Notes under the pieces: model-generated | Seen by the model: the letters and a program-made list of their open reading frames with translations, nothing else | Told to the model about the DNA's origin: nothing | Databases searched by the model: none | Translations under genes and position numbers: made by a program | Origin: an uncultured Candidatus Saccharibacteria bacterium | Lineage (GTDB): Bacteria; Patescibacteriota; Doudnabacteria; UBA920; O2-02-FULL-48-8 | Direction: 5' to 3' | Assembly (NCBI GenBank): GCA_964605735.1 | Contig: CAZSDS010000001.1 | Coordinates: 340,813 to 404,812, forward strand | DNA length: 64,000 nt | Part shown: piece after piece, positions 1-64,000 of the stretch | Numbering within the stretch: position 1 is the first letter of the stretch | Layout of the letters: every line of letters begins with the position of its first letter

Positions 1-1005
1 TTTCAGCCACATGGAATTGTCTTAGCCCATTTTTGCTGATCACCTCAGCAAAACCATTTCTTATTTCAACCTGCTCAAACGCCACTTTTACAAGCAAATC
101 ATCCGCATATTCGGTCATTGTCACTACCTGCAGATTCTTAAACTGCTTGACCGGCTTTGAAAACTTATTGAATCCTTTTGCGGCAAATGCCCGGGTAATC
201 TGAAGCGCGCGGTCAGAACGGAAATTGAACATGATCATCGCATCATTGTCGGAAATTTTAGCCGCCTGGCCGTTTGGCTGTCTGATAATCGTTGGCGGAA
301 CCATTTCATCGTAGATATGCTGGCTGTAATAGTCGCGAATGGCGTTTTCAGCGGTATCAAATTCGTTTCCTTCACCATAAACCATAGCCCGATATGCCTG
401 CTCAGTCAGGTTCCAGTGCTCAGCGCGGTCCATTGCGTAAAACCGCCCGACAATAGTGGCAATACTGCCCGTGCCAACCTGCTTGATTTTCGCGTTTAAT
501 TTCTCCAAGGATTCCAAAGCGATTTGCGGCGGCGTGTCGCGGCCGTCCAAAAACATGTGTACGTAAACTTTTTGAAGGCCATTTTCTGCGGCCAAACCCA
601 AAAGCGCGTACAAGTGCTCGTCATAACTATGCACACCACCCGGACTGCACAGACCAACAAGGTGTAAGGCAGAATTATTTTCCTTAACATGGTTGACTGC
701 TTCCAGAAATGCCGGGTTGTTGAAGAAACTCCTGTCTTCAATGGCTGTGGTGATGCGGGATAAATCCTGGCCAACAATTCTCCCAGCACCCAGGTTCAAA
801 TGACCGACTTCCGAGTTGCCCATTTCGCTCCACGGCAAACCCACTGACGGACCTGACGCCTGCAAAACAGTTGACGGGTAATGGTCAACCAAAGTGTTCA
901 TCTTGATCGGATTTGCTGCGGCAACGGCATTTCCATGCGTAGGAGTTGCAATCCCAAATCCATCCAACACAATCAAAACTAATTTTTTATAGGGTTTAAA
1001 ATCCA
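1..1005 (-). CDS. gpmI: 2,3-bisphosphoglycerate-independent phosphoglycerate mutase (partial; N-terminus at 1005, remainder beyond window start)
   Basis: Minus-strand frame from ATG at 1003-1005 translates MDFKPYKKLVLIVLDGFG...SEMGNSEVGHLNLGAGRIV, the canonical iPGM N-terminal metal-binding region. No stop before position 1. Confidence 0.85.
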
Positions 1006-1006
1006 T

Positions 1007-2236
1007 TTATTTATCCAAAACTTTTATTGCTGGGAGTGATTTTCCTGACATATACTCGAGCATTGCGCCGCCGCCGGTGGATACATGGTCTATATACTCT
1101 CCAACCTTGGCGCGGGTGATAATTTCAAGGCTTTCTCCGCCACCGACCACCCCGAATGCCGAACCCTTGGTGTGGATGGCAAAAGCCTGGGCGATCCCCA
1201 TGCTCCCGAATGAAAATTTTTGTTTTTCAATCAAACCCATGGGCCCGTTCCATATCAATGTCTTAGCTGACTTAATATGCTTTGAAAAATCCTGAATTGT
1301 TTGCGGGCCGATATCATAAATGCATTCTTCAGGCTTAACCTTTTCCGGCGTCACGGCTCTGGACTGCGAATCTTCGGTTCTGGCCACCACCACGTCAATC
1401 GGCAAAACTATTTTTGATTTGTAATGTCTGAGCAGTTCTTTTGCCAGAGGAATTTCTGCAGCTTTGGAATGGCCAATTTCATAACCTTTGGCTTTCAGAA
1501 AGCTGTTTGCGATTGCCCCGCCAATCAAAATTTTTTCGGCTTTTCCCGCCAGGTTATTTATGGTCTCGATCTTGTCTGAAATCTTTGCTCCGCCCATGAT
1601 TATGATTAGGGGCAGGGCTGGCTTTTTTATGGCTTTATTTAGCGCGTTGATTTCCGCCATCAGAGACACTCCTGCGTAAGCGGAAATTTTCTGGGCGATT
1701 CCCACCATGGAAGCGGTTTTCCTGTGGCTTACGGAAAAGGCATCGTTGACGTAAACGTCCCCAAACTTTTCCAGCACTTTCACAAAACTGGTGTCGTTGT
1801 TGTCTTCACCTGGATAGAACCGCAAATTTTCCAAAAAAAGTATATCACCGCCAGCCAATTTCTTTGTCAGGTCTGAATAATCTTTTGCCGTAATATCTTC
1901 TGACAAAAAATAGATGTGGTTAGACACCTTGTAGTCGGGCAACGAATCCTTAATCCTCACTATCTTTCTGCCCAAAAGCGCCGCTAACTGTTCTGCTGCA
2001 GGAAACAGGCTTTTTTCAGCAAGCCATTTCCCTTCTGGCCTACCAAGATGCGAGATGATGATAATTTTAGCCTGTTGCTTTACTAAATAGTTGATTGTAG
2101 AGAGCGAAGATTTGATCCTGGTATCATCTGATACTTTATAAGCTCCAGATTTATCCTGGGTCAAAGGTACATCAAAACCAACCCGCAACAAAACCCGTCT
2201 CCCTTTGAGTTTTACTGAAGTGATAGGTTTGATCAT
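1007..2236 (-). CDS. pgk: phosphoglycerate kinase
   Basis: 409 aa ORF with typical PGK features: N-terminal substrate-binding basic patch, hinge and C-terminal nucleotide-binding GGGA motif (VVGGGES...GGGAMLE). Confidence 0.95.
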   Translation of the reverse strand: MIKPITSVKLKGRRVLLRVGFDVPLTQDKSGAYKVSDDTRIKSSLSTINYLVKQQAKIIIISHLGRPEGKWLAEKSLFPAAEQLAALLGRKIVRIKDSLPDYKVSNHIYFLSEDITAKDYSDLTKKLAGGDILFLENLRFYPGEDNNDTSFVKVLEKFGDVYVNDAFSVSHRKTASMVGIAQKISAYAGVSLMAEINALNKAIKKPALPLIIIMGGAKISDKIETINNLAGKAEKILIGGAIANSFLKAKGYEIGHSKAAEIPLAKELLRHYKSKIVLPIDVVVARTEDSQSRAVTPEKVKPEECIYDIGPQTIQDFSKHIKSAKTLIWNGPMGLIEKQKFSFGSMGIAQAFAIHTKGSAFGVVGGGESLEIITRAKVGEYIDHVSTGGGAMLEYMSGKSLPAIKVLDK

Positions 2237-2242
2237 GCAAAA

Positions 2243-3304
2243 CTAATTCTTCCCGATCGCAATAGCCTGTTCAACAAAACGGTTTGAATAGCCAAACTCA
2301 TTGTCGTACCAGGCCACTACTTTTACTAAATCGCCGTCCACAACTTGCGTTAGGCTCAAATCCACTATTGATGAGTGAGGGTTGCCAATGATGTCTGAGG
2401 AAACAATCGGCTCATTGGTGACTTCCAGGACATGCTCCCACATCGGGTGCCGAGCCGCTTCAATAAACGCCTTATTAACTTCTTCCACTGTTGTCTTTTT
2501 GCCCAAAACCAGGCTGAAATCCGATAACGATCCGCATGGTGTCGGGACGCGGTACGCTGCGCCACCAAGCAATTCCTTTAATTCAGGAATAGCCTCAGTG
2601 GTGGCAATGGTTGCGCCAGTGCTGGTCGGAATGATGTTGGCTGCTGCCGCGCGGGCACGTCTCAAATCATTGGATTTTCCTCCAGGCGGCGGCCCGTCAA
2701 CAAGGTTTTGTTCAGCGGTGTATGAGTGTATGGTGGACATAAGCATCTTTTTTATCCCAAATTTCGAGTGCATAACCGCAATCACAGGAGAGATGCAGTT
2801 GGTCGTGCAGGATGCATTGGAGATGATGTTTTGCTTTGCGTCGTACTTGTCATGGTTTACGCCAATGATGTAAGTCGGCGTAAGCCCCTTGTCCTTGGCT
2901 GGCGCTGAAATGATGACTTTTCGGGCTCCGGCCATAAGGTGCGCTCCAGCCTTCTCTGAATCAGTAAACCTGCCTGTAGATTCAAGCACCACATCCACTG
3001 CCAAGTCGCGCCAAGGCAACATTGCAGGATCTTTTTCCGCAAAGATAGGTATTTTTTTGCCGTCTACAATCAAAGTCCCGACTGAAGAAACTGTTGAGTT
3101 GGCTTTTTCCGGGCGATCACTGGTTTCTACTTTTTTCCCATACACGCCGTACACAGTATCGAATTTCAACAGGTGCGCCAAAACATGAGGCTCAGTTAAG
3201 TCGTTGATAGCCACTATTTCAAGCTCTGGCTTTTCCAGAGCAATTTTAAAAGCTTGTCGTCCGATTCGGCCGAAGCCGTTTATTGCGACTCTGATCTTCT
3301 CCAT
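2243..3304 (-). CDS. gap: glyceraldehyde-3-phosphate dehydrogenase
   Basis: 353 aa with INGFGRIGR Rossmann motif and catalytic SCTTNC motif. Confidence 0.95.
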   Translation of the reverse strand: MEKIRVAINGFGRIGRQAFKIALEKPELEIVAINDLTEPHVLAHLLKFDTVYGVYGKKVETSDRPEKANSTVSSVGTLIVDGKKIPIFAEKDPAMLPWRDLAVDVVLESTGRFTDSEKAGAHLMAGARKVIISAPAKDKGLTPTYIIGVNHDKYDAKQNIISNASCTTNCISPVIAVMHSKFGIKKMLMSTIHSYTAEQNLVDGPPPGGKSNDLRRARAAAANIIPTSTGATIATTEAIPELKELLGGAAYRVPTPCGSLSDFSLVLGKKTTVEEVNKAFIEAARHPMWEHVLEVTNEPIVSSDIIGNPHSSIVDLSLTQVVDGDLVKVVAWYDNEFGYSNRFVEQAIAIGKN

Positions 3305-3506
3305 GTTATTTGATCTCGTAAATTAGCAAGGCAACAAACATTGCCCAAACCAGGAAAATAGCAAACTCTTTGTCATCCTTGAACATCAGATGCTTGTGCA
3401 GCCATTTTTCCAAATGAAATTCCTTGTGAGCCCAGTGTTTTTTCTTCATTTGTTTTTGTTTATTTTATTAATATTTTTTGTATAAACGCACAATTTAGCC
3501 TGATTT

Positions 3507-4388
3507 TCAGGCTTTTCCGTTGGTTTTCAGCAATTTTATCTTTGTTTCAGCCATTATCTGAAGAGCTTCCGTAGCTGGAGCCAAAATTTTCCTCGGATCA
3601 TAAATCTGAGGATTCTTATTTAAATTATCCCTTAAAGCTTTATTAAATGCAACCCTTAAATCCGTATCAATGTTGAAAACCGCAACGCCGTGCCTGATAG
3701 CCGCTCGCATTTGAGGATCAGGCACACCTGAAGCACCATGCAAAACCAGCGGAATTTTGACTTTTTTGTTGATGGCGGCCAATCTTTTCACATCAATATG
3801 CTCTTTTAAGGTAGAAAGTATTTTCTGGACTTTTGGGTTTACGGGAATTCCATGCATGGAACCTACAGCCACTGCCAAGGTATCAACTCCGGTTTCAGCC
3901 ACAAAACTTGCAGCCTCATTAGGGTCAGTCATCAAATCCTCCCCTGATTTCACTTCCTGCCAATCTTCGTTGCCCAAGAGTCTCCCAATTTCCGCCTGCA
4001 CCCAGACCCCATGCTTGTGCGCATAATCAACAACCTTCCTGGTCAGTCTTACATTTTCCTTGTACTCCATCCCCGAAGCATCAATCATGACTGAACTATA
4101 ACCGATGTCAATCAGCTTTTTGATCAAATTAAAATCCTTACAGTGGTCCTGATGCAGCGCAATTGGCACGCTTGCCTTCTTAGCCATTGTCTTTATCAAA
4201 CCTGCTATTTCCTCCAGACCCGCATATTCAATTGAGCCAACAGAGGTTTGGACGATTACAGGAGCTTTTTGATTTTCCGCCGCACGAATAATTCCCGCAG
4301 TTGTTTCCAAATTCTGCGTGTTAAAAGCAGGAACCGCATACTTACCCACTATCTGTTTTTTAATCAGCTTGTTGATGTGTACTAACAT
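3507..4388 (-). CDS. fba: class II fructose/tagatose-bisphosphate aldolase
   Basis: 293 aa; FbaA/KbaY-like N-terminus (KYAVPAFN), Zn-ligand histidines (HQDH, LHGASG). Confidence 0.9.
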   Translation of the reverse strand: MLVHINKLIKKQIVGKYAVPAFNTQNLETTAGIIRAAENQKAPVIVQTSVGSIEYAGLEEIAGLIKTMAKKASVPIALHQDHCKDFNLIKKLIDIGYSSVMIDASGMEYKENVRLTRKVVDYAHKHGVWVQAEIGRLLGNEDWQEVKSGEDLMTDPNEAASFVAETGVDTLAVAVGSMHGIPVNPKVQKILSTLKEHIDVKRLAAINKKVKIPLVLHGASGVPDPQMRAAIRHGVAVFNIDTDLRVAFNKALRDNLNKNPQIYDPRKILAPATEALQIMAETKIKLLKTNGKA

Positions 4389-4394
4389 TTCTGT

Positions 4395-4688
4395 TTATCC
4401 GTTTAATTTTTCTACCAAATACCTGACCACTAGAGTGTAGCTTGCGATTGAGATTGTTAAAGCCACAACCATTCTTATAATCGCACTTCTAAAACCTTTA
4501 AAATTGGCGAGCAAAAACATTGAAACCACAAACACCGGAACCGTAAAGAACAAATAATTGCCTATAAAAATATTTCTGAGAATCTCATAATTGGACTTGT
4601 CGCCGAAATCTATCCAGCCTAAAATAAAAATCAAAGCAAAAAACAACAAAACATTGGCCAAAGAAAGGGGCAAAGCCAAGACCCGCAT
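4395..4688 (-). CDS. hypothetical small membrane protein (3 predicted TM)
   Basis: 97 aa hydrophobic ORF tightly packed after the next ORF. No recognisable family. Confidence 0.45.
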   Translation of the reverse strand: MRVLALPLSLANVLLFFALIFILGWIDFGDKSNYEILRNIFIGNYLFFTVPVFVVSMFLLANFKGFRSAIIRMVVALTISIASYTLVVRYLVEKLNG

Positions 4689-4891
4689 CAGAACTGTACT
4701 CCTGTCTTCATTATCTCCAGAATGCCGGGGAGTTTATCGCCGGTCTTAGGCGTACAAAGCGCATAAATTATCTTGAATTGACAATCATGTGTCTTTTTTG
4801 TGGTTGTCTTCAAGCCTCTAAAAAATATGACTGCAAAAACCAAGACTAAAAAGATAATCAACCGGTTTCTGTTTTTCTTTCGCATGTACAT
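4688..4891 (-). CDS. hypothetical small membrane protein
   Basis: 67 aa ORF with one TM helix and a basic N-terminus; 1-nt overlap with downstream ORF. Confidence 0.35.
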   Translation of the reverse strand: MYMRKKNRNRLIIFLVLVFAVIFFRGLKTTTKKTHDCQFKIIYALCTPKTGDKLPGILEIMKTGVQF

Positions 4892-5044
4892 ATGTTTTAT
4901 CAGCTCAAAGTGTTATATATCCCCACAACAACCAGGCAAGCTATAAGAGCAAAAAACACCATGCTCAACAGCGCAAAGAATGTGCGGTTGGCGTGATGGT
5001 GTCTGCCGTATGCGTGTTTTTGCCTGTAAACGTGTTTTTCCATA

Positions 5045-5752
5045 TTAGTTTATGTATTTCTCCATCAGGTCTCTGATGGTTTTAAAAACACCTGTATTCT
5101 CATTTAGTTCGAATTCACAGCTTGGCAATGTTTCCGCGTCCGTATTGTTCACGTCATAAAACATATAAACGCTCTCCTGCCCGTCAAAAGCTATTGGACA
5201 GGTGCCAGTAAACTCTGTGGATTTAATTTCGTCAAAATCCAGGCTGGCAATTTGGGTTTTCAGGCGGGACAGCTCCGTAGACGTGAGAGTACCTGTTTTT
5301 TCTGCATCATTTATGATGTTCCCTTCCTGGGTGATGGTTGTCCAATCTTCGCACATCATTCCAGTCATGCATAAGCCCCCGTATCTTCTGACGGAAACGA
5401 GATTGGCTGTGTAATCAATCTCTTCCCAGCTTTCCGGGACATCACAAGGCGTCGGGAAACGCCTTATTTCACCTGTCTGGCCGTGCCTGGCCCAAGCTAT
5501 GACCTGGATACAGGCTGACGGATTGCCGTTGTTCTGGTTTTGGTTGTTGTGAGTAATAGCCGGCAATTCGATTTTGAAATTATCCATCTGCCACCAGAAA
5601 ACAACTGAAAGTATGGCCAGTAAAAACAACACCAGAATTGAAGAGGCTAAATAGTGGTGCCTGTTCAGCCAATGCCTGCCAAAATCATCATGATGCGGAA
5701 TCATGGAATTAGGGTCCTGGTCTGGGTGGGAGTAGTAGTTTTTCTTGGCCAT
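5045..5752 (-). CDS. hypothetical membrane-anchored protein with conserved CIQVI...FPTPCDVPExWE Cys motif (paralog of 11880..12479)
   Basis: 235 aa; N-terminal TM helix, then the motif ACIQVIAWARHGQTGEIRRFPTPCDVPESWEE shared with the 11880..12479 product. Confidence 0.6.
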   Translation of the reverse strand: MAKKNYYSHPDQDPNSMIPHHDDFGRHWLNRHHYLASSILVLFLLAILSVVFWWQMDNFKIELPAITHNNQNQNNGNPSACIQVIAWARHGQTGEIRRFPTPCDVPESWEEIDYTANLVSVRRYGGLCMTGMMCEDWTTITQEGNIINDAEKTGTLTSTELSRLKTQIASLDFDEIKSTEFTGTCPIAFDGQESVYMFYDVNNTDAETLPSCEFELNENTGVFKTIRDLMEKYIN

Positions 5753-5780
5753 TTATTTCAATTTTATTTTTTAGGCAGAC

Positions 5781-6746
5781 TTAGGCTGGCTTAACCAGAT
5801 TTGCAGGGACTTCCCCTTTCAACGCAGCCACAATGTTTTCTGCGGCAACCTTGCTCATATTGTCTCTGGTTTCTACTGTCGCGGAAGCTGTGTGCGGTGT
5901 GATGACGATATTTTCAAGATCTGCCAGGCCAGGGGTCAACTGCGGCTCATTTTCCCAAACATCAATCCCAGCCGCGAAGATATCGCCGTTTTTTAAGGCA
6001 TTAAGCAAAGCCACCTCATCCACCACAGGTCCGCGCGCAGTATTAACCAAAACCGCGGTCTTTTTCATCATGTCAAACTGGTGGGCTGAGATAAGGTGCT
6101 TAGTAGTTGGCAAAAGGGGCACGTGAATGGAAATAAAATCGGAATTTTTTAAAAGCTCATCCAGTGTTGAGTGCTTGGACCCGATTTCAGCATCCAATTC
6201 CGTATTTGGTTGAGGATTAGTGTATAAAACTTTCATGCCAAAACCCTTAGCAGCACGTCTGGCCAATGCCCCACCTATCCTGCCCATGCCAATCACTCCA
6301 AGCGTTTTGCCATAAACATCCTGTCCGAGCAGTAGGAAAGGCTGCCACCCCTTGTACTTTCCTGCACGGGAGAACCGATCTGATTCCACTACTCTGTGCG
6401 CAGCTGCCAGCATCAAAGCCATTGCATGATCAGCAACTGCGTCTGTCAGAACGTCCGGGGTATTCGTCACTAAAATATTCCTCTTTGCCGCTTCCTCCAA
6501 ATTGATGTTGTCATAGCCGACTGCATAGTTGGCCACAACCTTAAGCTGTGGGCCAGCCGCATCCATGACTTCCCCGTCAATTTTGTCCACCAGCTGTGAC
6601 AAAATCGCGTCTGCGCCTTGAATATGTCCAATCAGCTCTTCACGGGACAATGGCCGGTCAAGCTGAGAGACTTCAACATCCAGATGATTGGCTTTTAATA
6701 CATCAATACCTGCCTGAGGAACACCCCTTGTGACGAATACTTTCAT
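5781..6746 (-). CDS. D-isomer-specific 2-hydroxyacid dehydrogenase (glyoxylate/hydroxypyruvate reductase-like)
   Basis: 321 aa; NAD-binding GVIGMGRIG motif and catalytic R/E/H pattern of the GhrB/HprA family. Confidence 0.85.
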   Translation of the reverse strand: MKVFVTRGVPQAGIDVLKANHLDVEVSQLDRPLSREELIGHIQGADAILSQLVDKIDGEVMDAAGPQLKVVANYAVGYDNINLEEAAKRNILVTNTPDVLTDAVADHAMALMLAAAHRVVESDRFSRAGKYKGWQPFLLLGQDVYGKTLGVIGMGRIGGALARRAAKGFGMKVLYTNPQPNTELDAEIGSKHSTLDELLKNSDFISIHVPLLPTTKHLISAHQFDMMKKTAVLVNTARGPVVDEVALLNALKNGDIFAAGIDVWENEPQLTPGLADLENIVITPHTASATVETRDNMSKVAAENIVAALKGEVPANLVKPA

Positions 6747-7801
6747 TTTTGTTTCCTAATTTTAATGTTGTTGAAGATGAAATCAATTTTTGACGCCAGT
6801 ATTTCTGTGCTTAACGGCGAAGGGTTGATTTTACTCATGTCTACCTTAAAAACTCCTTCAATATTTGCGTATGGGAGTGCAGGGCCAATAATACTCAGAA
6901 AATACTTGTCTAGGGGAATAATAATAACTTTTCTGTACATATCTTGTGCAAAATACCCTCCAGAAATGTAAAATTCAAGGCCCTCTTGACCATCAATGAT
7001 CGCCTTACTTACTCCGTGCTCAGGTGCAAAGGCTATAACACTGGTCGAGTTTTTTAGTTTTTCATACTCACTATTAACAGCAATACCAATAGCAGGATTA
7101 ATTCTATTATATCCTAGTGTTTCTATAGTAACATCAGAAACAAATGTTTCGCCCATAAAAGACCTTAGATTTATATGCTTCAAAAAATCCCTTCCCCCAT
7201 TCATCAGGTCTATTGCTTCGTTCAACCTAACATCTCCAGGATAGGTAATGGAAACACCCGATTCATCATGTACATAGGATATAGGTTCCAAAATCCTAGG
7301 AGTTTCTTTGAATGACTCCACTATCTTTCTAAAGTATGATATTGCTTCCTTTTCATGATTCTTATCATAGTATATTGTGAAGCTATACTCAGGTGTTTCT
7401 GGTATTGGGAAAATGTCGGAATTGCTCTTCAGAATGGCCATTTTCGTAGGAAAACCGGGATTTTCCTGACCATTAAGCAACATATCATTAGTGGTGAATT
7501 CCAAAGATTGGTTATTCAACCTGACTTTATGTTTACCAGTTTCTCTTAATTCACCGAGTCCTCCACGAGTAATGACAAACCTGAATTTTTTCTCCGAATC
7601 GGAAACATCCTCAAAATAGTACGGATCCTTTAGTGGGTAAACAGCCCAAGCGGCTGGATAGCTAAATTGAAATCCGAGTTTTTCATGGGAAAATGTCTTA
7701 TATTCTTCCCCTGTACTAAATTCATAATAAGCAATACCCACCGCTATTACCAGTATAACCAATATCAAGACCCAACTTTTTTTTCGGAGAGAACCAAACA
7801 T
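6743..7801 (-). CDS. hypothetical signal-anchored secreted protein
   Basis: 352 aa; N-terminal TM/signal anchor, AT-rich codon usage, GFQFSYPAAW motif shared with two other secreted proteins in the window. 4-nt overlaps with both neighbours. Confidence 0.55.
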   Translation of the reverse strand: MFGSLRKKSWVLILVILVIAVGIAYYEFSTGEEYKTFSHEKLGFQFSYPAAWAVYPLKDPYYFEDVSDSEKKFRFVITRGGLGELRETGKHKVRLNNQSLEFTTNDMLLNGQENPGFPTKMAILKSNSDIFPIPETPEYSFTIYYDKNHEKEAISYFRKIVESFKETPRILEPISYVHDESGVSITYPGDVRLNEAIDLMNGGRDFLKHINLRSFMGETFVSDVTIETLGYNRINPAIGIAVNSEYEKLKNSTSVIAFAPEHGVSKAIIDGQEGLEFYISGGYFAQDMYRKVIIIPLDKYFLSIIGPALPYANIEGVFKVDMSKINPSPLSTEILASKIDFIFNNIKIRKQK

Positions 7802-8781
7802 TACTTAAATTCCTTCGGCCTGAACTTAGGGTTCTTTTTCATGAATGATTCCATCTGTTTCCTGGTCTGCAAGCCTTTGTGCGGTCCTACGTGCAATACC
7901 ACGTTGCCACCATTGATTGTGCCCCAAACCATAGCTTCTTCAATCGACTTTCCGTGAATAATGGCAGCTGTAAATCCAGTTCCGTAAGCATCGCCGGCAC
8001 CCGTAGCTTCAATCCTTGGCCCAGGATATTCCCGGATAAACCAAATCTTTTTTCCATCTGAGGCGTAAGAACCTTCCCTGCCGTCTGTAATCACGGCAAT
8101 CGGGGCGCCAAGCTTGTGCATGGCTTTCATCAGCTTAGGGATGTCTCGGGTTTTTTGTTCAGTCACCAATGCCGCCTCTTCCCTGTTCAGGAACAAAATT
8201 TCGGTGCGCTTGTAAATTTCTGCCAGTTTCTTGGCTCCCATGCGCATCTGGAAAGTTCCTGGATTGAAAGAAACCTTGATGTGCGGATTCTTTTTCAGGA
8301 AAGTAGCAAAATCCTTGTGGAATTTTTCAGTGCCTGCTCCTAGGGATGAGAAATAAATCCAATCAGTATCCAGTTTAGTCGGCATGCTGTAGTCGAACTT
8401 GTGGTGTTTTAGCAAAATTGTTCGCTCGCCCTGAAAAACCAGGACAATGTGAAAATTTGTTTCCACATTCTTATTTACATGCACGTACTTGGTGTCAATA
8501 CCTTCCGCCTTCAGCGCGTTGATGATAATTTTTCCGTTTGCATCAGCGCCTAAAGCAGAAACAAAAGCATTTTTTAGCCCCAATCGAGCAGATCCTACCG
8601 CATTGTTTGTGGAATTGCCTGCCGGCAGAGTGGTTAAATTCTCATATGGGATTTTATCAGCGTAGGTTAGGCAGAGTTGGCAATCGGTTTTATCCAAATT
8701 GCAGTGAACGGACGCTTCGTGAAGTTCAACAAAAGCATCGATGGTGGTGTCTCCAATGGAAACAATGTCATATTTAGCCAT
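7801..8781 (-). CDS. PfkB-family carbohydrate kinase (ribokinase-like)
   Basis: 326 aa; ribokinase-fold signatures incl. C-terminal GAGDAY anion-hole motif. Confidence 0.85.
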   Translation of the reverse strand: MAKYDIVSIGDTTIDAFVELHEASVHCNLDKTDCQLCLTYADKIPYENLTTLPAGNSTNNAVGSARLGLKNAFVSALGADANGKIIINALKAEGIDTKYVHVNKNVETNFHIVLVFQGERTILLKHHKFDYSMPTKLDTDWIYFSSLGAGTEKFHKDFATFLKKNPHIKVSFNPGTFQMRMGAKKLAEIYKRTEILFLNREEAALVTEQKTRDIPKLMKAMHKLGAPIAVITDGREGSYASDGKKIWFIREYPGPRIEATGAGDAYGTGFTAAIIHGKSIEEAMVWGTINGGNVVLHVGPHKGLQTRKQMESFMKKNPKFRPKEFK

Positions 8782-9016
8782 TTTTCAGTTTGTTTCTTAG
8801 GATTAATTGCTTTGATTTACTTATGAATTATAAAAGCTATACCATATAAAAGCAAATGCTTTGCAAATTATCCACAACGACACTCTTGTGCAAATATTTG
8901 GTAACTTTTATTGTAATTTCTTGGGCCCAGAGCGGTTCCTCAGGTCCAGGCCATTGACCAACAATGAGAAGCTTGGTAAAACACTACCTGACAAGTACGC
9001 GCGTTTGAACCGTCCA

Positions 9017-9044
9017 CAAAAACACCGGTTACCCGGTGTTTTTG
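9017..9044. terminator. bidirectional rho-independent terminator hairpin (aaaaacaccgg-ttac-ccggtgttttt)
   Basis: Perfect 11-bp palindrome flanked by A-run and T-run, immediately 3' of the transketolase C-subunit gene. Confidence 0.7.
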
Positions 9045-9045
9045 G

Positions 9046-10047
9046 TTATTTTCTTTTGATGACTTTCTTTACGGCTTTATAGACTGCCGCAGAATCCATT
9101 CCCCATTTTGCTATCAGTTCATTAGGTTCCCCTGACTCTCCAAAATGATCTGGCATGCCCACATACTCTTGGGGCACAGGATAATTTCTGGACAAAACTT
9201 CAGCCACGGCTGAACCGACACCCCCGGTAACCTGATGCTCTTCCGCAGAAACCACACAGCCGGTTTTTTTCGCAGAAGCAATGACGGTTTTTTCATCCAT
9301 TGGCTTTACTGAACCCACGTTTATGACTTCGCACTCAATTCCCTCCTGGGAGAGTTTTTCCGCGGCTTGCAAGGCGTAATAGACTTGCGGTCCGGCGGCA
9401 GTGATTGTGCAATCAGAACCGGTTCTGAATACCTGAGCTTTACCGATTTCAAATGGCGTATTTTCCGTTGTGAATTGCGGGGTTTTTTCGCGGGCCAGCC
9501 TGATATAAACCGGTCCATGAATCTTGCCGGCGGCAATGGTCATTTTTCTGGCTTCAATGGCGTCGCAAGGCACGAGAACAATCATTCTTGGCAATACTCG
9601 CGAAATTGCAATGTCTTCCATGGCTTGATGTGTTGCTCCGTCCGGTCCCACGGAAATCCCGGCGTGCGAACCGATTACCTTTACGTTGTTGCCGGAATAG
9701 CACACAGAAACCCTGATCTGGTCCCAACTGCGTCCAGGTGAGAAAGTTGCATAAGAAGTGCAAAAAGCGACCTTTCCTTCATGAGCCATGCCAGCGGCAA
9801 TCCCAACCATGTTCTGCTCAGCCACCCCTACCTCCACATATCGCTCAGGAAACTGGTTTGCAAAATCAGACATCATGGTTGAACCAGTCAAATCACAACA
9901 AAGTCCAACTACATTTGGGTCTTCTTTGCCAAGAATTACAAGTCCTTCTCCAAAACCTTTCCGGATCGGCACTTGTTCAATCTGATCCGTGAACATGTCA
10001 GGAGAAAGTTCCATTATTGATTTGGTTTTTCTGGTTTTCTTTGCCAT
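9046..10047 (-). CDS. transketolase, C-terminal (pyrimidine-binding) subunit
   Basis: 333 aa with transketolase Pyr and C-terminal domains (GVAEQNMVG...). Confidence 0.9.
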   Translation of the reverse strand: MAKKTRKTKSIMELSPDMFTDQIEQVPIRKGFGEGLVILGKEDPNVVGLCCDLTGSTMMSDFANQFPERYVEVGVAEQNMVGIAAGMAHEGKVAFCTSYATFSPGRSWDQIRVSVCYSGNNVKVIGSHAGISVGPDGATHQAMEDIAISRVLPRMIVLVPCDAIEARKMTIAAGKIHGPVYIRLAREKTPQFTTENTPFEIGKAQVFRTGSDCTITAAGPQVYYALQAAEKLSQEGIECEVINVGSVKPMDEKTVIASAKKTGCVVSAEEHQVTGGVGSAVAEVLSRNYPVPQEYVGMPDHFGESGEPNELIAKWGMDSAAVYKAVKKVIKRK

Positions 10048-10926
10048 TTATTCATGCTCTCCTCTGATTCTTCCGCCAAGTGTCCTTAATTCCTCAAGCG
10101 CTTTTTTGGCCTGCTCGCCTTTTTTAGGCGCACCCGGAACATCTGATGCATCCGGCGGCACTCCATGCCATTCGTATCTGTATTCCATAAAATCAACGCC
10201 TTTGCCCGGAATAGTATGCGCTATTATCATAGTCGGATTTTCGTAAATGGCTTTGGCTTTGTTGCAGGCATCAATAATCTCCCTCATATTGTGCCCGTCA
10301 ACGTTGATCACAGTCCAGCCAAAAGACTCCCACTTTTCACGATACGGTTCCAGCGGCATAACATCTTCAGTGTAACCATCTATCTGAATATTGTTTCGGT
10401 CAACAATAGCAGTAAGATTTCGCAAATTATTTTTTCCGGCGAACATTGCCGCTTCCCAAACCTGTCCTTCCTGGGTCTCACCATCACCCATGACGCAATA
10501 CACTCGCCATGATTTTTTATCCACTTTCAAACCGGTATATGCCATGCCCACTGCCTGTGATATTCCCTGGCCAAGCGGTCCGGAAGAATTCTCAACTCCC
10601 GGCAAAACTTCATTATGCGGATGCCCGTGCAATCTTGTGCCAAGCTTGCGCAAAGTAGCCAATTCTTGTATCGGGAAAAATCCGGCATGCGCTAAAGTTG
10701 CATACCAGACAGGGCAGATATGCCCAGCAGACAAAACAAATCTGTCTCTGTTAGGCATTTCAGGGTTTTTTGGGTCGTAATTCATGATGCCGCCAAAGTA
10801 TAAGGCTGTAAACACGTCAGCCATGCCCAACGGCCCGGCACTGTGGCCGGACTTGGCCGCAACAAGCATCTTGATGATGTCTTGTCTGATTTCGTTTGCT
10901 TTTGTTTCTAGTTCTCTAATGTTCAT
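10048..10926 (-). CDS. transketolase, N-terminal (TPP-binding) subunit
   Basis: 292 aa with GHSAGPLGMAD and GDG...NN TPP-binding motifs; immediately upstream of the C-subunit gene (split transketolase). Confidence 0.9.
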   Translation of the reverse strand: MNIRELETKANEIRQDIIKMLVAAKSGHSAGPLGMADVFTALYFGGIMNYDPKNPEMPNRDRFVLSAGHICPVWYATLAHAGFFPIQELATLRKLGTRLHGHPHNEVLPGVENSSGPLGQGISQAVGMAYTGLKVDKKSWRVYCVMGDGETQEGQVWEAAMFAGKNNLRNLTAIVDRNNIQIDGYTEDVMPLEPYREKWESFGWTVINVDGHNMREIIDACNKAKAIYENPTMIIAHTIPGKGVDFMEYRYEWHGVPPDASDVPGAPKKGEQAKKALEELRTLGGRIRGEHE

Positions 10927-11219
10927 GTGATAAATTCGGAAATAATGTTAGCGATGTAATAAGAAATTATCCAGGAAAACGGGAATATGCTTAATACTGA
11001 TGAACCAATTAGTGATCTTCTCCAAAAAATTTTATGAATTGGAACAAGGGAATATATCAGCAAGCCTGTTAACCCGAGAATTGTTCCAATCACTGTCAAT
11101 GCATGCGTGGAAACATCACGATCCCCTTTTGATAATGCAGTGAACAGGGACATGTCCAAAAGTACTCCTGCCTGCACTATTATCATGAACAAAGGTAAAA
11201 TTCGTTCTCTGTTTCTCAT
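10923..11219 (-). CDS. hypothetical small membrane protein
   Basis: 98 aa, 3 predicted TM segments; 4-nt overlap with transketolase N-subunit start. Confidence 0.4.
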   Translation of the reverse strand: MRNRERILPLFMIIVQAGVLLDMSLFTALSKGDRDVSTHALTVIGTILGLTGLLIYSLVPIHKIFWRRSLIGSSVLSIFPFSWIISYYIANIISEFIT

Positions 11220-11222
11220 TTG

Positions 11223-11876
11223 TCAGTTTATTTCTGCGACCAATTCCTCAATTGCCTGTTTTGGATGCTCAGCTTTGACTATTGCTGAACCGGCAATTAT
11301 CCAATCTGCTCCGGCTTCTGCTATTTGTTTCGCTGTCCCGATTTTTGCGCCTCCATCTACGCAAATTATTACACTTTTCATGAGTTTTTTCAATTCTCTG
11401 ATCTTGTCCAGAGTTTCATATTCAAACGGCCTGCCCTGAGCGCCAGGATGCACACCCATCAGCTGAATCATATCAACGCGTTTGAGAAACAAAGCAATCT
11501 GATACGGCTTGGTTTCCGGATTTATGGCCAATCCAACTTTCAACCCAAGTTTGCGCGCTGCATCGATGACATCATCAATGTCGGTTTTCAGATGAAAAGC
11601 CTCATAGTGAATAATCACCCATTTGAAACCGAGCACTTTACAGTGGCTGAAATACTGGTCCGGTTCATAGGTCATAAAATGTGCCATCAGCTCAAACGGG
11701 GCATTCGTCATTTTTGGCAGATCATCAGGCATAACGGTTTTGTTGGGCAGAAACTCGCCATCAACGAAATCTATATGCATTTTTTTGAAATAGTGCCCCA
11801 ATGCAAAAAGTTCCGCATATTTCTTGCGGAAATCTGAGATATCATTGGTTAAAATTGCCGGGATAATTTCTGCCAT
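11223..11876 (-). CDS. rpe: ribulose-phosphate 3-epimerase
   Basis: 217 aa TIM-barrel with HxD...MGVHPG...DGG motifs typical of RPE. Confidence 0.9.
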   Translation of the reverse strand: MAEIIPAILTNDISDFRKKYAELFALGHYFKKMHIDFVDGEFLPNKTVMPDDLPKMTNAPFELMAHFMTYEPDQYFSHCKVLGFKWVIIHYEAFHLKTDIDDVIDAARKLGLKVGLAINPETKPYQIALFLKRVDMIQLMGVHPGAQGRPFEYETLDKIRELKKLMKSVIICVDGGAKIGTAKQIAEAGADWIIAGSAIVKAEHPKQAIEELVAEIN

Positions 11877-11879
11877 GGA

Positions 11880-12479
11880 TTAGTAGTTATACCAATCACC
11901 AGGATCTATGTCCTGCTTAACGTCATTATTATTAATTTCTACCACGATTGGCGCATGAGATTCGCATTTCACGTTTAACCCACACGTAACAAACTCCGAA
12001 TAATAAGCACTCATACCTCTACCAATCGCATAAACATAATACTTGCCTGTCGGGACTTCAACCTCGTAATCAGCTTGGTTGTAAGCTGTTTCAATACAAA
12101 TCTTTTCCTCGGAAATCAAATTGTCAGCACAAATAGTCATTGGCGGTATTCCCTCGCTTGGATATGACAATTTGCCTTTAATAACACCCTTGCCTTGTGT
12201 TGGGACTTGATTCACTTGTTCCCACCCCTCCGGCACATCACACGGCGTTGGAAATTCCTTAACTTCCCCAGTTTCTGGATTCCGAGCAGAAGTTATCACC
12301 TGAATACAAACACGCGCCTCTTCCGGGCCTGAATATTCCAGCTGATAGATGAACGCCACAGCCAGCAAAAAAGCAAAAGCTAAAAACGCATAACCCCACA
12401 GGTAATGACTGGCAAACCAATTCGGTTTATTGTCTGGCGGCTGCACTTGCGGCAACTGCGTGTTCATGCGGTTCATCAT
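11880..12479 (-). CDS. hypothetical membrane-anchored protein, paralog of 5045..5752
   Basis: 199 aa; N-terminal TM then RVCIQVITSARNPETGEVKEFPTPCDVPEGWEQ, matching the 5045..5752 product. Confidence 0.6.
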   Translation of the reverse strand: MMNRMNTQLPQVQPPDNKPNWFASHYLWGYAFLAFAFLLAVAFIYQLEYSGPEEARVCIQVITSARNPETGEVKEFPTPCDVPEGWEQVNQVPTQGKGVIKGKLSYPSEGIPPMTICADNLISEEKICIETAYNQADYEVEVPTGKYYVYAIGRGMSAYYSEFVTCGLNVKCESHAPIVVEINNNDVKQDIDPGDWYNY

Positions 12480-12928
12480 CAGAGATTTATGTCGATCTTT
12501 TTTACTTTATCGATTCGCCTCTTAAAACGCGGCTCAGAATTAAACGGAGTGGTCAAAAATGTATGCACAATTTTCTTGGCATTATCAATGGTCAGATAAT
12601 CCGACGGCAAGCACAAAATATTTGCGTCATCATCATTTCGGGCGGCCTGCGCAGACTGCTCATTCCAGGCTAAAGCTGCGCGCGCACCTTTTGCCTTGTT
12701 TGCCACAATGCACACTCCCTGCCCTGACCGGCAAACCAAGATCCCAAAAGTGTACGGCTCACTGCCAACCTTTGTGGCCACAGGCCAGGCGTAGTCCGGG
12801 TAATCGTCGTCGCTTTTATAGTCAAAAGCCCCCAGATCCTTTGGTTCAAAATGCCATTCCCTCAGCCACTTTATGACTTCATTTTTCAGTTTTATCCCTC
12901 CATGGTCAGCGCCTAGATATACTGTCAT
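12479..12928 (-). CDS. rpiB: ribose-5-phosphate isomerase B
   Basis: RpiB/LacAB fold (MTVYLGADHGG...LVCRSGQG). ATG at 12926-12928 overlaps the tpiA stop (ATGA coupling); upstream in-frame extension rejected. Confidence 0.85.
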   Translation of the reverse strand: MTVYLGADHGGIKLKNEVIKWLREWHFEPKDLGAFDYKSDDDYPDYAWPVATKVGSEPYTFGILVCRSGQGVCIVANKAKGARAALAWNEQSAQAARNDDDANILCLPSDYLTIDNAKKIVHTFLTTPFNSEPRFKRRIDKVKKIDINL

Positions 12929-13707
12929 GTTTTTCTGTGAATTGATTCCCTTGCAAATTCCTTCATTATCTCCCAAAAATTTTCAGCATCCAAAGAAGCC
13001 CCGCCCACAAGCGCCCCGTCAATCTCCGGAAATGAAGCGAACTCATGGACATTTGCTTTGTTTACAGTCCCGCCGTAAAGAATTTTCATATGCGCGGCGT
13101 GTCCTTTACCAACTTTTTTCGCGAGCAGATTTCTTATATGGCTAATCAATTGCGCAGCATGCTCGCCGGTTGCGGGGAATGAATTCTTCATGGTGGAAAT
13201 GGCCCAGAACGGCTCATATGCAAAAACTATTTTACCTATCTGGTCGCGGTTAAACCCCTTAACCGCCGCATTGAACTGTTTGTTAACAACTTTCTTCATG
13301 TCCTGCATTTTGGCCTTTTCCTCGCCACCCAGGCAAATCACCGGACGGATGTGGTGCTTCAAAATTGCCGCAACTTTACGATTAACATCCTTATCAGTTT
13401 CCCCAAAATACAGGCGGCGCTCTGAATGGCCAAGAATGACATATTCCACTCCCCGCCCTTTCAGTTGGGCAGCGGAAATTTCTCCAGTAAACGCCCCAGC
13501 CTCAGCCCAAGCCACATTTTGCGCACCCAGCTTAACTTGATGCACATGGTGATAGAACGGAGCCAGAAAAATTGCCGGAGGGCAAATTACCACCTCTGCG
13601 TGCGAGTTCACTGAGTACATGCGATGCTCTACAGCCAAAAGCAGGGCACGGGCCTGCTCCATTGTTTCCGGATTCATTTTCCAATTGGCTATGATGAGCT
13701 TTTTCAT
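12925..13707 (-). CDS. tpiA: triosephosphate isomerase
   Basis: 260 aa; ANWKMN, GHSERR and YGGS motifs. Confidence 0.95.
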   Translation of the reverse strand: MKKLIIANWKMNPETMEQARALLLAVEHRMYSVNSHAEVVICPPAIFLAPFYHHVHQVKLGAQNVAWAEAGAFTGEISAAQLKGRGVEYVILGHSERRLYFGETDKDVNRKVAAILKHHIRPVICLGGEEKAKMQDMKKVVNKQFNAAVKGFNRDQIGKIVFAYEPFWAISTMKNSFPATGEHAAQLISHIRNLLAKKVGKGHAAHMKILYGGTVNKANVHEFASFPEIDGALVGGASLDAENFWEIMKEFARESIHRKT

Positions 13708-13708
13708 T

Positions 13709-14731
13709 TTATTTTGTCTTTTTTTCGTGGTCCATGGGCAGACGCAACAGATCTGCGGCAGTCTCAGGCATGATCGTGTTCACGTAAACGTCAGACCCAA
13801 GTTCGAATCCGCCCCAAACATTAAGTCTTGGTAGGATCTCCAGATGCCAGTGGTAGCTGTTCAAATCATACCTGGTCATGACCCGGTGTGAAATCGGCAA
13901 AGTGTGGATGTAGTAATTATACGCCGGATTATTCAATTTGTAATATAGTTTTTGCAATGTCTGCTTTAAAACACGGCCCAGCGCCTTGCGCTCCTCATCC
14001 GTAACTTCAGTAAAATTGGCCATATGCCGCTTTGGAATGATGCGCAAAGCGTAGGGCACTCGAGCCGCAAACGGACAAAAAACCAAAAAGTCCTCATCAT
14101 CAATTACCACACGTTCTTTGTCAGACAACTCTTTCATGATCATTTGGCAGTACACACATGATCCATTCTGCTGATAGTACATATAACTGCCAGTCACTTC
14201 CTCATGCAGATGTTCCGGGACAAAAGGAGTGGCAAAAATCTGGGAATGGGGATGGAGTAAAGAAGCGCCGCCAGCTTTCCCGTGGTTTTGTAAAATATGG
14301 ATATAACGAACCTCCGGATGGCCGCTTAACTCTTTTATGCGTTGTTGATAGCTAAACAGGTTGGCATCCATGATATCATCGGACAAAAAGCCTGTCAGGA
14401 CATTGTGCTCACGCGTGATAATCACCTCATGGTCACCGATCCCCTCCCTGACATTGTAAAAATCCGTTTTCTTCCTTCCTCCGGCATGCCCCAAAGCCTC
14501 AAACTTATTTGGAATTACCCGGACCTTCCAGTCCTTCCCTTCAGGGAACGAGATAATTTCCAAATTGTAACCTTCATTACCTGGGCAAAATACGCACTTT
14601 GAATCACAGACAGGCAATCCTGCAGGATCTGGACTGGCCGGCTCTTGCCCGAAGTCCTCCGGTCGTTTGCTCCTGTTTGGGGCAAACAGAACCCAGTGAT
14701 GGGATACTATATCTTGTCTAAATTCGCTCAA
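13709..14731 (-). CDS. galT: galactose-1-phosphate uridylyltransferase family (HIT superfamily)
   Basis: 340 aa; N-terminal CxxC Zn site (CVFCPGNE) and catalytic HPHSQ (HxHxQ) motif. Confidence 0.8.
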   Translation of the reverse strand: MSEFRQDIVSHHWVLFAPNRSKRPEDFGQEPASPDPAGLPVCDSKCVFCPGNEGYNLEIISFPEGKDWKVRVIPNKFEALGHAGGRKKTDFYNVREGIGDHEVIITREHNVLTGFLSDDIMDANLFSYQQRIKELSGHPEVRYIHILQNHGKAGGASLLHPHSQIFATPFVPEHLHEEVTGSYMYYQQNGSCVYCQMIMKELSDKERVVIDDEDFLVFCPFAARVPYALRIIPKRHMANFTEVTDEERKALGRVLKQTLQKLYYKLNNPAYNYYIHTLPISHRVMTRYDLNSYHWHLEILPRLNVWGGFELGSDVYVNTIMPETAADLLRLPMDHEKKTK

Positions 14732-15257
14732 TCTTTTGTGTAAATTTGAATGTTTCCACTATCTTGCTGAACATCGAGCCCTTGCCTCGTAAAACCAACA
14801 ACCTGTCGCCCTCTTTGACCAAAATTATTTCTTCCGGCTGTTCTGTCCCCTGGGAAATCATTGTTGCGTTTAATCCGCCAACTCTGACCTGTCTTTCCTC
14901 TGTTCTGAACAAAGACTCCTTGACTGCACGCTCCTCAGATTCAGGATACAAACTGACCTTAAAGTATTCATTTACGTCCGTAGGACTGACAAAACTGATA
15001 GTATTCCCGGCTTCCGATTCCAGCCCCCAATTTTTTGGATATTTAAAGGAAAAACCTGACGGATGGTTAAACGAAGCCCAGGTGCGCGTACCCGTGGTTT
15101 CAGCCATCTGGTTCTGAAAATATATTTCGCTGATCTGAATCTGGGCGATCAAAGCCGAGCACACCAAAACAGCGATGGCGATCGTCCAGACCAACCAGCG
15201 ATTATCGTGAATTTTTATTTTATGCGGATGCCTCCACTTTGTTTTTCTTTTTGCCAT
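14718..15257 (-). CDS. hypothetical signal-anchored secreted protein
   Basis: 179 aa; basic N-terminus + TM, then GFSFKYPKNW motif resembling 6743..7801 and 26649..27086 products. Confidence 0.5.
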   Translation of the reverse strand: MAKRKTKWRHPHKIKIHDNRWLVWTIAIAVLVCSALIAQIQISEIYFQNQMAETTGTRTWASFNHPSGFSFKYPKNWGLESEAGNTISFVSPTDVNEYFKVSLYPESEERAVKESLFRTEERQVRVGGLNATMISQGTEQPEEIILVKEGDRLLVLRGKGSMFSKIVETFKFTQKIERI

Positions 15258-15280
15258 TTTTGTTTCCGATTAATTTGTTT

Positions 15281-15688
15281 TTAAGTTTTTTTATCCAGGT
15301 ACTGCTGGAGAAGTATTGCGGCGGCAATGTTATCCTTTATGCTTCTTTGATCCTTCTCTTTTATTTGTTGTTCCTGCAGAGACTTGCCAGAAGCAACACT
15401 GGAGAATCTTTCGTCCACGTATTCAACCTTAAGTCCGGTTTTTTTGTTCAGTTCTTCGCCAAACTGCTGGGCTTTCTTCGCCGACTCACCCATTTCTCCC
15501 TGCAAGGATAAAGGCAACCCTATGATAATCTTTTCGATTTCATACTCTCCCGCCAGTTTCTGGATTTCTGACACAGCAACTTTTGTCTCAAGTGTATGCT
15601 GAAGGGGAAAAGCTAATTTTTGCTCCTCATCAGTCATGGCCACGCCAACTCTGACCGTCCCCCAATCAACGCTCATTAATCTGCTCAT
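15281..15688 (-). CDS. ruvX: Holliday junction resolvase-like protein YqgF/RuvX
   Basis: 135 aa RNase H-like fold, MSVDWGTVRVGVA N-terminus typical of YqgF. Confidence 0.85.
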   Translation of the reverse strand: MSRLMSVDWGTVRVGVAMTDEEQKLAFPLQHTLETKVAVSEIQKLAGEYEIEKIIIGLPLSLQGEMGESAKKAQQFGEELNKKTGLKVEYVDERFSSVASGKSLQEQQIKEKDQRSIKDNIAAAILLQQYLDKKT

Positions 15689-15691
15689 TTA

Positions 15692-16960
15692 TTATTGTGT
15701 TTCGCCTAAGGTCACAGCGACTTCTTTTTCGCTTCCGCCGCTTAAAATCTTCATCCGAACGGTGTCACCTGGGCTGTAATTTTTCAAAATACCCGCCAAG
15801 CTGTGGTCTTTGTTAACCCGCTGTCCATTTATCTCCAAAATTATGTCATTCTCTTTGATACCCGCTTTGGAAGCGGCGGAATTTGCCACAACAGCCGGCT
15901 GGTTGCCGCTGGCCACCACCCAAGCTCCATAATTCACGCTTAAATTACTTTCCTCTTTGATGGCATCATTAACCAGAACATACCTTACCCCCAAAAACGG
16001 CTTAACAATCTTTCCAAATTTCTCAAAGCTGGCCAGATCAAGTTTCAAATCGTTCACTGGAATGGCAAAACCAACAAGCTGGCCCTGAGCGTCAATTGCC
16101 GTGTTAATGCCTATCACAGAACCGCCAATATCAAGGAGCGGTCCGCCCGAATTGCCTGGGTTAATGGCGGCATCAGTCTGGATTACACCCTCCAATTGTT
16201 CTGAACCACTACTGCCTGTTGCCGTAATTGTCCTTCCAATTCCTGAAACAACACCTGTGGTTACGGTGTTCTGGTACTGAGCCAGGGAATTTCCAATTGC
16301 AATGACGCGCTGTCCGATTTCAAGTTTGGAAGAATCGCCCAGCGGCAAAGTTGGGAAGCCGGAACCCTCAATCTTGACCAAAGCCAGATCATTTACAGGA
16401 TCACGGGACAGGACTTTAGCGTCATGGGTTTTCCCGTCTGTGGTCAAAACAGTGTAGCTGGCTTCTTCGTCGCTGACCACGTGTTTATTTGTAACAATCA
16501 AGCCCTCCGCCGTGATAAGAAATCCGGTTCCGCCGCCAACCTGCTGGATGTTGGGCGAAGAATCGTTATTGCGGGAATTAAAGAAAGGGTCAAAGCTGAA
16601 CGGCCCAAAATCAAATGGAGATGAAGAATACCCCGGAATCTTGTTGAGGTCTTTTGAAACAATGATCGAAACCACGGCTGGAGAGGCGCGCTTCACTACA
16701 TCTATCACTGCAGATTGCTCATCAACCTGAACTGTTTTAATTTCATCAAGATCCCCGCTCAGGCGGTTTCCCCTGTCATAAAGAGGAGCCAGATAAACTG
16801 AGCCAATCACACTGCCGCCCATGCCAAAAATAAAGCTCAGCAAAATCACTATCGTGAGCATTTTAGACCTTTCTTGTCTGTGGACAAGGTCTCCGGTCAA
16901 ACTTTTTTCTTGTATATTGGTATTTTTTTCTTCGGAATTTGATCCCATATATGCCTCCAA
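15692..16960 (-). CDS. htrA: HtrA/DegP-family serine protease with PDZ domain
   Basis: 422 aa; N-terminal TM, trypsin-like catalytic H (TNKHVV), D, S (GNSGGPL) and one C-terminal PDZ domain. Confidence 0.9.
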   Translation of the reverse strand: MEAYMGSNSEEKNTNIQEKSLTGDLVHRQERSKMLTIVILLSFIFGMGGSVIGSVYLAPLYDRGNRLSGDLDEIKTVQVDEQSAVIDVVKRASPAVVSIIVSKDLNKIPGYSSSPFDFGPFSFDPFFNSRNNDSSPNIQQVGGGTGFLITAEGLIVTNKHVVSDEEASYTVLTTDGKTHDAKVLSRDPVNDLALVKIEGSGFPTLPLGDSSKLEIGQRVIAIGNSLAQYQNTVTTGVVSGIGRTITATGSSGSEQLEGVIQTDAAINPGNSGGPLLDIGGSVIGINTAIDAQGQLVGFAIPVNDLKLDLASFEKFGKIVKPFLGVRYVLVNDAIKEESNLSVNYGAWVVASGNQPAVVANSAASKAGIKENDIILEINGQRVNKDHSLAGILKNYSPGDTVRMKILSGGSEKEVAVTLGETQ

Positions 16961-17023
16961 TTACCCATTAATTATAACACAAACTAATCACCCAAACCAA
17001 ATTTTTTCTTGGCGGTTAACAAA

Positions 17024-17788
17024 CTAAGTTGTTGTGATAATTTCACAACCGGCCTTAGTCACAAGTACAGTATGTTCAAAATGAGCCGAAGGAAGTCCGT
17101 CATATGTTCGGACAGTCCAGCCGTCCCGGTCAAAAATTATACGCCCTTTACCCATATTAACCATTGGTTCAATGGCAATAACCAATCCTTCTTGCACCTG
17201 CGGTCCTGTTCCGGGAATGCCAAAGCACGGGACATCTGGTTCTTCGTGGACGCTATTGCCAACGCCGTGCCCCACCAATTCTCTAACAACCTGAAATCCG
17301 TAATATTTCACGGTACTTTCAATGGCATGTCCGATGTTCCCTGTGAATGCCCCTGCTTTCACCACCTTCAGGGCGTTTTCCAGGCTTAACTTGGTCACAT
17401 CAATCAAATTCAAATATTTTTTGTCGACTTGCCCGACCGGCACTGTAATTGCCGCGTCAGTGTAAACCCCACGGTACTCCACGCCCAAATCCAAAGAAAC
17501 AATGTCGCCATTGCGTAAAATTTTGGTTTTTTTGGGTATGCCGTGAACTATTTCGCTGTTTACGGATACGCATAAACTTGCAGGGAAGGGGGTATCTTGC
17601 GGCGAAGATTTGTAGTTTTTAAAAGAGGGTGAAGCGCCTCGTCCTTTTATCTCCCGTTCAGCCAACTGGTCAAGGTCATAGGCGGAAATCCCCGGTTCAA
17701 CCCTGCTTGCGACCAGATTTAAAACTTCGGCCAGAATTTGTCCGCTTTTTTTCAGAGTTTCGAGTTGTTTGTCGTCCTTGATGATCAT
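17024..17788 (-). CDS. map: methionine aminopeptidase type I
   Basis: 254 aa pita-bread fold with the conserved metal-ligand D, D, H, E, E pattern. Confidence 0.95.
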   Translation of the reverse strand: MIIKDDKQLETLKKSGQILAEVLNLVASRVEPGISAYDLDQLAEREIKGRGASPSFKNYKSSPQDTPFPASLCVSVNSEIVHGIPKKTKILRNGDIVSLDLGVEYRGVYTDAAITVPVGQVDKKYLNLIDVTKLSLENALKVVKAGAFTGNIGHAIESTVKYYGFQVVRELVGHGVGNSVHEEPDVPCFGIPGTGPQVQEGLVIAIEPMVNMGKGRIIFDRDGWTVRTYDGLPSAHFEHTVLVTKAGCEIITTT

Positions 17789-18347
17789 TGATAAATTTCT
17801 GGATATCAGCGGCTACTGCATTGATACTGCGATGGCCGTCCACTGACCTGAGCTTCCCCTGTGATTTAAAGTAATTTAAAGTTTTCGCTACCTGCAACCT
17901 ATACATATTAATCCTATTTTCGACATATTTCCAGTCCTGGTCGTCGCGCATCCGCTTAAGAGATCTTTTTTTGACTTCAGAGGCGGGAAGGCTGATGCCA
18001 ATAACCAGATAGTCGCGGTCCCGCTGTTTGAGCAGTTTTGTCAGAAGCTGGGCTTCAGGCTTCAGCCGCGGATTGCCTATGAACAGCAAATCTTCATTTC
18101 TTCGTGCGGCCGCAAGCTGTTTTGTGATGAACTCCTTCATCAGTTTAACCGGAGCGGCTTGGCCTTTGCTGAATGTCCTGCGCAAAAGTTCGCCAACGGC
18201 GTTTTTTTGTTTGGCCATCTTCCGCCAGTGCTTTCCTGACTCAACAGGACGCATCTTGTATTTTTTTCTCAGTATGAGAGCTTGCGTGTCTTTCCCGGCC
18301 GCCGGCGCTCCCAACAGTATCACATCAAATCCTAACTTGGTGGCCAT
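17697..18347 (-). CDS. divergent adenylate-kinase-family paralog (P-loop GAPAAGKDT)
   Basis: 216 aa collinear with adenylate kinases (P-loop, NMP-binding and C-terminal helix regions) but with GKDT instead of GKGT and a K/R/S-rich C-terminal tail overlapping map by about 90 nt. Confidence 0.6.
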   Translation of the reverse strand: MATKLGFDVILLGAPAAGKDTQALILRKKYKMRPVESGKHWRKMAKQKNAVGELLRRTFSKGQAAPVKLMKEFITKQLAAARRNEDLLFIGNPRLKPEAQLLTKLLKQRDRDYLVIGISLPASEVKKRSLKRMRDDQDWKYVENRINMYRLQVAKTLNYFKSQGKLRSVDGHRSINAVAADIQKFINDHQGRQTTRNSEKKRTNSGRSFKSGRKQG

Positions 18348-18912
18348 GGTCGAGTTTCTTTAAGATGTCTGCGTGCACTTTTTCTATGCTTTGATCGCCG
18401 TTAATGCGAATCAGGCAGTGCTGTCGGTCAAAATAGTCAAGCAGCGGGTACGTCTTTTCATCATACTCCTTGAAACGAATGTCTATCACTTCCGGGTTGT
18501 CATCTGCGCGCGAATCAGCCCTTTTCAAAAGCCTTTGCAAAACATGGGATTTAGGCACATCAATGTAAATTGCTTTAACCCGGTCAACCTTGTACTTTGA
18601 GATGCCTTCGTCCAAAATTTTTATCTGATGGATATCCCTTGGGAATCCGTCCAGAACCAAACCCTCCGCTTTAGGCAAGCTTTTTAGCTTATCGTGGAAA
18701 ATTTTTCTGATCCAATCATCCGGGATAATATGGCCTTTATCTATAAATTTTTTAATGTCTTTGGCTCGCTCATCTTTTGCCTTGGAAACTTCCCGCAGGG
18801 TTTGCCCCAAACTTAAGTAATTATAGTTTAATATCGGAGCAAGCAATTTCCCCTGCGTGCCCTTTCCGGAACCTGGCGGACCTATCAAAATAAGAAAGTT
18901 TTTTATTTTCAT
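18325..18912 (-). CDS. adk: adenylate kinase (short type, no LID insertion)
   Basis: GPPGSGKGTQ P-loop, LDGFPR motif. ATG at 18910-18912 chosen; the upstream in-frame TTG at 18942 lacks an SD. Confidence 0.85.
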   Translation of the reverse strand: MKIKNFLILIGPPGSGKGTQGKLLAPILNYNYLSLGQTLREVSKAKDERAKDIKKFIDKGHIIPDDWIRKIFHDKLKSLPKAEGLVLDGFPRDIHQIKILDEGISKYKVDRVKAIYIDVPKSHVLQRLLKRADSRADDNPEVIDIRFKEYDEKTYPLLDYFDRQHCLIRINGDQSIEKVHADILKKLDHGHQVRI

Positions 18913-18949
18913 CTTCTTTATTATAACAGCTTTCACCGGCAATAAAAAT

Positions 18950-18980
18950 ATAAAAACCCCGCTTTGAGAGCGGGGTTTAT
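18950..18980 (-). terminator. hairpin + T-run between secY and adk (possible internal terminator/attenuator)
   Basis: ccccgct-ttgag-agcgggg stem-loop; on the minus strand it is followed by tttttatattttt. Confidence 0.45.
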
Positions 18981-18987
18981 GGTCTGA

Positions 18988-20286
18988 TTAAAATTCCTCG
19001 TAATCTCGCATGACCATTTGCGCCTGGGTTTGTTTGATGACCTCAATCACCACAGAAACCACAATCAGCAAACTGGTTCCGCCCAAAGTCAGAGCCTGCG
19101 TTTTGGTGAAATACTGGACGATGTAAGGGAGGACGGCAACTAACCCCAAGAATACGGCGCCAGCCAATGTGATTCGATTCAGAACTTTGTACAGGAACTC
19201 TGCGGTCTGACGGCCTGGGCGCAAACCTGGCACAAATCCGCCCTGCTTTTGCACATTATCCGCAATCTCATCAGGGTTGAAGACAATTGCAGTGTAGAAG
19301 TATGTGAAAGCGACCACCAAAATGAAGTACATGATGCCGTAGTAAGTCTGGTTCTGGAAGAAGACGTTTATGTCCTGAGCGGCATTCGCAATCCATGGAG
19401 TCTTGGCTTGTGAGAAAAAATTTGCGATCAATCCAGGGAAAAGCAAAATGGAAATTGCAAAGATGATTGGAATAACGCCGGCCTGGTTAATGCGCAATGG
19501 TAAGTGAGTGTTCACACCTCCATACATTTTGTTGCCGCGCACTCGTTTGGCGTATGACACTGGAATATTGCGCTGGGCTTCCGTAATCAGGACAATGCCG
19601 GCAATCACCAGCAGGGACGCAATCAGGAAGCCAATTACCATACCAAGGCTCTGGCCGGCAATCTGCCCGGAGGCATCCGTTATGCTGGTCCAGATCTGCT
19701 GGCCGTACTGAGGCAGCTGCGCCACAATACCTGCAAAAATTATCAATGAAATTCCGTTGCCGAGTTTGTATTCTGTAATCAATTCACCAATCCACATCAG
19801 GAGCATGGTGCCAGCGGTGACTGACAGCAATGTCACGAACCACTGGAAAGGCGTGAAATCAAGGACAATGCCTGACCCAGAAGTTCTGGAAAGCAGAATG
19901 ATTGTTCCGTAAGCCTGAATTGCAGCCAAAGGCACAGTCAGGACGCGCATGTACTGGTTGATTTTAGCCCTGCCAGCTTCCCCACCCTCTTTCTGCAGTT
20001 CACCCAATTTAGGAATGATGATTGTTAAAAGCTGCATGATAATGGACGCGGTAATATAAGGACCAACACCAAGCATTGCTACGGAAAAATTGCTCAACGC
20101 GCCACCAGAAAAAATGTTATACAACCCAAAAAGCTGGTTGCTGTTTAACAAAGCCTGCAAGTTTCCAACTTCCAGGCCTGGGATAGGCACGTGAGCCAGA
20201 ATTCTGGTGACAACCAGAAGCATGGCAACAATAAAAATCTTATTGCGAAGCTCCTTTACTTTCCAGATTTGAGCTAAACGTGACAT
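18988..20286 (-). CDS. secY: preprotein translocase subunit SecY
   Basis: 432 aa with 10 TM segments and typical SecY conserved loops. Confidence 0.95.
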   Translation of the reverse strand: MSRLAQIWKVKELRNKIFIVAMLLVVTRILAHVPIPGLEVGNLQALLNSNQLFGLYNIFSGGALSNFSVAMLGVGPYITASIIMQLLTIIIPKLGELQKEGGEAGRAKINQYMRVLTVPLAAIQAYGTIILLSRTSGSGIVLDFTPFQWFVTLLSVTAGTMLLMWIGELITEYKLGNGISLIIFAGIVAQLPQYGQQIWTSITDASGQIAGQSLGMVIGFLIASLLVIAGIVLITEAQRNIPVSYAKRVRGNKMYGGVNTHLPLRINQAGVIPIIFAISILLFPGLIANFFSQAKTPWIANAAQDINVFFQNQTYYGIMYFILVVAFTYFYTAIVFNPDEIADNVQKQGGFVPGLRPGRQTAEFLYKVLNRITLAGAVFLGLVAVLPYIVQYFTKTQALTLGGTSLLIVVSVVIEVIKQTQAQMVMRDYEEF

Positions 20287-20307
20287 ATGTATTGATTTAA
20301 ATTTAAA

Positions 20308-20790
20308 TTAAGCTTTTTTTACTTCAGTTGCAGGTTGGGAAGCCGCAGGTTCGGAGATTTTTCCGCCAGCTTTTTCAATCTTCTCGCGTGCCTGCAGAGA
20401 TACTTCAATCTTTTCAAAAGTGAAGGATTTTTTGGTTTCACCAATGCCCAAAACTTTTACCGGAGCAAAGGCTGACTTAATCAAGCCTTTGTTAAGCAAA
20501 GTCTTTGGGTTAATTGTAGCACCTGATTCGAATTTTTCGGAAATGGTCTTGAGGTTAACTGACTGGGCTTTTGGAGCCAGGCTCTTGAAACCGCGCTTTT
20601 TTGGCAACTGGCGGTGAAGCGGCATGTTTCCGCCTTCAAAGCCGACAGGGATTTTGCCGCCGGAGCGGGCCTTTTGCCCTTTGGCGCCCTTCCCGGAAAA
20701 AGTTCCATGGCCAGAGCCAACACCGCGTCCGACAACTTTGCGGCGCTTGGTTGCTCCTTTATATGGTCTGAGTGTAGAAAGTTTTAACAT
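20308..20790 (-). CDS. rplO: 50S ribosomal protein L15
   Basis: Gly/Arg-rich L15 N-terminus (GRGVGSGHGTFSGKG). Follows rpsE directly, with no rpmD between them. Confidence 0.93.
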   Translation of the reverse strand: MLKLSTLRPYKGATKRRKVVGRGVGSGHGTFSGKGAKGQKARSGGKIPVGFEGGNMPLHRQLPKKRGFKSLAPKAQSVNLKTISEKFESGATINPKTLLNKGLIKSAFAPVKVLGIGETKKSFTFEKIEVSLQAREKIEKAGGKISEPAASQPATEVKKA

Positions 20791-20794
20791 AGGA

Positions 20795-21343
20795 TTAAGC
20801 TGCTACTTTCTGAGCTGCTGGCTTTGTTGCGGCCTGAGCTCGCGGCTTCATTTTGGACAATGCCATGTAAGTAGCCATGACGTTATTGATCTTGTTTGAA
20901 GAGCCGATCATCTTTGAAAGCACATTCTTCACGCCAACCATATCCAACACTTGTCGGATGGCGCCGCCGGCAATAACACCTGTACCCGGCTTAGCTGGCT
21001 TCAAGAATACGGTGGCAGATTTAAACTTAAGCTTGATCTCGTGAGGAATGGTGTCGTTTACCAATGGAACGGTAATCATATTCTTTTTAGCTGTGTTGAC
21101 GGCTTTGTTCATTGCTTCTGAGACGTCTCCGCCTTTGCGCACGCCAATACCGACCCGGCCTTTCTTGTCGCCGATCACAACCAAAGCACGGAATCGCATT
21201 CGCTTACCACCGCCGGTCACGCGAGTAACGCGTGCAACTTCAATGGTCTTCTGTTCGAATTCCCTTTTGCCTTGTTCGCCGCGTCCGCCTGGTCGGCGTC
21301 CGCGTCTTTGTCCATGTTGTCCTGTTTGTCCTTGAGGTCTCAT
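20795..21343 (-). CDS. rpsE: 30S ribosomal protein S5
   Basis: S5 dsRBD and C-terminal domains; R/G-rich N-terminal extension. Confidence 0.93.
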   Translation of the reverse strand: MRPQGQTGQHGQRRGRRPGGRGEQGKREFEQKTIEVARVTRVTGGGKRMRFRALVVIGDKKGRVGIGVRKGGDVSEAMNKAVNTAKKNMITVPLVNDTIPHEIKLKFKSATVFLKPAKPGTGVIAGGAIRQVLDMVGVKNVLSKMIGSSNKINNVMATYMALSKMKPRAQAATKPAAQKVAA

Positions 21344-21352
21344 AAGATTTCC

Positions 21353-21700
21353 TTAAAACTTCAATCCGGCTTCGCGTGCTGCGTCAGCCAAACTCTTAAT
21401 GCGGCCGTGATAGCGGTTGCCTCCTCGATCAAAGACAACTTCAGTAATGCCAGCTGATTTCGCTTTTTCTGCAGCCAACTTGCCCACTTGTGCGGCAATG
21501 TCGGTTTTCTTGGCTTTGGCAGACAGTTCTTTTGAAGAAGCTGAAGCCAAAGTCTTTCCGGCCTGGTCATCAATCATCTGTACGTAAATATGGTTGGTGG
21601 ATCGGAAAACGCTCATGCGAGGACGGTCCTTGGTGCCGCTAACTGTCGCACGGATGCGGTTGCGGCGCAAAGCTTTCAACTGAGTCTTGTTGGTTCTCAT
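21353..21700 (-). CDS. rplR: 50S ribosomal protein L18
   Basis: 115 aa, typical L18 family sequence; position between rpsE and rplF. Confidence 0.92.
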
Positions 21701-21701
21701 A

Positions 21702-22256
21702 TTACTTGCCTCCTCCCACAGCCTTCACTACCTTACCTGCCTTGCGGCGGATGGTTTCATCGCTGTACTTAATGCCTTTGCCTTTGTATGGCTCCGGTGG
21801 TCTCTGCTCGCGAACAACAGCCGCAAACTGGCCAACCATCTGCCTGTCGAATCCAGAAATAGTAATAGTGTTCTTTTCAACTTTTACTTCCAGTCCTTTA
21901 GGGATTTCCATTTCAACCGGGTGGGAGTAACCCAGGTTCAAAACAAGTTTTGTTCCCTGAACCGCTGCCTTATAACCTACTCCGTTGACTTCCAAAACTT
22001 TGGTAAAGCCATTTGTCACGCCAGTAACCATGTTATTGATCAAAGCGCGGAACAAACCCCAGAGCGCGCGTTCCTGTTTGTTGTCAGGGCGGGCAACGCT
22101 GACGGTGATTTCATTGTTCTCCAAAGCCACTTGGACTTTTGGATGCAATTCCAAAGACAGTTCGCCTTTAGCGCCTTTGATTTTCACCATATTCTCTTTG
22201 ACTTCGGCAGTGACTCCTGAAGGGAGTGTTACCGGCTTTTTACCTACGCGGCTCAT
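21702..22256 (-). CDS. rplF: 50S ribosomal protein L6
   Basis: Starts MSRVGKKPV (ATG 22254-22256 verified); two L6 repeats. Confidence 0.93.
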
Positions 22257-22260
22257 AAAT

Positions 22261-22653
22261 TTACCAAATCTGGCAGATAATTTCGCCACCGACCTTTTGG
22301 GTGCGGGCGTTCTTATCTGTCATTAATCCTCTAGAAGTCGAGACAACAGTGATTCCAGCACCGCCTAAGGCGCGCGGAATTTCTGCGTTGCGGGTGTAGA
22401 TTCTTTGTCCTGGCTTGGAAATTCTCTTCAATCCGGTGATTGCTGGTTCGCCAGTTCCGTCATACTTTAAGCCAAGAACCAAAGTTTTCATGACGCCATC
22501 TTCCTTTACGTCAGCGCTCTTTAACCAGCCTTCGGCTACCAAAAGCTTGGCCAAGTTGTGCTTGAACTTTGAGTATGGCAAAGATACTTCCTGCTTCTTT
22601 ACCATCAGGGCGTTTCTGATTCTTGTTAACATGTCTGAAATTGTGTCAGTCAT
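22261..22653 (-). CDS. rpsH: 30S ribosomal protein S8
   Basis: Starts MTDTISDMLTRIRNA (ATG 22651-22653 verified). Confidence 0.93.
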   Translation of the reverse strand: MTDTISDMLTRIRNALMVKKQEVSLPYSKFKHNLAKLLVAEGWLKSADVKEDGVMKTLVLGLKYDGTGEPAITGLKRISKPGQRIYTRNAEIPRALGGAGITVVSTSRGLMTDKNARTQKVGGEIICQIW

Positions 22654-22673
22654 AGTAGTGTCAAAATTCCTTC

Positions 22674-22868
22674 TTACCAAGAGGCCTTAGAAACTCCAGG
22701 GATCTCGCCGTTTGAGGCAAGCTCACGGAAGCAAATGCGGCACAGGTTAAAATCCCGCATGTATCCGCCCTTGCGTCCGCAACGCCAACAGCGGCGCACT
22801 ACGCGAGTGGAATACTTCGGTTTTGTTCTTGACCTGAGTGATTTAATTGTCTGTGCTTTTGTAGCCAT
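22674..22868 (-). CDS. rpsZ: 30S ribosomal protein S14 type Z (zinc-ribbon form)
   Basis: 64 aa, MATKAQ..., CxxC...CxxC (RCWRCGR...CRICFRE). Confidence 0.92.
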
Positions 22869-22875
22869 ATGTCTA

Positions 22876-23433
22876 TTAATTCTTCTTAAGTAACGCTTCT
22901 TGGAACGGGAATCCCATTGATCTGAGCAAGCTTTCGGCCTGCTTGTCATCACGGGCGGAAGTCTGAATGTTGATCTCGAATCCGAATGTGTGCTCTAAGT
23001 GCTCTCGAGATGTTTCCGGGAAAACAATCTGCTCTTTTATGCCAAGGCTGTAATTGCCGTGTCCGTCAAAACTCTTGGGGCTGATACCTTTGAAGTCTCG
23101 GACACGCGGCAATGCGACTCTAATCAGCTTTTCGAGGAAGTCATACATGCGCTGGCCGCGGAGCGTAACCATCAGACCGACCACCTGGTTTTCTCTGATC
23201 TTAAAGCCCGCAATGGACTTCTTGGCCAGGGTCTTAACAGGGGCTTGTCCGGTGATTTTCCGCAAATCTTCGATGATTGCATCCAACAGTTTCTGGTCCT
23301 TCAGGGTTCTGCCGACACCGACGTTCACCACAACTTTCTCAACTTTCGGTATAGCCATCTTATTCTTGATGCCCAGATTCTTGCTCAGTTCCTGGACAGT
23401 CTTTTCTTTGTAATGGGTTCTTAAGCTTGTCAT
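22876..23433 (-). CDS. rplE: 50S ribosomal protein L5
   Basis: 185 aa L5 family; operon position. Confidence 0.93.
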
Positions 23434-23438
23434 ATAGT

Positions 23439-23765
23439 TTACTTGATGGTTTTACCACACTTCTTGCATTTGCGGAATTTGCCGGAGTCAGTGACTTCGT
23501 GGCCTACGCGGGTAGGCTTGCCGCAATTAGGGCAGATCAGGACAATTTTTGATGCCGGCATGCCGGCTGGCACTTCCATGCGCTGGCCCTTTTCGCCCTG
23601 CTTCTTTGGTTTGGAGTATCGGACGTGCAAATTCAAGCCTTCGGCTACAACTCGGTTGGATTCAGGAAGAACCTGCAATACTTTGCCTGTCTTTCCTTTG
23701 TCCTTTCCGGCCAAAACCTTGACCTCGTCGCCCTTCTTGATATTCATGCTAAATCTGGTCTTCAT
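23439..23765 (-). CDS. rplX: 50S ribosomal protein L24 with C-terminal CxxC...CxxC zinc-ribbon-like segment
   Basis: KOW motif (GDEVKVLAGKDKGKTGKV) then CPNCGKPTRVGHEVTDSGKFRKCKKCG. Confidence 0.9.
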   Translation of the reverse strand: MKTRFSMNIKKGDEVKVLAGKDKGKTGKVLQVLPESNRVVAEGLNLHVRYSKPKKQGEKGQRMEVPAGMPASKIVLICPNCGKPTRVGHEVTDSGKFRKCKKCGKTIK

Positions 23766-23766
23766 A

Positions 23767-24138
23767 TTAGATCACTTCCTCAGCCAATGAAATAATTTTA
23801 GTGTAACCAAGCTCACGCAATTCTCGCGGAATTGGTCCGAAAATGCGGGTGCCGCGTGGTTCCGGAGAGTCTTTGGTCACCAATACTGCTGCGTTGTCGT
23901 CAAATCTGATATATGATCCGTCTTGTCGCCTGGTTTCTTTGCGGGTGCGGACAATAACTGCATAAACCTTATCACCCTTCTTCACCTGGCCTTTTGGGCT
24001 GGCTACTTTCACAGAAGCGACAATAACATCACCAATTCTTGCAAATCGTCTCTTGTTTTTTCCGTTCACGCTGAAAGAGGCAATTTCCTTTGCTCCGGTG
24101 TTGTCTGCAACTTTTAGACGGCTTCTTACTTGGATCAT
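23767..24138 (-). CDS. rplN: 50S ribosomal protein L14
   Basis: 123 aa L14 family ([17 protein letters not shown]). Confidence 0.95.
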
Positions 24139-24163
24139 ATACTTATAAACTTACAAAAATTAA

Positions 24164-24430
24164 TTAAACTTTGCGGGTAACTACCCAATTCTTGGTCTTG
24201 CTGATCGGCTTGGATTGCATAATCTCAACCTTGTCGCCAATCTGGTATGTAGCGCCAGCAGTGTCTGCGGCGTACTTTTTGGAGGTGCGATAGCGCTTCT
24301 GGTACTTAGGGTGGACCTTAATGGTGTCCACTTTGACGATAACTGTGTTCGTCATCTTGTTGGAAGCTACCTGCCCTACCAGCGTCAGGCCTGATTTTTG
24401 CACAGCCTTTTCTTCAATTTTTTCTGGCAT
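24164..24430 (-). CDS. rpsQ: 30S ribosomal protein S17
   Basis: 88 aa OB-fold S17 family. Confidence 0.92.
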   Translation of the reverse strand: MPEKIEEKAVQKSGLTLVGQVASNKMTNTVIVKVDTIKVHPKYQKRYRTSKKYAADTAGATYQIGDKVEIMQSKPISKTKNWVVTRKV

Positions 24431-24431
24431 A

Positions 24432-24614
24432 TTATTTGGCGTTAAGGACGGTTAAGATTCTTGCAATGTCTTTCTTGATGGAAGTCAAAACGTGGTTGTT
24501 CTTCACTTCTCGCGAATGGATCTTGAACTGCATGTCTCGGACTTGTTCTCTCAGGGCAGCCAATGTCTTCTTCATCTCAGCTTCACTCATTTTCTTGATT
24601 TCTTCGATCTTCAT
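24432..24614 (-). CDS. rpmC: 50S ribosomal protein L29
   Basis: 60 aa helical L29 family; operon position between rplP and rpsQ. Confidence 0.9.
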   Translation of the reverse strand: MKIEEIKKMSEAEMKKTLAALREQVRDMQFKIHSREVKNNHVLTSIKKDIARILTVLNAK

Positions 24615-24615
24615 A

Positions 24616-25029
24616 TTAGTTCTGCTCCTTTGAGATAAAGCGTGACTTTACTGGAAGTTTATGTGAGGCCAATCGCATTGCTTCCTGAGCCTGTGCGTAA
24701 GTAACGCCATCCATTTCAAACATGATGCGTCCCTTCTGCACTACGGCCACGAAGTGGTCTACTGCACCCTTACCGCTACCCATTGGGGATTCGTTGCCGT
24801 GGGAGGTTACGGATTTGTCAGGGAAAATTCTGATCCAAACTTTGCCGCCGCGCTGGATATAGCGGGTCATGGCGCGTCGGGCGGCTTCAATCTGGCGGCT
24901 GGTTACCCAGCTGTTTTCCATTGCCTTTAAAGCGAATGATCCGAAGGCAATTGAGTTGCCGGCCATTGCTTTCCCCTTGGACCTTCCTCGGTGGTGCTTG
25001 CGATGTTTAACTTTCTTTGGAATCAACAT
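24616..25029 (-). CDS. rplP: 50S ribosomal protein L16
   Basis: 137 aa L16/L10e family. Confidence 0.95.
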
Positions 25030-25048
25030 AAACGTCTAATTAACTTAA

Positions 25049-25717
25049 TTAAATCTTGAGCTTTTGCTTGGTACCCTCAAACACTTCACCTTTATTGATC
25101 CAGACCTTGATGCCGATTGTACCATAAGTGGTAAAGGCAGTGGTTCTGGCAAAATCAATGTTGGCGCGCAAAGTATGGAGAGGGAGCTTGCCTTTGAACA
25201 ATCTTTCTGTTCTTGCAATTTCAGCGCCGCCGAGTCTGCCTGCCATTTCAATCTTCACGCCTACTGCACCGGCTTCCATGACTTTTTCGATCGCCTGCTT
25301 CATGGCGCGGCGGAAAGCAATACGCTTTTCAATCTGGTCTGCAATATCCTGGGCAATCACCTGGGCCTGGAGGCTGACATCTTTTACGTCTTCGATGTTC
25401 AGTTTGATGTCGCGCTTGCTTTTCTTGTCAAAGCCGAGATGCTTGAAAATCTTTTTCTTCAACTCTTCAATGCCATTGCCGCCTTTTCCAATGATCATGC
25501 CTGGTTTGGTGGTCTTGATGTTGATCACAGTACTGTTGGCGGTTCGCTCAATGTCGATTCTAACCAACCCTGCTTTCTTCAATTCGTTCATCAAGAAAGC
25601 GCGGATGGTTGCGTCTTCCTGGAGGTTCTGAGCGTAACCAGTTTTAACCAGCCACTTGGATTTCCAAGTGTCAGTGATTGTCAATCTTAAGCTGTTGGCA
25701 TTGATCTTCTGACCCAT
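25049..25717 (-). CDS. rpsC: 30S ribosomal protein S3
   Basis: 222 aa with KH domain and S3 C-terminal domain. Confidence 0.95.
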
Positions 25718-25741
25718 ATATGTTCCGTTAAATTAAGTGTC

Positions 25742-26320
25742 TTATTCTCCGCTCTTGCGGTTAAACAAACGTCTCTTTAATGTGCTTGTCTGCTTCTTGA
25801 TCTTTTCTTCAGATTTAGGAGCAACTCTTGGCGCAGCATCGTTCTTTATGTCCACTTTGCCTTCCTGAACTTCGTTCTTGGCTGCCTTGGCTTCTGCTTT
25901 GGACTTATCCTGTTCTGCGGTTCGGGCAAAGATGGTTCGGGTTTTCTTTGACTTTGTCTTAGGCTTTGACTCAAGGATGATGTTAATGTGGCTCATGCGC
26001 TTGCGGATGATGAAACCCTGGCCTTGCGCGCGTGGGAACATTCTTTTCATCACTGGTCCGCCGTCTATAGTCACAGCCTTGACCACCAAGTCTTCCTTTT
26101 TCATATCATGATTATGGACTGCGTTTGCGATTGCTGAATTCAATACTTTGGTCATTGGCAAAGCTGCTGACTTGGAGCTGAATCGAAGCTGCTCTAATGC
26201 AACATCAACACGCGCCTTTCTGATCAGGTCTGCTACCAGTCTCAGCTTTCTTGGAGATACGTGAATGTATCTGGCGAATGCTTTGACTTCTATAGGTTTT
26301 TGGGATGCTTGCTTTGCCAT
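25742..26320 (-). CDS. rplV: 50S ribosomal protein L22 with ~75-aa lysine-rich C-terminal extension
   Basis: L22 core (aa 1-115) followed by low-complexity K/E/A-rich tail. Confidence 0.9.
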   Translation of the reverse strand: MAKQASQKPIEVKAFARYIHVSPRKLRLVADLIRKARVDVALEQLRFSSKSAALPMTKVLNSAIANAVHNHDMKKEDLVVKAVTIDGGPVMKRMFPRAQGQGFIIRKRMSHINIILESKPKTKSKKTRTIFARTAEQDKSKAEAKAAKNEVQEGKVDIKNDAAPRVAPKSEEKIKKQTSTLKRRLFNRKSGE

Positions 26321-26344
26321 ACTAGTAGTTAATCAAAATTACTG

Positions 26345-26647
26345 TTATTTAGCTGATGCCGGAGCGGCTGGCTTGGCTTCTTCTTTGGCCATCTTGCCGC
26401 CGTGGCGGATGAACTTGCGGGTTGGCGCAAATTCGCCGAGCTTGTGCCCAACCATGTTTTCTGAAACCAATACGGTTACAAAAGTTCTGCCATTGTGGAC
26501 ATCAAACTTCATGCCTACCATTTCAGGAAAAATCGTTGAGTCTCGAGACCAAGTCTTGATGACACTGCCGCTATTTGGTTTAGTCTTCTGGACTTTTTCC
26601 CAGAGCTTTGGGTCAACAAATGGACCCTTTTTAAGTGATCGTGACAT
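26345..26647 (-). CDS. rpsS: 30S ribosomal protein S19
   Basis: 100 aa S19 family ([12 protein letters not shown]...). Confidence 0.95.
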
Positions 26648-26648
26648 A

Positions 26649-27086
26649 TTATTTAGTAAACCTGAAGGTTGTTAAGATATTTTCTATTATTGCTGCTGAG
26701 GAATCTTGAGACTCAAAGGTGTATACAGAAGAATCGCTGCCCAAACTGTACATTATTTCGTTCTCCGTATCATACACTTTCACCTCATTACCGTTTATCG
26801 TAGTTGTTCTGGTTGGTGGTAACCCAGCAGTTTCTGGTCCAGAAACTATCAACGAAATTACGGTATTCCCATTTCTGTCTATGAAAGAAAATGTAGACGA
26901 TGCATCTGTTCTCACTTCCAAGTCGGTTGGATGTTGGAGTTTAAACCCATACTGGTCGTTAACATAGGTAATCACTTCAGATGTGGTCTGCTGAGTACCA
27001 GAAGTTTCCTGATTCGAAGCAGATTGTTGAGTACAAGCCGCAGCTACTAGAGAAATGCCAGCAATTAATAGTAGTATCTTTTTCAT
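26649..27086 (-). CDS. hypothetical lipoprotein inserted between rplB and rpsS
   Basis: [18 protein letters not shown] lipobox signal; ATG 27084-27086 lies 1 nt after the rplB stop and the gene ends 1 nt before rpsS. S/T-rich mature region with [11 protein letters not shown] motif. Confidence 0.7.
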
Positions 27087-27087
27087 A

Positions 27088-27927
27088 TTACTTGCTTCGT
27101 CTCTTAACAATAAACTTTGCTGAACTCTTCTTTGGGTTGCGGGTTCTTACGCCTAACGCATGCTTGCCCCATGGAGTCTTCGGATACTTCAAACCGATTG
27201 GGTTATGTCCTTCACCACCGCCGTGCGGGTGATCCACCGGGTTCATGGCCTTACCTCTGACGGTTGGGCGAATACCCATGTGGCGGACTCGTCCAGCTTT
27301 TCCGATTCTGACATACATCCAGTCAACGTTTGATACTTGTCCGATGGTGGCGTAAGACTTTACCGGTACTCTGCGGATTTCGCCGGAAGGCATTTTCAGA
27401 AGCGCATAATCACCTTCCATGGATTGGATGATCGCGTAAGTTCCAGCTGATCTGGCAAACTGACCGCCTTTTCCGCCACCCAGGATTTCAATGTCATGGA
27501 TGTTGGTGCCGACTGGGATGTTTCTGATCATCATGCGGTTGCCTGGCTTGATTTCAGTTCGCTCTGCGGTCATTACCACTTGTCCGATTTTCATGCCATC
27601 CGGAGCCAAGATAAATCTTTTTTCTCCGTCTCTGTATGCAAGCAATGAAATGAAAGCGCTTCGTCCCGGATCATACTGCAAGGTCTGCACTTTGGCAGGG
27701 ATATTCATCTTGTCGAGTCTGCTGAAATCAATTGCTCGGAGTTTCTTGCGGTGGCCGCCGCCGATGTGGCGGACAGTAATTTTACCAGAGTGGTTTCGTC
27801 CGGCTGATTTCTTCTTTGACCTGATCAGCGCACGAGGAACTTTCACATCCGCCTTCAATCCTGAATAGTCGGTGACGGAGTGGATTCTGCGCCCTGCTGA
27901 AGTTGGTTTGTAAATCTTAATCGCCAT
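27088..27927 (-). CDS. rplB: 50S ribosomal protein L2
   Basis: 279 aa L2 family incl. conserved GGGH region. Confidence 0.95.
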   Translation of the reverse strand: MAIKIYKPTSAGRRIHSVTDYSGLKADVKVPRALIRSKKKSAGRNHSGKITVRHIGGGHRKKLRAIDFSRLDKMNIPAKVQTLQYDPGRSAFISLLAYRDGEKRFILAPDGMKIGQVVMTAERTEIKPGNRMMIRNIPVGTNIHDIEILGGGKGGQFARSAGTYAIIQSMEGDYALLKMPSGEIRRVPVKSYATIGQVSNVDWMYVRIGKAGRVRHMGIRPTVRGKAMNPVDHPHGGGEGHNPIGLKYPKTPWGKHALGVRTRNPKKSSAKFIVKRRSK

Positions 27928-27928
27928 A

Positions 27929-28408
27929 TTATACTCCTTCGGCCAAACCGGAGATGGTCTCTCCTGCCTTTAAGGTCACAATTGCTTTCTTCCAGTCTGA
28001 AGTTCTGCCTGATGTGCGGCCGTATGCTCTGAACTTGCCTTTGGTGTTTACGATATTCACATCAGTGACATGAACATCATAAACGGATTCAATAGCCTTC
28101 CTGATTTCAATCTTATTGGCCTTGCGGTCAACTACAAATACGTATCTGCCTTGGGTGGAGAGCTGGTTGGATTTCTCTGACAAATGGTACTGCTTGAGCA
28201 CTCGGTGGGCGCGGCCGGTATCATCCTTAAGCTGGGCAGGAGCGCTCTCTGTCTTCTTGCCTTCTTTGGCCATGTTCAAGACATCGTCGTTCTTTCCACT
28301 TGGGGTGGATCCGCCCTTGGCGGACTTTGCGACTTTCTTTGTGGTCTTGTTCTTGTTAGCACCAGCCTCTGGCTGGGCTTTGCCGGTGATTTTGTCGAGT
28401 AATCCCAT
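27929..28408 (-). CDS. rplW: 50S ribosomal protein L23 with ~60-aa K/A-rich N-terminal extension (alternative start possible near 28273)
   Basis: L23 core (RAHRVLKQYHLSEK...KKAIVTLK) preceded by low-complexity lysine/alanine-rich region. Confidence 0.85.
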   Translation of the reverse strand: MGLLDKITGKAQPEAGANKNKTTKKVAKSAKGGSTPSGKNDDVLNMAKEGKKTESAPAQLKDDTGRAHRVLKQYHLSEKSNQLSTQGRYVFVVDRKANKIEIRKAIESVYDVHVTDVNIVNTKGKFRAYGRTSGRTSDWKKAIVTLKAGETISGLAEGV

Positions 28409-28409
28409 A

Positions 28410-29051
28410 TTATTTCTTTAAATAAGTCTTTTCAATTACTTCCAACGCATCTTTTGTAACAATGACGTCGTTCTTAAGCAGGTCAATTACGTTCAATCGG
28501 TTGGCTGGCAATACGGTAACGTTCGGCAGGTTCTTGGCCACTCTTTCAATGCCGGCGTCGTGCTTGGCCAAAATCAAAACATAATTTTTGTCCAAACCTG
28601 ACTTGCCTGCAAAAGCTTTCAACTTGCTGGCCAAATCCTTAGTCTTTTCAACGCCTTCAATCTTATCCAGTACGGCAACTTTCTTGTTGTTCAGCTTGTC
28701 AGTCAAAACAGTAAACAAAGCCTTGCGGAATGCGCTGCGGTTCATCTTGATGGACCAGTTCCTGGTGTTGCGCGGACCGAAAGTGACTCCGCCGCCCTTC
28801 CACAATGGAGAACGGATGGAACCTGCTCGGGCGCGGCCTGTGCCTTTTTGCTTCCAAGGCTTTTTGCCGGAACCGGACACTTCACCGCGGTACTTGGTGT
28901 GGGCAATTGAACTGCGAGCGTTACTGAGCTGTGTGCGAACTGCCTGGTGCACCAAATTTGCGTCGATTTCTTCCACTCCGAAAATTCTGGAATTCAAATC
29001 CACTTCTGAAACTTTGTCGCCCGCTGTATTGTATACTACTGCCTTTGCCAT
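28410..29051 (-). CDS. rplD: 50S ribosomal protein L4
   Basis: 213 aa L4/L1e family. Confidence 0.93.
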   Translation of the reverse strand: MAKAVVYNTAGDKVSEVDLNSRIFGVEEIDANLVHQAVRTQLSNARSSIAHTKYRGEVSGSGKKPWKQKGTGRARAGSIRSPLWKGGGVTFGPRNTRNWSIKMNRSAFRKALFTVLTDKLNNKKVAVLDKIEGVEKTKDLASKLKAFAGKSGLDKNYVLILAKHDAGIERVAKNLPNVTVLPANRLNVIDLLKNDVIVTKDALEVIEKTYLKK

Positions 29052-29052
29052 A

Positions 29053-29721
29053 TTATTCTTTGATTATGTTCGGAAAATCCGTAAACACTCCGTCCACGCC
29101 CATTCCCTTGGCAATCAGGTAATCATGGATGCTGTTAACAGTCCAAGCGAAAACCTTTACACCCAGGCGCCTCATGGATTTCATGTGCACCGGAGTGACC
29201 AAAGTATGAACCGGATGGATTGAGTAAAGATCTAACTGTTTGGCTACTGCCATCATGAATGGCCACATGTAGCCCATTTTTGGACCGATTATGAATCCCA
29301 GGGGGATTTTTCCGTCCAAAGCCCTAACCTTCTTCAAAACAACCGGGTTGTTTGAGGAGATTAAAACCTTGTGCGGAAAACTTTTCACGGCATCCAAAAC
29401 TGCTTGTTCCATGCCATCGACTTTCAGCTCCAAATTCAAAGGCAATTTTGCTGCCTGCAAAAATTCGTTCAGTTCTGGAATTTCACGGCCTTCTTTTTTG
29501 GAGATGTTCTTGACCTCCTCCAAAGTCAGGTCCGAAATTTTTCTGCGGTCGTCGTGCGTTCGGATTAGTGTGGGGTCGTGGATTATTACCACTTTACCAT
29601 CCTTGGTCAGGCGCAAATCCGCCTCAACCATCTGAACGCCCGCGTCGATTCCTGCTTGTAAAGAACCTATCGTGTTTTCCGGGGCCAAACCCGCGGCCCC
29701 GCGATGCCCGATAATCAGCAT
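29053..29721 (-). CDS. glycerophosphodiester phosphodiesterase family protein inserted between rplC and rplD
   Basis: Starts MLIIGHRGAAGLAPENT (GDPD HR(G) motif); catalytic E/D/H pattern. ATG 29719-29721 is 1 nt after the rplC stop and the gene ends 1 nt before rplD. Confidence 0.8.
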   Translation of the reverse strand: MLIIGHRGAAGLAPENTIGSLQAGIDAGVQMVEADLRLTKDGKVVIIHDPTLIRTHDDRRKISDLTLEEVKNISKKEGREIPELNEFLQAAKLPLNLELKVDGMEQAVLDAVKSFPHKVLISSNNPVVLKKVRALDGKIPLGFIIGPKMGYMWPFMMAVAKQLDLYSIHPVHTLVTPVHMKSMRRLGVKVFAWTVNSIHDYLIAKGMGVDGVFTDFPNIIKE

Positions 29722-29722
29722 A

Positions 29723-30322
29723 TTAAACAGTCTGGATTTTGACCATTGCACCCGGTGCGCCAGGGATCGCTCCTTTAATCGCAATCAAATTCTTGGCTGT
29801 ATCTATATCAACAACTTCCAGATTCTTTACGGTTCTTGAACCGGCCATGTGGCCTGCCATGCGCAAACCTTTTCTGACGTGCTGTGGGAAGCGCATACCA
29901 ATGGAACCTACGGCGCGAGGGTGGTCGTGGCCGTGTGAAGCCGGCTGTCCGCCGAATCCATATCTCTTGATAGGCCCAGCAAAACCGCGCCCCTTCATCT
30001 GGGAAGTAACTTTCACAACATCGCCAACAGCAAAGGTGTCAACTTTGATTTCCTGTCCTTTTTCAAATTTGGCGTCAGCTGGAATTCTGAATTCAACAAG
30101 TCTGGCGAAATTCTTCATGCCCTTCAAGTGGCCTGCAGTAGCCTTGTTCTGGCTCTTCTTTTTGCCAAAGCCAACCTGCACTGCTGTGTACTTGTCCTTA
30201 TCAGCGGTTCTGACCTGGGTAACCTTAACTGGAGATGCCTTCAAAATCGTAACAGGAACGACTTTGCCGTCCTTGTTGAAGATTTGAGACATATGAAGTT
30301 TTTCTGCGACGATGAATTTCAT
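29723..30322 (-). CDS. rplC: 50S ribosomal protein L3
   Basis: Starts MKFIVAEKLHMSQIF (ATG 30320-30322 verified); L3 family. Confidence 0.93.
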   Translation of the reverse strand: MKFIVAEKLHMSQIFNKDGKVVPVTILKASPVKVTQVRTADKDKYTAVQVGFGKKKSQNKATAGHLKGMKNFARLVEFRIPADAKFEKGQEIKVDTFAVGDVVKVTSQMKGRGFAGPIKRYGFGGQPASHGHDHPRAVGSIGMRFPQHVRKGLRMAGHMAGSRTVKNLEVVDIDTAKNLIAIKGAIPGAPGAMVKIQTV

Positions 30323-30582
30323 AAAAGCTTGTTGCATTTATTTGGATAAACAAAAACCGATCAGATCCTTCTCTCTTTTCTCCGTATCCGGAGCAAGAGC
30401 AGAACCTAAGCGGTTCATGTAAACGAGGATGCATTTGTTTCCTGCTGACTAGGCAGAAGATATTCTTTTTTGATCTCCTGAGGTTATATGTTGCTTTTTG
30501 CCGGTTTCCGGCGTGGCCGGACCAGGCGCAGTCTGCGTATTAACCTGTGGAATTTAACAAACGGAACCCAAAAACCCAAACT

Positions 30583-30903
30583 TTACATTTTAATCTCTAC
30601 ATCAACACCTGCCGGGAGGTTCAAATTTGAGAGGGCATCAATGGTCTTAGGTGTCGGGGTTGAGATATCAATCAATCTTTTGTGAACGCGCATTTCGAAT
30701 TGTTCGCGGGCATTCTTGTGGACGAAGGTCGAGCGAAGCACCGTATATTTGGTCTTTTCAGTCGGCAAAGGCACAGGACCAATGACTCCAGCCCCGGTTC
30801 GCTTTGCAGTGTCTACAATCTGTCGAGCGGACTGGTCAATGAGCTTATGGTCATAGGCTCTGATTTTGATTCTTATTCTGGCTGTATCGGTTGCCTGCGG
30901 CAT
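30583..30903 (-). CDS. rpsJ: 30S ribosomal protein S10
   Basis: 106 aa collinear with bacterial S10 ([16 protein letters not shown]...). Confidence 0.95.
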
Positions 30904-30955
30904 ATATCGAAATGTGGATAACTAAGTTATAAACTGGTTATTAAACAACTTTGAT

Positions 30956-30984
30956 ATTCTAAACGATTTTGCTTAAAAAGTCAA
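30956..30984 (-). promoter_or_regulatory. candidate sigma70-type promoter of the S10 operon (-35 TTGACT, 17-nt spacer, -10 TAGAAT)
   Basis: Read on the minus strand: TTGACT ttttaagcaaaatcgtt TAGAAT, about 45 nt upstream of the rpsJ ATG and downstream of the tuf terminator. Confidence 0.5.
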
Positions 30985-31061
30985 TTCTCCCCGCTAAAAT
31001 TGTCCAACAAGCTGTGGAAAACCCCCTTTTTGCTAAGAAAATTGCTTATTTCTAAGCCATT

Positions 31062-31103
31062 TTTTCAAGAAAATCCCTCCCTTTCGGGAGAAAGGGAGGG
31101 AAC
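31062..31103 (-). terminator. rho-independent terminator downstream of tuf
   Basis: 11-bp perfect stem tccctcccttt/aaagggaggga with loop cgggag, followed on the minus strand by TTTTCTT. Confidence 0.75.
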
Positions 31104-31108
31104 TTTTC

Positions 31109-32290
31109 TTATTTGTTGATCTTCAATACCACTCCAGCACCTACGGTGTGACCGCCTTCGCGAACTGCGAAGCGCATCTTTTCTTCCAAAGCAACTGGGG
31201 TAATAAGTTTGATGTTCAAGGTAACGGTGTCACCCGGCATGACCATTTCCTGGCCTTCTGGGAGGATAACTTCACCGGTTACGTCAGTGGTTCGGATGTA
31301 GAACTGAGGCTTGTATCCCTTGAAGAAAGGAGTGTGGCGTCCGCCTTCTTCCTTGGTCAAGATATATACTTCAGCTTCAAATTCAGTGTGAGGAGTAACT
31401 GATCCTGGCTTTGCCAAAACCTGTCCGCGTTCAACATCTTCCTTTTTTGTACCACGGAGCAAAATACCTGCGTTGTCACCAGCTTGACCCTTGTCCAACT
31501 GCTTGTTGAACATTTCGATACCAGTCACAACAGTCTTGGTGGTTGGGCGGATACCAACGATTTCGATTTCATCGTTAAGGTTGATAACGCCTCTTTCAAT
31601 ACGGCCGGTAACTACGGTACCGCGGCCTTCAATTGAGAAGATGTCTTCGATAGGCATCAAGAAAGGCTTGTCAGTTTCTCGAACTGGGTCTGGGATGTAA
31701 GTATCAAGAGCTTCAACCAGTTTGGTGATTGATTCTTCGTACTTGGCATCGCCTTCGATAGCCTTCAAAGCGGATCCACGGATAATAGGTGTTTCTTTTC
31801 CTGGGAATCCGTATTTGGTCAAAAGATCGCGGACTTCTTCTTCAACCAAGTCCAAAAGCTCTGGATCTTCAACCATATCGCACTTGTTGAGGTAAACAAC
31901 AATGTATGGAACGCCGACCTGCTTTGCGAGCAAAATGTGTTCGCGGGTCTGAGGCATTGGGCCGTCAGCAGCAGACACAACCAAGATGGAGCCGTCCATT
32001 TGGGCAGCACCGGTGATCATGTTCTTAATGTAGTCAGCGTGACCTGGACAGTCGACGTGAGCGTAGTGGCGCTTGTCAGACTGGTACTCGACGTGAGTGG
32101 TATTGATGGTAATACCACGAGCCTTTTCTTCTGGAGCGTTGTCGATTTGTGCGTAGTCGCGCTCCTGGGCAAAACCCTTCTTAGCCAAAACGTGGGTGAT
32201 GGCGGCAGTCAAAGTGGTCTTACCATGGTCAACGTGACCGATGGTACCGACGTTGACGTGCACTTTGGAACGGTCAAATTTGTCAGCCAT
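31109..32290 (-). CDS. tuf: elongation factor Tu
   Basis: Starts [27 protein letters not shown] (ATG 32288-32290 verified); G1-G5 GTPase motifs. The 13-codon upstream extension in the ORF track is rejected. Confidence 0.97.
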
Positions 32291-32646
32291 TGTATTCCTT
32301 GGGCACGTACAGCTTCTTAGGCTTGTCATTCTGATCTAAGCGAAACCTGCCTATATTGTGGCGGTCTCTCCTGTCTTTGCAGACAGATTTAGCCAAGTTC
32401 AGGATGACTCCAAAACCTTAAAAGCCTCTGTGCGAGTTAATTTATAAGCTTACTAATTATAAGAGAAATCCTTGAATATTGCAAGGATAATTTCTCTTGC
32501 AGTAAAAGCGCCGCTTGTTTCCAAGAAGCCGCTATATAGTAATATTTTCATCCGACATCGTCAACTATAGACCTAAGGCGCGCTCTTTTTTGTTTTGACA
32601 CCAGTCGTTCAACTGGTTTATGCTTCCAGGCATAAGGAGGGTCCTT

Positions 32647-32949
32647 ATGGGAGATTTCGGAACTTTTGTCTTGATGCTTGTGGTGACATCCGGCCTCGGC
32701 TACAGGTCAGTTCAGCTCGATTGTCTAGCTGAACGGGGCCAGCTGGAGAACATCTCACGGGCAAACAAGCTTGCCGGCATGTTCCAAATCTGCATGGTGT
32801 TGACGGTGGCCACAAGCATCAAAATGTGCTACAGCCACATCGCTGACACAGTTCTGATGGCTGTTGCCATGAGCGCTTTGGTGGCTGTCGAAATCTTCTC
32901 CCTGTGGTTCTACGCCATTCGTGGCGTGGTCCTCGACTACGAACCATGA
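32647..32949 (+). CDS. hypothetical small membrane protein (3 predicted TM), opposite strand, between fusA and tuf
   Basis: AAGGAGG at 32634-32640 with 6-nt spacer to ATG 32647; 100 aa hydrophobic product; own terminator at 32962-32994. Confidence 0.55.
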   Translation: MGDFGTFVLMLVVTSGLGYRSVQLDCLAERGQLENISRANKLAGMFQICMVLTVATSIKMCYSHIADTVLMAVAMSALVAVEIFSLWFYAIRGVVLDYEP

Positions 32950-32961
32950 CCCGCTCTCATG

Positions 32962-32994
32962 ACCTGCCCCGTCCCTGGCAGGTCTTTTTTTCTG
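32962..32994 (+). terminator. rho-independent terminator of the 32647 gene
   Basis: gacctgcc-ccgtccct-ggcaggtc followed by TTTTTTTCT. Confidence 0.7.
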
Positions 32995-33020
32995 AATAAC
33001 ATCGCAACCATAGTGGACGC

Positions 33021-33055
33021 AAAAAAACAAGCCCTTCGCAGGGGCTTGTTTTTAG
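33021..33055. terminator. bidirectional terminator 3' of fusA
   Basis: caagccc-ttcgca-ggggcttg hairpin flanked by A7 and T5. Confidence 0.65.
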
Positions 33056-33056
33056 T

Positions 33057-35180
33057 TTAGCTTACTTGACCGACGCGCTGTTTGCCTGCGCCTTCAATGA
33101 TCTTTTCAGCAACATTTCTTGGGACTTCTTCGTAGTGGTCGAATTCCATGGTGTATGAGGCCTGACCCTGGGACATGGATCGGATCTGTGTTGCGTATCC
33201 GAACATTTCAGCCAACGGCACTTCCGCATCCACAACCTTCAGGTTGCCGCGGTCAGTCATTTCGTTGATTTTGCCGCGCTTTGCATTCAAGTCACCAATC
33301 ACATCACCTAAAGATGACTCAGGAGTCAAAACTTCAACTTTCATGATCGGTTCAAGCAATACTGGAGTTGCTTTTCTCACGCCTTCCTGGAAAGCCTGTG
33401 ATCCGGCAATTTTGAATGCGATTTCAGATGAGTCAACTTCGTGGTATGAGCCGTCTGTCAAAGTCACTTTTGCGTCAATCAACGGATATCCGGCAATAAC
33501 GCCTCGTTCTGTTGCTTCCTTGATACCCTTTTCAACGGCCGGGATATATTCTCGAGGAATGACACCGCCAACGATTTCGTTAACGAATTCAAAACCTTTG
33601 CCAGCTTCATTAGGTTCAACAGTGATGACAACGTGTCCGTATTGTCCGCGCCCACCGGTCTGTCTGATGTATTTGTGTTCTGCTTCAGCTTTGCCTTTGA
33701 TGGTTTCGCGGTAAGCAACCTGCGGTCTGCCGACATTCGCTTCAACTTTAAACTCGCGCTTCATGCGGTCAACCAGAATTTCCAAATGCAATTCACCCAT
33801 GCCGGAAATCAATGTCTGGTTAACTTCTTCGTCAGTCTTAACTTTGAAGGTTGGGTCTTCTTCAGCCAGTTTTTGCAAAGCAATGCCCATTTTTTCCTGG
33901 TCTGCCTTGGTCTTAGGCTCAATAGCTACGGAAATGACCGGCTCTGGGAATTTAATGGCTTCCAGCTGGATTGGGCTGTCCACTGCACAAAGCGTATCGC
34001 CAGTGAAAGTTTCCTTTGGCCCTACCAATGCAGCAATATCTCCGGCATACACTACTTTAACGTCTTCACGTTTGTCAGCATGCATTCGGACAATGCGCCC
34101 TACGCGCTCTTTGTTGCCGCTTCTTGTGTTCAAAACGTATGAACCTGCTTCCAGTTTGCCGCTGTAAACGCGGAAGAAAGCAAGTTTACCCACGAATGGG
34201 TCAGTCGCAATTTTAAATGCCAACGCAGTAAGAGGCTCTGAGTCAGATGGCTTTCTAACAATGGCTTCTCCGGTCTTTGGGTTGGTGCCTTTGATGTCGC
34301 CGCGGTCAACCGGACTTGGCAGGAAGTTGGTCACTCCGTCAAGCAGGGTTTGTACAATAATACCGCGTCCGTCTCCGCCGAATACCGGGAAGAAAGTGCC
34401 GGATTGGGTTGATTTTCTGATTGCGGACAAAAACTCCTGCTCAGTCAATTCTTCCCCACCGAGATACTTTTCCATCAAGGCGTCATCCGATTCAACAACT
34501 TTCTCCATCAGCCTCTGGCGGTATTCTTTTGCCTTCTCAAGCATGTCAGCCGGGATTTCCCCCACTGTAAAGTCGCGGTCAGAAAATTCCTTGTAGGTGT
34601 AAGCCTTCATGGAAACCAGGTCAACCACGCCGCAAATATCCTTTTCAAATCCAATTGGCAATTGCACAGGATAGGCGTTTGGTGACAATCGCTTGTGGAT
34701 TGCATCCAGGGACTTATAAAAGTCGCCGCCGGTTTGGTTGATTTTGTTGACGAAGCACATACGAGGCACGCCGTACTTGTCAGCCTGGCGCCACACGGTT
34801 TCGGACTGAGGTTCAACGCCCATCTTGCCGTCAAAAACCACAATAGCACCATCAAGCACGCGCAAAGAACGCTCCACTTCCACAGTGAAGTCTACGTGTC
34901 CAGGCGTATCGATAATGTTGATCTTGTGCTTAACGTCGCCTCCAAGCTTAATGTACTTGGGGATCCAGAAACAGGTAACAGCTGCCGCAGTAATGGTAAT
35001 GCCGCGTTCGCGTTCCTGTTCCATCCAGTCAGTGGTGGTTGCGCCCTCGTGTACCGCGCCAATCTTATGAGTCAGCCCGGTGTTGTATAGAATACCTTCG
35101 GTAGTTGTGGTTTTACCTGCGTCAATGTGCGCGATAATCCCGATGTTACGCGTGGATTCTATTGGATATTCTCTAGCCAT
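33057..35180 (-). CDS. fusA: elongation factor G
   Basis: 707 aa; [10 protein letters not shown]1 motif, domains II-V of EF-G. Confidence 0.97.
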
Positions 35181-35251
35181 AAATTAGGTTAATAACTTGA
35201 TTTTTTAAATGATTTGATATATATTGGTTCGATTGATAAAAGGAGGTGTGA

Positions 35252-35497
35252 GTGAAACGGATCTCATCGGTTCTGGCTGTTGTCGGGCTGGTTCTTACCC
35301 TGGTTTGGGTCCTGAATGACCCAATGGATGAAGAAACTGCCCTGTTCCGGTCCGGAGCATCAACTGAAGAAGTTCTGGCCGCACGGGAGACTTACGTCCC
35401 GCCGGAACGACCGACTTGGATGCTGATCGCCGGAATCGCTTTGATGATTCCGCTCGGCTTCTCGTTTCTGCGCCGGCAACTCGATCACCGGCGCTGA
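35252..35497 (+). CDS. hypothetical small membrane protein (2 TM), opposite strand, in rpsG-fusA spacer
   Basis: AGGAGG 35241-35246, GTG start 35252; 81 aa with two hydrophobic helices; terminator 35510-35540. Confidence 0.5.
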   Translation: MKRISSVLAVVGLVLTLVWVLNDPMDEETALFRSGASTEEVLAARETYVPPERPTWMLIAGIALMIPLGFSFLRRQLDHRR

Positions 35498-35509
35498 AAA
35501 ACCGATCTT

Positions 35510-35540
35510 GGGTGTGCAACTTTGCACACCCATTTTTTTA
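35510..35540 (+). terminator. rho-independent terminator of the 35252 gene
   Basis: gggtgtgc-aacttt-gcacaccc followed by ATTTTTTTA. Confidence 0.7.
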
Positions 35541-36023
35541 TCGTCTCTGGAATCTTGCGAAGTGAGCGAATGCCTTGTTGGCTTCAGCCATCTTGTGCAC
35601 GTCTTCTCGCTTCTTAATAGCCGCTCCAAGCTTGTTGTATGCTTCCATCAATTCTTCGCCGAGCTTTTCAGCCATTGGCTTGCCCTTTTTGCTTCGGGCA
35701 GCAACAATAATCCATTTCATACCCAAAGAAGTTTTTCTTGGTTCCATAACTTCCATAGGGACCTGATAGTTGGCGCCACCGATTCGGCGGCCCTTAACTT
35801 CCAATATTGGGGAAACGTTTTTGATTGCCTGTTCGAAAACCGCTTTTGGGTCAGTCTTCATTTTTTCTTCAATAAAATCCAAAGCTCCGTAAACAATCCT
35901 CTGGGCGGTTGATTTCTTTCCGCGTTCCATAATGTAGTTTATGAACTTGGAAATCTTTACGGAATTGTACTTTATGTCTGGGTTAACCGGATGTTTCTTG
36001 TATGCTCTTGCTTTTCTTGGCAT
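35538..36023 (-). CDS. rpsG: 30S ribosomal protein S7
   Basis: 161 aa S7 family. Confidence 0.95.
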
Positions 36024-36027
36024 TGCT

Positions 36028-36441
36028 TTATGCTTTCTTTACTCCGTACTTACTTCGGCTGCGCTTTCGACCTTCTACGCCGGCGGCATCAAGTTTGCCA
36101 CGAACAATGTGATAGCGGACACCTGGCAAGTCTTTTACACGACCGCCGCGGATCATGACTACGCTGTGTTCCTGCAGGTTGTGGCCAATGCCTGGGATGT
36201 ATGCCAGAACTTCCATGCCGTTTGTCAAACGGACACGGGCAACTTTTCTGATAGCTGAGTTTGGCTTCTTAGGGGTAACTGTATAAACACGAACACAGAC
36301 ACCGCGCTTGAACGGAGTGCCTTTGTCAAAAGTGAACGGACGGTTCTTAAGCAGGTTCAAACCGCGCTGGAGAGCAGGGCTCTTTGAGCGGGAAGTCTGT
36401 TTTGTTCGTCCTTTTCGAACTAATTGGTTAACTGTAGGCAT
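36028..36441 (-). CDS. rpsL: 30S ribosomal protein S12
   Basis: 137 aa S12 family ([12 protein letters not shown]...). Confidence 0.95.
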
Positions 36442-36775
36442 TTATAATGGACCTTAAAATTACTGAATAATGGTTTACGAATATCTTTGAAGTGCGACCA
36501 GAACAAATTTTAGGCAAACAAAAACGGCATCTGCCTTGCCGCAACTCGAACACAAGGAGAAATCAGCCTCTAGATTGTTTACCGTTACTGGCTTAAATTA
36601 ACAGGTTTTTCAGGTTTTGTCAAATGTTCGGGCGCAAGACTGGGCACAAAGCGCCAGCATTGACAAAATGGCCAAAATATGCCATTATTGTGTGTTACGA
36701 GAATAAATAAGGAACGCGGTCGGACACCTTCGTTTGCTTGTCTAGCGCTCTGTACTGGGACTACAGGAGGAATGA

Positions 36776-37129
36776 ATGTCAGACGAAAAACTCAAAGCAG
36801 CGTCCAGTGAAATTTCTGAAATTCTCAGGAAGGCTGAATTACCGCCGGCGGATGAAATCCTGGCACTGGTAATTGCCAGTATCGTGGTAGTCAATCGTCA
36901 TATGGAGTCAGCGCAGCGAGCAGGGGATGACGAGTTTCTCCGCATGATGCGACGAACGCTCCACGCCCTACCTGAATCAATCACGCAGTTTATCCAGGCG
37001 TGGCAACTGGGCAGGACCAATCAAGCCACTGCTTCGGCTGGGGACCTCATTCGGCAGAAGTTCGACCACATCTTGCGGGACTCGAAGGAAATCGACACCA
37101 GACGTCGAATCTTCATGAGCCGAAGATGA
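36776..37129 (+). CDS. hypothetical protein
   Basis: AGGAGG 36765-36770, ATG 36776; 117 aa, no recognisable motif; terminator at 37142-37179. Confidence 0.5.
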   Translation: MSDEKLKAASSEISEILRKAELPPADEILALVIASIVVVNRHMESAQRAGDDEFLRMMRRTLHALPESITQFIQAWQLGRTNQATASAGDLIRQKFDHILRDSKEIDTRRRIFMSRR

Positions 37130-37134
37130 TCTAA

Positions 37135-37180
37135 CAAAAAACCGGCAGGTGCGCAATGCGTCTGCCGGTTTTTCTTTTTG
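37135..37180. terminator. bidirectional rho-independent terminator
   Basis: ccggcag-gtgcgcaatgcgt-ctgccgg flanked by A-run and TTTTTCTTTTT. Confidence 0.7.
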
Positions 37181-37188
37181 CAAAAAAT

Positions 37189-37830
37189 TTATCTAAATGA
37201 GAAAGAGGTATCCCCTGTTATTAAACCAAACAGGAATATCACAGGCGGAAGTAAAACTGAAGCCAGAAACCCAGGTACCATCAAAATAATGATGATCAGG
37301 AAAAACCCAAAGCGCTCAAGCTCCAGCAATCGATACATTAAATTATGGTCAATATACCCCAAGATGCTGGCCAAAACTTTTGACCCATCAAGCGGCGGAA
37401 CCGGCAACATGTTAAATACGGCCAGGACCAGGTTAACGGTAATTGTTTGAACAAGCAAGTACTCGCCCATTTCTGACAAACCAGGAGTCAGACGATAAAC
37501 AATTCCAGCCAGAATTGCCAAAACCAAGTTGGTCAGTGGTCCGACAATCGTCACCAAAAACATGTCCCGCCTGATGTCGCTTAGGTTGTTGTAGTTAACC
37601 GGCACTGGCTTGGCTGCCCCTAAAATCGGCAGGCCAGCCAAAGCCAGCAAAGCTGGCAGAACAATTGAACCAAATAAATCTATATGCGGAATGGGATTCA
37701 GTGTCAGTCGGCCCATGTATTTGGCAGTGGGATCACCAAGCCTAAATGCCATCAGCCCGTGCGCAACCTCATGGAAAATGACTGAGAATAATAAAATTAC
37801 AATAAATATGCCAATTGATACGATATCCAT
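37189..37830 (-). CDS. M50-family (site-2 protease-like) zinc metalloprotease
   Basis: HEVAHGL (HExxH) motif in TM helix and downstream LNxxP-like region. ATG at 37828-37830 (MDIVSIGIFIV) chosen; the longer 38031 start is rejected as an unsupported extension. Confidence 0.75.
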   Translation of the reverse strand: MDIVSIGIFIVILLFSVIFHEVAHGLMAFRLGDPTAKYMGRLTLNPIPHIDLFGSIVLPALLALAGLPILGAAKPVPVNYNNLSDIRRDMFLVTIVGPLTNLVLAILAGIVYRLTPGLSEMGEYLLVQTITVNLVLAVFNMLPVPPLDGSKVLASILGYIDHNLMYRLLELERFGFFLIIIILMVPGFLASVLLPPVIFLFGLITGDTSFSFR

Positions 37831-38125
37831 ACTCCAGGTGTTTTTTAATATTGATAAAAGCTCATATGTTGTGGCGAAGCGGGTGCTGATGGCAGGGATT
37901 GTCGCAGGCACTCTACTGCCGTGACCAAGCAGCGAACCACCGTAGAGGAGTCCTGACAAAGTCGGGATTATATAATATTGCAGTTCGACTGCGTGCCCCA
38001 ACAGCAGCGAGCGCACAGCCACCTCAAGCATTGACTGCTTTTAGCAATTATGCTATCATTTGCAGGTGCTTCAAACGCTCTCTAAATCATAACGACATTT
38101 TAATTGTTTAACAAGGAAATTATCC

Positions 38126-38314
38126 ATGCGCAAATGTACAGTTTGCGGCAAGGGCTACTCAAACACTGTTAAGCGCTCTCACTCAATGCAAGCCACCAAG
38201 TACCGCTTGTACCCTAACCTGCAATGGTTGAAACTCGACCATGGCCAGAGAGTGAAAGCTTGCACCAAGTGCATCAAGGCTCACAGCAGAAAATTAGCCA
38301 AAGTCGCCGTCTAA
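38126..38314 (+). CDS. rpmB: 50S ribosomal protein L28 (zinc-ribbon form)
   Basis: 62 aa, CTVCGK...CTKCIKAH; SD AAGGAAA upstream. Confidence 0.9.
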   Translation: MRKCTVCGKGYSNTVKRSHSMQATKYRLYPNLQWLKLDHGQRVKACTKCIKAHSRKLAKVAV

Positions 38315-38315
38315 A

Positions 38316-38352
38316 AATCCCTTCAGCAAAAAAGCTCGATAGGGATTTTTTG
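38316..38352 (+). terminator. terminator-like hairpin after rpmB
   Basis: aaatccct...agggattttttg with long loop. Confidence 0.4.
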
Positions 38353-38403
38353 TTGTGCGCATGCTATATTGTTCAAACGCCGGCAATTTTTTATAATACG
38401 AAC

Positions 38404-39945
38404 ATGCAACAATTACTTTCAAAACTGCTCAACAATTTCACAATGTACCAGGTCGCGCTGTACGCCCTGCGGGGTTTTATTGGCACGGCTGTGGTTTTAA
38501 GCTTATTTGGGGTGCTAGATTACACTTGGTGGCACATAGTCGGCAACCTGATTTTGTTTATAGTATTCTGTGTCGCCAGCAACTACTTGCTGGCAAAACT
38601 GTTTAAAGTCAAGACCAATTACGAATCGCAATTTATTACTGCTGAAATTCTGACTGTAATAGTCGGCCCGCTCAACCCATTTGCCTGGTGGTGGGCAATT
38701 TTCTTGATCTCCTTCCTGGCAATGGCCAGCAAATATGTTTTGGTTTACAAGCAGCGCCACATTTTTAATCCGGCGGCGTTTGGCATATTCGCCTCAGCCC
38801 TGCTTATTGAACAAGGCGCATCCTGGTGGATTGGCGGACGCTACATGTTGCCCTTTGTGATTCTGGGCGGTATTCTGATTCTGCAAAAACTGCGCTGGTT
38901 CCATTTGGCAATTTCATTCCTGCTGACTTATTTTGCGGCGCTGGTCATAACTTTGTTTTTGCAAGGCGCAGACAACAGCATTATCCTTCAGTCGCTGCAG
39001 ACAACAGTGCTGGATTCCGCGCTCATCTTCTTTGTAACCGTTATGCTGATTGAACCTCTGACAGCCCCGCGCAGCACTAATCGCCGCATTGCTTACGGCG
39101 TGATCATCGCCCTCTTTATTATCCTGCACCAAACGTACTGGCCGCCTGAATGGCCAACATACGCTTACAGCTTTGAAACCGGACTTCTCTTTGGGAACCT
39201 GGTCGCTTTCCTGGCAGGCAGAAAAGATGAAAGACAGACCCTGAAGCTGGTTCAGAAAAAGGCTGAAAACTCAGACACCTTCAGCTTCTGGTTTGAACCT
39301 TTGCGCAAATTCGATTTTGTGCCTGGTCAGTACCTGGAATGGATGCTGGTCCATGACAAGCATGACAGCCGCGGAGTCAGAAGATTTTTCACTATTTCCG
39401 CGGCTCCAAGCGAGCAGTACTTGAGGCTGATCACTCGCTTTTATCCAAACCCAAGCACTTACAAACAGGCGTTGATGAACATGAAACCTGGGGATGAAAT
39501 TGTTGTCTCCCGACTTGAAGGTGAATTTGTTCTGCCGAATGAGGCTGGAAAAAAATTAGCTTTCATTGCAGGCGGCGTTGGCATAGCCCCTTTCTTAAGC
39601 TTCTTTAAACACCTGACTGACACAAAACAAAAACGCGACATAGTCATGCTTTATGCAAACAAAACTCCTGGCGACATCGCGTTTGCCGAAGAAATTGACT
39701 CAGCCAAAGCAGTCGGGGTCAAAAACTTCCACGTGGTAACTGAACCGGATTCAAACTGGACCGGCTTATCCGGATTTATAACAGACGATATGGTCAAAGA
39801 ACAGATTCCTGACTGGAAGGATCGAACCTTTTATCTTTCAGGACCTGAACCAATGGTTTTGAGTTACGAAAAACTATTAAAAGGAATTGGACTGCCGTCC
39901 AGCCAAATCAAAAGAGATTTCTTCCCAGGCTACCAACCGCAGTAA
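38404..39945 (+). CDS. polytopic membrane domain fused to FNR-type FAD/NAD(P)-binding reductase domain (membrane oxidoreductase, family uncertain)
   Basis: About 310-aa N-terminal domain with 8-9 hydrophobic segments and an IFNPAAFG motif; C-terminal RRFFTISAAP (RxYS-like FAD site) and GGVGIAPF (NAD(P) site) typical of ferredoxin-NADP reductase-like domains. TATAAT 6 nt upstream of the ATG and no SD. The upstream extension to 38224, which overlaps rpmB, is rejected. Confidence 0.7.
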   Translation: MQQLLSKLLNNFTMYQVALYALRGFIGTAVVLSLFGVLDYTWWHIVGNLILFIVFCVASNYLLAKLFKVKTNYESQFITAEILTVIVGPLNPFAWWWAIFLISFLAMASKYVLVYKQRHIFNPAAFGIFASALLIEQGASWWIGGRYMLPFVILGGILILQKLRWFHLAISFLLTYFAALVITLFLQGADNSIILQSLQTTVLDSALIFFVTVMLIEPLTAPRSTNRRIAYGVIIALFIILHQTYWPPEWPTYAYSFETGLLFGNLVAFLAGRKDERQTLKLVQKKAENSDTFSFWFEPLRKFDFVPGQYLEWMLVHDKHDSRGVRRFFTISAAPSEQYLRLITRFYPNPSTYKQALMNMKPGDEIVVSRLEGEFVLPNEAGKKLAFIAGGVGIAPFLSFFKHLTDTKQKRDIVMLYANKTPGDIAFAEEIDSAKAVGVKNFHVVTEPDSNWTGLSGFITDDMVKEQIPDWKDRTFYLSGPEPMVLSYEKLLKGIGLPSSQIKRDFFPGYQPQ

Positions 39946-42426
39946 CTATAATTCGATATTCCAATTTACGTTTCTGTCCAGCAGTTGCAACATCTGGCCT
40001 TGAGGGATCGGCGGGCTGAACAAATAGCCTTGTGCTTTGTCACACTCCCTATCTTTAAGGAAACGAAGCTGGTCATAGCGCTCGACTCCCTCTGCGGTCA
40101 CCAACACCCCCAAACTGCGCGAGAGATTGATCACGGCATTGGCAATTGCCGTGTCTTTTTCTTTCATGGGAATCCCCTTCATGAACGAATGCGAAACTTT
40201 CAAACTGTGAACCGGAAACTTCTTCACGTAATCAAGTGACGAATGGCCAGTGGTGAAATCGTCGATCGCAAATTTTATCCCATCTTTCCTGAGCTGAACC
40301 ATCATGTTGTAAAGGTTGTGTGAATTCTCCACCAAAACGCTTTCTGTAAGCTCAAATTCCAACCGCTTTGGGTCAAACTCACATTCCGCCAAAATCTTTC
40401 TGATGTTTCTGATCAAATGCCTCTGCCGTAACTGTCTTGCCGACAAATTGACTGACAAATCTAGCATATGGCCGTACCTTTCCCAGGTTTTTACATCCAG
40501 GCATGCCTGGCGCAATACCCACTCGCCGATCGGCTGAATCAGTCCGGTGGTCTCGGCTATTGGGATAAACTCATCCGGGAAAGTCAGGCCAAGCTCCGGG
40601 TGCATCCATCTGATCAAGGCTTCCACCTGCACAATCCTTCCGGTTGGAATGTCGATTTGCGGAATGTAATAAACAAGGAATTCATTGTTCTCCAGTGCCT
40701 TTCGCAAAGTGTTTTCCATGGCCAATTGCTGGAAAGTGGTCGCGTTCATGGATGGGTTGTAGTACTGGAAGTTGTTGCGGCCCATTTCTTTGGCGCGGTA
40801 CAAAGCTGAATCAGCGTTCTTCATAAGCGAAGACACATCGGTCCCGTCATATGGATAAACTGAAATCCCAATGCTTGGCGTGATATAAAGTTCGTGGGTA
40901 TCAAGCCTGAACGCGGGCTTAAGCGCTTCCAGGATTCTGGAGCATGCCTGGCCTATCTCTTCTTCGCGGACAATGCCGCCCAGGATAATGCCGTATTCAT
41001 CTCCGCCAAGACGCGCCAGCATATCCGTATCATCCAAACAGCTGGCCAGCCTTAAACTGACCTCCTGAATCAGCCGGTCGCCAATGGAATGCCCCAGCGA
41101 TTCATTAATCATCTTAAACCGGTCAAGGTCAATTATCATTGTGCCGAACAACTTATCCTGTTTTTCCTCCAGCAGATTCCCTAATCTTTCTGTAAAATAA
41201 TTGCGGTTCGGCAAATCAGTCAGGCTGTCATGATAATGGCTGTATTGGGCTCTTTCTTCTGCAGCTTTCCTTTCAGTTATGTCACGGAAATTGACGACAA
41301 TTGCTTTGACATTGGCATCATGCAAAAGATTTGTGCTGGAAGTTTCCACCCACCTCCAAACACCGTCCGCGTGCCTGATTCGCATTTCATGGACTGTAGT
41401 ATCGCCTGGAGTAGCCAGCAGTTTTGCGAACTCCTCCATGACGTAGTTAATGTCAGCCGGATGGACATAATCAAATCCGTTTCGGGTGCCGAATTCAACG
41501 GTGTCATAACCCAGCACCCGCGTAATGGACGGGCTGGAATAGATAACCGTTCCTTTTGCGTCAATCAGGGCAATAACATCAGAGCTTTTTTCAATCAAAG
41601 CCCGGAATCTGGCTTCATGGCTTTTCAGCTTTTCCTCGGATTTTTTTTCTTCTGTAATATCCCTGATTTCCAAAACCGCACCAACCAGCTCGCCTTCATT
41701 TACTATCGGGCTGGACGAGCACAAACTATAAAAAAACTCGCCATTTTTTCTGATGTAAACACTCTCATGGTCTCTAACCGGTTTCATTTCAGCCAACGCC
41801 CTGTCAACCTTGCATTCATCCTGGGGAAAAGGACTGCCGTCAGGCTTTGTATGGTGAATCACCTCATGCAGACTCTTGCCTCTGACACTATCCAATGAAT
41901 GCCCAATCATTTTCTCCGCCGCCGGATTCATAAACGTGACGCAATTTTTGGCATCCATCAAAAACAAGCCGACAGTGGTGTTGTCAGTTATGCTTTTAAT
42001 TAAATAATTTTGGTGTTCCAGGGAAGAAATTTCCCTGACAGTGTCAGTAACGTCAATGCAGGAACCAATATACCCCACGAACTCTCCTCCTGGCAGGTAA
42101 AGTGGCGAACCGTTTTCCATAAACCAGCGGTAGCGTCCATCATGGCGGCGCAGGCGGTACTTCAACCCAAATTCTTTCCTTCGATCAAAATTTTCCGTAT
42201 AAACCTTCAAACACCTTTCCACGTCTTCCGGATACATGCTGTCCACCCATCCGTAGCCAAGTTCCTGCTCCATTTCCCTGCCGGTGAACTCAAGCCAGCG
42301 CTTGTTGAAGAACGTGCAATTTTTGCTTGTGTCAGACATCCAGACCAAAACCGGAGCACTGTCAGCCATCGCCTGGAAAAGCGAGAGCGCATCAGATAAT
42401 TTTTGTTTCTGCAGTTCTTTATTCAT
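39946..42426 (-). CDS. PAS-PAS-PAS-GGDEF-EAL signalling protein (c-di-GMP cyclase/phosphodiesterase)
   Basis: 826 aa; three PAS repeats, GGDEF domain (RLGGDEYG variant), EAL domain (EFELTE, DDFTTG, sensor-type motifs). Its stop codon directly abuts the stop of the convergent 38404 gene. Confidence 0.9.
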   Translation of the reverse strand: MNKELQKQKLSDALSLFQAMADSAPVLVWMSDTSKNCTFFNKRWLEFTGREMEQELGYGWVDSMYPEDVERCLKVYTENFDRRKEFGLKYRLRRHDGRYRWFMENGSPLYLPGGEFVGYIGSCIDVTDTVREISSLEHQNYLIKSITDNTTVGLFLMDAKNCVTFMNPAAEKMIGHSLDSVRGKSLHEVIHHTKPDGSPFPQDECKVDRALAEMKPVRDHESVYIRKNGEFFYSLCSSSPIVNEGELVGAVLEIRDITEEKKSEEKLKSHEARFRALIEKSSDVIALIDAKGTVIYSSPSITRVLGYDTVEFGTRNGFDYVHPADINYVMEEFAKLLATPGDTTVHEMRIRHADGVWRWVETSSTNLLHDANVKAIVVNFRDITERKAAEERAQYSHYHDSLTDLPNRNYFTERLGNLLEEKQDKLFGTMIIDLDRFKMINESLGHSIGDRLIQEVSLRLASCLDDTDMLARLGGDEYGIILGGIVREEEIGQACSRILEALKPAFRLDTHELYITPSIGISVYPYDGTDVSSLMKNADSALYRAKEMGRNNFQYYNPSMNATTFQQLAMENTLRKALENNEFLVYYIPQIDIPTGRIVQVEALIRWMHPELGLTFPDEFIPIAETTGLIQPIGEWVLRQACLDVKTWERYGHMLDLSVNLSARQLRQRHLIRNIRKILAECEFDPKRLEFELTESVLVENSHNLYNMMVQLRKDGIKFAIDDFTTGHSSLDYVKKFPVHSLKVSHSFMKGIPMKEKDTAIANAVINLSRSLGVLVTAEGVERYDQLRFLKDRECDKAQGYLFSPPIPQGQMLQLLDRNVNWNIEL

Positions 42427-42510
42427 GCTAAAGCAATTCTCCTGTGCGTAAATTCACATCATTTATAATAATACCCGCTAATCCCATGCAAACCTTACTG
42501 TACCTTTGCA

Positions 42511-42548
42511 CTAAAAAACTCCCGCATAGCTAAAACGCTTTGGGAGTT
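42511..42548 (-). terminator. rho-independent terminator downstream of mscL
   Basis: aactccc...gggagtt stem with T-run on the minus strand. Confidence 0.55.
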
Positions 42549-42556
42549 TTGTATAA

Positions 42557-42985
42557 TCAGTTTAACTGGGATGTACAAGACGGACAGCGGGTCGCCTGAA
42601 GATTGATCGGAGTGAAACAATATGGGCAACTTTTTGTGTTTGGAGCTGGTTTTGGTTTGTTCCTAAACTTGTTAATCTGCCTGACCATCAGGAATATAAC
42701 AAAAGCTATAATCAGGAAATTAATGGTCGCGTTTATGAACAGCCCGTAGTTGAGGGTGGGGACGCCCGCCTGCTTTGCTTCTGCCAGTGTGCTATAAACT
42801 CCGCTCCCGAGATTAAAAAACAAATTGCTAAAATCCACCTTTCCAACAATTACCCCAAGCGGCGGCATGACCACATCATTAACCAGCGAATCCACAATTT
42901 TCCCGAATGCCGCACCGATTATGACACCTACAGCCAAATCAATGGCATTTCCTTTTACGGCAAATTCTTTAAATTCTTTCAGCAT
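42557..42985 (-). CDS. mscL: large-conductance mechanosensitive channel MscL with C-terminal CxxC-x12-CxxC tail
   Basis: [31 protein letters not shown] is the canonical MscL N-terminus/TM1; C-terminus [21 protein letters not shown]; SD AAGGAG 5 nt upstream. Confidence 0.9.
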
Positions 42986-43042
42986 ATAAACTCCTTAATA
43001 TCCCAACCATTTTAACCTGTTTTGTTTGAGGTGGCAACGGCA

Positions 43043-43082
43043 GAAAACAAAAACTGCCAGACAAATAGTCAGGCAGTTCCCG
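43043..43082 (-). terminator. terminator downstream of the DUF4383-like gene
   Basis: ctgccagac/gtcaggcag imperfect stem followed by T-run on the minus strand. Confidence 0.5.
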
Positions 43083-43111
43083 CGAATGCAGTGTCTCAGT
43101 GTCTAAAGTAG

Positions 43112-43510
43112 TTAGAACCGCGGACCTGTGCCCATGTTTGTGGTGTTCATAGGCGCTGGTGCAGAAGATTTGCTGGCAAAGCCTGCATAAAGCAGCAACA
43201 GAGTCAAGCCAACGTGCAACCAGTTATCCGCGTTGTTGATCTCCATCAAACCAAGCAGTTTCTCATCCGTGCCCGTGATAAAGCCGAGCACGGCCACTAA
43301 CAAATAAATCACACCGAATATCCTGGCGTAGGTTCTTGCTGAGGATTCGCCCATTGCAGCCATAGCCAAAGCTACAAGCCCTGAAAGCAAGTGGACGATG
43401 TTGTGGACTGCGTCAACTTCAAAGATCCCAAGAACCGGGTCATTGAAGAATCCCAAAACACCAACCACCACAAAAACCACACCCAAGATCATTACGATTG
43501 TTTTTGCCAT
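43112..43510 (-). CDS. DUF4383-like small membrane protein (4 TM)
   Basis: 132 aa; MAKTIVMILGVVFVVVGVLGFF...NIVHLLSG pattern typical of the DUF4383 family (assignment from memory of the family signature). Confidence 0.6.
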   Translation of the reverse strand: MAKTIVMILGVVFVVVGVLGFFNDPVLGIFEVDAVHNIVHLLSGLVALAMAAMGESSARTYARIFGVIYLLVAVLGFITGTDEKLLGLMEINNADNWLHVGLTLLLLYAGFASKSSAPAPMNTTNMGTGPRF

Positions 43511-43659
43511 ATTTTTCTAAATTAGTTTAGTAAATACGACCTTTAATGCTTATATTCAGTATATCTGAGAATAAAACGCCAGCAAATCTTTTATCCACAG
43601 CTAGACTGGATACGTTATTATTGTCGAACGCGAGCTAAAAACTGGCAATTAGCAATTTA

Positions 43660-43700
43660 AACAAAATAAAAAGCCCGCGGGTGAAAGATCCGTGGGCTAT
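43660..43700 (-). terminator. terminator downstream of coiled-coil gene
   Basis: agcccgcgg...ccgtgggct stem followed by T-rich run on the minus strand. Confidence 0.5.
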
Positions 43701-43705
43701 GTCTC

Positions 43706-43966
43706 TTACGCGGTGCTTGTGCGTCTTGCCTGGCTGAGCGCAGTCAGTCTGGCAAGTATCTCCTGGGAGCGTTTTTGGTCGCTTTCCTTGAGGTTCCGGA
43801 GACGCTCAATATCAACCTGGTTCGTGGCCTGGAGGTCGCTGATGCGCGACTCCAAGTGAGTTCTGTAATTCTTGGGAAGACCATCCTTTTTGGCTTTCTC
43901 CAGCTGGCGCTGAAGTTTTTGAATTTCCCTGGTGCGATCTTCAATCGCATGCTCAAGCCGCGGCAT
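43706..43966 (-). CDS. hypothetical coiled-coil protein
   Basis: 86 aa, heptad-rich (LQRQLEKAKK..., ERLRNLKESDQKRSQEIL); SD AAGGAGG 7 nt upstream of ATG. Confidence 0.55.
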   Translation of the reverse strand: MPRLEHAIEDRTREIQKLQRQLEKAKKDGLPKNYRTHLESRISDLQATNQVDIERLRNLKESDQKRSQEILARLTALSQARRTSTA

Positions 43967-44226
43967 AAGCTTTCCTCCTTTCTGTAACGTTGTGTGGATC
44001 TATCCATCAAAAAACCGACCATCTGGCCGGGTCTTCATAGGATCTGTTTCTATCTGGAACTTACCTTTTCCTATTTGAACCCGCGCGGACAGGGACCATG
44101 GCAAAGTAGCCGAGGACCATGCGAATAGTCCAGGTGCACTTGGCAATGAGTTGGTTCAAATGAAGAAAATTCATATGTGTTGTTAACACCTCTGCAATTA
44201 TATCATCTGGCAAATAACCGGGTCAA

Positions 44227-44258
44227 ATTGCCAATAAAAAAGCTGACGATAACCGTCT
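44227..44258 (-). terminator. rho-independent terminator downstream of the Cys-rich small ORF
   Basis: gctgacga-taaccgtc-tcgtcagc followed on the minus strand by TTTTTT. Confidence 0.65.
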
Positions 44259-44277
44259 CGTCAGCAAAATAGTTTGA

Positions 44278-44472
44278 TCAGTCTCCCCAGGACCACAGTG
44301 GCCTGCATTTTCCCGGATCAGGGTGCAAAAAAAGCATGCAGCAGGGCCCCAGGGCGAGCACATGGGGATAAGCCACCAGCCCGCAGGAACAACACCTAAC
44401 CTTCCCGTCCTTGGTAGGTGCAGTTTTTTCATGCGTCCCAATCGCAGTTCCCGAAATCTGATCAGTCTTCAT
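44278..44472 (-). CDS. candidate small Cys/His-rich protein (64 aa)
   Basis: AAGGAGG with 5-nt spacer before ATG (44470-44472): MKTDQISGTAIGTHEKTAPTKDGKVRCCSCGLVAYPHVLALGPCCMLFLHPDPGKCRPLWSWGD; 6 Cys; GC-rich codons; dedicated terminator. Confidence 0.45.
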   Translation of the reverse strand: MKTDQISGTAIGTHEKTAPTKDGKVRCCSCGLVAYPHVLALGPCCMLFLHPDPGKCRPLWSWGD

Positions 44473-44659
44473 TCTACCCTCCTTAACAAACAAAAAACCG
44501 GCTTTTGGCCGGACTGTTCAATGTGCACTTGGCAACAGAAAATCAGCCGACCTTAGTCGGTAAAATAAAACCAGAAATGATTCTGAGAAATAACTGATTT
44601 CATGTTGCTCTAATTATACATGAAGCAAATAAATCCAGTCAATCTTTGCGTTGGCAAGA

Positions 44660-44690
44660 AAAAGACCAAGCCAGGGCTTGGTCTGAAAGG
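44660..44690 (-). terminator. strong hairpin + T-run about 220 nt downstream of parB
   Basis: agaccaagcc-agg-ggcttggtct perfect 10-bp stem followed by TTTTCTTG on the minus strand. Confidence 0.55.
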
Positions 44691-44910
44691 AAGATGCGCG
44701 GGGCATCAGTAGTCGTCGCCACCCGCGAGGGTGAGAGGCTTTTTAGCCGGGAGCTTTGGTTCGTCTGCCGGTGCAACTGGCGGGACGGGTTTCTGCTGCG
44801 GCTGTTCGTCCGCCGACTGAGGAACCTGATCCGCCCTGTCTTCATGCCTTGGGTTCAAGGCATGGAGAAAAGAAGCATGATACATTGCTTACCCCCTTGA
44901 TTGAGCCATT

Positions 44911-45876
44911 CTACTCGAGTTTGTGCATCTTGTCCAGGAAGGAATTCAGCTCTTCCTGGGAGAAAAATTCGATGGTAATTTTACCTGACTCTCCATTCTT
45001 TTGAACGCGAACCTTGGTCCCTAATTTCCCCCGCAATTCAGATTCAATAGCCTGCAGTTCAGGGTCGGAGTTGGGGCGCTGACCTTTAATTTGCTTAGGC
45101 CTTTCCATGATCTCACGAACCCGGTCCTCCACTTGCCTGACTGTCAGGTTCTCTGCTTTTATCATGTCGAACATAGCCAGCTGTTTTTCCATCCCAATCA
45201 ATCCCAAGATGGCCCGGCCGTGTCCTTCGCTGATCTCTGCTTCCGCAATTGCCCTCTGAATTTTCAATGGCAAATTCAGCAAACGAATCATGTTTGTGAC
45301 TGTGGTGCGGCCTTTACCGACTTTCTTGGCAACTTCTTCTTGAGTAAGTTTATACTGGTCAATCAACTGCTGGTAAGCCTGGGCCTCTTCAATCGGATCC
45401 AGGTTATGACGCTGTATGTTTTCGATCAACGCAAGCTCGAGCTTCTGCTGTTCTTCCATTGCATCGCGGACAATTGCCGGGACTTTTGTCAGGCCGGCTA
45501 ATTGCGAAGCGCGCCAGCGCCGTTCACCCACAATGATCTGGTAATTGTCGTCTTTGGTTGGAACAACTACAAGCGGCTGTAAAATGCCATGCTCTTTGAT
45601 GGAATTAGCCAGCTCCTGCAAATATTCTTCTTTGAAAACTTTGCGGGGCTGCCATGGATTTGGCTGGATCTTACTGACTTCAATTTCAGTAAGATTCTGG
45701 CCGGCTGGAGAGGCTGGCTGTGGAGTTGTCGCTGGCTGGTGGATTGGCTCAGGTGAGCTGATTGTCGGTGTTGGGGCAGGAGTTGTGCTTTGTGTTTCGT
45801 CCATATTAAGAGAGCCTTTTAGGCTTTGATAAGGCTGTAATTCTAAATCATCTTGTAAATCACTGGCGTCTGGCAT
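44911..45876 (-). CDS. parB: ParB/Spo0J-family partition protein with P/T-rich N-terminal extension (no adjacent parA)
   Basis: ParB N-domain motif VGERRWRA, HTH region and C-terminal dimerisation region; the first ~80 aa are low-complexity P/T/S-rich. Confidence 0.85.
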   Translation of the reverse strand: MPDASDLQDDLELQPYQSLKGSLNMDETQSTTPAPTPTISSPEPIHQPATTPQPASPAGQNLTEIEVSKIQPNPWQPRKVFKEEYLQELANSIKEHGILQPLVVVPTKDDNYQIIVGERRWRASQLAGLTKVPAIVRDAMEEQQKLELALIENIQRHNLDPIEEAQAYQQLIDQYKLTQEEVAKKVGKGRTTVTNMIRLLNLPLKIQRAIAEAEISEGHGRAILGLIGMEKQLAMFDMIKAENLTVRQVEDRVREIMERPKQIKGQRPNSDPELQAIESELRGKLGTKVRVQKNGESGKITIEFFSQEELNSFLDKMHKLE

Positions 45877-46096
45877 AAACTTTCCATCCGTTCTATATGC
45901 AAAAATTCTATCAGAATATTAGTAGTTGGACAAATAAATAAAAATTCTAAGACAATAGACCTTTTGCCATCGCCGTAACGATTTGTCCTGAAGGAGGCTG
46001 TCGCAGTCCGCCAGAAGGCGGACGAGACGGAGCAGAAAATTTAACGCGAGTTAAATTTTACTGCGTACTCCTGAAGGGTAAATCGTGCAGGCGTCA

Positions 46097-46130
46097 AAAA
46101 AAAGTACCCTTAGGTACTTGGAATTTTTTT
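46097..46130. terminator. bidirectional hairpin with flanking A8/T7 runs
   Basis: aagtacc-ctta-ggtactt stem; aaaaaaaa upstream and ttttttt downstream. Confidence 0.45.
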
Positions 46131-46249
46131 ATTGGTGCCGCTGGACGTTTGATCGGCGTTCGGTGTCGTCCTGTGTTAATAATCAAAATCTATTTGCAAA
46201 TCCATCAGGACTAACCTCACTTCTGCCCGTTCGATCATTTTTATTGCAC

Positions 46250-46287
46250 CAAAAAAACATCCAATTCGGATGCTTTAGATGTTTTTT
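46250..46287 (-). terminator. terminator immediately 3' of tRNA-Leu
   Basis: aaaaaaacatc...gatgttttttt 11-bp inverted repeat directly after the tRNA CCA end. Confidence 0.65.
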
Positions 46288-46374
46288 TGGTGCCGCTGGA
46301 CGGAGTCGAACCGTCATGAGCGTAAGCCCACACGATTTTGAGTCGTGCGTGTCTGCCAGTTCCACCACAGCGGC
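46288..46374 (-). tRNA. tRNA-Leu (anticodon CAA), 87 nt with encoded CCA
   Basis: Minus-strand sequence GCCGCTG...CAGCGGCACCA folds as a cloverleaf: 7-bp acceptor stem, anticodon loop CTCAAAA, long variable arm, T-arm GGTTCGACTCC. Confidence 0.9.
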
Positions 46375-46388
46375 ATTACCGACATATT

Positions 46389-46895
46389 CTAAACTATTTT
46401 CAGCTTTTTGAAAAGTCTGGCTATTAGAACCGCCACGATAACCGCGATCAGGAAACTGCCCAGAATATCGGTTGGATAATGAACCCCAACATAAATACGT
46501 GCCAGGGACCCAACCACTGCCAGGGCAAAAAACGGCCAGAACAGCTTGGTTTTCCAAAAAGCAAAGGCCAAACTGAAATATATAACCGTATGGCCTGAAG
46601 GAAAGGACATCATCAAATCTTCCGGGACCAGGTTCTTTATGTCCATAACTTCGAACGGCCGCGGCCTGGACACCACCCGCTTGATAATCTCAACAATGAT
46701 TAGTCGAGAAAAAACCACGTTCCCTATCGCCAGCAGAACATTCTGCCGGTATCCTTGCACAAACCAAAGCAACAAAACAACCACGCCAAAAACAAACATG
46801 AAATGATCAGCAAAAAACACGCCAATCTGGTCAGCAATGCCGGATTCCCCAGACAAGCCGTGAATCCAGGAAAATATTCGTACGTCTAAATTCAT
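46389..46895 (-). CDS. PAP2-family membrane phosphatase
   Basis: 168 aa; KxxxxxxRP, PSGH and SRxxxxxHxxxD motifs. Confidence 0.8.
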   Translation of the reverse strand: MNLDVRIFSWIHGLSGESGIADQIGVFFADHFMFVFGVVVLLLWFVQGYRQNVLLAIGNVVFSRLIIVEIIKRVVSRPRPFEVMDIKNLVPEDLMMSFPSGHTVIYFSLAFAFWKTKLFWPFFALAVVGSLARIYVGVHYPTDILGSFLIAVIVAVLIARLFKKLKIV

Positions 46896-48118
46896 TGGAT
46901 AGGAAACTTTTTGGTAAATACCTTAACTTCTTCCCGAACAGTTGGTGCCAGCGCCGGGTCCGTGATCACAGCCGTGATCCAGGAAGCAATTTTGCTCATT
47001 TCTTTTTCTTTCATGCCGCGGGTTGTTACCGCCGCAGTTCCGATCCTGATACCGGACGGATCCTGAGGGGTTTGCTTGTCAAACGGAATCATATTTTTGT
47101 TGACCACAATTCCAGACTGCTCCAAAATCTGCTGAGCCGCCTTGCCGCCAATGCCCTTGTTTGTCAGGTCCACTAAAATCAGATGGTTATCAGTGCCGTC
47201 AGAAACCAACCGGAACCCAAAATCCTGCAAAGCATAAGCCAATGCCTTAGAGTTTCTGACGATTTGCTCAGCATACCGTTTAAAACCGGCAGTTGCCGCC
47301 TCTTTCATGGCAACGGCAATGGCCGCGATAGTATGCTCGTGCGGGCCACCCTGCACCCCAGGAAAAACCGCCTTATCAATTTGCGAACCATATTTATCCT
47401 TGCACATGATGATGGCGCCCCGCGGCCCCCGTAGGGTTTTATGGGTTGTGGTGGTGACCACGTCAAAATCAGGAATTGGGCTTTCATGCACCCCGCCAAC
47501 AATCAATCCGGCAATATGCGAAACGTCAGCCATGGCAATTGCCTTAACTTTATCTGCGATTTCCCGGAACTTTCTAAAATCAATTTCCCGCGGGTACGCA
47601 GTATATCCGGTTAGGATCAGTTTTGGCTTGACCTTGTCAGCCATTTTCAAAATTTCCGTGTAATCAAGTCTACCCGTCTTTCTGGAGATCTCGTAATGAA
47701 TAAAATTGTAGATTTTTCCGGAAAAATTCACAGGCGAGCCGTGAGTTAAGTGCCCGCCATGCGCCAGATCAAGCGCCATAATCCTGTCTTTTGGCTCCAA
47801 CAATGCCGCGAACACCGCCATGTTCGCCGGACTGCCTGAGTGCGGCTGAACATTTACGTGCCAGTCCAAAGGCAGTTCAAAAACTTTGCGCACTCGCTCT
47901 ATCGCCAACTCTTCCACCTGATCAATAATTTCATTGCCTGCATAATATCTGCGGCGCGGAAAGCCTTCTGAATACTTGTTGGTAAGCACGGATCCCAAAG
48001 CCTCGCGCACGCTTTTCGACACATAATTCTCTGATGCAATCAATTCCAAAACCTCGGATTGCCTTTTGCGCTCCGAGTTGATCAAACTATTTAATTGCGG
48101 ATCAGAGGTTTTTAACAT
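46892..48118 (-). CDS. glyA: serine hydroxymethyltransferase
   Basis: 408 aa; PLP-lysine region TTTHKTLRGPRG and SHMT N-terminal motifs. Confidence 0.95.
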   Translation of the reverse strand: MLKTSDPQLNSLINSERKRQSEVLELIASENYVSKSVREALGSVLTNKYSEGFPRRRYYAGNEIIDQVEELAIERVRKVFELPLDWHVNVQPHSGSPANMAVFAALLEPKDRIMALDLAHGGHLTHGSPVNFSGKIYNFIHYEISRKTGRLDYTEILKMADKVKPKLILTGYTAYPREIDFRKFREIADKVKAIAMADVSHIAGLIVGGVHESPIPDFDVVTTTTHKTLRGPRGAIIMCKDKYGSQIDKAVFPGVQGGPHEHTIAAIAVAMKEAATAGFKRYAEQIVRNSKALAYALQDFGFRLVSDGTDNHLILVDLTNKGIGGKAAQQILEQSGIVVNKNMIPFDKQTPQDPSGIRIGTAAVTTRGMKEKEMSKIASWITAVITDPALAPTVREEVKVFTKKFPIQ

Positions 48119-49275
48119 TATCGCAAGTTAGTGAAAAGCAAACTAAACAGTCCAGCCAGAACGAATATTGGAACGAAGCTTACGGTAAACTGCAAAACAA
48201 CCAAAATCAGCAACATGGCCATAAGCTTGCCAATAACCAGGTTCTGCTCAAAGAATACCACATAAGGCATGATATGGGTTTCCACTGCCTTATCGTAAGA
48301 GTAAGCGGTAATCGGCACAATTAAGGAATGCTTGCTGATAGTTCCCAGCGTATTGGTAGCGATCACTCCCCGAAGGTTCGCAAAGAACGGCCTGATTACC
48401 CAGAAAACAGCATTAAACACGCCAAATGTCCGGGTTAAAACCGCTTTACTGCGCTTATCTGACAAGACCCCCACATAAAGCATTACAACCGTGGCAACCA
48501 GGGTTGAAATCGATATTATTGTACCAAATTGGAAGAAATCCGGTACGGTCATGAAAATAAAGATCGGCCAGATGACCAGCTGGACAAATTCCTCCCCAAA
48601 CCCCCAATACGCCACCATGCTTTTTGGGTATTGGGCAAACATCTTCCAAGTGTCGGAATATTTATATTCCTTGGGCTCGAATTTTTCAACGGTCGTGAAC
48701 AGCGGGACATTCGAGAACAGCATCAGGATGGTGACAATGACAAACAGCGTCGCAAATCCGAATTCGTTCAAAATATAACCGCCCAAAAACGGACCAACAA
48801 TGAAAATGATTGAGTTCAACGCATATAAGCCGCTGCTTTCCCGTCCGCGTTGTTCTGCGTTCGAGAATCTGGACATGTCCGCATGGAATGCCGGCCAGTA
48901 CAAGGTCTTCTGGATTGCCAAAGCCAAAGGCGCAAGATAAATCAGGTCAGGCACTTCCCTGCTGGCAAACAGCAACCCCCAGTACATGACCATGAATATG
49001 GTGCTGTAAAGAATAGAATGCTCGTACCCGCGCCACGTTGCAATTTTCCCGCCAATCGGCATCAGGAAAAGATAAATCACATACACCGCAACGAAGAACA
49101 AAACAACCTGCTGAATGGTAAAACCCAGCACCGAATACAAAAAAATCGGCTCGAACAACATTACGGCTGTGGTGGCCAGATCTGAAAAGGCTTTCGCCCA
49201 ATACATTTCCTTTATTTCCCGGCTAAGCTGATGGGATAAATAACCTGGATGTATGTATCTGCTGATTTGAAACAT
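48118..49275 (-). CDS. MFS-type membrane transporter (12 TM)
   Basis: 385 aa polytopic protein with two 6-TM halves. Confidence 0.6.
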   Translation of the reverse strand: MFQISRYIHPGYLSHQLSREIKEMYWAKAFSDLATTAVMLFEPIFLYSVLGFTIQQVVLFFVAVYVIYLFLMPIGGKIATWRGYEHSILYSTIFMVMYWGLLFASREVPDLIYLAPLALAIQKTLYWPAFHADMSRFSNAEQRGRESSGLYALNSIIFIVGPFLGGYILNEFGFATLFVIVTILMLFSNVPLFTTVEKFEPKEYKYSDTWKMFAQYPKSMVAYWGFGEEFVQLVIWPIFIFMTVPDFFQFGTIISISTLVATVVMLYVGVLSDKRSKAVLTRTFGVFNAVFWVIRPFFANLRGVIATNTLGTISKHSLIVPITAYSYDKAVETHIMPYVVFFEQNLVIGKLMAMLLILVVLQFTVSFVPIFVLAGLFSLLFTNLR

Positions 49276-49294
49276 TTGTTTTATTTGTCCTTCT

Positions 49295-49909
49295 CTACAA
49301 CTTTTTTATTGCTTTTTGTATCCTGGAAAATTTGACAACTCCTTCTCTTATAAGTGTAACATTTTGTCCGTCAATCTGCAGTAAGGTGGAAATTGAATTT
49401 TTCTTAAGCCTGCCGCCATCAAGATAATAGTCCGGCACTGCTTTCTTCCCATGATACTGTGTTTTTACTTCATTCAGCGTATAAGCCGTTGGTTGGCCGC
49501 TGAGGTTGGCTGATGTTGTAGTTATTGGTTTGCCAAACTTTTTGACCAACTGCTGGGTGATGACACTGGCAGGGTTTCTGATGCCAATAGTCCCCGTGCG
49601 TCCGGAAAGCATGACCCAGTTTTTTGCTTTTGACCTGAGAGGAAGAACAAACGAAACTGCTCCGGGCCAAAATGTCTTCATTAATTTTTTTGCATACGGA
49701 CTGATTCTCAGGACTTTTTGCGCTTTTTCAATGGAAGGAAAAATTACTTGGATTGGTTTTTTAAAACTTCTGCCTTTCAACGCGTATAGTTTTTTAATTG
49801 CGGCCAAGTTGGTTGCGTCCACTGCAAATCCGTACGCTGTGTCAGTTGGATAAACAACCAATCCCCCTTGTTTGAGAATTTTCACCGCTTCCTGGATATC
49901 CTTATGCAT
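49295..49909 (-). CDS. tsaC: L-threonylcarbamoyladenylate synthase (YrdC/Sua5 family)
   Basis: 204 aa; YrdC fold (VVYPTDTAYG, TSAN motifs). Confidence 0.85.
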   Translation of the reverse strand: MHKDIQEAVKILKQGGLVVYPTDTAYGFAVDATNLAAIKKLYALKGRSFKKPIQVIFPSIEKAQKVLRISPYAKKLMKTFWPGAVSFVLPLRSKAKNWVMLSGRTGTIGIRNPASVITQQLVKKFGKPITTTSANLSGQPTAYTLNEVKTQYHGKKAVPDYYLDGGRLKKNSISTLLQIDGQNVTLIREGVVKFSRIQKAIKKL

Positions 49910-50603
49910 GCTGGGCCAATGCCTCCTCTGCCCGCTTAATGTCCTCCGGATAGCCTATTGGCAGCCAGAATCCGGCTTCAACTGTTTTAACCTTGTATTT
50001 GTCAACCATCTGGAACATGGTTTGCGGCAACCCATACTCCCCGTTTTTCAGCTGAACCAAATCATAACCAAAAAATTCCTGATTCAGTTTATACGCGCCC
50101 ATCAGAACAAAGAACGGCGCAGTAAAATCTTCTGAGACAGAAGGAAGAAGTGAAACAAAGTTTCCGTCTGTGTCAGTAATAATTTTCCCAAAGCGCCGGA
50201 AATTTTGCGGAAAATCCTTTTCCCTGCTCACATCCTTAACAAGAAAAGCCGGCGCATTGCTCTTAGCCAATTTCTCCAAATCCTCTTTCTTGTACAAGTC
50301 ATCCCCGTTGACCACCAAAAAATCGCCTTTGATCACATCCTTGCACACTGAAACAGCCCAACCAGAACCTTTCAGCTCGCTCTCCACAAAAGTAATTTTT
50401 TTGCTGGAATTTTTCAGCGCTTCTTTGATTTGCTCGCCAAAATGCCCGATTACAACAACCACTTCCTGAACCTCATCAGGAAGCTGGCTGATTGTCCTTT
50501 CCAAAATTGATCGCCCGGAAACTTTCAGAAGCGGCTTGGGTGTATTTTCGGTCAACGGAAGCATTCTTACTCCGCGGCCTGCCGCCAAGATGATTGCCTG
50601 CAT
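49902..50603 (-). CDS. sugar-phosphate nucleotidyltransferase (NTP_transferase family)
   Basis: LAAGRGVRMLPLT...KPLL signature of glucose-1-P nucleotidylyltransferase-like enzymes. Confidence 0.8.
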   Translation of the reverse strand: MQAIILAAGRGVRMLPLTENTPKPLLKVSGRSILERTISQLPDEVQEVVVVIGHFGEQIKEALKNSSKKITFVESELKGSGWAVSVCKDVIKGDFLVVNGDDLYKKEDLEKLAKSNAPAFLVKDVSREKDFPQNFRRFGKIITDTDGNFVSLLPSVSEDFTAPFFVLMGAYKLNQEFFGYDLVQLKNGEYGLPQTMFQMVDKYKVKTVEAGFWLPIGYPEDIKRAEEALAQHA

Positions 50604-50615
50604 TATGCTCTTGCC

Positions 50616-52997
50616 TTACTCCTTTATTACAAAATTCATTAATCTGTCCGGAACAAAAATTTCTTTCACGATTTCTTTTCCGCCTATGGCCGAAGCAACC
50701 CCCTGGTCTGCCAAAGCTTTGGCTTTGACTTCCTCCTGGGCAGTGCCGGCTTTGACGGTTACGGTTGCGCGCAATTTGCCCATGACTTGAATCGCGACCA
50801 CCACCTCTGTTTCTGCGATTTGTGACTCATCGTACTTTGGCCAGAACTCCCTGTGGATGCTGGTGTAGTGTCCCAAACCGTTCCATATCTCCTCCGTCAA
50901 ATGCGGAGCAAACGGCGCCATCAATTTCAATAAGGTTTCGAAATCACTCTTGTTCAAGCGAGGGTTATTGTTCAAAAATTCCATGAACGCCGCCACGGCA
51001 GTGTTGTACTTGAAGGCGTTCAAATCATCCGTGATTTTTTTGATCAGTTTATGGATGGCTGGTTTTGGTGATTCATCATCCGTGGGCTTCATCACGCTGA
51101 TCTTATCCAAGAAACGCCGCACGCCGATAACCCCTTTTTCGTTCCAGGAAACAGTTTCGCTGTGCGGACCCAAAAACATTTCGTACATGCGCACCGTGTC
51201 CGCCCCGTATGATTCGACAAAATCATCCGGGTTGACCACGTTGCCGCGGCTCTTGCTCATTTTTTCGCCGTCAGCGGCCAAAACCATTCCGTGCGGAATT
51301 CGGCGCAGGTAGGGCTCTTTATACGGGATAACACCCTGGTCATACAAGAACAAGTTCCAGAACCTGGAGTACAGCAAATGCAAGGTTGTGTGTTCCATGC
51401 CGCCGAAATAAACATCAACTGGCTGCCAGTATTTCAACTTTTCCTGGGAAGCCAGCTCTGAATTATTATGCGGATCCGAGTACCTTAAATAGTACCAGGA
51501 GCTTCCCGCCCATTGCGGCATAGTGTTAGTTTCGCGTTTAGCCGGGCCTTGGCATTGCGGACATGTGGTGTTGACCCAGGATTCAACAGAAGCCAGAGGC
51601 GATTCGCCCGTGCCTGTTGGCTCGTATTTTTCAATGTCAGGCAGCTTAACGGGCAATTGCTCTTCCGGCACAGCCACCACGCCGCACTTTTCGCAGTGGA
51701 CCAAAGGAATCGGCTCACCCCAGTAGCGCTGGCGGGAAAACACCCAGTCTCGCAATTTAAACTGAATCTTAGGCTGGCCAAAATCCGCGGTCATGTGCTT
51801 GCGCGCTTCCTGCGTGGACATGAAATTATACTCGCCGGAATTTATCAGTGTACCTTCTCCGGTCCACAATTCATTATTTTCTTCTGAATTTTTTGCCGGG
51901 CCTCCTGAAACAGCCGGAGCAACAACTTTCCTGATCTTCAGATTATATTTCTTGGCGAATGCATAGTCGCGCTCATCATGCGCCGGCACAGCCATAACCG
52001 CTCCTGTACCATAACCGGACAAAACATAATCAGCCACCCAAACCGGAATTTCTTCTTCCGTGGCAGGATTGATCACATACGCGCCGGTAAAGACGCCTGT
52101 TTTTTCCTTATCCAAAGCAGTTCGTTCCAACTCAGTTTTTGCTGAAGCCTGTTTGGCGTAATCCTCAACTGCCTGCTTTTGCTCAGGCGTGGTGATTTTC
52201 TCCACCAACGGATGATCAGGAGCAATCACCATGTAAGTTGCCCCAAACAGCGTGTCCGGCCGAGTCGTGAAAACTTCAACATGTTCACCACCGCTTGCCA
52301 ACAAAAACTTTATCAGCGCGCCCTCAGAGCGCCCGATCCAATTTGCCTGCTGAACCTTCACTGGCTCCGGCCAGTCTAAATCCTTCAAACCGTCCAGCAA
52401 CTTCTGGGCATAGTCAGTGATTTTCAAATACCACTGGCGCATTTCCCGTTTTTCAACCTGAGTTCCGCATCTTTCGCATCTGCCGTCTATGACTTCTTCG
52501 TTGGCCAATCCGGTTTTGTCCTTTGGGCACCAGTTGATGGAACCGGTTGCCTCATAAGCCAAACCTGCTTTGAAAAATTTCAGAAAAATCCATTGGGTCC
52601 ATTTGTAATATTCCGGATAAGTGGTGTTTATTTCCCTTTTCCAATCGAAACCAATTCCCCAACTTTGGATTTGCCTCTTAGTGTTGGCGATATTCTGCGC
52701 AGTGGAGACTTTTGGGTGGATGCCGGTCTTGATGGCATAATTTTCCGCAGGCAAGCCAAAAGCGTCCCAGCCAATCGGATACATTGTTTCAAAATTCTGC
52801 ATGCGCAAAAACCGGCTATAAACGTCACCGGCAACGTACGGACGCAAATGACCCATATGCAAACCAGCCCCTGACGGATATGGAAATTCAATCAACACGA
52901 ATTTCTTCGGTTTAATCAAATCATCAGAGGTGGAATATGTGTGGTTTTCCATCCAATATTTCTGCCATTTGGCTTCAATTGATTTGTGGTCGTACAT
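50616..52997 (-). CDS. leuS: leucyl-tRNA synthetase
   Basis: 793 aa class I aaRS; HMGH and KMSKS motifs; editing domain. Confidence 0.95.
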   Translation of the reverse strand: MYDHKSIEAKWQKYWMENHTYSTSDDLIKPKKFVLIEFPYPSGAGLHMGHLRPYVAGDVYSRFLRMQNFETMYPIGWDAFGLPAENYAIKTGIHPKVSTAQNIANTKRQIQSWGIGFDWKREINTTYPEYYKWTQWIFLKFFKAGLAYEATGSINWCPKDKTGLANEEVIDGRCERCGTQVEKREMRQWYLKITDYAQKLLDGLKDLDWPEPVKVQQANWIGRSEGALIKFLLASGGEHVEVFTTRPDTLFGATYMVIAPDHPLVEKITTPEQKQAVEDYAKQASAKTELERTALDKEKTGVFTGAYVINPATEEEIPVWVADYVLSGYGTGAVMAVPAHDERDYAFAKKYNLKIRKVVAPAVSGGPAKNSEENNELWTGEGTLINSGEYNFMSTQEARKHMTADFGQPKIQFKLRDWVFSRQRYWGEPIPLVHCEKCGVVAVPEEQLPVKLPDIEKYEPTGTGESPLASVESWVNTTCPQCQGPAKRETNTMPQWAGSSWYYLRYSDPHNNSELASQEKLKYWQPVDVYFGGMEHTTLHLLYSRFWNLFLYDQGVIPYKEPYLRRIPHGMVLAADGEKMSKSRGNVVNPDDFVESYGADTVRMYEMFLGPHSETVSWNEKGVIGVRRFLDKISVMKPTDDESPKPAIHKLIKKITDDLNAFKYNTAVAAFMEFLNNNPRLNKSDFETLLKLMAPFAPHLTEEIWNGLGHYTSIHREFWPKYDESQIAETEVVVAIQVMGKLRATVTVKAGTAQEEVKAKALADQGVASAIGGKEIVKEIFVPDRLMNFVIKE

Positions 52998-53087
52998 GGG
53001 TTTTTGGTTAAATTAGCTTAAATTATTGGTCAGGTTGCAAAAAATCGAGAATTGCTTAAAATAGTTATACAAAACAAAGGGGGTCTT

Positions 53088-53525
53088 ATGGTCGCCCGGC
53101 TTAAGTCGTCTGATCCGGTTGGAATGTTCAAGATCAAGGCACGAGACCTTTTACATCACGTGATGCTTACCCACCGCCAGTTCTGGACCAAGCTGGATCC
53201 GCTCTGTGACGCAAAAACCATCCCTATCCCCATCATCGTAGTGGGTGAAGACGAACCTTTCAAAAAAGAACTGGAGAAGACCAATCCGGCTGGCGCACCC
53301 ATTGCCTTGGCCATCCTGCAGGTGATGATGCTCAGCCCAAAATGGCAAAAAGTGGCGGAAGCCCGCGAGCAAACCAGCCAAAGCGTTAATTTCGCAGTGG
53401 CGATCAAGAACATCCCGCGGCCAATTTATGCCAGGCCTAAGCCTGGTGAGAAAAAAACCTACACGTTCACGCCCGAAGATGAACGATTCTTGCGTGAGAT
53501 TTCACAAGGCCAACAAGTCAGATAA
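53088..53525 (+). CDS. hypothetical protein
   Basis: SD AAAGGGGG 5 nt before ATG 53088; 145 aa; no recognisable family. Confidence 0.5.
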   Translation: MVARLKSSDPVGMFKIKARDLLHHVMLTHRQFWTKLDPLCDAKTIPIPIIVVGEDEPFKKELEKTNPAGAPIALAILQVMMLSPKWQKVAEAREQTSQSVNFAVAIKNIPRPIYARPKPGEKKTYTFTPEDERFLREISQGQQVR

Positions 53526-53541
53526 TTTTGTCTGGCTTTTT

Positions 53542-54348
53542 TTATTTAACCCCGTAAGCAACCAGTGCATTTTCAAAGGTCAATTTGGCCATTTCGTGCG
53601 GGTCCACTCCCCGGTGCTGGGCCATCGCATCAACAATATACTTTACGTAGACAGGTTCATTTCTCTTGCCTCTGTAAGGCGGTGGAGCCAGGTACGGCGC
53701 GTCAGTCTCTGAAAGTATTCTATCAGACGGAAGATTTCTGCACACTTCCCTGAGCTTGCCAGTTTTATCAAACATCAATATCCCATTAAGCGCTACATGA
53801 AACCCCAGGTCAAGGAATTTTTTTGCGGTTTCCCAATCGCCGGTATATGAGTGGATGATGCCGCGGCTTTGGTACTCGGTCCTGAGGATTTCAAGGCAGT
53901 CCTGGTACGCGTCCCGGCAATGGATGACAACCGGCAAGCTGTGTTTTTTGGCAAAGCGCAGTTGTGCTACAAACGCCTGTTTCTGCAATTCTTTTGCTTT
54001 TGCATCATCAGCGGGAACTCGGAAATAATCAAGTCCGATTTCCCCCACTGCCACCACTTTCTCATTCAGAAGGGCTTCATACCGGCTTTCGTCAAAACCC
54101 TGCATTTCGTTAACCTTTCCTTCATCCGGATCATCCACCACCTGCCAGGTGTGGCTTGGGTGCAAGCCGACTGTGGCGTAAACGCCTTCCTTGTATCTGA
54201 GGGCCAGTTCCGCCGCGCTTTGGGAAGTAGCCAGCGACGTCCCGACGTTCGTCATCCAAACCCCGCTGTCCAGCGCCCGTTTCACCACCTCCCCGCTTTC
54301 TTCACCGTATGCGGCAAAATTTGTATGTGCGTGTGTGTCAAAGTACAT
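53542..54348 (-). CDS. tatD: TatD-family metal-dependent hydrolase
   Basis: MYFDTHAHTNF start and conserved H/E/D metal ligands of TatD. Confidence 0.9.
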   Translation of the reverse strand: MYFDTHAHTNFAAYGEESGEVVKRALDSGVWMTNVGTSLATSQSAAELALRYKEGVYATVGLHPSHTWQVVDDPDEGKVNEMQGFDESRYEALLNEKVVAVGEIGLDYFRVPADDAKAKELQKQAFVAQLRFAKKHSLPVVIHCRDAYQDCLEILRTEYQSRGIIHSYTGDWETAKKFLDLGFHVALNGILMFDKTGKLREVCRNLPSDRILSETDAPYLAPPPYRGKRNEPVYVKYIVDAMAQHRGVDPHEMAKLTFENALVAYGVK

Positions 54349-54380
54349 TTTTTGTCTAAGGCTAAATCAATTATTCAAGG

Positions 54381-55841
54381 CTAATCAATTTTTGCGAACA
54401 ACGGTTCAGCTTTCACGATCTTTTCCGCTTCCAGCGCGCTCCTGATTTTGTTGGCAGTATCCGGCATAACAGGCGCGAGCTTGGCGGAAATGTCATAAAG
54501 GAGCGCACAAAGATTGACAAGCAATTCTTTTACTTTATCAGGATCTGTCTTGTAAAGCTCCCACGGCTTGCTCTTGTCTATCAACTGGTTAGCCCAGGCA
54601 ATTTCTTCCCAAATCTTTACCAAGCCTTCAGAAAAATTGGCTTTGGCGATGGCCTCAGACGCCGGGGACAAATCGCGGGGCGATTCAGGGTACTCACCAA
54701 CGTCGCCATCCAGATACTTTTCAACCATATTGGTGGTGCGGGAGAAAAGGTTACCCAAGCCGTTGGCCAGATCGCCGTTGTATCTGGCTTTAAGCTTTTC
54801 CTCGCTGACGTCGCCGTCATGACCAAAAGGAACTTCGCGCAGCAGGAAATAACGGACAGCATCCGTTCCGTATTTATCCGCCCACTCAACCGGATCTATG
54901 ACATTGCCCAAACTCTTTGACATCTTTTGTCCGGCAATCGTAAAGAAGCCATGCACAAAAATGGTTTTTTGTAACGGGATTCCCAAAGACAAAAGCATTG
55001 CCGGCCAGATGGTGGCATGCACGCGCAAAATGTCTTTGCTCATAAGTTGGATGTCTGCCGGCCAATACTTTGGAAGTTCATCATCCGGACCTGCCCAACC
55101 TAGTCCGGTCAGATAGTTCAGGAACGCGTCTGCCCAGACATAAGTGGTGTGGGATTTGTCCCAGGGCAATGGGATTCCCCATTTTACGTTCTTTCTGGAA
55201 AATGAAACGTCTTCCAATCCTTCTTTTTTATAAAAGCTGACGATTTCATTCTTTCTTTCAATCGGCAAAATCTGCAGTTCGTCACTTTCAATTTTCTTAA
55301 GCAATTCATCCTGGTACTTGGACAAACGGAAAGCATAGGTTTCTTCCGAAAGCCACTCAGGCTCAACTTTATGGTCAGGGCACTTGCCGTCCACTAAATC
55401 CTTTTCCTTCTTAAACTGCTCACAGCCGCGGCAATACCAGCCTTCATACGCGCTTAAATAAATATCGCCGTTGTCATACATCTTCTGCAAAGCGGCGGAG
55501 ACAGCTTTTATGTGTTCCGGGTTTGTCGTCCGTATAAACTTATCATTGCTGACATCCAACTTCTCCCAAGCCTTTACGAATTTTTCAGAAATTTCATCCA
55601 CAAATTCTTTGGGCTGTTTGCCGTTTTTTTCCGCGGCCTGTTCAATCTTTACGCCGTGCTCATCCGTTCCCACCAGAAAAAAAGTATCATTTCCGATTTG
55701 TCTGTTAAGGCGCGCCAAAACATCCGCGGCAATTGTCGTGTACGCGTGGCCGATGTGCGGCTTGTCGTTCACATAATAAATTGGCGTGGTTACGTAAAAT
55801 TTCTTCTTTTCTTGTTCTGTCTTTTCTGCTTTGTCTGCCAT
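54381..55841 (-). CDS. metG: methionyl-tRNA synthetase
   Basis: Starts MADKAEK (ATG 55839-55841 verified); HIGH (PHIGHAYT), KMSKS and Zn knuckle (CRGC...C..H) motifs. Confidence 0.93.
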   Translation of the reverse strand: MADKAEKTEQEKKKFYVTTPIYYVNDKPHIGHAYTTIAADVLARLNRQIGNDTFFLVGTDEHGVKIEQAAEKNGKQPKEFVDEISEKFVKAWEKLDVSNDKFIRTTNPEHIKAVSAALQKMYDNGDIYLSAYEGWYCRGCEQFKKEKDLVDGKCPDHKVEPEWLSEETYAFRLSKYQDELLKKIESDELQILPIERKNEIVSFYKKEGLEDVSFSRKNVKWGIPLPWDKSHTTYVWADAFLNYLTGLGWAGPDDELPKYWPADIQLMSKDILRVHATIWPAMLLSLGIPLQKTIFVHGFFTIAGQKMSKSLGNVIDPVEWADKYGTDAVRYFLLREVPFGHDGDVSEEKLKARYNGDLANGLGNLFSRTTNMVEKYLDGDVGEYPESPRDLSPASEAIAKANFSEGLVKIWEEIAWANQLIDKSKPWELYKTDPDKVKELLVNLCALLYDISAKLAPVMPDTANKIRSALEAEKIVKAEPLFAKID

Positions 55842-55996
55842 AAAAATCCTTGCGAAAATGATAAAAAAAGGCCGCTTAGGCCTCTTCATTATACCACAAC
55901 TGCATAAAATTTGCATTACAAAAATCTGGTATTTGCTCGCGTCTAAAAGTCCTTGTATACTGGATGCATACGCGGCGCATCCTGTGGAGGTCAGTC

Positions 55997-56329
55997 ATGC
56001 AAAACACCCGAACTGAAACGGCAACCCTTCCGGTCAGAGATGAAGCAGAGTTCAGTCCGTTTCAGACGGTTAAGCGGCCACTCTCCGCGCAAGTGGACGA
56101 GACAAATTTCATAAAAACGATGGAGGAATTATTCGGGCCCCATCACCCTATCGCATTCCTGGGGTGTGAAAGAACAGCTGAGTTCTATATTGTCCAATAC
56201 GCCGTATTGCTGGATCCTGGCGAGGATCCTTACAAGCGGCTGGTGCATACGGACATCAACTGGCAAATTCTGACCCATTTCTGGGTTCTGGATAAAAAAG
56301 TCAGGCGCTGCTTCCCGGATGTGCGCTAA
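55997..56329 (+). CDS. hypothetical protein
   Basis: GGAGG 6 nt before ATG 55997; 110 aa; bidirectional terminator follows. Confidence 0.5.
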   Translation: MQNTRTETATLPVRDEAEFSPFQTVKRPLSAQVDETNFIKTMEELFGPHHPIAFLGCERTAEFYIVQYAVLLDPGEDPYKRLVHTDINWQILTHFWVLDKKVRRCFPDVR

Positions 56330-56336
56330 TGAAACA

Positions 56337-56375
56337 AAAAAGACCCTCCAAAAAATCGGGGGGTCGTTTTTATTT
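56337..56375. terminator. bidirectional rho-independent terminator
   Basis: gaccctcc...ggggggtc stem flanked by A6 and T5. Confidence 0.65.
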
Positions 56376-56385
56376 GTTGTTGTAA

Positions 56386-57426
56386 TTAAGCTTCCAATTT
56401 CTCTTCCATTTCGTGGATGCTCTCGCTGTTCATGACATCGGTTATAAACACCTGCACGCCGCTGATTACAGGAACAGCAATGATCGCCCCAACCAATCCG
56501 CCTAACGAGCCCCCTATCAGGATTCCCAAAATAACCAGGATTGGGTTGAGGCCAACGCTCTTACTCATGATCATTGGCACAAGCAAATGGTTTTCCAATT
56601 GCTGGACAATTATGTAAAGAATCACGACGGCCAAGGCCAGTGGCGGATTCTGGATAAAGGCGAAGAAGGCAGCAGGAATTACCGAGATTATCGGACCTAT
56701 GTATGGAATGATTTCCAGCAATCCGGCAATCAGAGCCAAAACCAGAGCATACTCAACGCCCAGAATCAGCAGGCCAATATAAGTCAGCGTGAAAATCGAA
56801 ACAGATAAAATCAACTGCCCCAAAACCCAAGCACCCATTTTGCGCTGGATTTTTGTCACAAGCTTGTTGGCATAACCCTGGTTTTTATACGGCACCAGGT
56901 GTTTGATGAAATTTTTTGTGCCATTTTCTTCAGCGCTCAGATAGAACGAGACAACCAAAACCGTGATCACTGAGACAAAGCCTGTGATAATGCCGCGGGT
57001 GGTGTTGAAAATTCCTTGTGAAATTGATCCGGCGAATTCCTGAAAATTCTGGGTTACCGTCTCATCAATTCCAAATTGTGCCAGGTTTTCACGGAAACCG
57101 CCCACCCTGGACAAGAAGCTTTCATAAAAGTTGCTCTGTGAGAGCTGGGTAAACTGTTGGATAATCGGCGGGACAAGCAAGGCAATAACCATGGCAAAAA
57201 TGCCCAAGAATATGGTGTAAACAATCAAAACGCTCAAGCCACGCGGCACGCGTCTCTTCCCCAGGTAGTCTGCCAGAGGGTCGATGGCGGAAGAAATGAT
57301 CACCGAAATCAAAAACAACAGCAGAATATCGCGCACGGCAAACAAAAACCACAGCAAAAGAATAATAACCAGCACTTTCAGAATTGTGATGGATGAAATA
57401 TTTACCGTTGTATGATTGCTATTCAT
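56386..57426 (-). CDS. AI-2E family transporter (PerM/UPF0118)
   Basis: Polytopic membrane protein with the AI-2E family pattern. ATG at 57424-57426 chosen; the 45-codon upstream extension to 57561 is unsupported. Confidence 0.8.
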   Translation of the reverse strand: MNSNHTTVNISSITILKVLVIILLLWFLFAVRDILLLFLISVIISSAIDPLADYLGKRRVPRGLSVLIVYTIFLGIFAMVIALLVPPIIQQFTQLSQSNFYESFLSRVGGFRENLAQFGIDETVTQNFQEFAGSISQGIFNTTRGIITGFVSVITVLVVSFYLSAEENGTKNFIKHLVPYKNQGYANKLVTKIQRKMGAWVLGQLILSVSIFTLTYIGLLILGVEYALVLALIAGLLEIIPYIGPIISVIPAAFFAFIQNPPLALAVVILYIIVQQLENHLLVPMIMSKSVGLNPILVILGILIGGSLGGLVGAIIAVPVISGVQVFITDVMNSESIHEMEEKLEA

Positions 57427-57479
57427 GGATTGATTATACCTAAATTGCTTAAACGTTGGCAATTGGATTGCCGGAACAG

Positions 57480-58325
57480 TTACTTGCCCCTCAGTTTTTT
57501 CAGGATTTTGATGTTCATTGGGTCGTCGGCTGGGTTGTCTTTTGGCGTTTCCAGGATCCAATCCAGTTTGCCGAAAACTTTGTGCTTGGCCAAAATCTTA
57601 AAACCTTCCAAACCGATTTTCCCCTGGCCAATGTGTTCATGCCGGTCCAGGTGTTTTCCGCACTCAGCTTTTGAGTCATTGGCGTGGACCACAACCAGCT
57701 TTTCGAATCCAATCAGCTTATCAAACTGCTTGAGCGTGTCATCAATTGATTTCTTGTTTGTTAAGTCATACCCGGACGCAAACATGTGGCAGGTGTCGAG
57801 ACAAACTCCAATGTCATACTTTTTCAGCGTTTTGTGATCCAGAATTTCCGCCAGTTCCTCAAACGTATCGCCCACAATTCTCCCTGCGCCCGCGGAAATT
57901 TCCAAAAGCAGCTGTGTGCTTCCCTTATACCCATCCATGATTTTTTCGATAGCCAGGGAAACTCGCTCCAACCCTTCCTTCTCAGTCAACTCGCCAAAAC
58001 TTCCCAAGTGCGTCATGATGGCTTTGGCCCCTATCAGACTGCCGCGCTCCAACTCCTGCCTGACCACTGAGATTGAGCCGTAGTAAATGTTGGTTTTAGT
58101 TGAAGCAAAGTTGATGAAATATGGCGTGTGAATGTAGCAGGTATCAAAACCGTGTTTTTCCATCTCTCCCTTAAACTGCTTTTGAACTTCCTTGGTTATC
58201 TCCTTGACCGGGCCGCCGTGCGGCGAACGCGAAAAAATCTGAAAGACTTCTGCCCCGACTTTTGCCGCATTTGCCGGAGCGTTATACAAACCCCCGGCTA
58301 TTGAAACATGTGTGCCTATTCGCAT
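57480..58325 (-). CDS. nfo: endonuclease IV (AP endonuclease family 2)
   Basis: 281 aa TIM-barrel with the Zn-ligand H/E/D pattern of Nfo (MRIGTHVS...). Confidence 0.9.
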   Translation of the reverse strand: MRIGTHVSIAGGLYNAPANAAKVGAEVFQIFSRSPHGGPVKEITKEVQKQFKGEMEKHGFDTCYIHTPYFINFASTKTNIYYGSISVVRQELERGSLIGAKAIMTHLGSFGELTEKEGLERVSLAIEKIMDGYKGSTQLLLEISAGAGRIVGDTFEELAEILDHKTLKKYDIGVCLDTCHMFASGYDLTNKKSIDDTLKQFDKLIGFEKLVVVHANDSKAECGKHLDRHEHIGQGKIGLEGFKILAKHKVFGKLDWILETPKDNPADDPMNIKILKKLRGK

Positions 58326-58382
58326 ATAATCTAATTCTAGGGAGGAATTGGTGAATATACAAGCCCTAAGCCAGGAGGAGAG

Positions 58383-58559
58383 ATGCTGCGTCTTGTCCCC
58401 AAGATCAAAGGCAAGTTCGGGAAGGTCCGGAAATCCCTGAGCTTCGTCGAATCTACAGAGCGCCTACCGGACGGCACCGTGAAAACCGTGTACAAGAGCG
58501 GAACCGTTTACCTGGTAAAGCCTGTTGAGTACCAGCAGATGAAACTGCCGGGATTTTAG
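58383..58559 (+). CDS. candidate small protein (58 aa)
   Basis: AGGAGGAG SD directly upstream of the ATG; MLRLVPKIKGKFGKVRKSLSFVESTERLPDGTVKTVYKSGTVYLVKPVEYQQMKLPGF; terminator at 58598-58622. Below the 60-aa cutoff of the supplied ORF track. Confidence 0.5.
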   Translation: MLRLVPKIKGKFGKVRKSLSFVESTERLPDGTVKTVYKSGTVYLVKPVEYQQMKLPGF

Positions 58560-58587
58560 TGAACGAATATTGCACCTGCGCCGCGAG

Positions 58588-58624
58588 CAAAACAAAACCG
58601 AGACCTTGTCTCGGCTTTTTTATA
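58588..58624. terminator. bidirectional rho-independent terminator
   Basis: ccgagac-cttg-gtctcgg flanked by A-rich and T-rich runs; serves the 58383 ORF and the convergent peptidase gene. Confidence 0.7.
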
Positions 58625-59900
58625 ACTCCAGTTTTTTGGCAAAAACTGATTCATCCGCATACGGACCAATCACAGCCAAATCCATATTTTCATTTTTGAG
58701 AATATCGTGGGCAACCTTATTGATGTCATCCAGCGTAACCTTATCCAGCTCTTCAAAAGTTTGTTTGATTGTTCGAATTTTTCCAAGAAAAGCTTCTTGT
58801 CCCAGATACCACTCCATCTTATCCTGCGGATCTTCCATTGCCAAAGCAATTTTTCCTTTGATGTAGTCCTTGGCTTTTTTCAATTCAGCGCTGGAGATGC
58901 CATCTTTCCTGACTTTTCTTAATTCATCAAGAATGACTTCCAAAGCCTGTGGAGCGGAACTAACTTTTAATCCGGATTGAATTATGAAGCTCCCAGCGTC
59001 CAGGTAATTGTTGTAAGAAGTTGAGATGTAATAAGCCAAACCCAGGCGTTCACGGATTCGGATAAACATGCGCGAACTCATACCGCCGCCCAAAGTGGCT
59101 GAGAGCAGGCGCAAAGGAAAATTGTGTTTGCTTCGGTAAGGATAAGCGCCAAAACCAAGAATCATATGCCCCTGCTCCGTCAATTTGTTCTTTACGACAA
59201 GCCTGGGGTTTCTTTGTTTTTCAACGACAGGCGCATAGGAACCAAATTTTTTGTTTGGCAGTTTCCCCCAGTGTTCATTAACCAGCTTTTCCAGTTTATC
59301 GGCATCAAATTGCCCGGCAACCGCAATAATGGTGTTCCCTGGCTGGTAAAATTTTTCCCTGAATTTAAGCACATCCTCTCTGGTCACGGATCTAATGACT
59401 TCCGGTGTCCCTGCAATATCCCTGCCCAAAGCGCAACCCTCCCACAACAACTCCTCAAAAAGCGTTTCAACGTGAATCTGAGGAGTGTCCTTGTACATGT
59501 TTATTTCTTCTATAATCACACCCTTTTCCCGCTCAATTTCCTTTTCATCAAACAGCGGATTCTGCACCATATCAGTTAGCACGCCAAAAACCAGAGGTAA
59601 ATGTTCATGCGCCGCCCGGATGTAATATTGGGTGTGTTCCTTGCCTGTATTGGCATTGAATTCCCCTCCCACCGCATCAATCACCTCAGACAGTTTTTTT
59701 GCGGTTGGGTATTTGGCGCTGCCTTTAAAGTGCAGATGCTCCAAAAAGTGCGCCATGCCGTTCTGCTCCAACTTCTCATAACGAGATCCAGCCTTCACGA
59801 AAACCGACATCGTGACAGATGCCGCAGTTTCGATAGGAACGGTTAGTAATGTTAGCCCGTTTTGCAGGACTTTCTTAGTGTATAAGGGTTGTGCTGACAT
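58620..59900 (-). CDS. M16-family (insulinase/pitrilysin-like) zinc peptidase
   Basis: HFLEHLHF (HxxEH) inverted zinc motif plus downstream E; both M16 halves present. Confidence 0.85.
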   Translation of the reverse strand: MSAQPLYTKKVLQNGLTLLTVPIETAASVTMSVFVKAGSRYEKLEQNGMAHFLEHLHFKGSAKYPTAKKLSEVIDAVGGEFNANTGKEHTQYYIRAAHEHLPLVFGVLTDMVQNPLFDEKEIEREKGVIIEEINMYKDTPQIHVETLFEELLWEGCALGRDIAGTPEVIRSVTREDVLKFREKFYQPGNTIIAVAGQFDADKLEKLVNEHWGKLPNKKFGSYAPVVEKQRNPRLVVKNKLTEQGHMILGFGAYPYRSKHNFPLRLLSATLGGGMSSRMFIRIRERLGLAYYISTSYNNYLDAGSFIIQSGLKVSSAPQALEVILDELRKVRKDGISSAELKKAKDYIKGKIALAMEDPQDKMEWYLGQEAFLGKIRTIKQTFEELDKVTLDDINKVAHDILKNENMDLAVIGPYADESVFAKKLEL

Positions 59901-59926
59901 TTCGGTTTCTTATGATCTGGCTTAGA

Positions 59927-61258
59927 TTAACAATGAAGTTTTTCCGTAAAATATGCAAGCAATTCATCGACTTTCACGCGATCCTGTTGCATGGTGTCCC
60001 GGTCCCTTACTGTCACAGCGCCGTCATTGGCAGTCTCAAAATCCACGGTCACACAATAAGGCGTTCCGATTTCATCCTGTCTGCGGTAGCGTTTGCCTAT
60101 TGAACCGGTTTCATCATACTGGCACATCCATTTGCTTTGCAGGTTCTTCAAAATATCAAGCGCTGGTTTGGTCAATTCCTCTTTTTTAGACAACGGCAAA
60201 ACTGCAACTTTGATTGGCGCCAGCTCTTTAGGTAATCGCAAAGTCACTTCTTTTTCATGCACCGCGTCATCTTTGCCGGAACGGGCTTCTGTTTCCGTAT
60301 AAGCTGACAGCAAGACCGCTAAAACTGTTCGGTCCACGCCAAGCGACGGCTCAATTACATGCGGTATATATGTTTCGTTTGTGCTCTCATCTCTGTACTG
60401 CATTAACTCGCCAGATTTTTTTTCATGGGCACTCAGATCATAATCGGTTCTATAAGCCAAACCATAAAGTTCTTTTTGTCCAAAGGGATAATCAAATTCA
60501 ATATCAATCGTCCTCTTACTATAAAACGCCCGGTCCTCATCGGAAATTTCAACGTAGTGAACTTTTGATTCATCCAAACCAATAGTTTTAATCCATTTTT
60601 TCAATTCCTCTAACCAATGATCAAAATGCTTTTCCCAATCGTGCGGGTGGACAAAATACTCAATTTCCATCTGTTCAAATTCGCGGGTTCGGAAAATATA
60701 ATTTCCTGGGGTGATCTCATTTCGAAACGCCTTACCAATTTGTGCCACGCCAAAAGGGATTTTCTTTCTGGAAGTTTCTTGAATCTGTTTGAAATCAACA
60801 AATATTGCCTGGGCTGTTTCCGGCCTGAAATAGACTACGCTGGTTTCATCCTGAACCGGACCCAAATGAGTCTGCAACATTAAATTAAACTGTTTGCTTT
60901 CAGTAAATTCACTTCCTCCGCACTGGGTGCATTTTTCTGGTCTTTGGTCTGCCCGATATCGGCTATGGCATTTCTTACACTCAGTTAAAGGATCGGTGAA
61001 AGTAGCAATATGTCCGGACGCCTCCCAGACTTTAGGGTTCATCAAAATAGCGGCATCCAAGCCGACCATGTCCCTGCGCTCCTGCACAAACATCTTCCAC
61101 CAGAGCTTCTTGATGTTGTTCTTCAATTCCACGCCTAAAGGTCCGTAATCCCAGGAGTTGGCCAAGCCACCGTAAATTTCAGATCCGGGAAATATAAAAC
61201 CACGCCTTTTAGCGAGGTTAACAATTTTCTCCATCAAATCAGGTTGTTGTTTAGACAT
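59927..61258 (-). CDS. glyQS: glycyl-tRNA synthetase (dimeric class II type)
   Basis: Class II motifs and anticodon-binding domain. ATG at 61256-61258 (MSKQQPDLMEKIV) preferred; the alternative start at 61276 adds 6 residues. Confidence 0.9.
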   Translation of the reverse strand: MSKQQPDLMEKIVNLAKRRGFIFPGSEIYGGLANSWDYGPLGVELKNNIKKLWWKMFVQERRDMVGLDAAILMNPKVWEASGHIATFTDPLTECKKCHSRYRADQRPEKCTQCGGSEFTESKQFNLMLQTHLGPVQDETSVVYFRPETAQAIFVDFKQIQETSRKKIPFGVAQIGKAFRNEITPGNYIFRTREFEQMEIEYFVHPHDWEKHFDHWLEELKKWIKTIGLDESKVHYVEISDEDRAFYSKRTIDIEFDYPFGQKELYGLAYRTDYDLSAHEKKSGELMQYRDESTNETYIPHVIEPSLGVDRTVLAVLLSAYTETEARSGKDDAVHEKEVTLRLPKELAPIKVAVLPLSKKEELTKPALDILKNLQSKWMCQYDETGSIGKRYRRQDEIGTPYCVTVDFETANDGAVTVRDRDTMQQDRVKVDELLAYFTEKLHC

Positions 61259-61344
61259 ATTATTCCGTGATGACACTGGCTGTCAGGCATATAAACCTGA
61301 CTGGATGCGGCACCTCATTAATTGTCTTTAGATTGTAACACAGG

Positions 61345-62049
61345 TTACTGGTTTTTTGTACCTTTCTTTTTACGGAACTCAGAAATTTTATGAGGAAGGT
61401 TAACGAAGTACCAGATTACGTAGAGCGCAGTCAGTAATACCATAATCCCCAAAATCTGGGGAGCGACTTCAAAACTTTGCTCACCTAATGCCGCGGAAAA
61501 AACAATCAGCGGCAGAATGCCAAGCAAGTTGGCTATCGTAAATTTCCAGTAGCTAATGCTTGATGCTCCAGCCAAATAATTCCAAATGTCAAAGGAAGTG
61601 ATTGGGTTTATTTTCAAAATAAAAATCGCCCAGGTTCCGTTTTTTTCCATGTACTCCTCAAACTTGGCCATCTGCTTGGCGGAAATGAATTTGACCAGGA
61701 GCGGTTTGCCCCAGCGCTGGCCAATCCAAAAACTGATGCTTGATCCTATAAAGTTTGCGATCATAACGTAAAGAATGGTTTGGAAAAAACCGAAGATTGC
61801 GGCCCCAACCGGGTAAACAAACCAACCAGGGATAAAGGCAATCAAAACTTCCAGCACCACCAGCCAGACATAAGAGAACGCCGCCCATGGCCCGAGGTCA
61901 ACCAAATAATCCCTGAACTTGCTGGCGTCATTCGCAAACAAATTAAACACGACTTCGCCCTGGAAGAACGACCAAAACGCCCACACCAAAGCCGCTGTCA
62001 GCAACAGCGTGATTGACACATCCAATATGCGGCGTTGTTTCTCCGTCAT
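61345..62049 (-). CDS. TVP38/TMEM64 (DedA-like) family membrane protein
   Basis: Hydrophobic protein with the G-x-x-x-G/W re-entrant pattern of SNARE-associated/DedA proteins. ATG at 62047-62049 chosen over the 62091 start. Confidence 0.65.
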   Translation of the reverse strand: MTEKQRRILDVSITLLLTAALVWAFWSFFQGEVVFNLFANDASKFRDYLVDLGPWAAFSYVWLVVLEVLIAFIPGWFVYPVGAAIFGFFQTILYVMIANFIGSSISFWIGQRWGKPLLVKFISAKQMAKFEEYMEKNGTWAIFILKINPITSFDIWNYLAGASSISYWKFTIANLLGILPLIVFSAALGEQSFEVAPQILGIMVLLTALYVIWYFVNLPHKISEFRKKKGTKNQ

Positions 62050-62190
62050 TGAATTAAGTTTAACATAAATAAGGCGGCCTGTTTTGAGCATTGCTCTCGT
62101 TTTCTAATTTGCAAAAAAATACTTGTGATTATATATACGAAAGTGCCTCGTGTCAAGTTACAGCGGGGCTGGGGCTTACGGGAAATTGCC

Positions 62191-62225
62191 TAGAAAAAGA
62201 GCCCTACACTGTGATAGTATAGGGC
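62191..62225 (-). terminator. terminator downstream of the secreted-protein gene
   Basis: agcccta...tagggct stem followed by CTTTTTCT on the minus strand. Confidence 0.5.
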
Positions 62226-62244
62226 TAGAATTTGCGGGCACCGG

Positions 62245-62718
62245 CTATTCGTCAGCTCGGCGCCTGTTGTACACTGGCCTGAGATAGTTGGCCGGGTTGC
62301 TGGCTTCCTCCAGGGAATTTTGCTTTTCAGCGTAGCCGGTATCGCTGAAAACGAACTCAACCGGGTCACCTCGCTCAGAAAGGAGCATGCCCGCGAAGTC
62401 ACTATAGTGGCGGTGACCTCGCGTGACGCGGAGAGTCTGCGGTCCCTTGTTTGAATGAAGCCGGACAACTATGTTACCGGTCTCGTCATCCAGGGACACG
62501 CTTTCCATGCGCCAGGGCTCATTCTGCAAATACTTCATCAGCAGAATCTCCTGAGCCTCTTTCTGAGCCTTCGTTACCCGGACATGCGCCGGCGCCGGAT
62601 TCATCAGGCTTGCTGGCGCATTCCCTGCTGGCGCGTCCAGTGGCTTGTCGCTGACTGCGGAGATGGTGAAGAACAAACCTATCACGATAGCTGCTAACGT
62701 GTTCAATTTGCGGGACAT
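62245..62718 (-). CDS. hypothetical secreted protein
   Basis: AGGAGG 6 nt before ATG (62716-62718); MSRKLNTLAAIVIGLFFTISAVSD signal peptide; 157 aa; GC-rich. The upstream 64 codons in the ORF track are rejected. Confidence 0.6.
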   Translation of the reverse strand: MSRKLNTLAAIVIGLFFTISAVSDKPLDAPAGNAPASLMNPAPAHVRVTKAQKEAQEILLMKYLQNEPWRMESVSLDDETGNIVVRLHSNKGPQTLRVTRGHRHYSDFAGMLLSERGDPVEFVFSDTGYAEKQNSLEEASNPANYLRPVYNRRRADE

Positions 62719-62752
62719 GAGCGCCCTCCTGACTCCTGGCGATGCGGGAAAA

Positions 62753-63115
62753 CTATGCGTGAGCCGACCACCTGACGCTGCCTGGATCTGTATCATCCGT
62801 TTCGATCTCGAGCTTGTAGACGTTGAGCCATTCGCCACAGTCCAGCTTGCGCCGGATCGCAGGCTTGACGTTGACCAGCCGGAGCACGGGCTCAGACGAC
62901 AAACCTGCAAGCTTGAATGCGGTTCGGAGAATGGACCAGGTGCCTTCGGAAAGCACGTGATCGAGTTCCTCGCAGTCGAGGATTACCTTGCTCGCGCCGT
63001 CCCTCAGTTCCTGGATTTTCTCGTAAAGAGTGTTGTCGAGGTCAGAAGTTTCGAACACGCCGCTGAATTTCAACCGGCCTGCGGTTTCCGTTTTCTCTAT
63101 GTGCCAACTTTTCAT
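62753..63115 (-). CDS. STAS-domain protein (anti-sigma-factor antagonist-like), orphan
   Basis: AGGAGG 4 nt before ATG (63113-63115); VILDCEELDHVLSEGTWSIL...LVNVKPAIRRKL aligns with the SpoIIAA/STAS fold pattern. Confidence 0.65.
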   Translation of the reverse strand: MKSWHIEKTETAGRLKFSGVFETSDLDNTLYEKIQELRDGASKVILDCEELDHVLSEGTWSILRTAFKLAGLSSEPVLRLVNVKPAIRRKLDCGEWLNVYKLEIETDDTDPGSVRWSAHA

Positions 63116-63158
63116 AGGGCCTCCTATCAGTTGGATCAAAAAGTATAGCAGTTCCTGG

Positions 63159-64000
63159 CTATTCTGGCAAGATCTTCTGGTATCTGTAAGTGGAAGCCAT
63201 TTGCCCAAAGCTTCCGGCGTCAATTGCAGTTCGGATTCGTTCCATCAAATTCAAATAAAAACGCAGGTTATGCATGGTGGCCAGTCGCAGGGCCAGAGGT
63301 TCTTCTGTCATAAACAAGTGGCGCAAATAAGAGCGGGTAAAATTCAGGCAGCAATAGCAGTTGCAGGTATTATCTACCGGTGAAAAATCTTCCTTGAATT
63401 GCTCATTGTTTATGTTGATAGTTATGTAGCCGTCTCCCTGGCCAGGCTTGAGGTTCACATACAACCGTCCATGGCGGGCCTCGCGGGTTGGGATCACACA
63501 GTCAAAGCTGTCACAGCCGCGGGCAACTGCCTGGACAATTTGCTCTGGAGTGCCTACGCCCAGCAAGTGTTTGGCTTTGTCTTCTTCCAAATACGGTACG
63601 GAGTTTTCAATTGCTTTATACATTTCCTCTTCCGGCTCACCCACTGCCACGCCGCCGATCGCATAACCCACAAAACCTATTTCCCTGATCTGCCTGGCTG
63701 ATTTCTGGCGAAGCTCCGGGAAAGTTGAGCCTTGCACGATTCCCCACAACTCTTGGCCCGGGTTTACCGTGTGCCTGACCACCCTGTCATGTTCAGTTTT
63801 GGACCTAAGCGCCCATTTGGCAGTCCGTTCAATTGAGTCCATAACATCTTTTTCCGTTGCCGGATAGCCTGGGAAGTCATCCAGTACAACTGCAATGTCT
63901 GATCCCAGATTCAGCTGGATCTGCATGGAAATTTCAGGTGTAAGATTATGCATGCTCCCGTCCACATCTGAGCGGAAAGTCACACCCTGATCAGTGAGCT
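63159..64000 (-). CDS. tgt: queuine tRNA-ribosyltransferase (3' part; N-terminus beyond window end)
   Basis: C-terminal Zn site CNCYCC...H and TGT catalytic-barrel motifs; frame stays open to the window edge. Confidence 0.9.
   Translation of the reverse strand, partial: LTDQGVTFRSDVDGSMHNLTPEISMQIQLNLGSDIAVVLDDFPGYPATEKDVMDSIERTAKWALRSKTEHDRVVRHTVNPGQELWGIVQGSTFPELRQKSARQIREIGFVGYAIGGVAVGEPEEEMYKAIENSVPYLEEDKAKHLLGVGTPEQIVQAVARGCDSFDCVIPTREARHGRLYVNLKPGQGDGYITININNEQFKEDFSPVDNTCNCYCCLNFTRSYLRHLFMTEEPLALRLATMHNLRFYLNLMERIRTAIDAGSFGQMASTYRYQKILPE

Follow-up and report, generated by a model that had tools for sequence, protein, structure and literature searches.

The gene string rplW-rplB-rpsS-rplV, the core of the S10 operon, is among the most invariant bacterial gene orders. 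In the stretch of DNA analysed here, 64,000 nucleotides from an uncultured bacterium and hereafter called the window, this core is interrupted between rplB and rpsS by an open reading frame of 145 codons whose product looks like a lipoprotein. Is this a genuine gene, what could its product do, and how settled is its position among ribosomal protein genes? The first-pass annotation of this DNA had described a lipoprotein-type gene inserted between rplB and rpsS, separated from both by one nucleotide, and the 145-aa ORF, its coordinates, its lipobox and its 1-nt gaps are all correct on the sequence; the insertion itself is borne out, Pfam confirming the two flanking genes.

The gene and its junctions

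The ORF lies on the minus strand, its ATG being at 27086-27084 and its stop codon at 26651-26649. The rplB stop codon (27090-27088) is followed by one nucleotide and then by the lipoprotein ATG, and the rpsS ATG at 26647 is found one nucleotide past the lipoprotein stop, with TAATATG at both junctions (Table 1). An alternative TTG start at 27110, which would give a protein of 153 aa, was ruled out since every homologue begins with MKK. Besides its two direct neighbours, the nearby L22 and L23 were also confirmed by Pfam.

Table 1. Coordinates of the lipoprotein gene, its parts and other features within the window
Feature	Position	Strand	Basis or remark
Lipoprotein gene, 145 aa and stop	26649..27086	-	ORF and translation; between rplB and rpsS
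Junction 1: rplB stop TAA, T, lipoprotein ATG	27084..27090	-	Read from sequence
Junction 2: lipoprotein stop TAA, T, rpsS ATG	26645..26651	-	7-nt direct repeat of junction 1
Signal peptide with lipobox, residues 1-18	27033..27086	-	Read from sequence
S/T/Q-rich flexible tether, residues 19-37	26976..27032	-	Composition; low pLDDT
Predicted globular Mog1/PsbP-fold domain, residues 38-145	26652..26975	-	AlphaFold2 model; ten beta strands and a C-terminal helix ending ILTTFRFTK
rplB (L2), upstream neighbour	27088..27927	-	Pfam 6e-47/6e-31
rpsS (S19), downstream neighbour	26345..26647	-	Pfam 1e-35
rpsJ	30583-30903	-	
rplC	29723-30337	-	
GDPD-family gene	29053-29721	-	Pfam GDPD 5.6e-42; between rplC and rplD
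rplD	28410-29051	-	
rplW (L23)	27929-28408	-	
rplV (L22)	25742-26320	-	
Promoter-like site upstream of rpsJ, TTGACT-17-TAGAAT	30956..30984	-	Best there; consensus scan only
Strong terminator hairpin	31074-31101		Just upstream of the promoter-like site
PsbP_2-like paralogue, N-terminal membrane anchor	14718-15257	-	Between ruvX and a galT-like gene
PsbP_2-like paralogue, N-terminal membrane anchor	6743-7801	-	Between a pfkB kinase and a 2-hydroxyacid dehydrogenase gene; overlaps or abuts both
Tandem overlapping adenylate-kinase ORFs	17697-18347 and 18325-18942	-	Pfam ADK 2e-20 and 7e-36; between the likely secY and map
ORF, likely secY	18988-20286		
PAS-PAS-GGDEF-EAL protein, 826 aa	39946-42426	-	

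This ORF is a genuine gene of Candidatus Doudnabacteria (CPR/Patescibacteria) and not an artefact. In species-representative genomes, the closest matches to its neighbouring L2, at up to 78% identity, belong to MAGs of Candidatus Doudnabacteria, a few of which are wrongly labelled, and homologous lipoprotein genes are present at the same junction in independent assemblies, which shows that it is not a chance ORF. An assembly or sequencing error, or a spurious ORF, might be suspected from a GC content of 0.39 against about 0.48-0.50 in the flanks and from the fact that, beyond marginal similarity, the sole sequence found in the databases is the lipoprotein itself. However, with homologues at the identical junction in many independent assemblies, junctions exactly in register and a confidently predicted fold, such an origin is extremely improbable.

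Transcription and probable translational coupling

Past rplV, the operon continues with rpsC, rplP, rpmC, rpsQ, rplN, rplX, rplE, further ORFs, two adk genes and map. Judged from its sequence, the promoter-like site upstream of rpsJ is likely to be the start of the transcription unit that holds the lipoprotein gene. From this site to rplE, terminators predicted on the minus strand are not in excess over shuffled sequence, and no convincing promoter or terminator was detected between the lipoprotein gene and its neighbours. A promoter-like site at 26675-26648, the only one near the ORF, might have been an internal promoter of rpsS; it was ruled out, since its -10 element abuts the ATG of rpsS, so that it cannot give an mRNA including that start codon. 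An Rfam search of the operon returned no RNA element.

The stop-1nt-start grammar TAAT ATG is common to the lipoprotein gene and to rplD, rplW, rplB, rpsS, rpmC, rpsQ and rplX, TAATATG junctions being found at eight cistron boundaries of the S10 operon (22876-30903, minus strand). A clear Shine-Dalgarno sequence is present for rplB, rpmC and rplX and absent for the lipoprotein gene and for rpsS, the latter being one of several S10 operon cistrons in which none is recognisable. Since the genes share strand and TAAT-ATG grammar, and no convincing promoter or terminator separates them, co-transcription together with translational coupling is the natural reading of the locus. The co-transcription that had been claimed earlier is thereby supported, and the gene arrangement strongly implies that the lipoprotein gene belongs to the S10 transcript; from the same junctions we infer that its translation would be coupled to that of its neighbours by termination-reinitiation.

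A second non-ribosomal cistron of the operon, the GDPD-family gene, lies two junctions upstream of the lipoprotein gene and would encode a cytoplasmic glycerophosphodiester phosphodiesterase devoid of signal peptide. The gene probably starts at the ATG at 29721, one nucleotide past the rplC stop, and its own stop is found one nucleotide before rplD, which is the same coupling grammar as that of the lipoprotein gene. Of the 15 members of the window's clade, formed by the window and its 14 closest relatives, 11 carry the insertion, the window among them, and none of the other Doudnabacteria loci has it. A functional link between the two insertions was ruled out in view of their independent occurrence across relatives: four loci have the GDPD gene without the lipoprotein gene (L001, L006, L011, L013) and three have the lipoprotein gene without the GDPD gene (L027, L051, L064).

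Other peculiarities of the window deserve mention. The adenylate-kinase ORFs are tandem and overlapping. L23 has an N-terminal extension of about 69 residues (Pfam domain at 70-152 of 159) and L22 a Lys/Ala/Glu-rich C-terminal extension of about 75 residues (domain at 15-117 of 192). For a genome of about 0.8 Mb, the PAS-PAS-GGDEF-EAL protein encoded outside the operon is a large protein of cyclic-di-GMP signalling.

Signal peptide and tether

The protein begins with M-K-K, K2 and K3 placing K/R within its first seven residues, followed by a hydrophobic h-region and by V-A-A-A-C18, with 17 residues before C18 (codon 27035-27033). V-A-A-A-C18 agrees with the PROSITE lipobox rule PS51257 ([LIVMFWSTAG](2)-[LIVMFYSTAGCQ]-[AGS]-C, Cys at position 15-35), the classical Leu at -3 being absent. 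A signal of the form MKK...AAAC(N/T)(K/Q)Q is common to all 15 positional homologues, in all of which the lipobox Cys is kept, and the median identity among these 15 proteins is 56% in the signal peptide versus 25% in the mature parts. NCBIfam gave sub-threshold matches only, located over lipoprotein signal regions, and no Lgt or LspA gene was found within the 64-kb window. Cys18 is the residue that would be lipidated.

The mature chain had been described as an S/T-rich domain. Serine and threonine do make up 28% of it, but they are concentrated in the 19-residue linker that follows the Cys, which belongs to the low-confidence part of the structural model: pLDDT is below 50 at residues 20-26 and stays low until about residue 30.

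Family and fold of the mature domain

With Pfam PsbP_2 (PF18933), the window lipoprotein aligns over residues 5-63 at 18.8 bits (E 0.0018), below the gathering threshold of 27 bits, and three of its positional homologues score above that threshold (L004 with 49.6, L008 with 35.4 and L010 with 33.2 bits). A leave-one-out family HMM, made from 73 of the 75 proteins retrieved by the positional-homologue profile and not including the window protein, matches the latter over its full length (residues 2-145) at 35.3 bits, E 6e-13. Searches starting from the window lipoprotein alone are far less informative: a word-index homologue search retrieved just the protein itself, and phmmer, run exhaustively against 1.8 billion representatives, yielded weak matches with E 1e-5 to 1e-3, the stronger ones, P0081 and P0082, being driven by low complexity or repeats. 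No close homologue was thus found in these representatives, the lipoprotein itself being, repeat-protein noise aside, alone at E < 1e-10.

The conserved elements of the family are a Y..N..YGF.F.YP hairpin and a C-terminal ILSTFKF helix. The window lipoprotein is the shortest and most divergent protein of its set, with about 40 residues less than typical members; the Trp conserved in the family is missing from it, and YP is replaced by HP. On the evidence of these profile matches, its mature domain belongs, as a short and divergent member, to the Y..N..YGF.F.YP / ILSTFKFT family, which extends across CPR and is related to PsbP_2. The columns conserved in the family (Y41, W38, I137, L138, T140, F141 and F143) are those of an aromatic and hydrophobic core, and the lack of a polar catalytic set among them argues for a binding module rather than an enzyme.

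The AlphaFold2 model, computed with the family alignment, has a mean pLDDT of 83 and consists of a signal helix, a disordered tether, ten strands and a C-terminal helix. In this predicted model, the antiparallel beta-sheet sandwich with its C-terminal helix is significantly similar to PsbP and Mog1, so that the Mog1/PsbP fold of the mature domain is shown at the level of structure prediction. The structural comparison gave figures of 12.1 for BT_1490 (3hlz), 10.9 for Tsi3, 10.0 for cyanobacterial PsbP, 9.0 for Mog1, 8.9 for TplEi, 8.6 for Apa, 7.6 for LpqN and 6.7 for DcrB. In the same line, PsbP structures rank first when the model is submitted to Foldseek, and a profile search of PDB sequences matched sll1418 (CyanoP) and PsbP weakly, over the full length.

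Across the CPR lineages, most members of the family have an N-terminal transmembrane anchor, a lipobox being found in about a dozen. The two types differ in their genomic surroundings: among the informative metagenome loci, 7 of the 13 with a lipobox-type member have it next to rplB or rpsS, versus none of the 55 with a transmembrane-anchored member. The rplB-rpsS slot is thus taken by the lipobox branch of the family only, and the membrane-anchored paralogues are never there. Of the transmembrane type, P0009 (L084) is located between pgk and eno and P0025 in an unrelated context; a lipobox member with a different signal peptide, P0031, is located upstream of ATP synthase genes. The window itself contains two membrane-anchored paralogues, both PsbP_2-like and both embedded in co-directional strings of housekeeping genes, and the GF.F.YP-like motif that the lipoprotein had been reported to share with two other proteins of the window is indeed found in them. 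The PsbP_2-like family seems prone to positions inside housekeeping gene strings.

Occupancy of the rplB-rpsS junction in relatives

The rplB and rpsS genes were located, and the gap between them measured, in 80 related loci, and both genes are present in 65 Doudnabacteria loci. Nine of these 65, other than the window, have an insertion of 470-1100 bp between rplB and rpsS (L002, L003, L004, L008, L010, L027, L051, L059 and L064). Each insertion is a single ORF on the operon strand, usually 1-3 nt from the flanking genes, and each of the nine ORFs begins with a lipoprotein signal of the form MKK/MRK...(A/S/V)A(A/S)C-N(K/Q)Q. In metagenome contigs, the lipobox family proteins P0008, P0010, P0011, P0013 and P0017 are encoded directly upstream of rpsS, and a metagenome scan revealed lipobox genes in the same slot in L092-L096 and L100. 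The rplB-rpsS junction of Doudnabacteria is therefore a recurrent and variable slot for lipoprotein genes.

Occupancy is patchy on a neighbour-joining tree of L2+S19+L22, with isolated occurrences in three other Doudnabacteria clades, this tree being a crude one on which losses and gains are not separable. In the window's own clade, the gene is present in 7 of 15 members, the window included, and absent in the other 8. Synteny in related genomes had been proposed earlier as a check of the insertion, and absence of the ORF from close relatives as an argument against it, and the outcome is mixed: homologues do exist at the same junction, yet more than half of the clade lacks the gene. Such a distribution points to an accessory gene that was repeatedly lost or gained, and not to an assembly error.

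The occupants of the slot are themselves diverse. The slot proteins of L002, L004 and L027 contain two PsbP-like domains, those of L064 and P0017 a Germane-like region together with a PsbP-like domain, and two or three lipoprotein genes stand in tandem in the slots of L093 (952-2064) and L103; these tandem genes and fused two-domain versions indicate local duplication. In L003 and L059, the family HMM matches the signal peptide and linker only, and the mature domains are unrelated. The slot lipoproteins thus share a conserved signal peptide, and their mature parts are fast-evolving, duplicated, fused or replaced by unrelated domains.

Footprints of such changes are visible at the junction. Relatives without the gene mostly read rplB-TAA-t-ATG-rpsS. 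The empty slot of L013 contains a deletion scar, 'cttttagattcactaaataatATG' versus 'cttttaaattcactaaataatATG' in L004; its 27-nt spacer has no ORF and ends with 'cttttagattcactaaataat', which is identical at 23 of 24 positions to the 3' end of the L004 gene, where FKFTK and the stop are encoded. In L090, a 45-nt duplicate of the rpsS 5' end is found upstream of the lipoprotein gene (29-73 and 926-970). These footprints in L090 and L013 are those of insertion or recombination, and of deletion, respectively, at this junction, and the slot is dynamic. Loss could proceed by recombination between the two TAATATG junction repeats, which would excise the lipoprotein gene cleanly and restore rplB-TAA-t-ATG-rpsS.

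In several relatives, rplB is separated from rpsS, or from the lipoprotein gene, by 20-100 nt. Small GIY-YIG ORFs, homing-endonuclease-like, were seen between rplB and the lipoprotein gene in one metagenome contig (L086 1709-1996, also L100), and two others (196-459 and 2078-2425) flank pgk beside the transmembrane-type paralogue in another, L084; such ORFs could drive the mobility of these inserts. In many Doudnabacteria without the lipoprotein gene, rplB and rpsS are separated by a spacer of 70-120 nt with long palindromic or repeat-like sequence. The spacers of L021, L029, L034 and L035 share a hairpin, absent from the window, whose GC-rich apical stem has compensatory changes (5 pairs), and spacers of similar length are found in L014, L017, L020, L028, L032, L033, L041, L046, L048, L049, L052, L057, L058 and L063. 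The hairpin may serve in regulation or processing, or represent a small mobile repeat.

Codon usage and expression level

It had been stated earlier that the lipoprotein must be translated stoichiometrically with the ribosomal proteins, and this is unsupported. Relative to the r-protein genes, the codon adaptation index (CAI) of the lipoprotein gene is 0.485, the lowest of 37 window genes, versus 0.66-0.82 for the r-protein genes and 0.74-0.78 for EF-Tu and EF-G, which argues against a translation efficiency equal to that of the r-proteins. Its GC3 of 0.342 is the second-lowest of the 37, the lowest (0.331) being that of the larger paralogue of the window. This poor codon usage fits weak selection for translation efficiency, low translation, fast evolution or a foreign origin of the gene, and speaks against a protein that is abundant and important. 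Nor would a secreted protein expressed at r-protein levels be unusual in principle, as had been claimed: secY, adk and map are universal components of spc operons, and lipoproteins of high abundance are familiar, E. coli Lpp being one of them.

Possible function and alternative explanations

That the locus holds a real gene, with a lipoprotein-type signal, a PsbP-like fold and a recurrent slot, is, taken jointly, highly probable. The overall explanation that we favour, and consider reasonably probable, is that of an accessory gene, co-transcribed with the S10 operon, for a small extracytoplasmic lipoprotein with a PsbP-like binding or scaffold domain. CPR bacteria are monoderm. A Sec/SPase II-type signal peptide would send the protein to the membrane by the Sec pathway, Cys18 would be lipidated, and the tether of about 19 S/T/Q-rich residues would position a minimal Mog1/PsbP domain on the outside of the cytoplasmic membrane of such a cell. 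[quoted passage not shown] Translation of the lipoprotein would begin where the ribosomes finishing rplB terminate (TAA-T-ATG), the same arrangement would deliver ribosomes to rpsS, a gene that lacks its own Shine-Dalgarno sequence, and the position in the S10 operon would link synthesis of the lipoprotein to growth.

Beyond this, the rplB-rpsS junction may tentatively be seen, with a probability clearly below that of the favoured explanation, as a slot dedicated to expressing a hypervariable surface lipoprotein and made mobile by recombination. The signal peptide and lipobox would stay as an adaptor, behind which mature domains (single or double PsbP-like, Germane-like plus PsbP-like, Ig-like, or unknown) would be duplicated, fused or swapped. 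The cassette would spread or be excised via the conserved ribosomal flanks and the TAATATG repeats, possibly aided by GIY-YIG proteins, and coupling to essential r-protein genes would make the product constitutive and growth-linked, for host or envelope interaction.

Other readings of the same data assign the protein another role, or hardly any. The protein could be an accessory of envelope biogenesis or lipid handling that aids membrane transporters or lipoprotein and lipid trafficking, in the way of LpqN of mycobacteria or DcrB of enterobacteria. Such a role would be apt for a CPR cell that scavenges lipids, and a functional connection with the nearby GDPD gene is conceivable. However, LpqN and DcrB match the model less well than BT_1490, Tsi3 and PsbP do, the GDPD product has no signal peptide and its gene occurs independently of the lipoprotein gene, and no transporter gene is adjacent, which makes this role rather improbable. 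Slightly less probable still is a protective inhibitor or immunity-type protein comparable to Tsi3 or TplEi, neutralising a lytic enzyme of a host, competitor or phage: it would account for the fast divergence and the domain replacement, but the gene is adjacent to rplB and rpsS and not to any effector or toxin gene, a PADLOC search returned no matches, and the identity to Tsi3 is about 10% in a generic fold.

At a similarly low probability stands a hitch-hiking ORF, locked in by translational coupling and having little or no function of its own. Its frame would have to stay open, as rpsS and the downstream genes would rely on ribosomes delivered through it, and it could be lost only by exact deletion between the TAATATG repeats. 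The low CAI and GC3, the position as shortest and most divergent family member, the lack of a Shine-Dalgarno sequence in front of rpsS and the clean TAAtATG junctions of gene-free relatives all agree with such a history. Nevertheless, the lipobox and signal peptide kept in every positional homologue, together with the confidently predicted fold, argue for selection on the protein, and the 20-100 nt gaps of several relatives indicate that strict coupling is not obligatory in Doudnabacteria.

Comparison with known systems

Non-ribosomal cistrons in r-protein operons (secY, adk, map) are already known, and the Mog1/PsbP fold is common. The fold being ordinary, the value of the locus lies in its genomic arrangement and in the evolutionary dynamics of the latter. 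In the literature, we found no description of an S10 core interrupted between rplB and rpsS, recurrently and lineage-specifically, by an exported lipoprotein, nor of such a slot with a conserved signal peptide and exchangeable mature domains. A lineage in which this core is repeatedly interrupted is informative, and the exported, fast-evolving lipoprotein, together with the GDPD protein, shows how far stop-1nt-start coupling without Shine-Dalgarno sequences accommodates foreign cistrons. Whether an inserted ORF can be locked in by its translational coupling to essential genes is a question for which the locus is a natural test case. It also provides, from its sequence features, a candidate constitutively expressed surface protein of uncultivated CPR bacteria, whose host-contact molecules are, to our knowledge, largely unknown.

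Bacterial Mog1p/PsbP-family proteins are functionally diverse and possibly associated with membrane-anchored complexes (PMC7716261). Compared with PsbP_2 (PF18933) and the Mog1p/PsbP-like superfamily, which includes the cyanobacterial lipoprotein CyanoP (sll1418; PDB 2lnj, 2xb3), the window protein remains below the family cutoff and its domain is shorter, with about 108 residues; since the window organism is non-photosynthetic, the photosystem II role of PsbP and CyanoP cannot apply. DcrB (6e8a) and LpqN (6e5d) resemble the window protein in being small lipoproteins of this fold; they are exposed on the extracytoplasmic side, a location that is predicted in the present case, and are considered to work together with membrane complexes (PMC7716261). 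A proposal also exists that PsbP/MOG1-like proteins serve as T6SS adaptors (PMC3482391). No T6SS context was seen for the window gene and, unlike the immunity proteins Tsi3 (4luq) and TplEi (5h7y), with which identity is about 10%, it is not accompanied by a cognate effector gene.

Regarding gene order, the insertion events examined in detail in Gammaproteobacteria and Bacilli lie mostly between operons (PMC8046335). Like secY, adk, map, infA and rpoA in the spc and alpha operons, the window gene is a co-directional non-ribosomal cistron of the ribosomal super-operon, predicted to be co-transcribed with it; secY is likewise a membrane-protein gene within the super-operon, and adk and map are also present in the window. 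However, those genes are near-universal and located at the distal end of the operon, whereas the window gene sits in the S10 core and is lineage-restricted, accessory and fast-evolving.

What the first reader, a model, noticed from the sequence alone, without database searches (positions are those of the whole stretch)
29053..29721. Glycerophosphodiester phosphodiesterase embedded between rplC and rplD
A GDPD-family enzyme (MLIIGHRGAAG...) sits between L3 and L4 with 1-nt intergenic gaps on each side; it overlaps neither neighbour once the conserved start is used. Metabolic enzymes inside the S10 operon are rare. High, growth-rate-coupled expression of a lipid head-group salvage enzyme may reflect dependence on scavenged host/partner lipids, as proposed for episymbiotic CPR bacteria.
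Basis: partly seen in the sequence, partly recalled or inferred. Interest (0 to 1): 0.55.

Follow-up and report, generated by a model that had tools for sequence, protein, structure and literature searches.

The report
Lipid-headgroup enzyme gene inside ribosomal operon
A normal-looking, catalytically intact glycerophosphodiester phosphodiesterase gene really does sit between ribosomal protein genes L3 and L4, and it has been kept there across a whole clade of Doudnabacteria (tiny CPR bacteria), which is an unusual but modest variation of one of the most conserved operons in bacteria.

Summary
A 222-aa GDPD (minus strand, 29053-29721) lies between rplC and rplD with 1-nt gaps on both sides. 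It scores Pfam PF03009 E=4e-42. All catalytic and metal residues are present, and the AlphaFold model (pLDDT 97) matches T. tengcongensis GDPD at TM 0.87.

It is neither a chimera nor a recent island. GC and GC3 match the neighbouring genes. The same L3-GDPD-L4 order occurs in 9 of 10 related assemblies that form a 100%-bootstrap r-protein clade named Doudnabacteria, with GDPD identity down to 39%. None of 79 other Patescibacteria junctions has it. One nested relative (L092) has lost it.

The GDPD clade is monophyletic. It splits into three subtypes: full-length; third metal ligand Glu changed to His or Asp; and insertion segment deleted.

The six consecutive gene junctions from rplC to rpsS share the motif TAAtATG, so co-transcription and translational coupling with r-proteins are likely. 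Codon adaptation (CAI 0.60-0.62) is that of ordinary enzymes and of the spc-operon passengers adk and map, not of r-proteins (0.73). 'Very high expression' is therefore not supported.

The most likely function is cytoplasmic release of glycerol-3-phosphate (or lysophosphatidate) from scavenged lipid breakdown products. That function is inferred, not shown.

Interest is modest: a new clade-level operon variant.

The parts
29053..29721 (-). GDPD gene: 222 aa, no signal peptide. Motif residues are H6-R7, E15-N16, E33-x-D35, H48-D49, E98 and K100.
29723..30337 (-). rplC (L3). Its stop TAA lies 1 nt before the GDPD ATG. The true start may be the internal ATG at 30322 (MKFIV...), as in relatives.
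28410..29051 (-). rplD (L4). Its ATG lies 1 nt after the GDPD stop.
30583..30903 (-). rpsJ (S10), the first gene of the operon.
30956..30984 (-). Sigma-70-like promoter match (TTGACT-17-TAGAAT, 10 of 12) upstream of rpsJ. A consensus match only.
31074..31101 (-). Strong terminator-like hairpin (12-bp stem plus T-run) after tuf. It separates tuf from the S10 unit.
30348..30416 (-). Conserved long hairpin followed by a U-run in the rpsJ-rplC spacer, about 10-25 nt upstream of rplC. It is a candidate attenuator or operator that would control rplC-GDPD-rplD and the genes after them.
   Evidence: Seven of 20 pairs show compensatory changes. The element is present in all 10 ingroup loci.
27929..28408 (-). 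rplW (L23). TAAtATG junction with rplD.
27088..27927 (-). rplB (L2). TAAtATG junction with rplW.
26649..27086 (-). Second non-ribosomal insert: a 145-aa predicted lipoprotein ([18 protein letters not shown]...) between rplB and rpsS. Composition is atypical (GC 0.39, GC3 0.34, CAI 0.49-0.50). It is present in only some relatives.
26345..26647 (-). rpsS (S19). TAAtATG junction with the lipoprotein ORF.

Best explanation
The gene encodes a compact, cytoplasmic, divalent-metal-dependent glycerophosphodiester phosphodiesterase of the small UgpQ / T. tengcongensis-GDPD type. It was inserted once between rplC and rplD in the ancestor of a Doudnabacteria clade. Since then it has been maintained there as a passenger of the S10 r-protein transcription unit.

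Shown: family, fold and intact active site; exact position; conservation of that position across the clade; native composition; one secondary loss.

Inferred: it is transcribed from the rpsJ promoter, passes the conserved rpsJ-rplC hairpin, and is translated by termination-reinitiation coupling at the TAAtATG junctions. Its mRNA level would then follow ribosome synthesis, while its translation level stays that of an ordinary enzyme.

Inferred by homology: it cleaves deacylated phospholipids (glycerophosphocholine, -ethanolamine, -glycerol) to sn-glycerol-3-phosphate plus the head-group alcohol. It may also act as a lysophospholipase D on lysolipids to give lysophosphatidate. Either way it would feed the glycerol-phosphate backbone into membrane rebuilding or glycolysis in an organism that cannot make its own lipids.
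For: Identity. Pfam GDPD E=3.7e-42. The nearest PDB relative is 2pz0, E=3e-30, with H6, R7, E33, D35, H48, E98 and K100 aligned to its H17, R18, E44, D46, H59, E119 and K121. The roles of these residues are described in PMC4926365. Across 84 clade sequences at 37-79% identity, H6, E33, D35, H48 and K100 are invariant wherever the position is covered, and R7 is conserved in 80 of 81, so the gene is under purifying selection as an enzyme. The model has pLDDT 97 and a GDPD TIM barrel. There is no N-terminal signal; the protein starts directly at strand beta-1.

Operon membership. Gaps are 1 nt, and the junction motif TAAtATG is shared by all six junctions from rplC to rpsS. A promoter-like site lies before rpsJ and a terminator after tuf, with no convincing internal terminator.

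Ancestral and vertical. L3-GDPD-L4 is found in L001, L002, L003/4, L086, L087, L090, L091, L093 and the P0076 contig. The ingroup is monophyletic in r-protein and in GDPD trees, 100/100 each. None of 79 outgroup junctions has it. The nearest non-clade GDPDs (P0088, P0091) sit in unrelated contexts.

Plausible role. M. pneumoniae GlpQ performs this reaction on host-derived deacylated phospholipids (PMC3178575). CPR bacteria are described as unable to synthesise membrane lipids and as enriched in lysolipids (10.1101/465690). A small GDPD of this type has lysoPLD activity (PMC4926365).
Against: There are no expression or biochemical data. Codon adaptation is ordinary (CAI 0.60-0.62 against 0.73 for r-proteins), so high protein output is not indicated.

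The gene was lost from the junction in L092. Whether that genome keeps a copy elsewhere is unknown. Only two ingroup loci were sampled independently of the GDPD (one with, one without), so prevalence in the clade is poorly estimated.

The GDPD tree conflicts with the r-protein tree for L002, so inheritance is not strictly vertical, or rates are very uneven. One subclade replaces the third metal ligand E98 by His or Asp; in ttGDPD an Ala at that position inactivates the enzyme (PMC4926365).

The window protein does not reach the NCBIfam equivalog cut-offs for UgpQ, GlpQ or lysoPG-PLD, so its substrate is not defined. I could not check whether these genomes lack other glycerol-3-phosphate sources such as GpsA or GlpK.
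Confidence: 0.62

Rival explanations
1. Neutral hitch-hiker. The GDPD is an ordinary housekeeping enzyme whose position in the S10 operon has no regulatory meaning. In these compact genomes with tightly packed co-directional genes it landed in a permissive junction. It stays there because it has no promoter of its own and excision must be exact.
For: Codon usage is like ordinary genes and like the classical passengers adk and map. L092 shows a clean loss with only 16 nt between rplC and rplD. The same clade carries other, variable inserts in the operon: lipoprotein genes at rplB-rpsS and, in L093, at tuf-rpsJ. Outgroup CPR loci show 0.5-1.9 kb inserts at rplB-rpsS.
Against: The GDPD insert is far more stable than the lipoprotein inserts: 9 of 10 ingroup loci, across GDPD divergence down to 39% identity. 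It also keeps tight coupling junctions (overlap, 0-2 nt) in most relatives. That suggests the arrangement is at least not disfavoured. This rival concerns significance, not identity, and partly overlaps the best explanation.
Confidence: 0.25
2. Diverged function. The clade's enzyme no longer acts mainly on free glycerophosphodiesters. It acts on another phosphodiester (lysophospholipids as a lysoPLD, glycerol-phosphate polymers or teichoic-acid precursors, or another substrate), or it has a second, regulatory 'trigger-enzyme' or ribosome-associated role that explains its fixed place next to L3 and L4.
For: Some residues are invariant in the clade but variable in outgroup GDPDs: R37, E105, F115, K131, L135 and D136. 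One subclade lacks the roughly 20-aa GDPD insertion segment and another has E98 changed to His or Asp. The protein is below every NCBIfam equivalog cut-off. There is precedent for lysoPLD activity in a small GDPD (PMC4926365) and for a regulatory effect of GlpQ in M. pneumoniae (PMC3178575).
Against: The full G3P-binding and catalytic constellation is retained, and the model superposes on classical GDPDs, including G3P-bound structures 3qvq and 5t9b. Nothing in the sequence suggests RNA or ribosome binding. The loss in L092 argues against an essential ribosome-linked role.
Confidence: 0.1
3. Artefact or recent acquisition: an assembly chimera, a mis-called ORF, or a recently transferred island.
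For: None beyond the oddity of the location.
Against: The same arrangement occurs in at least 9 independent assemblies from NCBI, ENA, JGI and Logan. Composition is native. The Pfam match is full-length and the model is confident. The GDPD clade is monophyletic and confined to this junction.
Confidence: 0.01

Closest known systems
Small cytoplasmic bacterial and archaeal GDPDs: T. tengcongensis GDPD (2pz0), T. kodakarensis and P. furiosus GDPD (4oec, 7e0v), E. coli UgpQ type
   Same: About 220-250 aa single TIM barrel. HR...EN...ExD...HD motif, two catalytic His residues, a Glu/Asp/Glu metal site, and no signal peptide. 32% identity and TM 0.87 to 2pz0.
   Different: Shorter (222 aa; 196-203 aa in one subclade). 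It does not reach the UgpQ equivalog cut-off (91 against 264 bits). It is encoded inside the S10 r-protein operon instead of with ugp/glp transport genes or alone.
Mycoplasma pneumoniae GlpQ (PMC3178575)
   Same: A GDPD in a genome-reduced, lipid-scavenging bacterium. It makes glycerol-3-phosphate from deacylated host phospholipids.
   Different: It is not encoded in an r-protein operon. Its role in carbon supply, H2O2 production and gene expression was shown experimentally, whereas nothing is shown here.
Non-ribosomal passengers of r-protein operons (secY, adk, map and infA in spc; rpoA in alpha)
   Same: Non-ribosomal genes co-transcribed with r-proteins. In this window adk and map have the same ordinary codon adaptation as the GDPD.
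   Different: Those passengers lie at the distal end of spc/alpha and are almost universal in bacteria. This one lies in the core of S10 between L3 and L4 and is restricted to one CPR clade.
S. aureus lysophosphatidylglycerol phospholipase D (8ghh; PMC10404611)
   Same: GDPD-fold enzyme that recycles a lysolipid into lysophosphatidate for membrane homeostasis. This is a possible alternative reaction.
   Different: Only a weak match (NF053857, 46.6 against 450 bits; TM 0.78). The S. aureus enzyme is larger.

Membership tests
GDPD family (Pfam PF03009, EC 3.1.4.46) | Profile match above the curated cut-off over the whole domain | tested here: met
   145.5 bits against 23.6; profile positions 1-243 of 244.
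GDPD family (Pfam PF03009, EC 3.1.4.46) | Active-site motif HR(X)nEN(X)nEXD(X)nHD with two catalytic His residues (PMC4926365) | tested here: met
   H6-R7, E15-N16, E33-A-D35 and H48-D49. In the clade H6 is 81/81 and H48 is 84/84.
GDPD family (Pfam PF03009, EC 3.1.4.46) | Metal-binding Glu/Asp/Glu triad plus the Lys two residues after the third ligand | tested here: met
   E33, D35, E98 and K100 are present in the window protein. In the clade E98 is Glu in 66, Asp in 7 and His in 11 sequences.
GDPD family (Pfam PF03009, EC 3.1.4.46) | (beta/alpha)8 TIM-barrel fold superposable on solved GDPDs | tested here: met
   pLDDT 97.1; Foldseek top hits are all GDPDs, with 2pz0 at TM 0.87 and E=1e-20.
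GDPD family (Pfam PF03009, EC 3.1.4.46) | Hydrolysis of glycerophosphodiesters to sn-glycerol-3-phosphate | not testable with these tools
   Needs an enzyme assay.
E. coli UgpQ equivalog (NCBIfam NF006989) | Score at or above the equivalog cut-off | tested here: not met
   91.4 bits against a cut-off of 264. UgpQ-like in size and localisation, but not an equivalog.
Periplasmic GlpQ (NCBIfam NF008354) | Equivalog score and an N-terminal signal peptide | tested here: not met
   48.7 bits against 254, N-terminal 56 residues only. The protein starts at strand beta-1, MLIIGHRG.
Member of the S10 r-protein operon (transcription unit) | Same strand, with no room for its own promoter or terminator | tested here: met
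   1-nt gaps on both sides. TAAtATG junctions as between the true r-protein genes.
Member of the S10 r-protein operon (transcription unit) | Position conserved in related genomes | tested here: met
   9 of 10 ingroup loci. 0 of 79 outgroup loci.
Member of the S10 r-protein operon (transcription unit) | Co-transcription and co-regulation with r-proteins | not testable with these tools
   Only consensus scans are available. RNA-seq is needed.
Member of the S10 r-protein operon (transcription unit) | Codon adaptation typical of r-protein-level expression | tested here: not met
   CAI 0.600-0.615 against r-proteins at 0.728+-0.045 (minimum 0.607) and other genes at 0.580+-0.034.

The most novel reading that the evidence does not exclude
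The GDPD is not a mere passenger. In Doudnabacteria the supply of glycerol-phosphate or lysophosphatidate from scavenged partner lipids would be deliberately tied to ribosome production through the shared, clade-specific rpsJ-rplC attenuator hairpin and through translational coupling to L3 and L4. Membrane building and ribosome building would then be balanced by a single control point in a cell that can make neither lipids nor many regulators. The enzyme subtypes (E98 to His/Asp, loss of the insertion segment) would reflect adaptation to different host lipids. They could be exchanged between lineages by recombination, using the conserved rplC and rplD genes as homology arms.
Probability: 0.1. 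Interest if true: 0.65.

Novelty: new variant of a known kind. Interest (0 to 1): 0.35.

Why it matters
The S10 cluster is one of the most invariant gene orders in bacteria. A metabolic enzyme fixed in its core for the whole history of a CPR class-level clade is a clean, datable synteny marker for Doudnabacteria. It is also a small natural experiment on what an r-protein operon tolerates.

If the coupling is functional, it would point to the lipid-backbone supply step as growth-limiting in lipid-auxotrophic ultrasmall bacteria, and it would name a concrete enzyme to assay. If it is neutral, it documents, together with the variable lipoprotein inserts, that r-protein operons in compact CPR genomes are more permissive than textbook examples suggest.

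Tried and rejected
1. GDPD query against metagenome contigs. It was useless for synteny.

2. L4 query against genome contigs. They serve as a negative control but did not sample Doudnabacteria proper.

3. Matching L4 and GDPD clusters by identical 'longest contig' length to estimate prevalence. This proved unreliable. L001 and L093 carry both genes but do not match by this criterion, so I used it only for the P0145/P0018 pair.

4. The listing of cluster members, to test whether L4 P0127 (81% identity) and the short-type GDPD P0056 (44% identity) share the 7642-nt JGI contig. No accessions were given, so this is unresolved.

5. L031, the one outgroup locus with a 701-nt L3-L4 gap. It holds a Lys/Glu-rich C-terminal extension of L3 and a small opposite-strand ORF, not an enzyme.

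6. Rfam search of 25000-33000 at E<=1. It gave only a chance-level sRNA hit, and no known r-protein leader.

7. Literature searches for a GDPD in the S10 operon or in Doudnabacteria. Nothing relevant was found.

8. Correlation of GDPD and r-protein pairwise identities. It was weak (Pearson 0.49, Spearman 0.09), because the GDPD is near saturation and its rates are uneven, so it does not settle vertical inheritance.

9. Assembly chimera and recent-HGT readings were rejected (see the rival explanations).

Full report
**1. The observation**

The S10 operon lies on the minus strand of the window. The gene order is as follows.

| Gene | Coordinates |
|---|---|
| tuf | 31109-32329 |
| rpsJ | 30583-30903 |
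| rplC | 29723-30337 |
| GDPD-like ORF | 29053-29721 |
| rplD | 28410-29051 |
| rplW | 27929-28408 |
| rplB | 27088-27927 |
| extra small ORF | 26649-27086 |
| rpsS | 26345-26647 |
| rplV | 25742-26320 |

The rplC stop (TAA, 29725-29723) is followed by one base and then the GDPD ATG at 29721. The GDPD stop (29055-29053) is followed by one base and then the rplD ATG at 29051. The mechanical ORF reaches a TTG at 29784 inside rplC. The coordinates and the '1-nt gaps' are confirmed.

**2. What the protein is**

- Pfam gives GDPD (PF03009) at E=3.7e-42, covering the whole profile.
- NCBIfam gives only sub-threshold matches to UgpQ, GlpQ and lysoPG-PLD equivalogs.
- The nearest solved relative is T. 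tengcongensis GDPD, 2pz0 (E=3e-30).
- The ungapped N-terminal alignment places H6, R7, E33, D35 and H48 on 2pz0 H17, R18, E44, D46 and H59. E98 and K100 fall on E119 and K121.
- PMC4926365 describes the family motif HR..EN..ExD..HD, the two His residues as general acid and base, and the Glu/Asp/Glu metal site whose Ala mutants are dead in ttGDPD.
- An AlphaFold2 model built on a 67-sequence alignment has pLDDT 97.1. Its best Foldseek matches in the PDB are all GDPDs (2pz0 TM 0.87; G3P-bound 3qvq and 5t9b TM about 0.87).
- The chain starts directly with strand beta-1, so there is no signal peptide and the enzyme is cytoplasmic.

**3. Is it native and conserved?**

GC (0.475) and GC3 (0.565) match the r-protein genes (0.48 and 0.52) and the window as a whole (0.464).

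The protein search found about 80 clusters at 37-79% identity, named Doudnabacteria or Patescibacteria where named at all. Below them come ordinary bacterial GDPDs at 37% identity or less.

Looking up the contigs of eight clade members that span all identities gave the same order, S10-L3-GDPD-L4-L23, every time.

| GDPD cluster | Identity to window | Locus |
|---|---|---|
| P0002 | 79% | L001 |
| P0025 | 59% | L002 |
| P0054 | 45% | L003, L004 |
| P0066 | 41% | L086 |
| P0076 | 40% | contig without DNA |
| P0075 | 39% | L087 |
| P0040 | 45% | L090 |
| P0037 | 51% | L091 |

The next-best GDPDs, P0088 (37%) and P0091 (34%), lie in unrelated contexts in other bacteria.

As a control, 80 Patescibacteria loci fetched through L4 (L4 identity 52% or less to the window) were screened by tblastn. 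Seventy-nine of them held both L3 and L4, and none of these had a GDPD. The L3-L4 gaps were 8-311 nt, with one exception. That exception, L031, holds an L3 tail extension, not an enzyme.

Two further ingroup loci were fetched through L4 alone, without reference to the GDPD:
- L093 (L4 65% identical to the window) has a 197-aa GDPD at the junction.
- L092 (L4 74% identical) has rplC and rplD 16 nt apart with no GDPD.

**4. Phylogenetic reading**

A neighbour-joining tree of concatenated S10+L3+L4+L2+S19 makes the ten ingroup loci monophyletic (100/100). It places L092 as sister to the window plus L001 (100/100). The empty junction of L092 is therefore a secondary loss.

In an L4-only tree, the nearest neighbour of L092's L4 is P0145. 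Its 191,139-nt contig length equals that of GDPD P0018, so the loss looks tip-level. This rests on contig-length identity and is an inference.

The GDPDs of the junction are themselves monophyletic against outgroup GDPDs (100/100). The simplest history is one insertion at the base of this Doudnabacteria clade, retention since then, and at least one loss.

Caveat: eight of the ten ingroup loci were found through the GDPD itself. Only two were sampled blind (one with the gene, one without), so the true prevalence is not well estimated.

**5. Diversity inside the clade**

- Subtype (a): about 221 aa with 'HDDRR...'. This is the window's type.
- Subtype (b): 218-229 aa, with the third metal ligand Glu98 replaced by His (11 sequences) or Asp (7 sequences).
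- Subtype (c): 196-203 aa, lacking about 20 residues of the small GDPD insertion segment.

All three subtypes are found at the junction: (a) in L001 and L002; (b) in L090 and L091; (c) in L003, L086, L087 and L093.

H6, E33, D35, H48 and K100 are invariant wherever the position is covered, and R7 is conserved in 80 of 81. Several residues are fixed in the clade but variable outside it: R37, E105, F115, K131, L135 and D136.

One conflict is unexplained. By r-proteins, L002 groups with L003, L087, L091 and L093 (60/60, on both sides of the GDPD). Its GDPD, however, groups with the window and L001 (100/100). Either the b and c types evolve much faster, or GDPD alleles have been swapped between lineages by recombination with the conserved rplC and rplD genes as arms.

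**6. Expression-related evidence**

- A strong terminator-like hairpin follows tuf (31101-31074), and a promoter-like site (30984-30956) precedes rpsJ. No convincing terminator lies within the operon (consensus scans only).
- All six junctions from rplC to rpsS read TAAtATG. The GDPD is stitched in exactly like the genuine r-protein genes, which suggests termination-reinitiation coupling (inference).
- The window shows a clear codon-bias gradient. Leave-one-out CAI of translation genes is 0.728+-0.045 (minimum 0.607), against 0.580+-0.034 for 37 other genes.
- The GDPD scores 0.600. With an r-protein-only reference it scores 0.615, next to adk 0.577, map 0.581, gap 0.619 and pgk 0.600. It is below secY 0.68, fusA 0.74 and tuf 0.80.

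The gene is therefore probably co-transcribed with r-proteins, but it has not been selected for r-protein-level translation. 'Growth-rate-coupled transcription' remains plausible.

**7. Mechanism**

Shown: an intact, cytoplasmic, metal-dependent GDPD, fixed in the S10 operon of one CPR clade.

Inferred from family knowledge: it hydrolyses glycerophosphodiesters to sn-glycerol-3-phosphate plus alcohol. Lysophospholipase D activity, which yields lysophosphatidate, is a realistic alternative, because a close structural relative from P. furiosus has it (PMC4926365).

Inferred from biology:
- CPR bacteria are reported to be unable to make membrane lipids and to be enriched in lysolipids (10.1101/465690).
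- M. pneumoniae uses GlpQ on deacylated host phospholipids (PMC3178575).
- A backbone-salvage role therefore fits.

The 64-kb window itself carries glycolysis and pentose-phosphate genes, a PAP2 phosphatase, a DedA/VTT protein and an MFS transporter. It has no dedicated glycerol-phosphate genes. I could not inspect whole genomes.

**8. Comparison and novelty**

The protein is a new member of a well-known family. The arrangement is a new, clade-wide variant of the S10 operon. It is comparable in principle to secY, adk and map in the spc operon, but it lies in the operon core and is lineage-specific. Searches of the paper library found no report of it.

It is real and tidy but only mildly surprising, and it opens no long-standing question. 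I score interest at 0.35.

**9. Things noticed on the way**

(a) The 245-nt rpsJ-rplC spacer folds unusually well (z=-3.4). It ends in a long hairpin plus U-run (30416-30348) that is conserved in all ten ingroup loci, including L092. Seven of its 20 pairs show compensatory changes. The sequence motif is absent from the 80 outgroup loci, and there is no Rfam match. It is a candidate r-protein attenuator and would sit upstream of the GDPD.

(b) A lipoprotein gene family occupies the rplB-rpsS junction in some clade members and, in L093, also the tuf-rpsJ spacer.

(c) Other CPR loci show large rplB-rpsS gaps.

(d) The window carries a PAS-GGDEF-EAL protein.

Noticed in passing
window 30338-30582 (-); core hairpin 30348-30416 (-): The rpsJ-rplC spacer is unusually long at 245 nt and is structured (MFE -77.9 kcal/mol, z=-3.4). 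It ends in a 15-20-bp hairpin followed by UUUUU, about 10-25 nt before rplC. The hairpin is conserved in all 10 Doudnabacteria-clade loci, and 7 of its 20 pairs show compensatory changes (for example G-C to A-U at pair 6-58). As a sequence motif it is absent from the 80 outgroup loci, and there is no Rfam hit. It is a candidate new r-protein attenuator or leader placed inside the operon rather than before rpsJ.
   Followed up: partly
window 26649-27086 (-); L003 6479-7024; L091 5234-5812; L093 5406-7110 and 1210-1725: A second non-ribosomal insert lies between rplB and rpsS. It is a predicted lipoprotein with a lipobox signal (...AAAC), a 'Y(T/V)NxxYGFxxxxP' motif and, in most members, a C-terminal 'F(K/R)FT(K/Q)'. 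It belongs to a paralogous family. The number of copies at this junction varies from 0 to 3 among clade members, and L093 has another copy between tuf and rpsJ. The window copy has atypical composition (GC 0.39, GC3 0.34, CAI 0.49-0.50). Two other window proteins (6743-7801 and 14718-15257) share the same weak PsbP_2-like motif.
   Followed up: partly
L055, L056, L061, L075, L078, L079, L082 (rplB-rpsS region): Several Paceibacteria- or Saccharibacteria-labelled outgroup loci have 0.5-1.9 kb between rplB and rpsS. Most of them (all but L075) also gave no tblastn hit for L23. The rplB-rpsS junction may be a general insertion hot spot in CPR S10 operons.
   Followed up: no
L002 versus L003/L087/L091/L093 and window/L001: The trees conflict. 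The r-proteins on both sides of the GDPD place L002 with L003, L087, L091 and L093 (60/60 bootstraps), but its GDPD groups with the window and L001 (100/100). This suggests either in-situ allele replacement by recombination between Doudnabacteria lineages or strong rate heterogeneity between GDPD subtypes.
   Followed up: partly
GDPD clade alignment (P0031-P0052; P0049-P0081): One subclade replaces the third metal ligand Glu98 with His ('NLHVKVH', 11 sequences) or Asp (7 sequences). Another has deleted about 20 residues of the GDPD insertion segment, giving 196-203-aa enzymes that are among the shortest GDPDs. Both subclades still occupy the L3-L4 junction.
   Followed up: partly
window 39946-42426 (-): An 826-aa protein with multiple PAS domains plus GGDEF and EAL domains, indicating cyclic-di-GMP turnover. 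This is unexpected in a small CPR genome. Its CAI (0.579) is native-like.
   Followed up: no
window junctions 29722, 29052, 28409, 27928, 27087, 26648: Six consecutive gene junctions from rplC to rpsS have the identical architecture TAA-T-ATG, mostly without a recognisable Shine-Dalgarno sequence. This suggests systematic termination-reinitiation coupling in this operon.
   Followed up: partly
P0127 (L4, 81% identical to window) and P0056 (GDPD, 44% identical, short type), both from a 7642-nt JGI contig: If the two are on the same contig, a very close relative of the window organism carries a distant, short-type GDPD. That would be a second case of allele replacement. It could not be resolved because no accessions were returned.
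   Followed up: partly

Follow-up and report, generated by a model that had tools for sequence, protein, structure and literature searches.

We consider it probable that the spacer between fusA and tuf in this genome holds a genuine, lineage-specific gene, ORF B, which would encode a small three-helix inner-membrane protein and form accessory cargo in a turnover hotspot. The window, that is, the whole stretch of 64,000 nucleotides that was analysed, contains a fusA–tuf spacer of 766 bp, lying between the end of fusA at 33057 and the start of tuf at 32290, both on the minus strand. ORF B is already present in the public record as an unnamed predicted protein. The features on which the argument draws are the following:

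32291..32455, minus strand: 5' leader of tuf, with a long conserved hairpin (z = -4.4)
32456..32484, minus strand: tuf promoter TTGCAA-17-TATAAT; conserved form among relatives TTTACA-17-TATAAT
32463..33041, no strand: variable segment specific to this lineage; its DNA resembles that of no relative
32595..32624, plus strand: putative ORF B promoter-like site TTGACA-18-TATGCT, with 10/12 consensus matches
32631..32649, plus strand: SD-AUG hairpin CAUAAGGA-GGG-UCCUUAUG, 8 bp, pairing the ORF B Shine-Dalgarno with the start codon
32634..32640, plus strand: Shine-Dalgarno AAGGAGG of ORF B, 6 nt 5' of the ATG
32647..32949, plus strand: ORF B, from ATG 32647 to TGA 32949, 100 aa, between fusA and tuf
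32961..32991, plus strand: intrinsic terminator of ORF B, with a hairpin at 32961-32984 (8-bp stem, 6 GC pairs) followed by T7
33023..33053, both strands: bidirectional fusA terminator, 3 nt past the fusA stop, with 12-nt perfect arms
35252..35497, plus strand: ORF A, an 81-aa small membrane protein in the rpsG–fusA spacer

The sequence-only reading had described ORF B as a plus-strand small membrane gene with its own terminator, and the gene signals appear to bear this out. The frame, its Shine-Dalgarno, the three hydrophobic segments of its product (residues ~4-19, 42-62 and 67-90) and both terminators were all found within 1-2 nt of where that reading had placed them. An ORF of at least 100 codons arises in 19% of dinucleotide shuffles and 28% of Markov sequences of the spacer, so that the length of ORF B is by itself not significant. 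The motif AAGGAGG occurs five times in 128 kb (both strands), and four of these five copies sit 5-7 nt 5' of a start codon. The codon-usage log-likelihood of ORF B is 0.226 per codon, compared with 0.27 +/- 0.07 for 39 long genes and a maximum of 0.126 for out-of-frame 'shadow' ORFs (n=59), all of which fall below ORF B. Among random ORFs of at least 80 aa, 0.3% attain its GRAVY of 0.82 and 0.8% have two or more hydrophobic segments. The GC content is 0.52-0.535, against 0.375-0.40 in the truly non-coding stretch 32300-32600, and the terminator, 12 nt past the stop, is functional on the plus strand only. Jointly, the Shine-Dalgarno, the gene-like codon usage, the hydrophobicity and the plus-strand-only terminator are far beyond chance. 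On this evidence ORF B is probably a real gene for a small membrane protein.

The 5' end of the gene is unusual. The hairpin formed between Shine-Dalgarno and start codon would be situated at the predicted mRNA 5' end, and the initiation region reaches -8.7 kcal/mol, compared with -2.5 +/- 2.3 among 44 long genes, one of which is equally stable. The ORF B RNA as a whole is also unusually structured (z = -4.2) and includes a 13-bp perfect long-range stem. Such a structured initiation region could mean poor translation, which would count against ORF B as a gene, as does the promoter, which is a consensus match only; promoter-like sites around ORF B are no more frequent than in shuffled sequence.

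Homologue searches returned a single relative of ORF B. Pfam, NCBIfam, PHROGs and PADLOC gave no match. A word-indexed search of 5.8 billion proteins found the same-species copy only, and an exhaustive phmmer search of 1.84 billion representative proteins gave no accepted match beyond it. Back-translated scans of metagenome and viral contigs likewise found nothing beyond the same species, tblastn against phage and plasmid collections gave no match, and tblastn and tblastx over the window and 22 related loci detected no homologue other than the same-species copy. This copy, 97% identical, lies in a near-identical sister strain (L001; read source SRR26389779). It is intact and carries three synonymous and three non-synonymous changes; five further changes lie 3' of the frame, none of them in the terminator stems, and the Shine-Dalgarno and the promoter-like site are identical to those of the window. 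The resulting dN of 0.013 is below the dS of 0.042, but with three non-synonymous among only six changes the ratio of ~0.35 is not distinguishable from neutrality (binomial P ~0.19), and the overall divergence of 2.0% per site compares with a fusA synonymous rate of ~2.2%. Purifying selection on ORF B cannot be shown, because its homologues are confined to one species. By these searches, ORF B appears to be an orphan, lineage-specific gene. It resembles other lineage-specific small membrane proteins in its length of ~100 aa, its several hydrophobic helices, the lack of detectable homologues, and its own Shine-Dalgarno, putative promoter and terminator; it differs from them in location only.

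That location was compared across 11 lineages including the window, all with the same flanking genes fusA and tuf; the nearest public genomes to this CPR (Patescibacteria) clade carry the labels Saccharibacteria or Doudnabacteria. All ten related lineages, with EF-G identities of 84-93%, have a long fusA–tuf spacer (0.8-2.3 kb). These spacers contain 28 further source-called ORFs, and 24 of the 29 obtained by including ORF B are antisense. The small ORFs differ between lineages and are unrelated, sequence families being common to the closest pairs only: all-against-all BLASTP linked L082 with L085 and L208 with L210, and no others. None of the 28 has a confident Pfam match, and one shows a weak match to HTH_17 (excisionase-type). 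ORF B has no counterpart in any relative lineage. By blastn, homology to the relatives breaks off at ~33042, directly after the fusA stop, and starts again at ~32462, at the tuf -10 box; the variable segment in between takes in ORF B with its signals as well as the first half of the fusA terminator, and tblastx of this segment found no similarity to the relatives. At an EF-G identity of 86%, a homologue of ORF A retains 49% identity, and a homologue of ORF B in the relatives would therefore be detectable; its absence appears to be real and not a matter of divergence.

Thus the same conserved genes enclose different content in the 11 lineages, as in a hotspot. The variable segment has no flanking direct repeats, there were no integrase, phage or defence-system matches, and the inserts are near the host in GC, with no compositional anomaly. 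The fusA–tuf DNA has been replaced lineage by lineage with unrelated small genes, mostly directed away from tuf. Because the relatives fill the slot with different small genes, ORF B looks like accessory cargo and not like a part of the translation operon. Chromosomal hotspots are known in which accessory genes turn over while the core genes on either side are conserved (Oliveira et al., 2017, PMC5635113). The fusA–tuf slot is similar to these in its core-gene bounds, in the rapid replacement of its content (84-93% EF-G identity), in the lack of an integrase or recognisable mobile element and in genes mostly of unknown function. It differs in being very small (0.6-2.3 kb, 1-6 tiny genes), in lying inside an operon that normally ranks among the most conserved of bacteria and in its strong orientation bias, with 24/29 ORFs antisense to the flanks. 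As one more unnamed small membrane protein in a CPR genome, ORF B itself carries little weight. The gap in this clade, in turn, is a fast-turnover slot for tiny genes, where young genes of very small genomes may be sought; such turnover matters to those who use fusA–tuf synteny as a marker, and in the annotation of CPR genomes long spacers should not be assumed to be empty.

The same spacer also bears on how the flanking genes are transcribed. The E. coli-type str operon consists of rpsL-rpsG-fusA-tufA, and the window carries all four, likewise in that order and on one strand. In contrast to that arrangement, fusA in the window ends in a strong terminator, tuf is preceded by a conserved promoter of its own and a ~165-nt leader, and the 766 bp between the two genes, with an antisense gene inside, compare with a non-CPR median of 82 bp. 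Str-type operon blocks are conserved (PMC6735719); the fusA–tuf spacing has a median of 643 bp in CPR genomes vs 82 bp in other bacteria. The hairpin behind fusA is flanked by A7 and T5, reading T7 on the minus (fusA) strand and T5 on the plus strand, and therefore is expected to terminate in both directions. The strong terminator after fusA and the separate tuf promoter together imply that the str genes here would be separate units. Relatives that have neither ORF A nor ORF B also carry both elements, and the tuf leader too is conserved across the ten related lineages; a 16-nt motif from this leader, searched over metagenome contigs, gave mostly chance matches, with L125 and L152 as the only real relatives. 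The separate transcription of fusA and tuf appears to be clade-wide and not caused by ORF B. The sequence-only reading had proposed that the two antisense genes break the operon into separately terminated units. The separate units stand, given the fusA terminator and the tuf promoter; the role of the ORFs as their cause does not, since conservation of the tuf promoter and of a long spacer extends through the clade, irrespective of spacer content. The str operon, usually compact, would in CPR bacteria consist of units that each have a promoter and a terminator of their own. In many other CPR genomes a small Phd/YefM-like gene lies just 5' of tuf, of which no remnant was found in the window, and our literature search turned up no account of insertions in the str operons of CPR bacteria. 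The tuf -35 box is surrounded by a hairpin.

ORF B was also compared with ORF A. Both are antisense, each has an AAGGAGG and its own terminator, and no other plus-strand gene lies in the first 36.7 kb of the window, which is what one would expect of a functionally linked membrane pair whose selected role is to divide the str operon and regulate it. This proposal is nevertheless highly improbable and is largely refuted by the phyletic pattern. ORF A belongs to a family of 76-81 aa with the loop motif DPMDEETALFRSGASTEEVLAARE between two hydrophobic helices, to which ORF B was compared and does not belong: hhalign against a 4-member ORF A alignment gave a probability of 0.06%, and BLASTP no match at E < 1. 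Nor do the two co-occur in relatives. Homologues of ORF A exist in relatives without ORF B (L086, the 49%-identical one, P0125 and P0126), ORF A is missing from L082, the nearest other lineage, whose rpsG–fusA gap measures 22 bp, and ORF B is found in no relative. Moreover, the sequence-only reading had itself named long spacers kept without the ORFs as a refutation, and this holds for ORF B, although its relatives carry other antisense ORFs in that position; long spacers are general in CPR genomes, and the tuf promoter and fusA terminator persist where both ORFs are absent. Another view, which we hold to be quite unlikely, places the function in the slot. The antisense position beside the strong and conserved tuf promoter could be a cradle for new or captured genes, ORF B being very young and possibly born de novo from divergent transcription, or the antisense units, convergent with fusA read-through, could serve throughout the clade as an insulator by which expression of EF-Tu is uncoupled from that of EF-G. 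Either version would explain the antisense bias of 24/29 and the hairpin around the tuf -35 box.

Two further explanations concern ORF B alone. It is unlikely, though worth weighing, that ORF B is not a functional protein gene: it could be an insert, young or in decay, that has kept its signals, or a plus-strand transcription unit in which the RNA or the act of transcription, convergent with fusA read-through, matters and the open frame is incidental. Its unremarkable length, its orphan status in all databases searched, a divergence from the sister strain near the fusA synonymous rate, and the structured RNA with its long perfect stem and masked Shine-Dalgarno are consistent with this. A non-coding RNA would, however, have no need of a Shine-Dalgarno at optimal spacing, of gene-like codon usage or of a three-segment hydrophobicity seen in <1% of random ORFs, which are unlikely together by chance, and dN is below dS. 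Very unlikely, in turn, is that ORF B encodes a membrane-damaging product akin to a type I toxin, the translation of which is blocked by the SD-AUG hairpin together with antisense RNA that arises when transcription reads through the fusA terminator. Like type I toxin mRNAs of the hok, tisB and fst types, ORF B combines a hydrophobic product with a sequestered Shine-Dalgarno and AUG, a highly structured mRNA and a potential antisense overlap; by geometry, any fusA read-through would be fully antisense to it. The product is also a small orphan from an intergenic slot, and the same slot in L208 and L210 carries a candidate toxin-antitoxin-like pair, a 62/63-aa protein that is ribbon-helix-helix-like (fold by eye) with one of 211/229 aa. 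A typical type I toxin has fewer than 60 aa and a single transmembrane helix, whereas ORF B, at 100 aa, is about twice the usual size and has three hydrophobic segments. No cognate antisense RNA gene or antitoxin RNA promoter was found, only fusA read-through could supply the antisense RNA, and neither PADLOC nor Pfam gave a match.

With ORF B taken as a lineage-specific membrane-protein gene, its expression may be pictured as follows. A sigma-70-like promoter at 32595-32624, divergent from tuf, would give rise to a monocistronic transcript of ~360 nt, which would end at the gene's own terminator at 32961-32991. Translation would start at the perfect Shine-Dalgarno; since the SD-AUG hairpin partly masks it, translation is probably low or conditional. 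The product would sit in the membrane with its positively charged loop (residues 20-41) in the cytoplasm, and may be a dispensable envelope protein without functional ties to EF-G, EF-Tu or ORF A. The slot would most likely diversify through recombination in which the conserved genes on either side act as anchors.

Several candidate assignments were rejected. The only phmmer match beyond the same species, P0004 (E = 5e-4), is a protein of 2008 aa with tandem repeats of ~110 residues and four PPC domains marked by Pfam; it was judged spurious because weak 20-28-bit alignments to each repeat add up, and Pfam does not report the PPC domain (PF04151) for ORF B. DUF401 (PF04165) scored 17.5 bits, below its gathering cut-off of 24. 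Class I holins have three transmembrane helices and about 95-110 aa, but ORF B matches no PHROGs family at E up to 0.01 and no phage or viral DNA, and has neither a lysis-cassette context (its neighbours being fusA and tuf) nor a basic C-terminal tail; its C-terminus, ...RGVVLDYEP, is net acidic. The spacer holds no tRNA, and Rfam matched it only with a sub-threshold Thr_leader on the terminator hairpin. The peptides SVQLDCLAER and ANKLAGMFQICMVLTVATSIK occur within the predicted product, for which a single-sequence AlphaFold model predicts, at low confidence (pTM 0.34), two long helices.

On its minus strand the window carries a str/S10 block of ribosomal genes; the roughly 50 genes predicted between positions 1 and 36700 all lie on that strand except for two small antisense genes, here called ORF A and ORF B. 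ORF B sits in the 766-bp spacer between fusA and tuf, and the sequence-only reading had described it accurately: the ORF, its AAGGAGG and both terminators were located. Its promoter was called by consensus matching; shuffled sequence yields such sites at least as often as this region does.

Features of the str block around ORF A and ORF B
30583-30903, minus: rpsJ
31109-32290, minus: tuf
32595-32624, plus: consensus-type ORF B promoter call, TTGACA-18-TATGCT, predicted RNA start at about 32631
32634-32640, plus: ORF B Shine-Dalgarno AAGGAGG, 6 nt upstream of the ATG
32647-32949, plus: ORF B, ATG start, 100 aa, inside the fusA–tuf spacer
32961-32991, plus-strand RNA only: ORF B terminator, hairpin then T7
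33023-33053, both strands: bidirectional terminator, hairpin with A7 and T5 flanks, 3 nt beyond the fusA stop
33057-35180, minus: fusA
35252-35497, plus: ORF A, rpsG–fusA spacer, 81 aa, GTG start, AAGGAGG 5 nt upstream
35509-35532: ORF A terminator
35538-36023, minus: rpsG
36028-36441, minus: rpsL

By its length alone, ORF B is not beyond chance: when the spacer was dinucleotide-shuffled, 19% of the shuffles had an ORF of 100 codons or more, as did 28% of Markov sequences. Its statistics are nevertheless coding-like. At 0.226 bits per codon, its codon usage falls in the range seen for 39 long genes (0.27 +/- 0.07) and exceeds that of all 59 out-of-frame ORFs of 80 aa or longer (highest value 0.126); the GC content is 0.52-0.535 across the gene versus 0.375-0.40 at 32300-32600. 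Random ORFs match its GRAVY of 0.82 in 0.3% of cases and its two or more hydrophobic windows in 0.8%. Structure prediction for the protein was uninformative. AAGGAGG occurs five times on the two strands of the window, and four of these sites lie 5-7 nt before a start codon, two of them belonging to ORF A and ORF B. The other two precede small minus-strand ORFs (43706-43966 and 44278-44472), for a coiled-coil-like protein of 86 aa and a Cys-rich one of 64 aa; a ParB-like gene (44911-45876) lies upstream of both.

Placement by EF-G puts the window among CPR/Patescibacteria. The closest species representatives (77-79% identity) are labeled Candidatus Saccharibacteria, and nearer metagenomic relatives carry the labels Saccharibacteria or Doudnabacteria. 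In the ten further lineages that we compared (84-93% EF-G identity; gene maps for ten, DNA for eight), the long fusA–tuf spacer is always kept and always filled with small ORFs; it measures 0.8-2.3 kb where the contig has both ends, the window having the shortest of the set. Blastn homology between the window and its relatives runs through fusA to about 33042, returns at about 32462 and continues through tuf; ORF B and all its signals therefore lie inside a lineage-specific segment of 579 bp (32463-33041). The returning block takes in the -10 box of the conserved tuf promoter (TTTACA-17-TATAAT in relatives, TTGCAA-17-TATAAT at 32484-32456 in the window) and a leader about 165 nt long. The slot is hypervariable and its flanks are conserved. 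Hence fusA already had its own termination and tuf its own promoter in the ancestor of the clade, and neither is owed to ORF B. The proposal that the antisense genes break the str operon into separately terminated units consequently does not hold for ORF B. The median fusA–tuf spacing is 643 bp in 23 CPR-labeled genomes versus 82 bp in 23 others (loci L002-L081 of a genome collection; Mann-Whitney P = 5e-7); the rpsG–fusA spacing is often expanded in CPR-labeled genomes too.

Including ORF B, 24 spacer ORFs are antisense and five sense, a tally that rests on the source assemblies' own gene calls; because closely related lineages are counted too, its entries are not independent events. Sense ORFs adjoin fusA and antisense ones adjoin tuf. 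The relatives' ORFs gave no confident match in Pfam, PHROGs or PADLOC, one bearing a weak HTH_17 mark only. All-against-all BLASTP linked just L082 with L085 (through an N-terminal motif in common; E = 8e-5 for the pair) and L208 with L210 (a common two-gene pair), and ORF B with none of them. Nor does ORF B match its positional analogue in L083/L084, which encodes a protein of 99 aa with two helices and has a divergent promoter and a terminator to itself. A hydrophobic segment is found in 7 of 26 insert ORFs, about a quarter and by our estimate near the level of an ordinary proteome, so the slot is not specialized for membrane proteins.

ORF B is an orphan. Its protein was already present, nameless, in a public collection (sources NCBI and Logan, a 797-kb contig), and its 90% cluster has one additional member, from a sister strain on a 2.6-kb Logan contig (L001). 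No other homologue was found in Pfam, NCBIfam, PHROGs, PADLOC, 5.8 billion proteins, by phmmer against 1.84 billion, or in metagenome and viral contigs and phage and plasmid collections; the sole borderline match, P0004, was rejected as an artefact of a repeated domain. Over 2.56 kb, the sister strain and the window differ at 21 positions. Six changes fall in ORF B, three synonymous and three replacements (I48V, V51G, E99K); another eight, in fusA, are confined to third codon positions, and EF-G does not differ in the part that the two sequences share. One difference lies in the 355 bp that separate tuf from ORF B, and five lie in the 107 bp downstream of ORF B, none in a terminator stem. For this single near-identical allele pair, dN is about 0.013 and dS about 0.042, values that would fit weak purifying selection on the protein without proving it.

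The sequence-only reading had further held it unlikely that ORF A and ORF B sit in consecutive spacers by coincidence. Both are antisense and AAGGAGG-led, yet profile comparison of the two gave a probability of 0.06%, and their distributions differ; they were therefore acquired independently and have different histories, and we regard the idea of a linked pair as very improbable. ORF A is a real conserved family: homologues in L086 (same spacer and orientation) and two short ENA contigs share 47-50% identity in a four-member alignment (A2), the loop between their two hydrophobic helices bearing an invariant motif, DEET.L.R..A..EE..AARE, and the P0009 contig probably carries one too. The family is patchy in the clade and always antisense within the rpsG–fusA spacer. 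It is missing from L082, L083, L085, L087, L208, L210 and the P0010 contig, where the gap is 1-30 bp, and no antisense ORF was called in L209 (gap 96 bp). Since ORF A can still be recognized in a relative with an EF-G identity of 86%, ORF B is genuinely absent from the relatives and has not merely diverged past detection.

We consider it probable that ORF B is specific to its lineage, is transcribed separately and encodes a small membrane protein with three helices, and that it is cargo in a rapidly changing slot between two core genes. Transcription would begin at the predicted start, the product would insert into the membrane, and it would have no role in translation; turnover could proceed by recombination anchored in the flanks. 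Hotspots flanked by core genes have been described (Oliveira et al., PMC5635113); the fusA–tuf slot is alike in its flanks but unusually small and unusually placed. An 8-bp hairpin (32631-32649) pairs the Shine-Dalgarno with the AUG, the initiation region folding at -8.7 kcal/mol versus -2.5 +/- 2.3 in 44 long genes. This hairpin probably throttles translation, and as evidence it is ambiguous. The entire 366-nt RNA folds better than 100 of 100 shuffles (z = -4.2). Set beside the codon usage and hydrophobicity of ORF B, a non-functional or RNA-only unit appears unlikely, and a type I toxin-like module distinctly improbable.

Other contents of the slot are worth recording. In L208 (6550-7389) and L210 (7090-7991), an antisense pair consists of a 62/63-aa protein, judged by eye to resemble ribbon-helix-helix proteins, and a partner of 211/229 aa (identities of 49% and 48% between the two loci); the pair may be a toxin-antitoxin-type module. 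Beside tuf, small antisense ORFs of L086 (7310-7558) and L087 (8648-8914) carry an H-L-x2-C-x2-C motif that recalls the zinc-finger (zf-HC2) segment of anti-sigma factors; a Pfam search gave no match.

The tuf leader (32291-32455, minus) is conserved in relatives and contains a long hairpin, GUCAUCCUGAACUUGGC ... GCUUAGAUCAGAAUGAC (z = -4.4). RNAalifold of seven sequences yields 19 pairs, six of which show compensatory changes in the apical part, and an Rfam search found no match. The leader may be a tuf element of this CPR clade that has yet to be described. An inverted repeat surrounds the tuf -35 box (window 32468-32488, L085 8406-8432, L087 near 9270), with arms that vary by lineage (ATCCTTG/CAAGGAT, GACGGCTGC/GCAGCCGT, GCCC/GGGC) and a loop, TTTACAAAA, common to relatives (CAATATT in the window). 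The arrangement resembles a terminator and promoter in one, which would insulate tuf from transcription arriving from upstream.

Many other CPR genomes conserve a small same-strand gene (80-140 aa) directly before tuf (L002 7742-8098, L003 7234-7605; also L014, L017, L021-L025, L030, L038), whose product has a Phd/YefM-like segment at the N-terminus (PF02604 matched weakly, E = 0.006) and is acidic in its tail. Neither the window nor its close relatives possess this gene. In the S10 operon, a same-strand glycerophosphodiester phosphodiesterase (GDPD) gene (29053-29784, minus) lies between rplC and rplD; this insertion is kept in L083-L085 and the P0010 contig, and in L087 a GDPD gene also follows rplC.

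Follow-up and report, generated by a model that had tools for sequence, protein, structure and literature searches.

A conserved small membrane-protein gene on the opposite strand between rpsG and fusA in a Saccharibacteria str cluster

The spacer between rpsG and fusA (35181–35537, 357 bp) in the window, as we call the whole stretch of 64,000 nucleotides that was analysed, carries an ORF on the plus strand, opposite to the genes of the str cluster, and judged by its conservation in relatives this ORF is a genuine protein-coding gene. It starts with GTG (35252–35497, plus strand) and encodes a two-pass membrane protein of 81 aa. The explanation that we consider the probable one is that of an independent, insulated and lineage-specific envelope protein gene placed at a permissive junction, and not of a device that controls fusA and tuf. 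With it, one verified family of small proteins (~80 residues, no database annotation) joins the small proteins of Saccharibacteria and other CPR bacteria, most of which lack annotation. The characteristic loop of the family is predicted to lie on the outer side of the membrane, and small envelope proteins could plausibly contribute to the epibiotic lifestyle of these organisms.

The plus-strand gene and its signals

The preliminary description had reported a spacer of about 360 bp containing a plus-strand GTG ORF of 81 aa with a perfect AGGAGG Shine-Dalgarno (SD) sequence, its own rho-independent terminator and two transmembrane (TM) helices, and all of these features were recovered. The SD sequence is located at 35241–35246 (plus strand), 5 nt before the GTG. 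The same gene lies in the same orientation between fusA and rpsG in two divergent metagenomic relatives, L081 and L089, where the homologous start codon is ATG; in all three lineages AGGAGG or GGAGG is found 5–7 nt before the aligned start. Further upstream, a promoter-like site (TTGATT-17-TATATT, 35197–35225, plus strand) gave 9 of 12 matches in the consensus scan, and the alignment revealed TTGATT with the 17-nt spacing also in L081 (followed by TAAAAT) and in L089 (followed by CAGTAT). This site is located in the divergent intergenic region that separates the small gene from fusA, which is 71 bp long and has a GC content of 24%. The gene itself, present in a single copy in the window, has a GC content of 57%, compared to 46% for the window.

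Eleven nucleotides past the stop codon lies the intrinsic terminator (35509–35539, plus strand), which consists of a 10-bp GC-rich hairpin (35509–35532; -18 kcal/mol, z = -4.2) and a run of seven T (35533–35539) that overlaps the rpsG stop codon (35538–35540) on the other strand. The hairpin and U7 are kept in L081 (16 bp, -25.1 kcal/mol) and L089 (9 bp), such that all three lineages have a rho-independent terminator on the plus strand. Read from the rpsG side the same region has no canonical terminator, since in none of the three is the stem directly followed by a U tract. In the window and L081 the first U run on the minus strand begins 9–11 nt past the stem, and in L089 it is missing; the minus-strand sequences past the hairpin (AAGAUCGGUUUUU in the window, ACAAGUCAGCUUUUU in L081 and GAAAACUACUUCUU in L089) do not form a canonical terminator in any of these lineages. 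In L081, G.U pairs of the stem additionally turn into A.C mismatches on the minus strand. From its sequence, the small-gene terminator looks tuned to the plus strand, and its arrangement resembles insulation rather than an engineered overlap.

The length of the ORF is by itself not significant: complete ORFs of at least 81 codons occur in 5.7–7.5% of shuffled 357-bp sequences. The preliminary description had named loss of the frame at the syntenic position in close relatives as one observation that would reduce it to a chance ORF, but the frame is conserved there in L081 and L089. Comparison of the window with these two relatives gave a pS of 0.84–0.90 versus a pN of 0.08–0.13 for a core of 24 codons, and a pN of 0.33–0.37 with a pS of 0.68–0.77 for the whole gene. 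Variation in the core affects the first position in seven codons, the second in four and the third in 17, and its pN is as low as in the adjoining rpsG fragment (0.079). This synonymous excess in the plus frame is the mark of purifying selection on a coding gene, and the start codon and ribosome-binding site are likewise conserved. A scan of the whole window against Rfam detected only a tRNA (46291–46374) and no RNA family in the spacer.

The protein family and its likely role

The protein encoded in the window consists of TM1 (residues ~4–22), an acidic loop (residues 23–46, DPMDEETALFRSGASTEEVLAARE), a Pro-rich linker, TM2 (~55–72) and the basic tail RRQLDHRR. Kyte-Doolittle peaks near residues 4–22 and 54–72 agree with the AF2 model (pLDDT 79), in which helices span residues 2–21, 27–33, 38–46 and 55–80. 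The charge is +2 at the N-terminus, -5 in the loop and +3 at the C-terminus. The peptide SGASTEEVLAAR is part of the loop of the 81-aa protein.

About 20 unannotated sequences make up the family, and its true members are all 64–88 aa long with the order TM-loop-TM: TM1, then the conserved acidic loop (DPMDEETALFRxGAxTEEVLAARE), then TM2 followed by a basic tail. Invariant across the family are D23, D26, E28, T29, R33, A36, L42, R45 and R74. The profile search returned 12 family proteins, and the protein of the window, which served as query, matches the profile at E = 8e-37; when 1.84 billion representatives were scanned exhaustively with HMMER, 13 hits were obtained, about 10 of them small proteins. 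The window protein shows every feature that defines the family (64–88 aa, an N-terminal helix, DPMDEETA.(F/A)R...TEE(V/I)L.ARE, a C-terminal helix and basic tail). Scans of the protein and the family against Pfam, NCBIfam, PADLOC and PHROG gave no significant match; the sub-threshold matches (G0/G1 switch 2, DUF3185, LPXTG anchor and Trp_oprn_chp) are driven by the membrane helices. Membership in Pfam DUF3185 was rejected (11.8 versus a gathering threshold of 25.3 bits, E = 0.24). The best match of a sequence profile search in the PDB had an E-value of 0.35, and Foldseek with the AF2 model against the PDB found at best a designed TM hairpin (E = 0.95); neither match is significant.

Most members are located outside the str cluster; thus, the family is not tied to it. 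Five members are found in the gene order mnmA, 85-aa gene, 255-aa lipoprotein gene, small gene and ppa. The succession of lipoprotein gene, small gene (overlapping or at most 8 nt apart) and ppa is present in L083–L087 and L091–L094, and others are found behind a YceG-like gene or in a different setting (L088, L090). The metagenome scan added a single further locus, L091, which is of this lipoprotein-ppa type, and a scan of viral contigs for the family found none. A search of the 64-kb window for the 255-aa lipoprotein, mnmA, ppa and the other neighbours in L086 gave no hits, so that a relocation from that array finds no support here. At the rpsG-fusA junction itself, tblastn and the family HMM against six-frame translations of 80 GTDB fusA loci detected no member or remnant outside the window clade.

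These observations can be combined into a proposal for an independent envelope protein gene. The small gene would be transcribed from its own sigma-70-like promoter, translated from the strong SD sequence and closed by the plus-strand intrinsic terminator, which would end its transcript at the 3' end of rpsG. According to the positive-inside rule, the product would fold into a helical hairpin whose two ends lie in the cytoplasm, leaving the conserved acidic loop of ~25 residues, modelled as two short helices, outside the cell membrane. Strong selection acts on the loop rather than on the helices, and the loop therefore probably interacts with a partner. Members of another subfamily are encoded tightly behind the 255-aa lipoprotein gene, and the role is therefore most likely that of a small envelope or membrane-complex subunit. 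This assignment to the envelope draws on the topology and on a neighbour gene in a different subfamily. The position in the str cluster would go back to a single ancestral insertion in one Saccharibacteria sub-clade, at a junction that appears to be permissive and fast-turning-over in Saccharibacteria.

The str cluster and transcription across the junction

The genes of the str cluster, identified from the ORF list and, for rpsL and rpsG, by tblastn, are all encoded on the minus strand: rpsL (S12, 36028–36441), located 4 bp upstream of rpsG; rpsG (ribosomal protein S7, 35538–36023), supported by synteny and convergent with the small gene; fusA (EF-G, 33057–35180), divergent from it; and tuf (EF-Tu, 31109–32290). 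The listed ORF of tuf extends to 32329; an AAGGA SD sequence, however, belongs to the MADKF start at 32290. The fusA product has 77–79% identity to Saccharibacteria EF-G. The Logan contig L082 (SRA run SRR26389779) covers rpsL, rpsG, the spacer and fusA, and its gene identical to the rpsG of the window has PF00177 on record.

The preliminary description started from rpsL-rpsG-fusA-tuf as the single transcription unit of several bacteria. This premise fails at the fusA-tuf junction, where a canonical terminator for fusA, made up of an A-tract, hairpin and T-tract, lies directly after the fusA stop codon (33023–33053, minus strand). Its hairpin has -16.5 kcal/mol, U7 comes next on the minus strand, and the element can also serve as a stop for the plus strand. 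For the whole stretch from rpsL to tuf, the spacers of 357 bp (rpsG-fusA) and 766 bp (fusA-tuf) likewise speak against one unit, as does a second plus-strand ORF in the latter, whereas rpsG and fusA by themselves may share a transcript. This ORF (32647–32949, plus strand) encodes a hydrophobic product of 100 aa and has an AAGGAGG SD sequence, a promoter-like site (32595–32624, plus strand) and a terminator (32961–32991, plus strand), so that two plus-strand stops separate it from fusA. It is an orphan, and since the search for homologues gave nothing beyond a near-identical strain copy, it is unconfirmed as a gene. Upstream of tuf, promoter-like sites are present on the minus strand at 32564–32536 and 32484–32456.

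In Saccharibacteria and the rest of the CPR, it is normal for the rpsG-fusA and fusA-tuf junctions to be expanded and interrupted. The rpsG-fusA spacer has a median length of 493 bp in Saccharibacteria, compared to 105.5 bp in other CPR and 46.5 bp in bacteria outside the CPR. L001, L002 and L003, the nearest genomes, have opposite-strand ORFs at the same spot (43, 65 and 89 aa, respectively), of which the 89-aa ORF in L003 has no predicted membrane helix; we found no homology among these three, the ORF between rpsG and fusA in the window and the 100-aa ORF. More distant Saccharibacteria have same-strand or multi-gene inserts of 2–2.7 kb at the rpsG-fusA junction. The str cluster, a textbook conserved operon, is thus routinely interrupted in Saccharibacteria, and one cannot take for granted that it is transcribed as one unit in this phylum. 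Opposite-strand inserts in all four nearest lineages (the window clade and L001–L003) hint at an orientation preference; such a preference is not obviously predicted by a neutral hotspot. Our search of the literature on rpsG-fusA antisense arrangements, on small membrane proteins and transcriptomes of Saccharibacteria and on the str gene order in Patescibacteria returned nothing relevant.

How fusA is expressed bears on the first alternative, in which read-through from rpsL and rpsG crosses the small gene in antisense on its way to fusA, and collision or RNA duplexes couple the membrane protein to EF-G and perhaps S7 in an excludon-like manner. Since the stem is not directly followed by a U tract on the minus strand and no consensus promoter was found for fusA, this gene may depend on read-through that is antisense to the small gene, with possible regulatory consequences. 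Between rpsG and fusA the consensus scan detected no consensus-level promoter on the minus strand, a permissive scan of the same interval reached only 8–9 of 12 matches, and no SD sequence is visible before fusA in the window or in any of the relatives whose upstream sequences were compared. In addition to the non-canonical minus-strand sequences past the hairpin in all three lineages, the recurrence of the opposite orientation with non-homologous ORFs in the window clade, L001, L002 and L003 would fit this alternative. Comparison of the upstream regions of 17 Saccharibacteria fusA genes revealed no shared motif. A perfect TATAAT is located 14 nt upstream of fusA in L081 and 12 nt upstream in L003, which suggests short-leader fusA promoters. 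Furthermore, the inserts of 2–2.7 kb in distant Saccharibacteria indicate that fusA can be expressed without direct read-through from rpsG. The family is found mostly outside the str cluster in same-strand arrays, synonymous sites are saturated across the gene, no nucleotide-level element is conserved inside it, and the canonical fusA terminator removes the premise for the fusA-tuf part. Taken together, we regard this alternative as unlikely. If it were true, antisense transcription would link a housekeeping operon for translation to a membrane protein, which would be unusual; the evidence at hand does not favour such a regulatory convergent arrangement.

It might also be that in this branch of Saccharibacteria the rpsG-fusA junction is a selected site for convergent small membrane-protein genes, at which unterminated, growth-rate-controlled str transcription runs antisense and envelope synthesis is inversely coupled to the production of ribosomes and EF-G; we consider this quite improbable. 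The candidates for interchangeable genes in such an excludon-like switch would be the 81-aa family, the 43-aa ORF of L001 and the 65-aa ORF of L002.

The claim of the preliminary description that the arrangement implies regulation of fusA and tuf is thus unsupported: most family members are found outside the str cluster, inserts at the junction are common, a terminator separates fusA from tuf and the small-gene terminator appears to be tuned to the plus strand. Its other proposal was a small membrane protein that is specific to the lineage and whose expression is coupled to that of translation factors. The first part holds, as the family and its conservation indicate; the coupling is unsupported, and the contexts outside the str cluster argue against it.

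Further alternatives and comparison with known systems

The favoured reading as an envelope protein with two membrane helices has to be weighed against a surface-displayed peptide, in which an N-terminal signal peptide is cleaved and a sortase- or exosortase-type anchor at the C-terminus leaves an acidic peptide of ~35 residues exposed or attached to the wall. The Pro-rich motif, hydrophobic stretch and basic tail do resemble sorting signals, P-x-(N/S)-P-Y-G-W is conserved before the last helix in one subfamily, and the C-termini of five of the 12 members match LPXTG_anchor (TIGR01167) below threshold (best E = 0.036), with weak sub-threshold matches to NPXTG and Gram_pos_anchor as well. All matches stay under the curated cut-offs (13 versus 15.9 bits), however, no LPXTG-like motif is conserved across the family alignment, helix 1 is not followed by an A-x-A type signal-peptidase site, and AF2 packs both segments together as long helices. 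We consider cleavage and anchoring doubtful to a high degree. Membership among LPXTG/sortase-anchored proteins (TIGR01167, PF00746) was rejected on the same score of 13 versus the 15.9-bit cut-off and the lack of LPXTG in the alignment.

Type I toxins are typically shorter than 60 aa and have one helix, little conserved polar sequence and a dedicated antisense RNA. That the small gene encodes a type I toxin-like or selfish hydrophobic protein, silenced by str antisense transcription as an addiction or stress module, is very improbable. It would account for a small hydrophobic protein with a strong SD sequence in an intergenic location, potentially under an abundant antisense transcript, for the narrow and patchy distribution with varying genomic positions, for a GC content above that of the surroundings and for the other small hydrophobic ORFs at the same spot in neighbouring lineages. 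The protein has 81 aa, two helices and a strongly conserved polar loop, on which membership in the type I toxins failed; moreover, the gene is single copy in the window, lies elsewhere in a same-strand array behind a lipoprotein gene and has neither PADLOC or PHROG matches nor occurrences on viral contigs.

Hardly any credence is left for a chance ORF in a long non-coding spacer whose apparent conservation is due to an element of the str cluster that acts as RNA or DNA: such a length arises in 6–7% of shuffled spacers and no Rfam or Pfam family is assigned, but variation concentrated at third codon positions of the core (pS ~0.9, pN ~0.1) in effect already refutes it, and same-architecture homologues in unrelated genomic contexts and the conserved start codon and SD sequence argue in the same direction.

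The str cluster in the window resembles the E. coli str operon (rpsL-rpsG-fusA-tufA) in having the same order on one strand, followed by the S10 cluster. It differs from the classical operon in its spacers (357 and 766 bp, compared to medians of 46.5 and 86 bp in the sampled non-CPR bacteria), in the opposite-strand ORF with an own SD sequence and terminator that each spacer holds, and in the canonical terminator of fusA. The hairpin located exactly between the small gene and rpsG, with a T run overlapping the opposing stop codon, is reminiscent of the shared or bidirectional terminators of convergent genes, but the U tract is present on the plus side only and the G.U pairs in L081 weaken the minus-strand hairpin; judged from these features, it looks unidirectional rather than truly bidirectional. 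With excludons and type I toxin-antitoxin loci, the locus shares an opposite-strand small hydrophobic gene that may be covered by the long transcript of its neighbours, whereas the protein in the window is of larger size, combines two helices with a conserved polar loop and is encoded elsewhere in same-strand arrays.

The segment EEVLAARE..PP..P, comprising the second loop helix and the Pro-rich turn, resembles the consensus ..EEVLAARER.LPPDHPDLL of TPR_10 repeats in CHAT-TPR proteins, three of which score E = 5e-7 to 1.5e-4 via 4–5 repeated stretches. The match covers only ~20–40 residues per stretch, and the small proteins themselves have no TPR model match; this likeness most likely arose by convergence on a short helix motif rather than by common descent. 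AcrZ, KdpF and MgtS represent a class of small membrane proteins of bacteria with a role as accessory subunits. Like such subunits and small two-pass proteins such as DUF3185, the protein in the window is shorter than 100 aa, is predicted to form a helical hairpin with basic termini and is preceded by a strong SD sequence; the conserved acidic loop of 24 residues, which is absent from those proteins, is what defines its family.

The small gene in the rpsG-fusA spacer

The region lies in a minus-strand ribosomal super-cluster of Saccharibacteria (TM7, Patescibacteria), in which rpsL (36028-36441), rpsG (35538-36023), fusA (33057-35180) and tuf (31109-32290), all on the minus strand, are followed by the tightly packed S10 cluster. 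The EF-G is 77-79% identical to that of the nearest species representatives, which are uncultured Saccharibacteria. As the preliminary description had placed it, the 357 bp spacer between rpsG and fusA (35181-35537) contains a plus-strand ORF of 81 amino acids (GTG at 35252 to 35497), preceded by the Shine-Dalgarno (SD) sequence AGGAGG (35241-35246) and followed by a terminator (35509-35532 plus T7). The latter is a 10-bp GC-rich hairpin (-18 kcal/mol, z = -4.2), and its T run reaches into the TAA with which rpsG ends. A promoter-like site, TTGATT-17-TATATT (35197-35225, plus strand), is located in the divergent region of 71 bp with 24% GC.

The length of this ORF by itself is not convincing as evidence for a gene; shuffling 357-bp sequences gives complete ORFs of at least 81 codons in 5.7-7.5% of cases. 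The identical protein and two relatives came up in a word-indexed search, a profile search led to 12 family proteins, and among 1.84 billion cluster representatives, scanned exhaustively with HMMER, there were 13 matches, about ten of them true small proteins. Two metagenomic contigs, L081 from forest soil (698 bp) and L089 (569 bp), have the same anatomy as the window: the N-terminal part of fusA, opposite in strand, then TTGATT separated by 17 nt from a -10-like hexamer, an ATG that aligns with the start codon in the window and is preceded by AGGAGG or GGAGG, the ORF itself, a hairpin with T7 overlapping the rpsG stop and finally the C-terminal part of rpsG. The rpsG fragments of the window and L081 share 91% protein identity, with synonymous and non-synonymous differences (pS and pN) of 0.72 and 0.079, and the lineages are well separated. 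In the core of the small gene, a loop region of 24 codons, pS is 0.84-0.90 and pN 0.08-0.13, and 7, 4 and 17 codons vary at positions 1, 2 and 3, respectively; evolution outside the core is faster (pN 0.41-0.52). The large excess of pS over pN in the core shows constraint at the protein level in the plus frame and not to an RNA or DNA element. The preliminary description had considered that the frame might be lost in relatives; it is kept at the syntenic position in both L081 and L089, and because of this the small gene is, judged from the sequences, a real gene.

In L089, a spurious plus-strand ORF was called at 1-147, antisense to the fusA N-terminus. For the family protein P0002, encoded on a 657-bp ENA contig, a "same-strand upstream gene" was reported, which may be the same antisense-fusA gene-calling artefact; if so, the rpsG-fusA junction could be the location of P0002 as well. 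The GC content of the small gene is 57% (GC3 60%), compared with 46% in the whole window and 44-50% in its neighbours, and could result from the amino-acid composition or from a GC-richer donor. An inverted repeat, GCGCCGG-N11-CCGGCGC (35469-35493), inside the last codons is specific to the window and is missing from L081 and L089, both of which have no C-terminal extension.

A family of small membrane proteins and its genomic contexts

Family members are 64-88 amino acids long and have a single layout: a short basic N-terminus, a hydrophobic helix, the loop motif (Y/N)DPMDEETA(L/K)(F/A)R.GA(P/S)TEE(V/I)LAARE, with a six-residue insertion in some members, a proline-rich linker, a second hydrophobic helix and a basic tail. 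AlphaFold2, run with an alignment of 12 sequences, predicted helices at residues 2-21, 27-33, 38-46 and 55-80 (pLDDT 79). With net charges of +2 for the N-terminus, -5 for the loop and +3 for the C-terminus, the loop should face outside according to the positive-inside rule. Searches of Pfam, NCBIfam, PADLOC and PHROGs yielded sub-threshold matches only, for which the membrane helices account; E values were 0.35 or worse in the PDB sequence profile search and 0.95 or worse with Foldseek, and no viral copies were found. The family is thus unrecognised by any database searched. Three CHAT-TPR proteins (P0017, P0019 and P0021, about 1,250 amino acids) match the loop (family profile positions 24-65, stretch EEVLAARE..PP..P) via their TPR_10 repeats; taken over 4-5 repeats together, the E values are 5e-7 to 1.5e-4. 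The resemblance probably arose by convergence on a short helix motif.

The family is not restricted to the str cluster. For members of the PYGWLWKPAL subfamily (P0005, P0006, P0007, P0009 and P0012), the small gene overlaps or sits 0-8 nt behind a gene for a protein of 243-255 amino acids (loci L083-L087 and L091-L094; for example 4270-5240 in L086). This protein carries a signal peptide as well as a lipobox (AAGC; …LLAVFAAGCGKK) and has no Pfam match. The array mnmA, 85-aa gene, lipoprotein gene, small gene, ppa is kept in this subfamily, and the lipoprotein is a possible partner of the small protein. The gene for P0010, with a promoter of its own (TTGACA-17-TATCAT), is located behind a YceG/MltG-like gene, and that for P0011 is found in yet another context. 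Since no family member or remnant was present near fusA in the 80 GTDB loci (L001-L080), the rpsG-fusA placement seems to be derived and confined to one sub-clade. The promoter and terminator common to the window, L081 and L089 make a single insertion the simplest account.

Expanded junctions in the str cluster

Across the same 80 fusA loci, the rpsG-fusA spacer had a median of 493 bp in Saccharibacteria (range 6-2716 bp; at least 150 bp in 9 of 13), 105.5 bp in other CPR and 46.5 bp in other bacteria (at least 150 bp in 3 of 40); the fusA-tuf medians were 570, 619 and 86 bp. Enlarged junctions are therefore a systematic trait of Saccharibacteria and the other CPR. They also contain same-strand inserts, a GreA-like gene (L004) and an amylase-like gene (L015), as well as multi-gene inserts of 2-2.7 kb with mixed orientation. 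In the three nearest genomes, each rpsG-fusA spacer carries a different candidate gene, unrelated to the other two, on the strand opposite to the cluster and with a strong SD: 43 amino acids and one membrane helix in L001 (3638-3766, minus strand), 65 amino acids, two membrane helices and a hairpin terminator in L002 (3499-3696, minus strand) and 89 amino acids, soluble, in L003 (1731-2000, minus strand). The exact sequences of their products are absent from the protein collection searched. The spacers show no similarity among themselves or to the window, despite 86% identity between the EF-G of L001 and L002, suggesting that the junction is a site of fast turnover.

Transcription of the cluster and the role of the insert

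The preliminary description had started from a single transcription unit from rpsL to tuf, which fails past fusA: directly after its stop codon, an A-tract, hairpin and T-tract (33023-33053; -16.5 kcal/mol, U7 on the minus strand) form a canonical minus-strand intrinsic terminator and also a second plus-strand stop. This implies that tuf, 766 bp further on and with promoter-like sites upstream, is transcribed separately. The fusA-tuf spacer contains a second candidate gene (32647-32949, plus strand, 100 amino acids, hydrophobic) with a promoter-like TTGACA-18-TATGCT (32595-32624), an AAGGAGG SD and a terminator of its own, a hairpin with T7 (32961-32991), all within 32595-32991. It is an orphan with no homologues beyond a strain copy at at least 90% identity. 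Both inserted ORFs are well insulated from running into their highly expressed neighbours. In the rpsL upstream leader region, a minus-strand hairpin with a T run (36512-36542), for which no Rfam family match was found, may act as an attenuator or form a leader structure.

The preliminary description had also proposed convergent or antisense interplay of the small gene with str read-through, which we consider rather unlikely. Antisense read-through across the small gene is possible, since the shared hairpin has no adjacent U tract on the minus strand in the window, L081 and L089 (3/3) and no consensus fusA promoter was detected (best 8-9/12 matches). However, it is the plus-strand form of the hairpin that appears favoured: L081 has G.U pairs in the stem that correspond to A.C mismatches in the minus-strand RNA, and the hairpin reaches -25.1 kcal/mol on the plus strand compared with a weaker, interrupted minus-strand stem. 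Two further points speak against a designed overlap. In L081 and L003 a perfect TATAAT lies 12-14 nt upstream of the fusA ATG and fusA universally lacks an SD, which together suggest short-leader fusA promoters, and the genomes with multi-kilobase inserts show that independent expression of fusA is possible. An identical Logan contig of 1500 bp from SRR26389779 covers the stretch from rpsL through rpsG and the spacer into fusA; were this dataset a metatranscriptome, the contig would be direct evidence for read-through.

The most likely explanation, which we favour with moderate confidence, is that the gene is independent and lineage-specific, lies at a permissive junction and encodes a small two-pass membrane (envelope) protein. 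A single insertion would have placed it there in reverse orientation, the junction being permissive in this phylum, its terminator would protect rpsG from antisense transcription, and the conserved loop, predicted to face outward, would probably bind an envelope partner. That the product is instead a cleaved, surface-anchored peptide is improbable, and a type I toxin-like element is considerably more so; a chance ORF is effectively excluded by the codon-position and pS/pN pattern of the core. These likelihoods leave a remainder, which belongs to explanations not listed here.

Interest in the locus would rise only with transcript-mapped coupling to fusA or with a robust, phylum-wide recurrence of opposite-strand small membrane-protein ORFs. 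New is the previously unannotated small membrane protein, whereas small bacterial membrane proteins as a kind are already familiar, as are conserved clusters with an insert on the opposite strand.
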